This document shows positions 1-64,000 of a stretch of 64,000 nt of DNA, piece after piece; the stretch's first letter is position 1; every line of letters starts with the position of its first letter. The notes under the pieces are model-generated. The model was given only the letters and a program-made list of their open reading frames with translations. It made no database searches and was not told the origin of the DNA. The position numbers and the translations under genes were made by a program. The DNA is from Eledone cirrhosa (Eukaryota): contig OZ024757.1 of assembly GCA_964016885.1 (NCBI GenBank), positions 12,152,001-12,216,000 on the forward strand, written 5' to 3'.

Positions 1-22
1 ATATATATATATACATATATAT

Positions 23-3000
23 ATATATTAGAAAGATCGAGTATCGAAAAATCGGCGCACGAGTTCACGATAAACGAAATTCGATATGAGCGGCAGAGGG
101 CTCAATAATTCAGATGAATCAGAGCTATAACTATCGTTAAAATACCGTCACATATAGAACAAGTCTACAATCAACCATACGATTTAAAATCGATAGAGGA
201 AGATTCGGGCCAAACAGATAAAAAATATCAATAAAACAATACGTCAATAATTTAAATGAATGTAAAATCATACCCGGACCCACTAGACAGGTGTTAAATC
301 TAGCTTCATGGGTTTCTGTAAATCCTTAGACTGTACTCTATCAGCTCACATATAAATATAAAAGCCTACTAGAGTAAGCGGAACGGAGGTTTACTTTCTC
401 AACGAGTTTTTTCCTGGCGGCAGAGGAGCCAACTACCAGTGAAAAACGCACATGGCATTAGACAAGGGAGATGACCCCTATATCCGCGAAAACAATTCGA
501 GTGAATGTGGAAATACACATATCGAATTAGAGTGCTCAATAGACATGTTAAAATAAAACAAAAGCTATTCATCACTCAATAGAATCGACAAAAAATGAGC
601 AATAAAATTAACTGGTGGATAGCTATGTCCAGAGCTAAATATATTAGAAAGATCGAGTATCGAAAAATCGGCGCACGAGTTCACGATAAACGAAATTCGA
701 TATGAGCGGCAGAGGGCTCAATAATTCAGATGAATCAGAGCTATAACTATCGTTAAAATACCGTCACATATAGAACAAGTCTACAATCAACCATACGATT
801 TAAAATCGATAGAGGAAGATTCGGGCCAAACAGATAAAAAATATCAATAAAACAATACGTCAATAATTTAAATGAATGTAAAATCATACCCGGACCCACT
901 AGACAGGTGTTAAATCTAGCTTCATGGGTTTCTGTAAATCCTTAGACTGTACTCTATCAGCTCACATATAAATATAAAAGCCTACTAGAGTAAGCGGAAC
1001 GGAGGTTTACTTTCTCAACGAGTTTTTTCCTGGCGGCAGAGGAGCCAACTACCAGTGAAAAACGCACATGGCATTAGACAAGGGAGATGACCCCTATATC
1101 CGCGAAAACAATTCGAGTGAATGTGGAAATACACATATCGAATTAGAGTGCTCAATAGACATGTTAAAATAAAGCAAAAGCTATTCATCACTCAATAGAA
1201 TCGACAAAAAATGAGCAATAAAATTAACTGGTGGATAGCTATGTCCAGAGCTAAATATATTAGAAAGATCGAGTATCGAAAAATCGGCGCACGAGTTCAC
1301 GATAAACGAAATTCGATATGAGCGGCAGAGGGCTCAATAATTCAGATGAATCAGAGCTATAACTATCGTTAAAATACCGTCACATATAGAACAAGTCTAC
1401 AATCAACCATACGATTTAAAATCGATAGAGGAAGATTCGGGCCAAACAGATAAAAGATATCAATAAAACAATACGTCAATAATTTAAATGAATGTAAAAT
1501 CATACCCGGACCCACTAGACAGGTGTTAAATCTAGCTTCATGGGTTTCTGTAAATCCTTAGACTGTACTCTATCAGCTCACATATAAATATAAAAGCCTA
1601 CTAGAGTAAGCGGAACGGAGGTTTACTTTCTCAACGAGTTTTTTCCTGGCGGCAGAGGAGCCAACTACCAGTGAAAAACGCACATGGCATTAGACAAGGG
1701 AGATGACCCCTATATCCGCGAAAACAATTCGAGTGAATGTGGAAATACACATATCGAATTAGAGTGCTCAATAGACATGTTAAAATAAAACAAAAGCTAT
1801 TCATCACTCAATAGAATCGACAAAAAATGAGCAATAAAATTAACTGGTGGATAGCTATGTCCAGAGCTAAATATATTAGAAAGATCGAGTATCGAAAAAT
1901 CGGCGCACGAGTTCACGATAAACGAAATTCGATATGAGCGGCAGAGGGCTCAATAATTCAGATGAATCAGAGCTATAACTATCGTTAAAATACCGTCACA
2001 TATAGAACAAGTCTACAATCAACCATACGATTTAAAATCGATAGAGGAAGATTCGGGCCAAACAGATAAAAAATATCAATAAAACAATACGTCAATAATT
2101 TAAATGAATGTAAAATCATACCCGGACCCACTAGACAGGTGTTAAATCTAGCTTCATGGGTTTCTGTAAATCCTTAGACTGTACTCTATCAGCTCACATA
2201 TAAATATAAAAGCCTACTAGAGTAAGCGGAACGGAGGTTTACTTTCTCAACGAGTTTTTTCCTGGCGGCAGAGGAGCCAACTACCAGTGAAAAACGCACA
2301 TGGCATTAGACAAGGGAGATGACCCCTATATCCGCGAAAACAATTCGAGTGAATGTGGAAATACACATATCGAATTAGAGTGCTCAATAGACATGTTAAA
2401 ATAAAACAAAAGCTATTCATCACTCAATAGAATCGACAAAAAATGAGCAATAAAATTAACTGGTGGATAGCTATGTCCAGAGCTAAATATATTAGAAAGA
2501 TCGAGTATCGAAAAATCGGCGCACGAGTTCACGATAAACGAAATTCGATATGAGCGGCAGAGGGCTCAATAATTCAGATGAATCAGAGCTATAACTATCG
2601 TTAAAATACCGTCACATATAGAACAAGTCTACAATCAACCATACGATTTAAAATCGATAGAGGAAGATTCGGGCCAAACAGATAAAAAATATCAATAAAA
2701 CAATACGTCAATAATTTAAATGAATGTAAAATCATACCCGGACCCACTAGACAGGTGTTAAATCTAGCTTCATGGGTTTCTGTAAATCCTTAGACTGTAC
2801 TCTATCAGCTCACATATAAATATAAAAGCCTACTAGAGTAAGCGGAACGGAGGTTTACTTTCTCAACGAGTTTTTTCCTGGCGGCAGAGGAGCCAACTAC
2901 CAGTGAAAAACGCACATGGCATTAGACAAGGGAGATGACCCCTATATCCGCGAAAACAATTCGAGTGAATGTGGAAATACACATATCGAATTAGAGTGCT

Positions 3001-3263
3001 CAATAGACATGTTAAAATAAAACAAAAGCTATTCATCACTCAATAGAATCGACAAAAAATGAGCAATAAAATTAACTGGTGGATAGCTATGTCCAGAGCT
3101 AAATATATTAGAAAGATCGAGTATCGAAAAATCGGCGCACGAGTTCACGATAAACGAAATTCGATATGAGCGGCAGAGGGCTCAATAATTCAGATGAATC
3201 AGAGCTATAACTATCGTTAAAATACCGTCACATATAGAACAAGTCTACAATCAACCATACGAT
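23..3263. repeat. 616-bp tandem array, ~5.26 near-identical non-coding units, flanked by (TA)n
   Basis: GAAAGATCGAGTATCG recurs at 31, 647, 1263, 1879, 2495 and 3111 (period 616); only two substitutions noticed (1174, 1456); no ORF. Confidence 0.97.
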
Positions 3264-3549
<286 letters not shown>

Positions 3550-6500
3550 CGGACAAATGAAAATAAAAATAAAAATAACAGCAAAAACAAAAACCATAAC
3601 CTACATAAAAATAACCACTACCACAGTCACCAACAGTCTCCTAAACAGGAAACTTCTTCCTCTTTTTTAGCCATAATGAATGTGGCAAAAGAACTGGAAA
3701 AAAACATTCGAGCTATCACCCAGTACCACCCTCCACCATCACCCCACTGCACAAACTCCCATTGCTGCCATTAACAAACAAACAAATTAACAACACACCA
3801 AAACAATTAAAACCAACCACTCTCACCTCAACATTTTTGCTTAACGCCCAAGGCATCAGCCCTTCCACCAATACTTAAAAATGGAAGATCAAATTCCTGG
3901 AGGACTGGATTGATGTCCATCCAAACCACATCCCTTTCTTCGTCCTCACTGTAAACCATCTCAGTAACCTCCATTTGGAAGCCGAGGTGAAAGTGAAAAA
4001 TTTCAAAGCCATCCGTGCTGATCGAACTGGCAGAAGAAAGGGTGGGACTGCCATTTATGTCCATAATTCTTTCTCAACAGAGGCTATGAACATATTTACT
4101 AATGGATACTGCGAAGCAGTCACTGTATTCAGTAAAACCAACAACCTAATAGTAGTTGGGCTCTATAGGCCACCCCAAACGCCTCTACCATGCTTCAAGG
4201 AATGCCTCAACAGCATAAAGTGTTTCATCCAAGAGTGTCACCCTAACAACATCTTAATGATGGGGGACTTCAACCTCCCTAGAGTTGACTGGTCCACAAA
4301 CAGCCTGCCACCAGGTTCTTCTGCCTCAACCTTTGACAGGGAAGCAGTGAAATCGCTTCTTGACGTCATGGATGATTTCTTCCTGTCCCAAATGGTGCTC
4401 GAACCAACGAGGTGCCACAAAAACGTCCTAGACTTAATTTTCAGCAATCACACTGACACTATCCACAATATTGCAGTGGAGAAAACTCTACTCTCTGATC
4501 ATGACATGGTTCTCTGTGATCTGAGATTCCACCGTCCAATATACAAACCCAATGTCATCTCTCCTGTCCATCCGTTTGATGCTATGGATTTCTACAATGC
4601 AAACTGGGAAGCGATCAGTCATAATCTTGCACATGTCGACTGGTCCTTCACTCACAATCACACACCCACTAACTTCAAAAAGTCCTGGCAGACATTTGTG
4701 GACACTGTTACACACATATGTCAAAAACACACCCCATTAAGAACTATAAACAAATCTAAGAGCAGAATCCCTAGAAATAGAAAAACGCTCATCAGGAAAA
4801 TTAAGAGAACTAACAAAAAAATCAACAAGCTGAAATACTGTCAGCAGGAACACATCAACTTGACTGCCATGTCATCACTAGAGATTAAAAAACATAACCT
4901 CCAAAACAATATGTCTATCATCAACAATCAGAGAAGAGCTGAAGAGGCCTGGGCCATTGAGAAGATCAAACTCAATCCCAAAGTGTTCTTTTCATTTGCA
5001 AAAAAACACAAAATCACTGGCTCTACTGTTGGCCCTCTAATTGATGAAAATGGCACTCTTCAAGACAATGCTAAAACCATGGGTGAGATACTGCAGAAAC
5101 AATACTGCTCTGTTTTCAGCAATCCTGATATGGCCGATCTGGACTGTATCGGGGATGTTACCCCCATTACACCTTATCGGACATAACGTTTGGCGCCCTT
5201 GATGTCTTAGCGGCAATAAAGGAAATCAAGCATAATTCAGCAGTAGGTCCCGATAGGTTCCCTGCTTGTGTCTCGAAGGCTTGTCAACACCAACTTGCAT
5301 CTTCTCTTGCCAATCTGTGGCGGAACTCACTGGATGCTAGATATGTGCCAGAAAACCTTCTATCCCAGTCTGTTGTCCCAGTTTTCAAAAAAGGAAACAA
5401 ATCCCTTGCCGTGAATTACCGTCCAATCTCACTCACCTCTCATATCATTAAGGTATTTGAGAGAGTGGTGAGATCGCAAATGACTCACTTCCTTGAGAGT
5501 AACAATATATGCTGAACTCCAACCAGCATGGATTCCGTAATGGAAGGGATTGCCTGACGCAGCTACTACATCACTTTGATGACATTTTGAGAGCCTTGGA
5601 AGAGGGTTCCAACACTGATGTTATCTACCTTGATTTCAGCAAGGCATTTGACAGGGTTGATCACAACATTCTACTGAAAAAGCTGTCCAATATTGGTGTC
5701 ACTGGAAAGCTGCTGCGGTGGATCAAGAGCTTCCTGTCAAACAGAACCCAACATGTTGTAGTCGAAGGAGTCAAATCCAGCCCAGCCAAAGTCAGTAGTG
5801 GGGTCCCACAAGGCACTGTGTTGGGCCCACTTCTCTTCATCATCTATATTAATGACATCACTGACATCATCAAACACAGCAACATTAAAATTTTCGCTGA
5901 TGATTCCAAGCTCCAAAAGGTCATCAAGGACGTGGATGACAGGTTAAGCCTTCAGTCAGACCTACTGGCTGTTACTCAATGGGCGGAAAAGAACAACATG
6001 TTACTGAACGAAGACAAATTCGAACTGATCCACTTTGGAAAAGAGGATGCTCTGAAACTCCCGTACTCCCTTCCCATCAGAGACTTGGGAGTAACCGTGG
6101 ACAGCAACATAAGCTGGGCCACGCATATAAGCAGCAAAGTTGACATGGCCCGCAGAATGTGTCCTGGATCCTCAGAACCTTCCAGTCGAGAGATTCCCAC
6201 ACCATTATCCTTCTCTTCTCCACTTTTGCCCGACCACACCTTGAATACTGTTGTCCACTGTGGTCTCCCCACACGAAACAAAGTATCATGAAACTTGAAG
6301 ATTCCCAAAGGGCAATCACGAAAAAGATAGATGGCATGTCAGACCTTGACTAGAAAAGCTGACTAGAAAAGCTGAAACTTTACTCACTCCAACGTCGCCG
6401 TGAGCGTTATATTATCTGCATGATGTGGAAAATATTTCATCAGCACTGCCCAAATGATGTTGGTATCACCTTCAAAATACACCCAAGGCTTGGGCCCCTT

Positions 6501-6841
6501 GCTATCCGTCCCAAACAAAACAAAAATCTAAATCGCAACTCATAACAACAATACGGCACAATTATTTCACCTCAATTGGCCCTGCTCTCTTCAACATCAC
6601 ACCAGGACACGTCAAAACAGAAACTGACCACACAAAATTCAAGAAGTCTTTCGACAAATTACTCCAAGTAATCCCGGACACACCACCCACACCCGGATAT
6701 GTCTCCGCAAACAGTAATTCCCTTCTCGAATGGGCCATGGTGCCCAAATCCTGAATTGAAAGACTTCGCCAGGTGGTGCTATTAAGTTAGACATGGCCTG
6801 GGCCAATACTGGCCGAAACATTTCAAAGTTATTCAAAGTTA
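3550..6841 (+). mobile_element. CR1-like LINE family 1, 5'-truncated degraded copy (ORF1 end, APE endonuclease, RT, 3' tail)
   Basis: ORFs 3975-5186 (GLYRPP, MGDFN, SDHD) and 5509-6291 ([23 protein letters not shown]); frameshifts and stops; closely matches 36691-39998. Confidence 0.93.
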
Positions 6842-6874
6842 TATATATATATATATACAGATATATAGATATGT

Positions 6875-6936
<62 letters not shown>

Positions 6937-7135
6937 TACAAACAAACAAACCGAGCATTATAATAAATGTTCGTTAAACCGATACGTGCATATATATATG
7001 TGTGCATGTATGTATATATATATATACATACTACTGTACGTCTGTATACATATATGTATGTACGTATACATACATACTTACATTTAAGTAAGTGCCGACT
7101 AAGAGTAAGAAATGAAATTTCGTTTCATTCTATTC
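6937..7135 (+). mobile_element. Partial copy of non-coding HHR unit family R (spans its internal (TA)n)
   Basis: Matches about 59611-59860, e.g. ACTGTACGTCTGTATACATATATGTATGTACGTATACATACATACTTACATTTAAGTAAGTGCC. Confidence 0.8.
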
Positions 7136-7200
7136 CATATATATATATATACATATATATATATACATATATATATACATATATATATACATATATATAC

Positions 7201-7236
<36 letters not shown>

Positions 7237-7315
7237 CCATATATATATATATATGCATATATATATATGTCCTCCTTGTGAAATTTGTGGTCTTGTTTGC
7301 TAAACTGATGAATAT

Positions 7316-7537
7316 ATATATAGCTTTCACCGTATTTTTGACTAAAGGAATTTTAGCTTGATAACGGGGTTTAGAACCCTCAGATAAATGGAAAAAGATG
7401 AGTATTGACGTACATGGGAGTCGAACCCACATCTGTGGTTATCGCGACCACTGTGCTACCATTACACCAACACATCACCCATCTATTTCCATCAAGCTAA
7501 AATTCCTTTAGTCAAAAATACGGTGAAAGCTATATAT
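7316..7537. repeat. 47-bp perfect inverted repeat (7316-7362 / 7491-7537) enclosing a tRNA-like cloverleaf
   Basis: ATATATAGCTTTCACCGTATTTTTGACTAAAGGAATTTTAGCTTGAT and its exact reverse complement. Confidence 0.9.
7406..7476 (-). tRNA. tRNA-like cloverleaf (pseudo-tRNA or tRNA-derived head; CGA at anticodon position, atypical loop)
   Basis: GATGTGT-TG-GTGT AATGGTA GCAC-A-GTGGT CGCGATA ACCAC-AGAT-GTGGG TTCGACT CCCAT-GTACGTC-A; A and B boxes present; loop lacks U33 and purine 37. Confidence 0.6.
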
Positions 7538-7656
7538 TTTCTAATTTCAAACTCGCTCACTGTTTCAAAACCTACTTACTTGCCATTTAAACTCGCTAAG
7601 AATGTAGTTTCTAATTTGAATGGAAAGAGATGGGTGATGTGTTGGTGTAATGGTAG

Positions 7657-8330
7657 ATGACAGATCGGGGTACCCTATCAAAGGCCTTCTCTAGGTAAAC
7701 AAAGGCTAAGTATAGTGGCTTATTCTTCTCTAAGAACCTCTCTTGCAATTGTCTCACCAAGAAGAGGGCATCTGTTGTACTCTTCCCAGGCACAAAACCA
7801 AACTGCATCTCATCTAGTTTGACCCTTTCTCTAATTAGTTGCGCTAAAATCCTTTCTGCCACTTTCATAACCTGATCTATCAGTTTTATACCCCTATAAT
7901 TTCTCCTCTCCAGAGCATCCCCTTTACCTTTGTAGCAAATTATGAGAATACTGCTGCACCAGTCTTTGGGTATGACACCACCATATATAGCCTGATTGAT
8001 GATGCGTGCAACCAGTTTAGTGCCTACGTCCCCTGATGCCTTCAGCATCTCAGCAACTATTCCCGATGGTCCGGCAGCCTTACCATTTTTCATTTCCCTA
8101 ATCGCCTCTTGGACCCTATATTCGTCAATATCAATAGCTGGTCCCTCTGTCGGATCTACCAATGGTAATTTCTCTCTCTCCCATTTGTTCTCCACATTCA
8201 TCAGTCTCTCATAATGACATTTCCAGGCCTCCTTTTTCTGATCATTCGTGACACTATGTACACCGGCATCATTCCGGACACATTTATCACCAACAACATC
8301 CTGATTTGCATTGACACACTGCCTTGCAAT
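7657..8330 (-). mobile_element. RTE-clade LINE internal fragment (pre-RT to RT motif A)
   Basis: [62 protein letters not shown]. Confidence 0.85.
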
Positions 8331-8494
8331 GTATACATATATATACATATATATATAAATATATATATACATATATATACATATACATATATATATACAT
8401 ATATATACATATATATATATATACATATATATACATATACATATATATATACATCTGTGTACATATACATATATATATATACATATATATACAT

Positions 8495-8551
<57 letters not shown>

Positions 8552-8627
8552 CATATGTACTTATATATACATATATATATATATATACATATATATACAT
8601 ATATATATATACAAATATATATATATA

Positions 8628-9590
8628 TCATCATCATCTTAATCACCGTTTTACGTCCGTTCTTCCACGCTAGCATGGGTTAGACGGGTTGTCCTGTTGT
8701 GGGCAGTGTCTGGTTGGCTGACCTTGAACTGATTTGGCTTGATTTCTACAGCTGGATGCCCTTCCTAACACCAACCTCATTTACAGTGAGTGCTGGGTGC
8801 TTTTTCGTGGCGCCTACACGTCCACTTTACAGTGTGGGCTGGGTGCTTTTTTGCAGTGCACCTCCACGACCACCTTGCAGCTTCAGCTTGTACCCATGGG
8901 AGGTCGGGTACTCTGTATTACTGCGTGACGCTAGAGGTCACGGTCGTGTGTCATCGCCTTTGAGAGGTGTAATTGTGTAAGGTCGGCTTTTATCACCTCA
9001 TCCCAGATCATCTTGGGTCTCCCCACTCCGCGGTTTCCATCGACTTCTAGTGCTCTGCACCTTTTTATGCAGCTGTCATCCTTCATACGCATCACATGTC
9101 CATACCAACGCAACCGCCTCTCCTGCACACAGTATTTGATTCCTCTTATGCTCAGTCTCTCTCTCAATTCATTTATGCTTTGTCGTTCGCGTCATAGTTA
9201 CATCCCTTTACGATCTGAGTTCAAATCCCGCCGAGGTTGACTTTGCCTTTCATCCTTATGGGGTCGATAAAATAAAGTACCAGTAATGCACTGGGTAATT
9301 GCTGGCCTTGTGCCTAAAGTAGAAACAATTATTACACATCCACCGGAGCATGCAGGCTTCCTTTCTCTCTAAACTACGTAAGTCTTCCACCTTCAGCACC
9401 CATGTCTCACTATCATGTAACATTTCTGTTCGGATACACGCATCATACAGTCTGCCTTTCATTTTGAGGGAGAAGCCTTTTGCAGCTAGCAGTGGTAGTA
9501 GTTCCCTAAACTTCTTCCATCCCGTTCTTACCCTAGTTATTGTACTTTCTGAACACCCACCTCACCTGCTAATTTGGTCACCTAGGTGGA
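8628..9590 (-). mobile_element. RTE-clade LINE 3' fragment with (GAT)n tail, interrupted by a SINE
   Basis: KGRLYDACIRTEMLHDSETW, RRLRWYGHVMRM...RGVGRPKMIW; CATCATCATC tail near 8628. Confidence 0.8.
9190..9333 (+). mobile_element. tRNA-derived SINE fragment (octopus-type)
   Basis: B-box GAGTTCAAATCCC followed by GCCGAGGTTGACTTTGCCTTTCATCC...GGGGTCGATAAAATAAAGTACCAG; interrupts RTE coding sequence. Confidence 0.7.
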
Positions 9591-10169
9591 GGATAGGGGG
9601 TACCTGAGGGTGGGGTGTGTGGCGTCCGTGGGCACACTTGGAATGGGCGCTCGCCCAAATGACGAGATATTAGCCTTGACGAAGGCTGCTGTTGACCAGC
9701 CGCCCCAGTCAGCGCCAGAGCTCGGGAGGCCGAGGGCGAGTGGGGCGAAATAGAACAGCCGCTCCCAGTCACTGGCTCGATTGGAGTCCAGGGCGCTCTC
9801 AATCGAGGAAGCGAGGGCATCGGCTACCAGCACCCGTGCCGCTCTCAGGATCCTGTGTGAGATCTTCCGGAGCCGCCTGAGCCGAGCGATGTTGACCAGT
9901 GAGGCTCGGGCGTCAGGCAAGCTCGCTGTCCCATCTGGTGGTGTGCCAGACGGCCGTGGCTGCGAAGACGTGGGGAAGAGGCAGCTCCTGCACTTCCACG
10001 CTGCAAGGACATTGCAAGCTCGACGAGTCAAGCAAACGCAGGTGAGGTGGTGGAAGCAGCCGCAACCCAAACAGTTCCGGCCTCTCTTCCGTTTGTTAGT
10101 GGTGCCGCAAGTGCCGCAGATGTCGATTTGGAGGGGTGGGGTGGGGCGTGGGGCCGGGGACTGGGGCAC
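9582..10169 (-). pseudogene. PHD-finger ORF fragment, probable 5' part of a CRE-like (RLE-type) non-LTR retrotransposon
   Basis: CGTC-x10-CLGC-x4-HLTC-x14-WKCRSC = C4HC3; then RILRAARVLVADAL...DWERLFYFAPLAL; GC-rich island; truncated against the RTE fragment. Confidence 0.55.
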
Positions 10170-10693
10170 CGAGTGGTATCAGGGGTGGGTGGCTGGCGTC
10201 TCATCTATATATATGGAGGTGCCAGAAAACAAGAGCGAAAAGGGGCTGCATGGAGGAAGGTAGAATGGCAGTAAATGAATGAGTGAATGGATGGATGTAC
10301 AACAACAAAAATGGGGGGGAGGGGTTGTTCCCAGCGGAAGAACCCAGAGTTCAGCACGCACACATGCGAGCAACTTAGCAGTTTGTCATAGGACCTAGTG
10401 GCTGGTGATATATACATGTATATCTCACACTCACACACATAATTTCACACATACACACATTCATATGTATATATATTTAAATATTTATAAACTTATTCTG
10501 GGAAAATGGAATCTTTTCCGAGAATTTAGCTGGGGGTGTGTTCTGTTGACTGTTCTAGATATGTATGTAAGTATATATATATAAAGTGACCTAACTATGT
10601 ATATATGTATGTATGTAAGTATATATATATATATAGTGACCTGGCTATGTATATATGTATGTATGTATTTATATATATAGTGACCTGACTATG

Positions 10694-10731
<38 letters not shown>

Positions 10732-10751
10732 CACCTGGGTATGTATAAATG

Positions 10752-10791
<40 letters not shown>

Positions 10792-10795
10792 CATC

Positions 10796-10836
<41 letters not shown>

Positions 10837-11482
10837 TAACACACATTTTCACACATACATTATCACACACACACATACATTATCCACCACATACACATAC
10901 ATTCTAACCACGCCCTTCGTCTAATATATCAATAAGAGTGTTGCATTCTGGGAATCATTATTCTGTGTGTGTGTATATATATATATATAAAGGCACAAAC
11001 TCACATACACACCCTCACACATATATTAACACATACAAACACTCACACAAACACACACTTAATCTCTCAGCATTCCCTACCTGTCACATAGATGTATGTA
11101 ATAATTATTAATGTGTAACAGAAATATGTGCGTCTACTGCTATAAACATATATATATACACGTAGAAATACCAAAGTAGTCACATAGTTTTATCAACTAT
11201 ACAAGGTGCTATATAATTACTGTACCAAATTAGTTGAAAGAAAACTGTTCAAGAAAAATATTTCCCTCAGGTAAGATGTCAATTTTATTGAAAGCATTTC
11301 TAGGTAGCAAGGAAAATATTATTATATTGTTCATATGTGTAGACGTATATATCTTTGTAAATGTATATATAATCATTATAAGAAATGTGTATATAATCAT
11401 TATAAGAAATGTGTATATAATCATTATAAGAAATGTATATATATTTAAATGTATATATTTATATATAATTATATATATATAA

Positions 11483-11542
<60 letters not shown>

Positions 11543-11818
11543 GTATATATATATATATATATTCCATGTTAGTGTGGATGATGGACGTTAAATGATGATG
11601 ATGATATCTATATATAAATGTATATGTATATATATGTATGTATATGTATGTATATGTATATATATGTATATATATATATATATGTATATATACGTATATA
11701 TATGTATATATATATATGTATATGTATATATATGTATATATATATATATGTATATATATGTATATATATATGTATATGTATATATATGTATATATATATA
11801 TGTATATATATATGTAAT

Positions 11819-11940
11819 AGTGAAGGCGTGTGGCTGAGTGGTTAGAGTATTGGATTCACAATCGTGAGGTTGTGAGTTCGATTCCTGAACCAGGCGATGC
11901 GTTATGTCCTTGAGCAAGACACTTTATTTCACGTTGCTCC
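11819..11940 (+). mobile_element. tRNA-derived SINE head
   Basis: A box TGGCTGAGTGG, B box GAGTTCGATTCC, then GTCCTTGAGCAAGACACTTTATTTCAC. Confidence 0.8.
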
Positions 11941-12041
11941 TTCTACCTGGAGTTGCGACCGATAGATAGTATTAGCAATTGGAAAGACCAACGGAAACAT
12001 AGTTTCCTCGGTCCGATTTGACGAAAGTCGATCGACTAGAA

Positions 12042-12221
12042 CATATATATGTATATATATATGTATATATATATGTATATATATATATATGTATATATAT
12101 ATATGTATATATATATATGTATATGTATATATATGTATATATATGTATATGTATATATATGTATATATATATATGTATATGTATATATATGTATATATAT
12201 ATATGTATATGTATATATATG

Positions 12222-12255
<34 letters not shown>

Positions 12256-12313
12256 TAGATATATATGTATATGTATATATATATATGGATATATATGTAT
12301 ATGTATATATATG

Positions 12314-12369
<56 letters not shown>

Positions 12370-12763
12370 TAGATATATATGTATATGTATATATATATAT
12401 GGATATATATGTATATGTATATATATGTATATATATATATATATATATGTATATGTATATATATGTATATATATATATATGTATATGTATATATATGTAT
12501 ATTTGTATATATGTACATGTATATATATATGTATATATATATATATATGTATATGTATATATATGTATATCTATATATATGTATATGTATATCTATATGT
12601 ATATGTATATATATGTATATATATGTATGTATATATATGTATATATATGTATGTATATATATGTATATACATGTATGTATATATATATGTATATATATGT
12701 ATGTATGTATATGTAAATATATGTATATATGTATGTGTATATGTATGTATATGTATATATATG

Positions 12764-12798
<35 letters not shown>

Positions 12799-13320
12799 GT
12801 ATATATATGTATATATATATATGTATATATATGTATATATATGTATATATATGTATATGTATATATATGTATATGTTTATATATGTATATGTATATATAT
12901 GTATATGTATATATATGTATATATATGTATATGGATATATATGTATATATATATATGTATATATATGTATGTATATGTATATATATATATGTATATATGT
13001 ATATGTATATATATGTATATATATGTATATATGTATATATATATGTATATATGTATACGTATATATATGTATATATGTATATGTATATATATGTATATAT
13101 GTATATTATGTATATATATATGTATATATGTATATGTATATATATATATATGTATATGTATGTGTATGTATGTATATGTATGTATATATATGTATATGTA
13201 TGTGTATATATGTATATGTATATATATATATACATATGTATATATATATGTATATATATATATGTATATATATGTATATATATATATATGTATATGTTTA
13301 TATATATATATGTATATATG

Positions 13321-13367
<47 letters not shown>

Positions 13368-13480
13368 GTATATATATATATATGTATATATACATATATA
13401 TATATGTATATATGTATATATATATATGTATATATGTATATATATATATGTATACATATATATATGTATATATATATATG

Positions 13481-13511
<31 letters not shown>

Positions 13512-13518
13512 GTATATG

Positions 13519-13563
<45 letters not shown>

Positions 13564-13803
13564 GTATATATATATGTATATATATATATATGTATATATA
13601 TGTATATATATATGTATATATATATATGTATATATATATATGTATATATATATGTATATATATATATGTATATATATATATGTATATATATGTATGTATA
13701 TATATGTATATATATATGTATATATATATATGTATATATATATGTATATATATGTATATATATATATGTATATATATGTATATATATATATATATGTATA
13801 TAT
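12042..13803. repeat. ~1.76-kb (TA)n/(TATG)n microsatellite
   Basis: Direct reading. Confidence 0.98.
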
Positions 13804-13828
13804 AAAATGGTTAAAAGAGTTCCATGTA

Positions 13829-13895
13829 TTTTATTATGCGCATTTCAAAAACAAATATCATCATGCAATAATATTTGTGTTTTCATCAGATAAAA
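13829..13895 (-). ncRNA. Type I hammerhead ribozyme, family B
   Basis: TTTTAT-CTGATGA-stem II-GAAA-TGCGCA-TA-ATAAAA. Confidence 0.85.
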
Positions 13896-15621
13896 CAGGA
13901 AGACATGATATGAAGGTTAAAAAACACTTGTGGATAGTGCAGTTTTAAATCAACATATGAGAAGTAGTTTTAGATTGATGTGTGATATTGGGAAAAATAT
14001 TTTATCTTGAGGGGGGCTTGGAAAGGAAGAAAAAGAGGAGGAGATGAGATTAAAATGTGGAGAGGGAGGAGTATAATGAGGAAGGATGAGATAGGAGGAG
14101 AGATGGGTGATAGAGAGTGAGAGATAGCTTTTATAACTGAGAAAGATATATTGTTTTAAATCAAGAAACTATTATTCCTATCGCAAATAACTTCTCCAAT
14201 CCAATTCCTTCTATAGATAACACTAGGTCACTCGTTAATAATCTCTCTAATCGCAATTGCAATTGCCCTGTTAAAAATGTCCTCTCAACAACCATTGTCT
14301 TGATAAAAACTTAATTTACGAATGTATAGTTATAACTGACACCAATTCCTTCACCTATTTTGGCTCCACTTCTACCTCTTTTAAAGCTCGTCTTTATAAC
14401 CATCATTCGTCTTTTAAATACAAACTTAAAAGAATCAACACGGCTCTCTCAGTACTCATATGGTCCTTGAAAGACAAAAATATTAAATATAGCATCTTTT
14501 GGAAGAAGGTTTCACCTGCGTCTCCATACTTGAACAGTTCTCTATCCAAAATTTGCAATCTCTGTCTAAATAAAAAATTTACCATTATATCTAATTTAGA
14601 TTCTATAATAAATAGACGCACTGACTTGTTTTCTATCTGCTTGCATAAATTCCACAAAACATTCCACAAAGTATACAGCTAATATCCAAATCTCTATCAA
14701 TTTAGAATTTTTTTCTCAAAGGCACATATATATATATAGACTTCTTTAAAAATATACCCATCTTTCTATTTTATTTCAAAGGTTATTATACATTCTATAA
14801 TACTTATTACTCATTCTATATCGCTCCTATTTATCACTCCCTATCTTCTCTTTTTCTTTTAATGTCTAACCCCTAATCTGTACCTTTTCTCACTGTTGTC
14901 TAACATAGAATCAATTATTACATAATACAATACATTCTTACTCTATATCACCTTGTAAAAATCCTTCGTAAACAAACATTTTTTTGACGTTAGATTATTC
15001 ATCCTCAATACATTATCCTTTTCTCCCTTTCATCTAACTCATTCATGCTCATCTCACAATATATCCTTACTTAAATTACCTGTTGTTCTTTTTAATAATA
15101 CATATCAATATTTTCTTTCCATCGCACATATTATTAAACCCTAAATATCATTCTTAATACATATTAAATTTTTCTTTCCATCGCACATGTTATTAAACCC
15201 TTAAATATTATTCTTAATACATATTAACATTTTCTTTTCATCGCACATATTATTAAACCCCTCAATATACAAACCTTAACTTTACATTATTTTTCTCTTC
15301 GTTAATTTTCAAATTCTTTTAATTTTTACATTATCTTCCAACGGTTTTCAACCTCTCTATGTAAAACAATATATCTTTCTCAGTTATAAAAGCTATCTCT
15401 CTCTCTCTATCACCCATCTCTCCTCCTATCTCATCCTTCCTCATTATACTTCTCCCTCTCCACTTTTTACTCTCATCAACTCCTCTTTCTCATCCTCCCC
15501 CCCCCCTCAAAATAAAATATGTTTCCCAATGTCACACATCAATCTAAAACTACTTCTCATATGTTGAATTAAAACTGTACTATCGACAGGTGTTTTGTAA
15601 CCTTCATATTACGTCTTCCTG

Positions 15622-15689
15622 TTTTATCTGATGAAAACACAAATATTATTGCATGATGGTATTTGGTTTTTGATATGCGCATAATAAAA
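15622..15689 (+). ncRNA. Hammerhead family B, core-mutated (GAAA to GATA)
   Basis: Same fold as 13829-13895 with GATA at 15672-15675. Confidence 0.7.
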
Positions 15690-15834
15690 TACATGGAACT
15701 GTTTTCACCATCTTTTGTTCTTATATATTATGTATACTCCAGTCCTACAAACAGTAGAGTGCTTCTTATCCGATATCTGCATTGCTTTATTGTACTACAA
15801 TAAAACTCACCTCCTACATATATGTATATATATG

Positions 15835-15867
<33 letters not shown>

Positions 15868-15912
15868 GTATATATATATATGTATATATATATACGTATA
15901 TATATATATATG

Positions 15913-15999
<87 letters not shown>

Positions 16000-16001
16000 G
16001 T

Positions 16002-17415
16002 ATATTGTTATACTTTGGGAGGGTCATGTTGCCAATAAGAAACACACGCACCACTTGCTTTCACTTCAATTTATTATATATTTATAAATTTACAAATTTA
16101 TAAATTTATGGTTGGTTGGTTGGTTCCAACCAGATAGTTGTTTATATATAGTCATAGTTCTTTCGTCACACCCTCTGTGACCTCTTCAGTGACTGGGGAT
16201 TCCTTTCTTTGTTTCTGTGCCTCTCCTTTGTTCTGTCCTACGCCATTTTGATTCTGTGTGTGTGTTGTGCGCTCAGTCTGCGCATGCGCCACATCCGGGT
16301 GTCTGTGTGTGTTTATGTTCATTTATCTATTTGTTTATTTACATGTTACTGGTTGGTTGTTTGTTCCATGTGTGTGTTTTCATTTTGTCATTAATTGTAA
16401 GTTGTGATGTTGCTGTTCCACTCATATTTTCTATTTAATTTTGGTTGTAATTCTTTTATGTTTATTGCCTCTGTAATTTGTCTAAACATTGCGTCTTTTC
16501 TGTGTGTAGATTCTATTTTTATTTCTATGTTCTCTAATTTACCCTTGTGTTCTATCTTAGCATGTTGGTAGAGTACAGATGATTCTTTATTATCTTGAAG
16601 GTCTCGCCAGTGTTCATTTAGCCGTTCCCCTACACTACGAGCTGTCTCACCTATGTACACTATATTTTTGTCTCTACATTGTCCTTCAGTACATCTTATG
16701 CTATACACTACATTTCTAGTTTTACAGTTAATATGGGGGCTTATTTTACAGGTTACACATTTCTTATCTATACATGAGGGTCTTTGAAAAGGGTATGTCT
16801 TGCTAATAAGTGTTTTTACGGAGGTATCTGGTCTTTCTACTATCTTAATATTGAGTTTATGTTTATTTAGGGCCCTTCTAAATTTGTAAGCTAGTTCACC
16901 GCTAGGGGTTGTATCGATGAACATTACACTCTGGTATTTATTGCTATCATACCATGAGTTTATTCTATTAGCCTTGTTCCTAGTTCTTTCTATTCTATTC
17001 CAAAATTTGCTCCTATACAAGTTGCAGGTCCCATTTATGTCATTATTTACCATTTTTTCCCATTTGGTTCTGGCTCCTCTATACACTCTGATTCTATCTC
17101 TCTGATTGTAGCCAGAGAACTGCATACGGTGGATGAAGTGTTGTATGTGTCTCTCTAGTTCTTCGGGGTTGCACATGCGGGACACATTTCTCATCACCCG
17201 CATCAATTCCGCAATCAGTATGTTGATTTTGGTATGGTCCGAAATGGCCGAGTTTCGGTGGATCAGATGTTTGGAAGTCATGGGTTTGGCATAATGGGAA
17301 TGGAGGATTTGTTTTTTGTTGTTAATGGTATCTAACCAGAGCTCTGTGTCTAGTACAGGTAATCGATTGTTGGGGTGTTTACTTGGGTAGTCTATAGTAA
17401 CTCTAATGCTCTGGT
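16002..17415 (-). mobile_element. PLE family A (Nematis-like) 3' part: RT thumb, GIY-YIG, pLTR
   Basis: ORF 16391-17281: CVTC...NCKTRNVVYSIRC...VYIGETARSVGERLNEH...RQITEAINI. Confidence 0.88.
16150..16194 (-). ncRNA. Type I hammerhead ribozyme, family A
   Basis: AGTCA-CTGAAGA-G-GTCACA GAGGG TGTGAC-GAAA-GAAC-TA-TGACT. Confidence 0.85.
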
Positions 17416-19279
17416 TTACACCAATACCATCAACACCGACGTTAGAAGATTATAACTCACCAAAACACAAGCAGATAGGCTAAAACGAACATTAATTCTA
17501 AACATAAAAAAGAAGATCTATAGAGAATTAAGTCATTAAGAAAAACATAAGCGTAACCTAATACAAGAAATAGCTAGGATCACCACACCAAGAGAGAAAC
17601 TAATATTTATAAGCCTTATACGCCCTGAAGAACAGTACATTACTCAAGAATGTGATAAGCACTTTAACAAGAAACTAAAGTGGCTTAAGCAGATAAAGCT
17701 AAATCAGGATACTATAGAGAATACCAATAGATATCCCGACAAAATTGACGGTATAAATATGGCCGACACCTCATTAACATAAGAGTTCAACAACAACAAC
17801 ACAAATATATATGGTAACGCAAGAATAGATAATGACGAAATGTTTGTGTTATGTTTACCCCCGAAATTTGCGACATTCAAGAAGGTAAATATGATTAGTT
17901 GTCTGTCAGAAATAGAAAAATCATTTACAAAACTACGCTGGAGCATCAAAAACAAAAACAAAAACAAAAGCAACAATATACGAACACACATATACAACAC
18001 ACATCCCAACAACAACAGACACACAGACACAAACAACAATAACAACAACACACACATCAACAACAACAACAATAACAACATACCCAGAAACAACAACAAC
18101 AGACACGCAGACACAAACAACAATAACAACACACACAACAACAATAACACACACGGAGACAACAACAACACACATCAACAACAGCACACATCAACAACAA
18201 CAACACACACGCATTCAATGCCTCTCACCACCACCACAATCTTAACAAACACACAGACACAGAAAACAAGTAATGACAGTAGCACAGAAATCACAGAAAT
18301 AAGGGAAAGTAATAGGATTAAAAGGAGAAGGGAGACTAAGGACAAAGAGAATAACCAAGACGAACACAGAGACACACAAAATAGGGTAGATAACAACAAT
18401 GAGCCAGTGGAAAGAGACAGGAGTAATTACGAGAGACATAGAAACAACCATGAGGCTGTTGGTGGAAATAGAAATAGAAACAACACAATTAACAATAACA
18501 ATAGCACTAGTACACATAAAGCAGCAGCCTGGAACTCTCCGTTTTATAATCCCTCCGATAAATCATTCGACCTGCGACGAGTCCACGCCACGACTTTACC
18601 ATTTAACAAACGCACGCAATTGCCGTCGCAGGTCGATGAACAAACAGAAGCACAATTTAGTATAGCTAGATCCGAACTTAGAAATATTATAGAACAGTAT
18701 AACAAGAAGCATTATAGAATGGAGGCCCAGCAACTGGGAGAAAAATCTGTAAATGGCTTGCGTAAGCTCATGCAGCGCTCACGTAATGGAGAGATAGCAT
18801 GCTTTCCAACAGACAAGTCTGGCAGAATGTCGGTTGACAGCCTGCCAAACTACATCCAGGCAATCCAACCCCACATCACTAACACAAGAGAGGTAACACC
18901 ACAGAAGCATGAGGATAGAGAAAAAGCCCTCAATGCCCATATGCTGATGTGGACGAATATAATGCAGCCCAACAAAAGGACTGCCAACGACTTCCAGGCC
19001 TGGAACAATGACGTGCCGGCGTTGTATGGGCTTCGAAAAGACCATAAAACGGGCTGTGACCCTGTCGCGGGACCACCAACACGGCCAGTCTGTGGAGCTA
19101 ACATTGCTAGTAACTACAGACTGTCCTACTTCCTCTCCCTGATCATACGCCTCATCATTGAAATGTCCCCAGATGTATGTGACAGCACGGAGGACCTCCT
19201 CAGCAGAATCAGCGTGAGTAACCGATCTGGGGACCTAACAAACTGCATAATAGGCAGTATGGATGTTGTGTCCCTGTAT
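17416..19279 (+). mobile_element. PLE N-terminal/RT 5' half (probably family A), ending at RT motif A
   Basis: ORF 17840-: LPPKFA, PTDKSGRM, LYGLRKDHK, RPVCGA, GSMDVVSLY, then (TA)n; the same frame continues upstream with stops. Confidence 0.8.
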
Positions 19280-19336
19280 ATATACTTACATATATATATA
19301 CTTATATATATACATATATATATATATAGGTTGTAA

Positions 19337-19445
19337 TATAATGAAACGAAATTTCATTTCTCACTCTTAGTACGGCACTTACTTAAATGTAAGTATGTAT
19401 GTATACGTACATACATATATGTATACAGACGTACAGTAGCATGCA
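19337..19445 (-). mobile_element. Family R fragment (left half of an R unit split by PLE-D)
   Basis: Reverse complement of about 59748-59860. Confidence 0.8.
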
Positions 19446-19581
19446 TATATATATATATATATTAATAAGAGGAATTCCAACTTTGTCTGATTTACTCGTT
19501 TTATTTACAATCCTTTAAAATATATATAATATGGTATTATAATGAAATAGTATGATAGTATATTAAATTCTAAGTGTTAAT

Positions 19582-19620
19582 TGAACAAGTACTTTCATGC
19601 TTTCGCAATCTTCAGGTTCA
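19582..19620 (-). ncRNA. Type I hammerhead ribozyme, family D
   Basis: TGAAC-CTGAAGA-T TGC GAAA GCA T-GAAA-GTAC-TT-GTTCA. Confidence 0.85.
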
Positions 19621-19926
19621 TGATATGTGGTGACAGTCGAGTTTGCAATTTTCAACTGTAATGAGATGGGTAAATTTACTACCTTTTATACATTTTATAC
19701 AGAGAAAAGTGGCTCCAGAATGCAAAGCCCTGTAAACTGTATTTCGACCAATCAGTGTGTAGTTTCACTGAATTACTACAGCTGATTGGTTTAAGCGTCA
19801 CGGCTGGTTGAGCATGCTAACGTCCAATAGTCATACCCAACGTATCAATTGTTTTGCTTTTTGAAATGATGAAAATAGCATTTTCTATTAATCATCACCA
19901 TCAACATCACTTTTATTATTATTATT

Positions 19927-19989
<63 letters not shown>

Positions 19990-20036
19990 AGTGGTCGTGA
20001 TCATAGTGGTAGTAGAAGTAATACCCCTAGGCGTTA

Positions 20037-21944
20037 TTATTGTTCATTTAGCTTGGGTTTGAATTTATCAATAAAATTCTTTTCTTTGATTTTTCTCTTG
20101 ATTTCACTTGGGCTGTGTAATTTGTAGAATGGGAATATTATAAATATTCCCTGACCACATGTTGCCAGGTGGCCGCTTAGGTGTATCTGACGGACATTTG
20201 GGTCTCTGATTTGTTGACGGTGTACCCGTGCACGTTCCGATAGTGCATTTCCAGTTTGACCGACATATAGTTCTTCACAATTCGGGCATTTAATGCAGTA
20301 AATTAGATTTCTGCTTTTGCAGTTCATATTTGCATTTGGGAATATTTTTCCAGTTTTTGTTTTCATATATTGACCGGCGTGTATGGATTGACATGTGCCG
20401 CATCGATTATCATTGCATTTAGATACAGTGAATGATTGGTCTTTGTTGTTAAGGTCAAACTTTGCTTTTGTTAGCAATTGCTTCAAATTTTTTGGCTGTC
20501 TTTTACTAAGAGTCAAAGATCGATCTGTGATTAAGCCTTTTAATTCATTACTTTGAGCAATGATCGGTAGGTTTGCTTTGGCAGTGTTGAATATATTCTG
20601 GTGACATGGGTTGTGTGTCATTATAAATGGTATGACCAGTTCTTGGTTTCTTCTTCCTTGGGTTGTTCTAAGTTGTTGTATAGGTATTTTTATAGCCCGC
20701 TGTATGCCATTTTCTATAAGTAGAGATGGGTATTTTTGTTTGAGCAAAAATTCTCTTAGTTCTGTTAGGCGTTTGTACCTGGTATTCGTCTCTTCTACAA
20801 TGGTACAAATTCTTCTGGCTAGGCAGTATGGGATGTTGCGTTTTGTATGAGGTGGATGGCACGACTTAAAATTCAGATATTGATGGGTGTCTGTGTGTTT
20901 ATAATATATATCCGTGGTAATGGTGGTGTCGTTTTTGATTATCATTATATCTAGGAATGGTAATTTGGTCCTACTCATCTCTTTTGTGAATTGGAGAGAT
21001 GGGTGTAGGTTATTCAGGAGGATATTGAACTCATCCAGAGTATCTAGAGATTCTGTCCAGATGATGAAACAGTCGCCAAGGTATCTCTTCCAAGATTTTT
21101 CAATGTATTTTCTAAAGTCAGTACTATATTTTTCCTCTATTTCTTGGTAGAGTTGTTCTAAGTATCCCATTACAGAGTTCGCGTAAACGGGAGCAAACTT
21201 CGTTCCCATCGCTGTGCCTCTAATTTGGATGTAATTCTTTCCATTGAAGAAGAAAGTGTTGTTTTCCAGAATAAGTTTAACTGCGTCTAATATAAATGGC
21301 GCTGTGAATCTAATGGGAATCACTTCTCTATGTTTTTCCACCCAGTATTTAACCGCCTTTATTCCTAAATCATGTGTAATGTTGGTGTAAAGGCTTACCA
21401 CATCAAAACTGAGTAGAAGTGAATTCGTTTCCGTGGTTTTGGGAAGATGGGACAGGAAGTCGATATCATCCCGGATGAAACTGGGTATGTGAATACATAG
21501 TGGTTTCAAAATAATGTCAACAAAATTGCTTAGACGGTGAGTGGGGCATGTTGGACCAGCTATAATAGGTCTAAGTTTTAAGTCTTTTGGGTGTAATAAT
21601 TTAATGTACTCACTGTTTTGTTCTCTTACTGCCAGTTGTATTTCTTTTGACTTGTGAACTTTCGGTAGGCCATACAGGTTGCTGGGTTTCGGCTCAAAAT
21701 TGGTGATGTAGTCTCTTTCCTTATCAGTAAATGAGTTGTGGTATTTTGAAGCCAGGTTGTTGATCTTCTTCATGATGTTGTGGTCTATATTTGACGGTAT
21801 TTCATGATAGAATGTTGTGTCTTTCAGTTGTTCCTCAACCAAATCCTTGTAGTATTCAGTATCCATTATAACAACTGCACCCCCTTTATCTGCTTGTTTA
21901 ATTATTATTGTTTTATCATTTTGTATACGTTTAAGTGCAGACAT
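20037..21944 (-). CDS. PLE reverse transcriptase + GIY-YIG endonuclease (catalytic YLDD mutated to YLGD in this copy; upstream part frameshifted)
   Basis: 635-aa ORF; the inverted copy at ~23878 retains TAC CTT GAC GAC (YLDD). Confidence 0.85.
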   Translation of the reverse strand: MSALKRIQNDKTIIIKQADKGGAVVIMDTEYYKDLVEEQLKDTTFYHEIPSNIDHNIMKKINNLASKYHNSFTDKERDYITNFEPKPSNLYGLPKVHKSKEIQLAVREQNSEYIKLLHPKDLKLRPIIAGPTCPTHRLSNFVDIILKPLCIHIPSFIRDDIDFLSHLPKTTETNSLLLSFDVVSLYTNITHDLGIKAVKYWVEKHREVIPIRFTAPFILDAVKLILENNTFFFNGKNYIQIRGTAMGTKFAPVYANSVMGYLEQLYQEIEEKYSTDFRKYIEKSWKRYLGDCFIIWTESLDTLDEFNILLNNLHPSLQFTKEMSRTKLPFLDIMIIKNDTTITTDIYYKHTDTHQYLNFKSCHPPHTKRNIPYCLARRICTIVEETNTRYKRLTELREFLLKQKYPSLLIENGIQRAIKIPIQQLRTTQGRRNQELVIPFIMTHNPCHQNIFNTAKANLPIIAQSNELKGLITDRSLTLSKRQPKNLKQLLTKAKFDLNNKDQSFTVSKCNDNRCGTCQSIHAGQYMKTKTGKIFPNANMNCKSRNLIYCIKCPNCEELYVGQTGNALSERARVHRQQIRDPNVRQIHLSGHLATCGQGIFIIFPFYKLHSPSEIKRKIKEKNFIDKFKPKLNEQ

Positions 21945-22908
21945 TTCTGATTTGTTAATGTTTGGCCTAACATTAGTATTATGTCTAAGAAGAAATTTAG
22001 ACAGGATGTCAATGTATTGGTCGAGATAAATATTTCTTCCTTTTGGCGGAGTGAAATTTGATTTATTCTTTACTAGTGATTCATCACTCTCATTATTTTT
22101 ATCAGCGAAGAATTCTACAAGACGTAATTTTCAACAGAATTCTTGGGTATCCTCCTTCAGTTCTTGGTGGTTGACTGTTGGAGTCGGTGTGAATTTCAGT
22201 CCTTTTGACAGAATTTGCATTTCATCATTGTCAAGATCTCTTTTAGATAAATTAATTATTTTAGGATCTACGTGTACAGCTGTTTTGGGTATGTTTCCTC
22301 CTGGAGTTTTTCTTTTTCCGGTTTTTGTTGTCCTGACGTTAAAAAATGAATTTTTCTCTGTTCAGGATTTATATTCCTGTTGGTGTTCGCTTGATGAACT
22401 TTTGGTCGTGATATTATATTTGGTTTCGTTATGTATTTTGTCCTATTTTTGGTATTCTGTATATTATTTTTCTCCCTGTTAGCATTATTTTTAACAATCT
22501 GGGAAAATGACCTAGGTTTGCTTTCAGGTTTAGATCGTTTTTTCGTCCAGTTTCTTGTGGGCAATCTCTGTTGAGATCTTGAGAGTGATCTGGTTATTCT
22601 ACGTTTTGTTTCCACATTCCTTGTTGGTAGTCTCTGTTGAGATCTTGAGAATGATCTCCTGGTTGTACTACTTCTCATGGTCTGGTCAAAGGAATACCTA
22701 TCGTGTTTGTGCTTTTTGTTCATGTTGTGTGCGATAGGGTGTTTTTTGTAGAAAAAGCGAAGACTTATTACCGTAGTTCTTCTTTGATTCAAGGTAAGGT
22801 GAGTGTTTGTGTTGGTACGTGTTCTGGCGTATGTTGTGTTGATGAGATTGTCCACTTTTAATGCTTTTTCTCAGGGTTCCAGAGTCTTTACCGTAATTTG
22901 CAGCATAT

Positions 22909-23613
22909 TCATCGAGAAATAATTGTTTCTGCTGCCATACCTTTCTTGATTTGTTTTCTTCTTTTGAGATATCTCCGATCCATAGTTCTCGTAGTTTTTC
23001 TAATACCAGTCGTTAGCTTTGAAATTTCAACTTCAATTTGGTCATCAATAGCTTCATATTTGGCTTTGTAGCGGGATTGTTTACATTCAGAAATGGAGAT
23101 GACGGTCCTGAATTTTGTCAATGTAAGTTCCCATCGGAGTTTTGTTTCTTCTTCTGGTTCTCCTGCAATTTCTGTAATTAGGTATTTACGAGGGAGTATG
23201 GGTGCCGTTAGAGAGAGCCATTTCGAATGTGTTTCGACATATTTTTCGCATCTGTATGCTTTCCAGAAATTTTGTTTTCTTATGTTAAGGAATTTTTTCC
23301 ATGTCTTCCACATTTCTTTTCTTATTCGATGTGTTTTGTTTTCCAAATTTCTTTCGTTTATTTCTGACATCCAAGGGGGTTGTGGTAGGCTTTCTCTTGT
23401 ATCTTTGATAGCTGTTGGTACAATTTCAGCTAAATTCTTAATTTCAGAGTTTATATGTTCAGTTATAAGTTTTCCGTCTGTAGATTGTTTTTCTATTTCC
23501 TTTAAAATAGAGGATTGTGTGTCCATCATCGTGATAAGTGTTGATAATTTCGATGATATCTCCTTTAGAATTCTTTCTGATTCTGTTGGTTTCATTTGTT
23601 GCTTTCCAGACAT
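22909..23613 (-). CDS. Upstream helical/coiled-coil ORF of PLE-D (N-terminal extension or ORF1)
   Basis: ATG right after the 5' pLTR; 234 aa, heptad-like ILKEISSKLSTLITMMDTQSSILKEIEK. Confidence 0.5.
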   Translation of the reverse strand: MSGKQQMKPTESERILKEISSKLSTLITMMDTQSSILKEIEKQSTDGKLITEHINSEIKNLAEIVPTAIKDTRESLPQPPWMSEINERNLENKTHRIRKEMWKTWKKFLNIRKQNFWKAYRCEKYVETHSKWLSLTAPILPRKYLITEIAGEPEEETKLRWELTLTKFRTVISISECKQSRYKAKYEAIDDQIEVEISKLTTGIRKTTRTMDRRYLKRRKQIKKGMAAETIISR

Positions 23614-25090
23614 GTTGGCATATACACAATAGGAATATATATATAGATATAGATAGGTAAATATACACGGGTGTGTATGATTGTGTATAGAAGATTATAT
23701 TAATAAGAGGAATTCCAACTTTGTCTGATTTACTCGTTTTATTTACAATCCTTTAAAATATATATAATATGGTATTATAATGAAATAGTATGATAGAATA
23801 TTAAATTCTAAGTGTTAATTGAACAAGTACTTTCATGCTTTCGCATTTAGAAGTACATTGAAAAATCTTGGAAGAGATACCTTGACGACTGTTTCATCAT
23901 CTGGACAGAATCTCTAGATACTCTGGATGAGTTCAATATCCTCCTGAATAACCTACACCCATCTCTCCAATTCACAAAAGAGATGAGTAGGACCAAATTA
24001 CCATTCCTAGATATAATGATAATCAAAAACGACACCACCATTACCACGGATATATATTATAAACACACAGACACCCATCAATATCTGAATTTTAAGTCGT
24101 GCCATCCACCTCATACAAAACGCAACATCCCATACTGCCTAGCCAGAAGAATTTGTACCATTGTAGAAGAGACGAATACCAGGTACAAACGCCTAACAGA
24201 ACTAAGAGAATTTTTGCTCAAACAAAAATACCCATCTCTACTTATAGAAAATGGCATACAGCGGGCTATAAAAATACCTATACAACAACTTAGAACAACC
24301 CAAGGAAGAAGAAACCAAGAACTGGTCATACCATTTATAATGACACACAACCCATGTCACCAGAATATATTCAACACTGCCAAAGCAAACCTACCGATCA
24401 TTGCTCAAAGTAATGAATTAAAAAGCTTAATCACAGATCGATCTTTGACTCTTAGTAAAAGACAGCCAAAAAATTTGAAGCAATTGCTAACAAAAGCAAA
24501 GTTTGACCTTAACAACAAAGACCAATCATTCACTGTATCTAAATGCAATGATAATCGATGCGGCACATGTCAATCCATACACGCCGGTCAATATATGAAA
24601 ACAAAAACTGGAAAAATATTCCCAAATGCAAATATGAACTGCAAAAGCAGAAATCTAATTTACTGCATTAAATGCCCGAATTGTGAAGAACTATATGTCG
24701 GTCAAACTGGAAATGCACTATCGGAACGTGCACGGGTACACCGTCAACAAATCAGAGACCCAAATGTCCGTCAGATACCCCTAAGCGGCCACCTGGCAAC
24801 ATGTGGTCAGGGAATATTTATAATATTCCCATTCTACAAATTACACAGCCCAAGTGAAATCAAGAGAAAAATCAAAGAAAAGAATTTTATTGATAAATTC
24901 AAACCCAAGCTAAATGAACAATAATAACGCCTAGGGGTATTACTTCTACTACCACTATGACCACGACCACTAACAACAACAATAACAACAATAATAATAA
25001 TAATAAAAGTGATGTTGATGGTGATGATTAATAGAAAATGCTATTTTCATCATTTCAAAAAGCAAAACAATTGATACGTTGGGTATGACT

Positions 25091-25236
25091 ATTGGACGTT
25101 AGCATGCTCAACCAGCCGTGACGCTTAAACCAATCAGCTGTAGTAATTCAGTGAAACTACACACTGATTGGTCGCAATACAGTTTACAGGGCTTTGCATT
25201 CTGGAGCCACTTTTCTCTGTATAAAATGTATAAAAG
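25091..25236 (+). promoter_or_regulatory. Putative Pol II promoter in PLE-D pLTR (three CCAAT boxes, two TATAAAA) upstream of the HHR
   Basis: ATTGG 25091, CCAAT 25130, ATTGG 25167, TATAAAA 25220 and 25229. Confidence 0.45.
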
Positions 25237-25298
25237 GTAGTAAATTTACCCATCTCATTACAGTTGAAAATTGCAAACTCGACTGTCACCACATATCA

Positions 25299-25337
25299 TG
25301 AACCTGAAGATTGCGAAAGCATGAAAGTACTTGTTCA
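25299..25337 (+). ncRNA. Type I hammerhead ribozyme, family D
   Basis: TGAAC CTGAAGA TTGCGAAAGCAT GAAA GTAC TT GTTCA. Confidence 0.85.
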
Positions 25338-25509
25338 ATTAACACTTAGAATTTAATATACTATCATACTATTTCATTATAATACCATATTATATATATT
25401 TTAAAGGATTGTAAATAAAACGAGTAAATCAGACAAAGTTGGAATTCCTCTTATTAATATAATCTTCTATACACAATCATACACACCCGTGTATATTTAC
25501 CTATCTATA

Positions 25510-25770
<261 letters not shown>

Positions 25771-25811
25771 GATATTAAACAAATGGAAACTATATTTATA
25801 AAACCATATTT

Positions 25812-25876
25812 ATTCCATTATACATATTTCTGGGGATACCATATTAAAAATATGGCATGCCTTCTTCAGATATAAT
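25812..25876 (-). ncRNA. Hammerhead family C
   Basis: ATTATAT-CTGAAGA-long stem II-GAAA-TATGTA-TA-ATGGAAT; stem I imperfect. Confidence 0.65.
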
Positions 25877-28385
25877 ACAATATATAAACAGTTTTATAAA
25901 TGATTTTGACGTACCATAAATATTGAGCAACCGTTATGTAGGAAGCCGGTTTGGTAGTGAGAAGTTTATAAATATTTAGTGTTAAGCACAGTTAAAAAGA
26001 AAGACGGAGAAAAAGAAGAAATGTATGTAAAGAAAAACAAAGAGAAATAGAGAGAGATAGGGGAGAGCGAAATAGTGAGGAGGTGAAAAAAGAGAGGCAG
26101 CTGAAGGGAACAGATGAATAATAATAATTCATCATACAAATTGAGAGATTTAGGAGGGAGGGAGTACTGTAATTATTTAGTCATAGTGTTAAGGACAGTT
26201 AGGGAGGAGACGGAGAGAAATAAAAAATGGAGATGAAGATAAAACAGAGAGAGAGATATAGAGTTGGGGGGAAAAAAGAGGTAGACCAAATAATAATAAT
26301 TATATAGGTGGAGGTGAAAATCAAGAGAGAAATAAGAGAGAAACTTGGGAGGCAAAGTCAAAACAACAGATACATAGACTTCATCACATATAAAGAGGGA
26401 GGAGAAGAAAGAGCTATATCTAGAGAGAGGGATGATAGATTTACATCTTTACGTCATGTCCTATCAATTTGAATTATCAATTCATATGAACTGGGTAATA
26501 TAATGTAAATATCAATATTCATGAATGAGACATAGATATATAATGTGTGAAATTAATTTTGCTCAATAATGACCATATGTTTAGTTTAAAATTCTGAGGT
26601 CGATGTACCAAAAACTGAGATAAAACTTCAAAAAAATTACCCTATTTATAAAAATACGGAAATATATAAGTATATACATACACATGCATATGCACTTTCC
26701 GGAAAAGGAAAGAAAGAGATAAAGAGAAGGTCATGTCAAGTTCTAGTTGATATTATAGACATACCCATAAATTTTACGTGATCAACTCTGTAATTTCATG
26801 TTTCACAAAAATTTTTTTTTTCCCTGTGTTATAAAAGATTTCACTATATATATATACATAAAAAATAAACGATTAATATTCATGCCCTCACATACATGAT
26901 TATCGTTCATGTATAGAATATTATGCATATCTGTAACATATCCAGAACTATACCCACACATACATATAGATATATATGTATGCACACATACAGGTACATG
27001 GACAGATAAAATATACTCTGTAATCATTCCATATGCATATTAATACATATGGCCTTTGTACAGAGACAACCAGATATCAATATATCAGCACAGAAATATC
27101 AAAACGTTAAAATATTTTCAGCACTCCCTAGAGTATCTCGGGCCACAAAAACACAGTATGCTTCTTATATTTACCACAGAAATCTACCCTTCTAATTTAT
27201 CTGACAATATATTGCCAAGTTCATTAGAAGCAATCAGAATCAAAAAGCAAACAAAAAACCAAAAATTATTTAACAAAAATTATTTAGCATCCAGTTCTAC
27301 GGATGCTCTTATATTTAGTATAGAAGTTTATCTTGCGTAAAACTTATTCAATAGATTGGGAGCATCTACATTTTAGAGTAGTTTAATTACATCATTAGTT
27401 TATATTTATGAAGAAGGTTTAAAAGAAAAAGTTGAAGGAATCGAAAGATTTACCGTCAAGTTTCATACATTAATTAAATATCTTAATTAATTATACTACA
27501 TTTTAAATTTATATTTATATTTAAACGTTGAGTTCAATCTATGTCTGCAGCAACTGAATAAATTGCTCCTTAAATTAAGGGAATTTTTGTATTTTAATAT
27601 AAAGAATATCTCCTCCACACAGAGGTCACATGTCTCAGATGAGGAATTAAAAGGAATCCCTCTTGAGACAATATTCCAAAACATCGAATACCCAACGTTA
27701 TCATGTTTAAGTTGCCAGAGTAAGCTTGATAGTGAGGTTGAAGATTTTTTGTTTGGATCTGTGAAATAATTCTTATGATTATTGTAGCGAAGTTTAAATT
27801 CTGTCGAGGTCGAACCAACATAGTTAAAAGAATTTGAGTTAGTTTTAACATTACAATTGTATATTATATTTTTAACTAAGCAATTGTTATTTAACGGACA
27901 TTTAGATTTATTTCTACAGTTACAGTTGTTTAATTGAATATTGTTTTGGTTATTATTGGTATTTTGGTTAGGTTTTAGATTCCTATTATTTATTCTGTTA
28001 ATATTTTGTGCTAGATTTTTGGTGGCCGAGTAAGTTAATTTTATAGTATGTCTATTAAAAATTGAGTGATATTTATGTGTTCTAGGGAAGCGTTTGTCAA
28101 GAGCATTAAAAAATAGTTTAATTTGTATGATGAATTATTATTATTCATCTGTTGCCTTCAGCTGCATCTCTTTTTTCACCTCCTCACTATTTCTCTCTCC
28201 CCTATCTCTCTCTATTTCTCTTTGTTTTTCTTTACATAGATTTCTTCTTTTTCTCCGTCTTTCTTTTTAACTGTGCTTAACACTAAATATTTATAAACAT
28301 CTCACTACCAAACCGGCTTCCTACATAACGGTTGCTCAATATTTATGGTATGTCAAAATTATTTATAAAACTGTTTATATATTGT

Positions 28386-28449
28386 ATTATATCTGAAGAA
28401 GGCATGCCATATTTTAAATATGCTATCCCCGAAATATGTATAATGAAAT
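28386..28449 (+). ncRNA. Hammerhead family C
   Basis: ATTATAT CTGAAGA AGGCATGCCATATTTTAAATATGCTATCCCC GAAA TATGTA TA ATGAAAT. Confidence 0.65.
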
Positions 28450-28574
28450 AAATATGGTTTTATAAATATAGTTTCCATTTGTTTGATATCGTATATCCAC
28501 TCCAAAACTTCTCGAGTGCTTTATATCAGTTATAAAATATTTACTTGTAACCCAACAATTTTAAATAAAACTTT

Positions 28575-28614
<40 letters not shown>

Positions 28615-28618
<4 letters not shown>

Positions 28619-29022
28619 TGCTACTGTACGTCTGTATACATATATGTATGTACGTATACATACATACTTACATTTAAGTAAGTGCCGTACTAAGAGTGAG
28701 AAATGAAATTTCGTTTCATAATATTACTTATCGTTTTCGGTACGCCTGGCTGACTTAACTCACTCGATATGCAAATTAGGCTGCTCAGCCGTTAATTTTC
28801 ATAAGGAAAGTATATACTTTCGAACGTTCAACTATCTGGCAGAAGGGTATACGGTGCTGATGATAGCTAACAAGTTTGAAACTAGTTCATCGTTCCTGTG
28901 TCAGTGTTGAACAAAAAGGTGACGTGGTTGCCTTAACGCCATATGGCATAAATCAGGCTGTTCGCTTGTTTACCAACGAACAAAGCGGGCGTTATAATAA
29001 ACGTCCGCTAAACTGATACATA
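28615..29022 (+). mobile_element. Family R non-coding HHR unit, about one copy
   Basis: Matches 59748-60170. Confidence 0.85.
28851..28893 (+). ncRNA. Hammerhead family R
   Basis: ACGGTG-CTGATGA-TAGCTAACAAGTTT-GAAA-CTAG-TT-CATCGT. Confidence 0.82.
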
Positions 29023-29530
29023 CACATATATATACATATATATATATGTACATATATATACATATACATATTAATACATATACATATATATATATATACA
29101 TAAATATACATATATATATACATATATATATACATATATATACATATATATATACATATATATATATACATATATATACATATATATATACACATATATA
29201 TATATACATATACATATATACATATATATATATATATACATATATATACATATACATATATATATATATACATATACATATATGTATATATATATATATA
29301 CATATATATATACATATATATACATATATATATTCATATATATACATATATATATACATATATATACATATATATATATACATATATATACATATATATA
29401 TACATGTATATATACACATATATATATACATATATATACACACATATATATATACATATATATATACATATATATATACATATATATATATATACATATA
29501 TATATACATATATATATACATATATATATA

Positions 29531-29561
<31 letters not shown>

Positions 29562-29613
29562 ATATATATACATATATATATACATATATATATATACACA
29601 TATATATATACAC

Positions 29614-29752
<139 letters not shown>

Positions 29753-29755
29753 CAC

Positions 29756-31038
29756 ATGTGGACGTGATATATCTTGACTTTGCGAAGGCCTTTGACAAGG
29801 TCGACCACGGAATGATATGTCATAAACTACACTGACTCGGCATAACTGGATAAGTAGGTGAGTGGCTGCATGGCTTCCTAAGGGACAGAAGCCAAGCAGT
29901 CGCAGCAAATCGGGCCCTCTCGAAGGAAACACCAATAACAAGTGGGGTGCCCCAGGGGACAGTACTGGGATACCTACTGTTTTTGGTGGCTCTCTCAGAC
30001 ATGGCCTCCGTAGTACATACACCAACATCCCTCACTAGCTATGCTGATGACACTAAATAGCACAGGCAATAAAAAAACCCGGCTGATGCTGCCCTTTTAC
30101 AGCAGGATATGGATGCCATATACAGATGGGCGGAAGTAAACAACATGCAGTTTAATGCTGGCAAATTCCAGGCCCTACAATACACACCTCCAAACAAACC
30201 TGCAAACACAAATATAGTGGAACACAGCTAGACAGGGCCAGGAGGGACCGATATCCCCGTGTCAAAATGGATACGAGACCTGGGCATAGACATGAGCGAT
30301 GATGCATCTTTTTCTTCACACATCATGAAAGTGGCGACAGTGAGCAGACGACTCGCTGGCTGGATCTTGAGGACTTTCCGGACAAGAGATCGAGACACCA
30401 TGTTGACACTATGGAGGACATTTGTCCTAAGCCGCCTGGACTACTACTCCCAGTTGTGGTCAGCCCATAGTGTCAAACTAACCACGGAGCTTGAGGCAAT
30501 CCAGCGATGCTACACCAAGAAGATTGCCAAGATGAGGGAGACAAGCTACTGTGAGAGGCTAAAGGAACTGAACCTCTACTCCTTGGAGCGAAGACGGGAG
30601 CGGTACGCAGTGATCTACATGTGGAAATCCTGGAGGGACTAGCACCAAACTTTGGCATTGGGAGCTGGACCAACCGTCGAACAGGACGTCACTGTGTGGC
30701 GCCAAAGGTCCCGTCTTCCACATCCAGAATAAGGAGCAGGTATTGCAATAGTCTGGGATTCAAGGGCCCTCAACTCTTCAACAGGCTGCCGAGGGATCTG
30801 AGAGACTTGCATAACGTGGAGGTGGATGTCTTCAAGAAACATCTCGACACCTTGTTATCCAGGATCCCGGATGAGCCCACAGCAAGACACGAGGGAAACC
30901 TAAGGGCAGCAGTAACAAACTCCCTCTTACACCAGTGGCCAACCTATACAGGCTGGAGATAAAATGTGTAGCAACGAGGGTGGTGCCCCAGCATGGCCTC
31001 AGACGGATGGCTGAAACAGGTAAAAGATTAAAAGAGTA
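29756..31038 (+). mobile_element. CR1-like LINE family 2, 5'-truncated degraded copy
   Basis: [30 protein letters not shown]; matches 53776-55053; (GTAAAAGA)n tail. Confidence 0.9.
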
Positions 31039-31070
<32 letters not shown>

Positions 31071-31339
31071 CACATATATATATATATACATATATATGTA
31101 TACATATATATATACATATATATATATATACATATATATATATACATATATATATATACATATATATACATATATATATACATATATATATATACATATA
31201 TATATATAAATATATATATATACATATATACATATACATATACATATATACATATACATATAACATATACACATATACATATATATATACATATATATAT
31301 ATACATATATATATATATACATATATACATATATATATA

Positions 31340-31401
31340 TACTCTTTTACTCTTTTATCTGTTTCAGCCATCCGGCTGAGGCCATGTTAGGGCACCGCCC
31401 T
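31340..31401 (-). mobile_element. Tail-only copy of LINE family 2 3' end
   Basis: Reverse complement of AGGGCGGTGCCC.AACATGGCCTCAGCCGGATGGCTGAAACAG.TAAAAGAGTAAAAGAGTA. Confidence 0.8.
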
Positions 31402-31648
31402 ATATATATATACATATACATATATACATATACATATACATATATATATATATATACATATATACATATATATATAAATTATATATACATATATATATAC
31501 ATATAACCATATATATATACATATATATATATATACATATATATATACATATATATATATACATATATATACATATATACATATGTATATATACATATAT
31601 ATATACATATATACATATGTATATATACATATATATATACATATATAC

Positions 31649-31679
<31 letters not shown>

Positions 31680-31680
31680 C

Positions 31681-31735
<55 letters not shown>

Positions 31736-32110
31736 CATATATATATACATATATATATATATACATATATATATATACATATATATATATATACATATAT
31801 ACATATATATATACATATACATATATACATATATATATATATACATATATACATATATATATATATACATATACGTATATATACATATACACATATATAT
31901 ATATATACATATACATATATATATATACATATACATATATATATATATACATATACATATATACATATACATATATACATATATATATATACATATATAT
32001 ACATATACATATATGCATATATATATATATATATACATATATACATATATATACATATACATATATACATATATACATATACATACATACATATACATAT
32101 ATACATATAT

Positions 32111-34183
32111 ATTTCGTTTCTGAATTTGTTTAGCAAGATTCTTTATCTGAAATCGTGTGTTGAAACCGATATTGTTATACTTTGGGAGGGTCATGTTGCC
32201 AATAAGAAACACACGCACCACTTGCTTTCACTTCAATTTATTATATATTTATAAATTTACAAATTTATAAATTTCTGGTTGGTTGGTTGGTTCCATCCAG
32301 ATAGTTGTTTATATATAGTCATAGTTCTTTCGTCACACCCTCTGTGACCTCTTCAGTGACTGGGGATTCCTTTCTTTGTTTCTGTGCCTCTCCTTTGTTC
32401 TGTCCTACGCCATTTTGTTTCTGTGTGTTTGCTGTGCGCTCAGTCTGCGCATGCGCCACATCCGGGTGTCTGTGTGTGTTTATGTTCATTTATCTATTTG
32501 TTTATTTACATGTTACTGGTTGGTTGTTTGTTCTATGTGTGTGTTTTCATTTTGTCCTTAATTGTAAGTTGTGATATTGCTGTTCCACTCATATTTTCTA
32601 TTTAATTTTGGTTGTAATTCTTTTATGTTTATTGCTTCTGTAATTTGTCTAAACATTGCGTCTTTTCTGTGTGTAGATTCTATTTTTATTTCTATGTTCT
32701 CTAATTTACCCTTGTGTTCTATCTTAGCATGTTGGTAGAGTACAGATGATTCTTTATTATCTTGAAGGTCTCGCCAGTGTTCATTTAGCCGTTCCCCTAC
32801 ACTACGAGCTGTCTCACCTATGTACACTATATTTTTGTCTCTACATTGTCCTTCAGTACATCTTATGCTATACACTACATTTCTAGTTTTACAGTTAATA
32901 TGGGGGCTTATTTTACAGGTTACACATTTCTTATCTATACATGAGGGTCTTTGAAAAGGGTATGTCTTGCTAATAAGTGTTTTTACGGAGGTACCTGGTC
33001 TTTCTACTATCTTAATATTGAGTTTATGTTTATTTAGGGCCCTTCTAAATTTGTAAGCTAGTTCACCGCTAGGGGTTGTATCGATGAACATTACACTCTG
33101 GTATTTATTGCTATCATACCATGAGTTTATTCTATTAGCCTTGTTCCTAGTTCTTTCTATTCTATTCCAAAATTTGCTCCTATACAAGGGGCAGGTCCCA
33201 TTCATGTCATTATTTACCATTTTTTCCCATTTGGTTCTGGCTCCTCTATACACTCTGATTCTATCTCTCTGATTGTAGCCAGAGAACTGCATACGGTGGA
33301 TGAAGTGTTTTATGTGTCTCTCTAGTTCTTCGGGGTTGCACATGCGGGACACATTTCTCATCACCCGTACCAAATCAGCAATCAGTATGTTGATTTTGGT
33401 ATGGTCCGAAATGGCCGAGTTTCGGTGGATCAGATGTTTGGAAGTCATGGGTTTGGCATAATGGGAATGGAGGATTTGTTTTTTGTTGTTAATGGTATCT
33501 AACCAGAGCTCTGTGTCTAGTACAGGTAATCGATTGTTGGGGTGTTTACTTGGGTAGTCTATAGTAACTCTAATGCTCTGGTGGATGGAGTTTGCTATTT
33601 ACTGGATGCTTTCCATTGTGTTTTTCTCTAGTTCCTGACTGTTCTCTAGTGGGGGTGTCTTAACTACGATGTTTATATCATCTACGTATCGGGAGTACAT
33701 TATCAGGGTTAAGGGGTCTTCTAATTGTTCTTTAAGTTTAAGTTTAAGTCTACTGTCCCACCATACCATGAATAAGTTAGCTATGTCGCCTGCAATGCTA
33801 ACACCCATGGCTGCTCCTTCCTCTTGGGCATATGTTTTTCCATTAAATTTGAACATATGTTCCTTAAGGGTTAGTTTTATGCTGGCTCCTACCGCATGTG
33901 CAATCATTTTCTTCAGTTCATCGTGGTTTTCGGGTGTCTGTATGGCTCTGTTCCACCCGTTCCATCTATCTGTGTGGGTTTTCTTGGCCATTGAGGTAAT
34001 GGTAGGTGGTCTGCCTCTTGCTGGCCTTGTAGGGCACAGGTTTCTAAGGTCATATGTGTTTGGTAACTATTACTATCGGTAAGCTTAAGTAGGAGTCCCA
34101 GCTCACCGGTATCAATCCCACGGAACTCAACCTTGCTCTCACTGATCATTTCTACGCATTTCTCCACAGCAAAATCCACGTCT
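32111..34183 (-). mobile_element. PLE family A 3' half (RT motifs B/C, GIY-YIG, pLTR)
   Basis: [10 protein letters not shown]..., QEEGAAMGVSIAGDIANLFM, SRYVDDI (33599-33991); GIY-YIG ORF 32558-33448. Confidence 0.9.
32317..32361 (-). ncRNA. Hammerhead family A
   Basis: Same motif as 16150-16194. Confidence 0.85.
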
Positions 34184-34468
34184 ATATATGTATATATATG
34201 TATATATATATATGTATATATATGTATATATATATATATGTATATATATGTATATATATATGTATATATATGTATATATATATATAAATGTATATATATA
34301 TGTACATATATATGTATATATATATGTTTGTATATATATAAGTATATATATATATATATGTATATATGTATATAAATATATATGTATATATATATATATA
34401 TATATGTGTATATATGTATATATGTATATATGTATATATGTATATATTTATATGTATATATGTATATA

Positions 34469-34589
<121 letters not shown>

Positions 34590-34656
34590 GTATGTATATA
34601 TATATATGTATATATGTATATATATGTATATATAAGTAATATATATATGTATATAT

Positions 34657-34747
<91 letters not shown>

Positions 34748-34780
34748 TATGTACATATGTATATGTATATATATATATAT

Positions 34781-34842
34781 AGGGCGGTGCCCCAACATGG
34801 CCTCAGCGGGATGGCTGAAACAGGTAAAAGAGTAAAAGAGTA
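34781..34842 (+). mobile_element. Tail-only copy of LINE family 2 3' end
   Basis: AGGGCGGTGCCCCAACATGGCCTCAGCGGGATGGCTGAAACAGGTAAAAGAGTAAAAGAGTA between (TA)n tracts. Confidence 0.8.
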
Positions 34843-34929
34843 TATATATATATGTATATATATATATGTATATATATATATGTATATGTGTATATGTATA
34901 TATGTATATGTATATATGTATATGAATAT

Positions 34930-34960
<31 letters not shown>

Positions 34961-35740
34961 TATGTATATGTATATATGTATATGTATATATTTTTATATA
35001 TATATATGTATATATATGTATATATATATATATATATAGCAGTTGAGCAGTTGAAGTATAAGGACGTGTTTTTACTTCTCTCCCCGAGTAAGCAGCAAGT
35101 CACACAGCCACAAAACAAAACCACAAGACAAAACCAAACAAACAAAAATTGACCGGTTAATACATTTTCATACATCTATATTATTATATATTTGAAAATT
35201 GACCGGTTAATACATTTTTCATACATCTATATTATTATATATTTGAAACCACGTGTTTTCGAACTTGTGAGTACATTTTCCTTTAACTACAAATTATTAT
35301 TATATACTTTCGTCTTTTCATTAACTTAATTAATTTCAAATAACCAGAATATACATATATATATATATATATACTCATATTTATATATATACGCTTCTCA
35401 CTCACACACAAGAAAAACAAAAAACAAAAATAAATCAAAAATAAATTTAAAAAAAATATATATATATTGAAATACTTAACTAAAACACACACACACGAAC
35501 TTGTGAGTACATTTTCCTTTAACTACAAATTATTATTATATACTTTCGTCTTTTCATTAACTTAATTAATTTCAAATAACCAGAATATACATATATATAT
35601 ATATACTCATATTTATATATATACGCTTCTCACTCACACACAAGAAAAACAAAAAACAAAAATAAATCAAAAATAAATTTTAAAAAAAATATATATATAT
35701 TGAAATACTTAACTAAAACACACACACACTCAAAACTAGA

Positions 35741-36916
35741 ATGGCTAACCAGCAAAAATCCAAACAGAACTGGTCTGATAATGAAATCGACATTCTAATA
35801 AACACATGACATTGCCTTTCCCAAACTGAAGACATACATGCTTCATCTCTGAACGACATTGCTAAACGTACAGTTCAATTTTTGAAAACTCGATCTGAAC
35901 AACAGATTCAAAATAAATTAAAGCAAATCGAAATTGCTTTTAAATTAATCAATAAACATTTGGATAAACTACGGTGTGTTTTCTCTTCGAATGCTGTCCA
36001 GCAGCAGCAACAACAACAACAGCAGCTACAACAGCAACAACAACAACAGCTACAACAACAACATCAACAACAGCTACAACAACAACATCAACAACAGCAA
36101 CAACAACAACAACGACAACAACAGTGTGAACCACTCCTTGATTCATCAACAATGGCCGATCTACTAAATGAAACTATTGACCCCCCAGTAGCCTCTGTCT
36201 CACAGCATGAAACGCCACATCCTTTCTCTGGCCCAGCAGTCCAATCATCACCACTGCCAACATCTCTGCCTACTACTACTACTACTACTACAACATTTTT
36301 GTCTACTGCTATGTCAAGGAATTTACCTTCTAATACCAGAACAAGAACTCTCCCTCCCACAGTCCACAAAGGTCGTCAAATCCTACCCAAACCATCATCT
36401 ACACCTCTCACAACACCCACACCCACATACCCACCCACTCGAAACCCCATCATTTGCCGCTACTCTCTACGCTATAGAATATGTACGGATAGTGGCTGCA
36501 AATTCACCCATTTACCTAGGACAAAACGATCTATCCCCACAAACAGCCACCACCATAATACATACTCTAATTTAACACCAACACAACCACCAATAACTCA
36601 AACAAGGAATCCACAAATCTGCCGTTTTTCCCTGCGAGACAGATTGTGTTTAGACCGGGATTTTCCCTTTACCCATCTCCCGGGGACCCGTCGGATAAAT
36701 GAAAATAAAATTAAAAATAAAAGCAAAAACAAAAACCATAACCTACATAAAAATAACCACTACCACAGTCACCAACAGTCTTCTAAACAGGAAACTTCTT
36801 CCTCTTTTTTAGCCATAATGAATCTGGCAAAAGAACTGGAAAAAAACATTCGAGCTATCACCCAGCACCACCCTCCACTATCACCCCACTGCACAAACTC
36901 CCATTGCTGCCATTAA
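35741..36916 (+). pseudogene. LINE ORF1: Myb/SANT-like domain, polyQ, two CCCH zinc fingers; one premature TGA at 35807
   Basis: MANQQKSKQNWSDNEIDILINT*H...RSEQQIQNKLKQI, in frame with ORF 35882-36916; CRYSLRYRICTDSGCKFTH and CRFSLRDRLCLDRDFPFTH. Confidence 0.72.
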
Positions 36917-39900
36917 CAAACAAACAAATTAACAACACACCAACACAATTAAAACCATCCACTCTCGCCTCTACATTTTTGCTTAACGCCCAAGGCATCA
37001 GCCCTTCCACCAATACTCAAAAATGGAAGATCAAATTCCTGGAGGACTGGATTGATGTCCATCCAAACCACATCCCTTTCTTCGTCCTCACTGAAACCCA
37101 TCTCAGTAACCTCCACTTGGAAGCCGAGGTGAAAGTGAAAAATTTCAAAGCCATCCGTGCTGATCGCGCTGGCAGAAGAAAGGGCGGAACTGCCATTTAT
37201 GTCCATAATTCTTTCTCAACAGAGGCTATGAACATATTCACTAATGGATACTGTGAGGCAGTCACTGTATTCAGTCAAACCAACAACCTATTAGTAGTTG
37301 GGCTCTATAGGCCACCCCAAACGCCTGTACCATGCTTCAAGGAATGCCTCAACAGCATAAAGTGTTTCATCCAAGAGTGTCACCCTGACAACATCTTAAT
37401 GATGGGGGACTTCAACCTCCCCGGAGTTGACTGGTCCACAAACACCCTGCCACCAGGTTCTTCTGCCTCAACCTCTGACAGGGAAGCTGTGGAATCGCTT
37501 CTTGACTTCATGGATGATTTCTTCCTATCCCAACTAGTGTTCGAACCAACGAGGTGCCACAAAAACGTCCTAGACTTAATTTTCAGCAATCACACTGACA
37601 ATATCCACAATATTGCAGTGGAGAAAACTCTACTCTCTGATCATGACATGGTTCTCTGTGATCTGAGATTCCACCGTCCAATATACAAACCCAATGTCAT
37701 CTCTCCTGTCCATCCGTTTGACGCTATGGATTTCCACAATGCAAACTGGGAAGCGATCAGTCATGATCTTGCACATGTCGACTGGTCCTTCACGCACACT
37801 CATACACCCACTAACATCAAAAAGTCCTGGCAGACATTTGTGGACACTGTTACAAACATATGTGCTAAACACACCCCATTAAGAACTATAAACAAATCTA
37901 AGAGCAGAATCCCTAGAAATAGAAAAACGCTCATCAGAAAAATTAAGAGAACGAACAAAAAAATCAACAAGCTGAAATACTGTCAGCAGCAACACATCAA
38001 CTTGACTGCCATTTCATCACTAGAGATTAAAAAACATAACCTCCAAAACAATATGTCTATCATCAACAATCAGAGAAGAGCTGAAGAGGCCTGGGCCATT
38101 GAGAAGATCAAACTCAATCCCAAAGTGTTCTTTTCATTTGCAAAAAAACACAAAATCACTGGCTCTACTGTTGGCCCTCTAATTGATGAAAATGGCACTC
38201 TTCAAGACAATGCTAAAACCATGGGTGAGATACTGCAGAAACAATACTGCTCTGTTTTCAGCAATCCTGATATGGCCGATCTGGGCTGTATCGGCGATGT
38301 TACTCCCCATTACACCTTATCGGACATAACGTTTGGCGCCCCTGATGTCTTGGCGGCAATAAAGGAAATCAAGCATAATTCAGCAGTAGGTCCCGATAGG
38401 TTCCCTGCTTGTGTCTTGAAGGCGTGTCAACACCAACTTGCTTCTCCTCTTGCCAATCTGTGGCGGAACTCACTGGATGCTGGATATGTGCCAGAAAACC
38501 TTCTATCCCAGTCTGTTGTCCCAGTTTTCAAAAAGGGAAACAAATCCCTTGCCGTGAATTACCGTCCAATCTCACTCACCTCTCATATCATTAAGGTATT
38601 TGAGCGAGTGGTGAGATCGCGAATGACCCACTTCCTTGAGAGTAACAATATGATCAACTCCAACCAGCATGGATTCCGTAATGGAAGGGATTGCCTGACG
38701 CAAATACTGCATCACTTTGATGACATTTTGAGAGCCTTGGGAGAGGGTTCCAACACTGATGTTATCTACCTTGATTTCAGCAAGGCCTTTGACAGGGTTG
38801 ATCATAACATTCTACTGAGAAAGCTGTCCAATATTGGTGTCACTGGAAAGCTGCTGCAGTGGATCAAGAGCTTCCTGTCAAACAGAACCCAACATGTTGT
38901 AGTTGAGGGAGTCAAATCAAGCCCAGCCAAAGTCAGTAGTGGAGTCCCACAAGGCACTGTGTTGGGCCCACTTCTCTTCATCATCTATATTAATGACATC
39001 TCTGACATCATCAAACACAGCAACATTAAAATTTTCGCTGATGATTCCAAGCTCCAAAAGGTCATCAATGGCGTGGATGACCGGATAAGCCTTCAGTCAG
39101 ACCTACTGGCTGTTACCCAATGGGCAGAAAAGAACAACATGTTACTGAACGAAGACAAATTCGAACTGATCCACTTTGGAAAAGAGGATGCTCTGAAACT
39201 CCCGTACTCCCTTCCCTCCGGGGAAACTCTCGTGGCATCTAACAACATCAGAGACTTGGGAGTAACCGTGGACAGCAACATAAGCTGGACCACGCATATA
39301 AGCATCAAAGTTGACATGGCCCGCAGAATGTGTTCCTGGATCCTCAGAACCTTCCAGTCGAGAGATTCCCGCACCATTATCCTTCTCTTCTCTACTTTTG
39401 CCCGACCACACCTTGAATACTGTTGTCCACTGTGGTCTCCCCACACGAAACAAAGTATCATGAAACTTGAAGCTCCTCAAAGGGCAATCACGAAAAAGAT
39501 AGATGGCATGTCAGACCTTGACTACTGGGGTCGATTGGAAAACCTGAAACTTTACTCACTCCAACATCGCCGTGAGCGTTATATTATCTGCATGATGTGG
39601 AAAATGTTCCATCATCACTGCCCAAATGATGTTGGCATCGCCTTCAAGATACACCCAAGGCTTGGGCCCCGTGCTATCCGTCCCATTCAAAAATCTAAAT
39701 CGCAACTCATAACAACAATACGGCACAATTATTTCACCTCAATCGGCCCTGCTCTCTTCAACATCACACCAGGACACGTCAAAACAAAAACTGACCACAC
39801 AAAATTCAAGAAGTCTTTGGACAAATTCCTCCAAGTAATCCCGGACAAACCACCCACACCCGGATATGTCTCCGCAAACAGTAATTCTCTTCTCGAATGG

Positions 39901-39921
39901 GCCATGGTGCCCAAATCCTGA
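36904..39921 (+). CDS. LINE ORF2, APE endonuclease + reverse transcriptase, uninterrupted (1005 aa)
   Basis: LNAQG, LTETHL, GDFN, SDH; [37 protein letters not shown]. Confidence 0.95.
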   Translation: MLPLTNKQINNTPTQLKPSTLASTFLLNAQGISPSTNTQKWKIKFLEDWIDVHPNHIPFFVLTETHLSNLHLEAEVKVKNFKAIRADRAGRRKGGTAIYVHNSFSTEAMNIFTNGYCEAVTVFSQTNNLLVVGLYRPPQTPVPCFKECLNSIKCFIQECHPDNILMMGDFNLPGVDWSTNTLPPGSSASTSDREAVESLLDFMDDFFLSQLVFEPTRCHKNVLDLIFSNHTDNIHNIAVEKTLLSDHDMVLCDLRFHRPIYKPNVISPVHPFDAMDFHNANWEAISHDLAHVDWSFTHTHTPTNIKKSWQTFVDTVTNICAKHTPLRTINKSKSRIPRNRKTLIRKIKRTNKKINKLKYCQQQHINLTAISSLEIKKHNLQNNMSIINNQRRAEEAWAIEKIKLNPKVFFSFAKKHKITGSTVGPLIDENGTLQDNAKTMGEILQKQYCSVFSNPDMADLGCIGDVTPHYTLSDITFGAPDVLAAIKEIKHNSAVGPDRFPACVLKACQHQLASPLANLWRNSLDAGYVPENLLSQSVVPVFKKGNKSLAVNYRPISLTSHIIKVFERVVRSRMTHFLESNNMINSNQHGFRNGRDCLTQILHHFDDILRALGEGSNTDVIYLDFSKAFDRVDHNILLRKLSNIGVTGKLLQWIKSFLSNRTQHVVVEGVKSSPAKVSSGVPQGTVLGPLLFIIYINDISDIIKHSNIKIFADDSKLQKVINGVDDRISLQSDLLAVTQWAEKNNMLLNEDKFELIHFGKEDALKLPYSLPSGETLVASNNIRDLGVTVDSNISWTTHISIKVDMARRMCSWILRTFQSRDSRTIILLFSTFARPHLEYCCPLWSPHTKQSIMKLEAPQRAITKKIDGMSDLDYWGRLENLKLYSLQHRRERYIICMMWKMFHHHCPNDVGIAFKIHPRLGPRAIRPIQKSKSQLITTIRHNYFTSIGPALFNITPGHVKTKTDHTKFKKSLDKFLQVIPDKPPTPGYVSANSNSLLEWAMVPKS

Positions 39922-40088
39922 ATTGAAAGACTTCGCCAGGTGGTGCTATTAAGTTAGACATGGCCTGGGCCAATACTGGCCAAAACATTTCAAAGTTATA
40001 TGTATATATATATATATATATGTATATTTATATATATGTATATATATATATATGTATATATATGTATATATATATATGTATATTTATG

Positions 40089-64000: not shown

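Follow-up and report, generated by a model that had tools for sequence, protein, structure and literature searches.

A 616-nt tandem array in Eledone cirrhosa belongs to a dispersed, probably retrozyme-type family with a predicted variant hammerhead ribozyme

What kind of element leaves a near-perfect array of 616-nt units inside a TA microsatellite, and from what template was it copied? We addressed this question for an array in a 64,000-nucleotide stretch of Eledone cirrhosa contig OZ024757.1 (hereafter the window). The original prediction, made from the letters alone, had described 5.26 near-identical units with two substitutions, a non-integer copy number, no open reading frame, and ends fading into (TA)n, and each of these points held on recalculation. 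Self-comparison at a lag of 616 matched 2566 of 2570 positions versus 628-812 at lags 600-629, giving a period of 616. The array at 23-3263 consists of five units plus 161 nt and contains exactly two substitutions, at 1174 and 1456. The unit has a GC content of 36-38%, its longest stop-free frames span just 40 aa on the plus strand and 62 aa on the minus strand, and both array ends pass straight into (TA)n, with no LTR. The nine hairpins claimed for the unit fared less uniformly: seven folded at -5.5 to -11 kcal/mol on one or both strands, whereas those at 180-192 and 318-336 were marginal on their own, and the plus-strand hairpins at 278-313, 318-336, and 371-399 proved to be mirror images or parts of stems II and III of the ribozyme described below. 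Compared with dinucleotide shuffles, the whole unit folded with z-scores of -3.75 (minus strand) and -3.0 (plus strand), or -3.8 and -2.1, respectively, when folded as a circle. An assembly artefact is a very unlikely source of the array because 39 different arrays of the family lie on many contigs and the junction between units recurs in contigs of two of four public runs, although these contigs are uninformative on strand, ends, and level.

The predicted membership in a dispersed family was borne out directly by the genome. The unit has 582 candidate places in the 3.0-Gb assembly; the 40 that were scored yielded 40 arrays, 39 of them distinct, with 1.0-13.4 units each, and an 18-nt core pattern had 5,055 exact matches genome-wide versus one for a control pattern. 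About 160 copies from the genome-wide set were examined. Array sizes reach 14-18 units, and many other copies are shorter than one unit; the family is thus neither confined to one locus nor built of large satellite blocks, its arrays being dispersed and ranging from 1 to ~18 units. The 13 full units that were compared are 572-620 nt long and 52-98% identical and have the fixed end in common, and copies of a young subfamily are 99-100% identical to each other. The proposed diverged relative at 41373-41592 aligned with 71% identity over 197 nt (E=7e-17). Searches outside the genome returned pattern matches in metagenome (at least 119 stretches) and viral (nine) contigs that look like chance; an RNA model gave one weak match (23 bits) in 100 metagenome loci and none in viral loci, and there were two weak profile matches.

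The ends of the arrays differed from the circularly permuted endpoints that had been expected on both sides. The left end lies at window-equivalent positions 23-29 in 38 of 39 arrays, with right ends scattered over the unit. Genome-wide matches to the fixed-end junction numbered 2,512 in the closest subfamily group; in other subfamilies one strand gave 1,884, the forward count being inflated by overlapping matches. TA tracts flank the arrays on the left in 35/38 and on the right in 33/38 cases. Animal non-LTR retrozymes that have target-site duplications have long ones; here, an interrupted repeat of at least 25 nt occurs on both flanks of 6/38 arrays versus 1.3% of mismatched pairs, a pattern that periodic microsatellites can mimic. 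The RNA strand is likely the minus strand because a fixed end combined with variable 5' truncation fits target-primed reverse transcription. The features of the locus are collected in Table 1.

Table 1. Features of the array and its sister copy in the window (positions count from the first letter of the window)
Feature	Position	Strand	Remarks
Complete insertion with 5.26 units (616 nt each) in head-to-tail order	23..3263	RNA sense probably (-)	ribozyme orientation and end pattern
Fixed 3' end, putative reverse-transcription start, merging into (TA)n	23..35	(-)	13-mer is also the PLE6 3' end
Conserved 5-mer, predicted ribozyme block by pairing with the 3' strand of stem I	206..210, every unit	(-)	
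Predicted variant type I hammerhead, unit 1	272..407	(-)	fold, descriptor, 22-unit alignment, 43-copy conservation
Stem I	5' strand 407-403, 3' strand 276-272	(-)	5 bp
Core U3-U4-G5-A6-N7-A8-A9	402-396	(-)	
Extra bases around stem II	395 and 317	(-)	unpaired; base before G12 is A
Stem II	394-318	(-)	~77 nt, closed by G10.1-C11.1
G12-A13-A14-A15.1	316-313	(-)	
Stem III	313-278	(-)	long
C17	277	(-)	
Predicted self-cleavage site	277/276; repeats 893/892, 1509/1508, 2125/2124, 2741/2740	(-)	hammerhead geometry; genomic copies ending there
Hammerhead copy, unit 2	888..1023	(-)	
Hammerhead copy, unit 3	1504..1639	(-)	
Hammerhead copy, unit 4	2120..2255	(-)	
Hammerhead copy, unit 5	2736..2871	(-)	
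Partial sixth unit, variable 5' end of the insertion	3103..3263	(-)	next cut site would lie ~93 nt further on
(TA)n target microsatellite	3262..3549		extends also left of position 23 and past the window edge
Separate 5'-truncated sister-subfamily copy (~600-nt unit)	41373..41592	(-)	same fixed end; stops ~8 nt before the cut site

A canonical hammerhead had been reported as absent from the unit, and Rfam indeed found none: the whole window at the gathering threshold returned tRNA only, and the unit at E up to 10 returned nothing meaningful. The minus strand of every full unit nevertheless carries a variant type I hammerhead, which has U3 in 42/43 copies in place of a C3-G8 pair and a base between 11.1 and G12. 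The motif was first seen in a minus-strand alignment of 22 units that had partly been picked on half of the motif, and for this reason the conservation test was repeated on 43 copies picked only by the fixed end. The three-stem hammerhead is both the minimum-energy and the centroid fold of the 148-nt segment 267-414(-), although the stability of this segment alone is ordinary (z -1.5). A relaxed descriptor matched once per full unit and had no match in the reversed window. An alternative core at 340-347, a CUGA-like word inside stem II, was dropped as not conserved, and HDV-like, twister, and pistol folds did not fit by eye against their consensus, nor did Rfam report any.

Among the 43 copies, the nine core positions are conserved at a mean of 99.5% versus 77.5% for the other columns, while 41 of 139 non-core columns also reach at least 97%. 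G5, A9, G12-A15.1, U16.1, and C17 are present in all 43 copies and U4 and A6 in 42, whereas N7 is free, with all four bases occurring. Positions 3 and 8 form U-A in 30 copies, U-G in 12, and a C-A mismatch in one; the 10.1-11.1 pair is G-C in 37/43 and broken in 6/43, and the extra A before G12 is invariant (43/43). The stems are 94-95% paired versus 15-51% in slid controls. Stem II accumulated 15 and 27 two-sided changes, a level reached in 0/500 shuffles, while changes in stems I and III were one-sided or absent, with no two-sided change. Covarying pairs numbered 10/33 on the minus strand and 3/24 on the plus strand. Invariant catalytic positions together with a free N7 match selection for catalysis, and the motif is a candidate for an active ribozyme. 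The U3-A8 pair is a natural hammerhead covariation known to be active in vitro (PMC3088659), and both U3-A8 and an unpaired base after A9 are known in hammerheads of Penelope-like elements (PLEs; PMC4209133).

Truncated copies point to cleavage at the predicted site. A set of 50 consecutive insertions on one contig included 45 that had a closed end; 11 of 62 passes ended at -16 to +3 of the cut versus 31 of 1426 in the other 20-nt bins (Fisher p=4e-7; the bin was picked after the first pile-up had been seen). More AT-rich bins had no comparable pile-up of ends, and a second, smaller peak was found at +44 to +63 (5/45). Ends at -16 to +3 were also recovered in other subfamilies (6/29, from 40 loci), and 21 of the 30 copies comprising the one at 41373 and its closest relatives break off slightly before the cut, several of them with short stutter repeats. 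Copies ending precisely at the cut were first sought with a permissive pattern, which gave more matches for the control than for the true site; with tighter patterns, exact-cut ends followed by TA occurred at 11 places genome-wide, ten of which are family members, versus none three bases further. A hand count of 37 loci ending at -2 to +11 placed nine ends at 0, four at -1, and none at -2, +1, +3, +4, or +5; 24 of the 37 lie beyond the cut, mostly at A/T microhomologies. Short stutter repeats were observed at the near-cut ends of L032, L045, L046, L051, and L059. Two further observations were set aside: end peaks at +164 to +183 and +324 to +343 in subfamilies B-E, which are mostly artefacts of partial reference units, and locus L165, where an exact-cut end is joined to another repeat by a jump or deletion.

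The simplest reading of the ends at the cut is a discrete RNA 5' end at that position, and we regard self-cleavage in vivo as the probable cause of the pile-up at and near it. The pile-up could also arise if the hammerhead fold were a non-cutting or weakly cutting protein-binding structure at whose helices the reverse transcriptase stalls. The non-consensus core would suit such a structure, as would the poor in vitro cutting of minimal hammerheads from metazoan PLEs (PMC4209133), and a stop before stem III would fall at +1, one base from the cut. The observed ends, however, are at 0 (nine) rather than at +1 (none), and the predicted blocking helix shows no pile-up (0/65 at -76 to -57). The invariant catalytic positions with a free N7, and the in vitro activity of the U3-A8 covariation (PMC3088659), also speak for a cutting ribozyme, so we consider stalling very unlikely. 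Still less credible is an origin at the DNA level, either as a recombination-amplified satellite or as a Helitron-type rolling-circle element. It would explain why the units are tandem and near-identical and why a few adjacent units share variants, but not the fixed end with variable truncation, the many sub-unit copies, the strand-asymmetric RNA structure with its hammerhead core, or the pile-up of ends at an RNA cut site; moreover, the Helitron 3' signature is not kept across subfamilies. We consider this origin extremely improbable.

The template of the window array was not one cut monomer, because the array passes five cut sites. Unit pairs differ at 1.6 positions within arrays (198 pairs) versus 5.9 between arrays (741 pairs), and 20 multi-unit arrays resolve into 14 haplotypes. 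Internally uniform but mutually different arrays fit one circular template per insertion; they would fit a homogeneous parent transcript as well. Copying around a circle, as originally proposed, gives the best fit to the data, and we favour a circular RNA template with some reserve, given that a linear multimer could also have served. Under the latter explanation the element and its priming by a PLE would be the same, long arrays would be copied from uncut multimeric parent transcripts, and unequal exchange might restore their length. Possible parents exist in the arrays of 14-18 units, a homogeneous young parent would yield the same picture, and in vitro a PLE worked mainly on uncut RNA (PMC11167929). 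Variants in L061 and L091 are non-periodic, which fits a heterogeneous parent; a single monomer circle cannot explain these two arrays because the variants sit in non-adjacent units. On the other hand, non-shared variants recurred in another array in just 1/64 cases, and there in a different register, and without a circle arrays would only shorten, yet multi-unit copies occur in subfamilies lying 52-98% apart in identity. We therefore rate the linear multimer as rather unlikely. Repeated jumping of a PLE enzyme between cut linear monomers is another conceivable route to an array, for which copies with cut ends, the stutter repeats near the cut in the five loci named above, and one PLE-retrozyme chimera could be cited. 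Template jumps would be expected to leave extra bases. The list of internal-pass variants contains no insertion at the cut or ligation point, and each array holds one haplotype though 14 exist, which makes such jumping highly improbable. A few cases of adjacent units sharing variants were also noted.

A circular template would have to escape its own ribozyme. In the aligned units, a 5-mer complementary to the stem I 3' strand (Table 1) is kept in 22/22 at four to five of five positions, and it is predicted to act as an off-switch that keeps the circle from re-cutting. In folding predictions for the window unit, the stem I probability is 0.69 in the nascent RNA and 0.00 once the 5-mer strand has been made; it is at most 0.02 in 13/13 folded circles. 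The blocking helix itself is dominant in only some of these circles (0.00-0.99), and only 9/13 units have a nascent fold with a stem I probability of at least 0.5.

The suggested link to PLEs also found support, at the level of shared features. The genome contains 10,596 GIY-YIG candidates, of which 150 were scored, and includes hammerhead-bearing PLEs that, past their cut, terminate in (TA)n. Neptune-like elements among these co-resident PLEs have the U3-A8 core of the array and, like it, target (TA)n. Two families, here named PLE5 and PLE6, have U3-A8 cores, and in PLE5 stem II is also flanked by an extra base on either side. PLE6 copies are 96-98% identical, share 13 nt of their 3' end with the fixed end of the array subfamily, and contain a longest frame of 938 aa (L444) that misses a few residues present in sister copies. 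The array unit itself lacks the ORF with reverse transcriptase and GIY-YIG domains of an autonomous PLE. A retrozyme profile had no match in 50 PLE loci, with no DNA homology found, and tblastn of PLE proteins on 22 units gave no match. Similarity between PLE and retrozyme 3' ends was not significant past a 7-nt suffix plus TA (z at most 2.3), and sister subfamilies carry other 3' ends than the PLE6-like one. Direct same-sense PLE joins were found at two loci among 391 flanks. In one chimera, L075 = L094, a PLE4 3' end abuts an array of the same orientation with nothing in between, a join that either a template switch or a deletion would have made. A PLE ORF adjoining L148 was rejected as partner evidence, since it lies beyond a TA/TG tract and is an insertion of its own. 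No one PLE stands out as partner by homology, by alignment of 3' ends, or by chimeras, and PLE6 can be proposed for this role only tentatively.

On balance, the array is likely one insertion, and a recent one as originally proposed, of a dispersed protein-free tandem element with a variant hammerhead motif, which a PLE would have copied five times around a circular RNA. We infer the transcription, cleavage, circularisation, and partner in this cycle as follows. A genomic array would be transcribed from the minus strand, and the nascent ribozyme would fold and cut once per unit to release 616-nt monomers, which a ligase would close into circles. The 5-mer ~65 nt downstream would then tie up stem I, so that the circle is not cut again. 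A Neptune-like PLE protein would nick (TA)n and prime reverse transcription at a fixed internal site ~250 nt downstream of the cut. Copying of a cut linear RNA would run out at the cut or slightly before it, whereas a circle could be followed over 1 to more than 13 units, with no set stopping point. A broader proposal is more doubtful: that a long-lived superfamily of circular RNAs of viroid size (~600 nt) carries a variant hammerhead that can be switched and that standard screens overlook, and that its fossils in one genome document the whole retrozyme cycle through a fixed PLE-type start site, copies ending at the self-cleavage site, and single-template multimers. An identifiable Neptune-like PLE, which the youngest subfamily mimics at its 3' end, would mobilise it. 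If that were true, rolling-circle target-primed reverse transcription could be reconstituted with a natural enzyme-circle pair.

Placement among known elements agrees with the retrozyme-like nature claimed from the start: by its testable features the family is an animal non-LTR retrozyme, with cleavage and circular RNA predicted from sequence, and we hold a retrozyme-type element to be very probable. Like animal non-LTR retrozymes (PMC7229834; Li 2026, bioRxiv 10.64898/2026.07.22.740005), the family has non-coding tandem units with one type I hammerhead each, a GC content below 50%, no LTR, dispersed monomers to multimers, and PLEs in the same genome. Its units of 572-620 nt are large but precedented, compared to 150-450 bp in Cervera 2020 (PMC7229834) and consensus lengths of 51-972 bp in Li 2026. 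In contrast to those retrozymes, it has a PLE-type U3-A8 core, extra bases on both sides of a ~77-nt stem II, a stable stem III that is predicted to let the ribozyme act as a monomer, a fixed 3' end, insertion strictly into (TA)n, and a conserved predicted blocking strand. According to Cervera 2020 (PMC7229834), predictions for the majority of animal retrozyme circles leave the ribozyme unblocked; the predicted blocking strand of this family suggests one way in which an animal circle could escape renewed cutting. In Li 2026, one of nine tested retrozyme dimers cleaved in vitro, and PLE pseudo-LTR homology was found in 21/57 Xenopus-matched TEs/families and is hence not universal.

Retrozyme movement, with its circular template, PLE enzyme, and role for cleavage, has so far been mostly hypothesis, and the family supplies genomic footprints for each step; its young subfamily of 99-100% identical copies provides test material. 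The main texts covered, mostly open-access ones, held no account of the family or of retrozyme ends mapping to a cut site; similar cores or sizes may be listed in the supplements of Cervera 2014/2020 and Li 2026. As a hammerhead present in thousands of copies escapes Rfam, and probably also descriptors built on C3-G8, counts of such elements may be too low.

Among PLEs, a biochemical precedent for a fixed internal start comes from Anolis Poseidon, which cuts AT-rich DNA and begins reverse transcription at set positions within its RNA, 3' of the hammerhead (Frangieh 2024, PMC11167929). The family resembles it in the fixed internal start, the AT-rich targets, and the tandem or partial-tandem copies, but Poseidon is autonomous with an ORF and starts ~90 nt from the cut rather than 200-250 nt, and its start was determined in vitro whereas ours is deduced from insertion ends. 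Chlamys PLEs such as MRC1 (Craig 2021, PMC8557442) are likewise non-autonomous and form head-to-tail multicopy insertions, in a clade that targets microsatellites. The non-autonomous Chlamys elements resemble the 3' end of their partner and most Chlamys elements have no hammerhead (PMC8557442), whereas in our family the ribozyme is the best-conserved part and searches for partner homology found none. The predicted ribozyme shares with PLE pseudo-LTR hammerheads (Cervera & de la Pena 2014, PMC4209133) the 5-bp stem I, the unpaired base between 9 and 10.1, and G10.1-C11.1, and with those of Cercyon elements the U3-A8 covariation. Metazoan PLE motifs in that source are minimal and dimeric with a palindromic stem III, whereas stem III is long here, as in fungal and protist PLE variants. 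The accessible part of PMC4209133 makes no mention of an extra base before G12 in PLE hammerheads, but PLE families in the genome of the array have it. The relaxed descriptor also picked out four ordinary minimal hammerheads in one PLE family within the window.

The 3′ end of PLE4, a Penelope-like element (PLE) family co-resident with the retrozyme, was found joined directly and in the same sense to a 4.8-unit array that begins at unit position 132. The PLE4 part of this join includes the PLE4 hammerhead region, and its two records, L094 (G000:C2 near 10653170, in the searched genome) and L075 (contig C1483), represent one locus assembled twice. In the window, a PLE4 fragment adjoins the truncated copy of the sister retrozyme in the opposite sense, and the two probably had a TA target in common. 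Another abundant TA-targeting repeat of ~250 nt, often a fold-back palindrome, was observed in the flank of locus L132 and at many further loci.

One PLE family in the window carries a C3-G8 hammerhead of the classic minimal type, as detected with a relaxed descriptor (four motifs). In this family the hammerhead lies ~160 nt upstream of the (TA)n 3′ end, and the tail is optional. The hammerhead-like motif of the near full-length PLE has a 3-bp stem II flanked on both sides by extra bases; upstream of this element lies a second copy, inverted and 5′-truncated.

Arrays of 14 to ~18 units, far longer than those of the 616-nt subfamily, were formed by a 615-nt sister subfamily. Between 59 and 79% of the sampled words of the 616-nt unit were present in six public runs (X2-X7) with four organism labels. 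Among the differences listed from these runs (40 of 56), those within the hammerhead core sit at N7 and the unpaired base.

Repeat and gene features of the window and long arrays of the searched genome
Feature	Location	Strand	Basis
PLE4 fragment, 5′-truncated, with GIY-YIG	41623-42610	+	
PLE, near full-length, with inverted second copy	19460-24924	-	
PLE, minimal C3-G8 hammerhead	16005-17449	-	motif match
PLE, minimal C3-G8 hammerhead	32130-33598	-	motif match
PLE, minimal C3-G8 hammerhead	near 62357	-	motif match
PLE, minimal C3-G8 hammerhead	near 62992	+	motif match
APE-type non-LTR retrotransposon, 1044-aa stop-free frame	36787-39921	+	
APE-type non-LTR retrotransposon, second copy, broken	3879-6291	+	
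tRNA match, 44 bits	7406-7476	-	Rfam
615-nt subfamily, long array	G000:C1:13091185-13100457		
615-nt subfamily, long array	G000:C1:36024314-36033586		
615-nt subfamily, long array	G000:C1:44273969-44282011		
615-nt subfamily, long array	G000:C1:49829828-49841194		

The tRNA match is possibly the head of a SINE. Judging from their motifs, we take the frames at window 45353-47121 (minus strand) to resemble the remnant of a Helitron Rep/Pif1 helicase. The broken APE-type copy sits immediately to the right of the retrozyme array.
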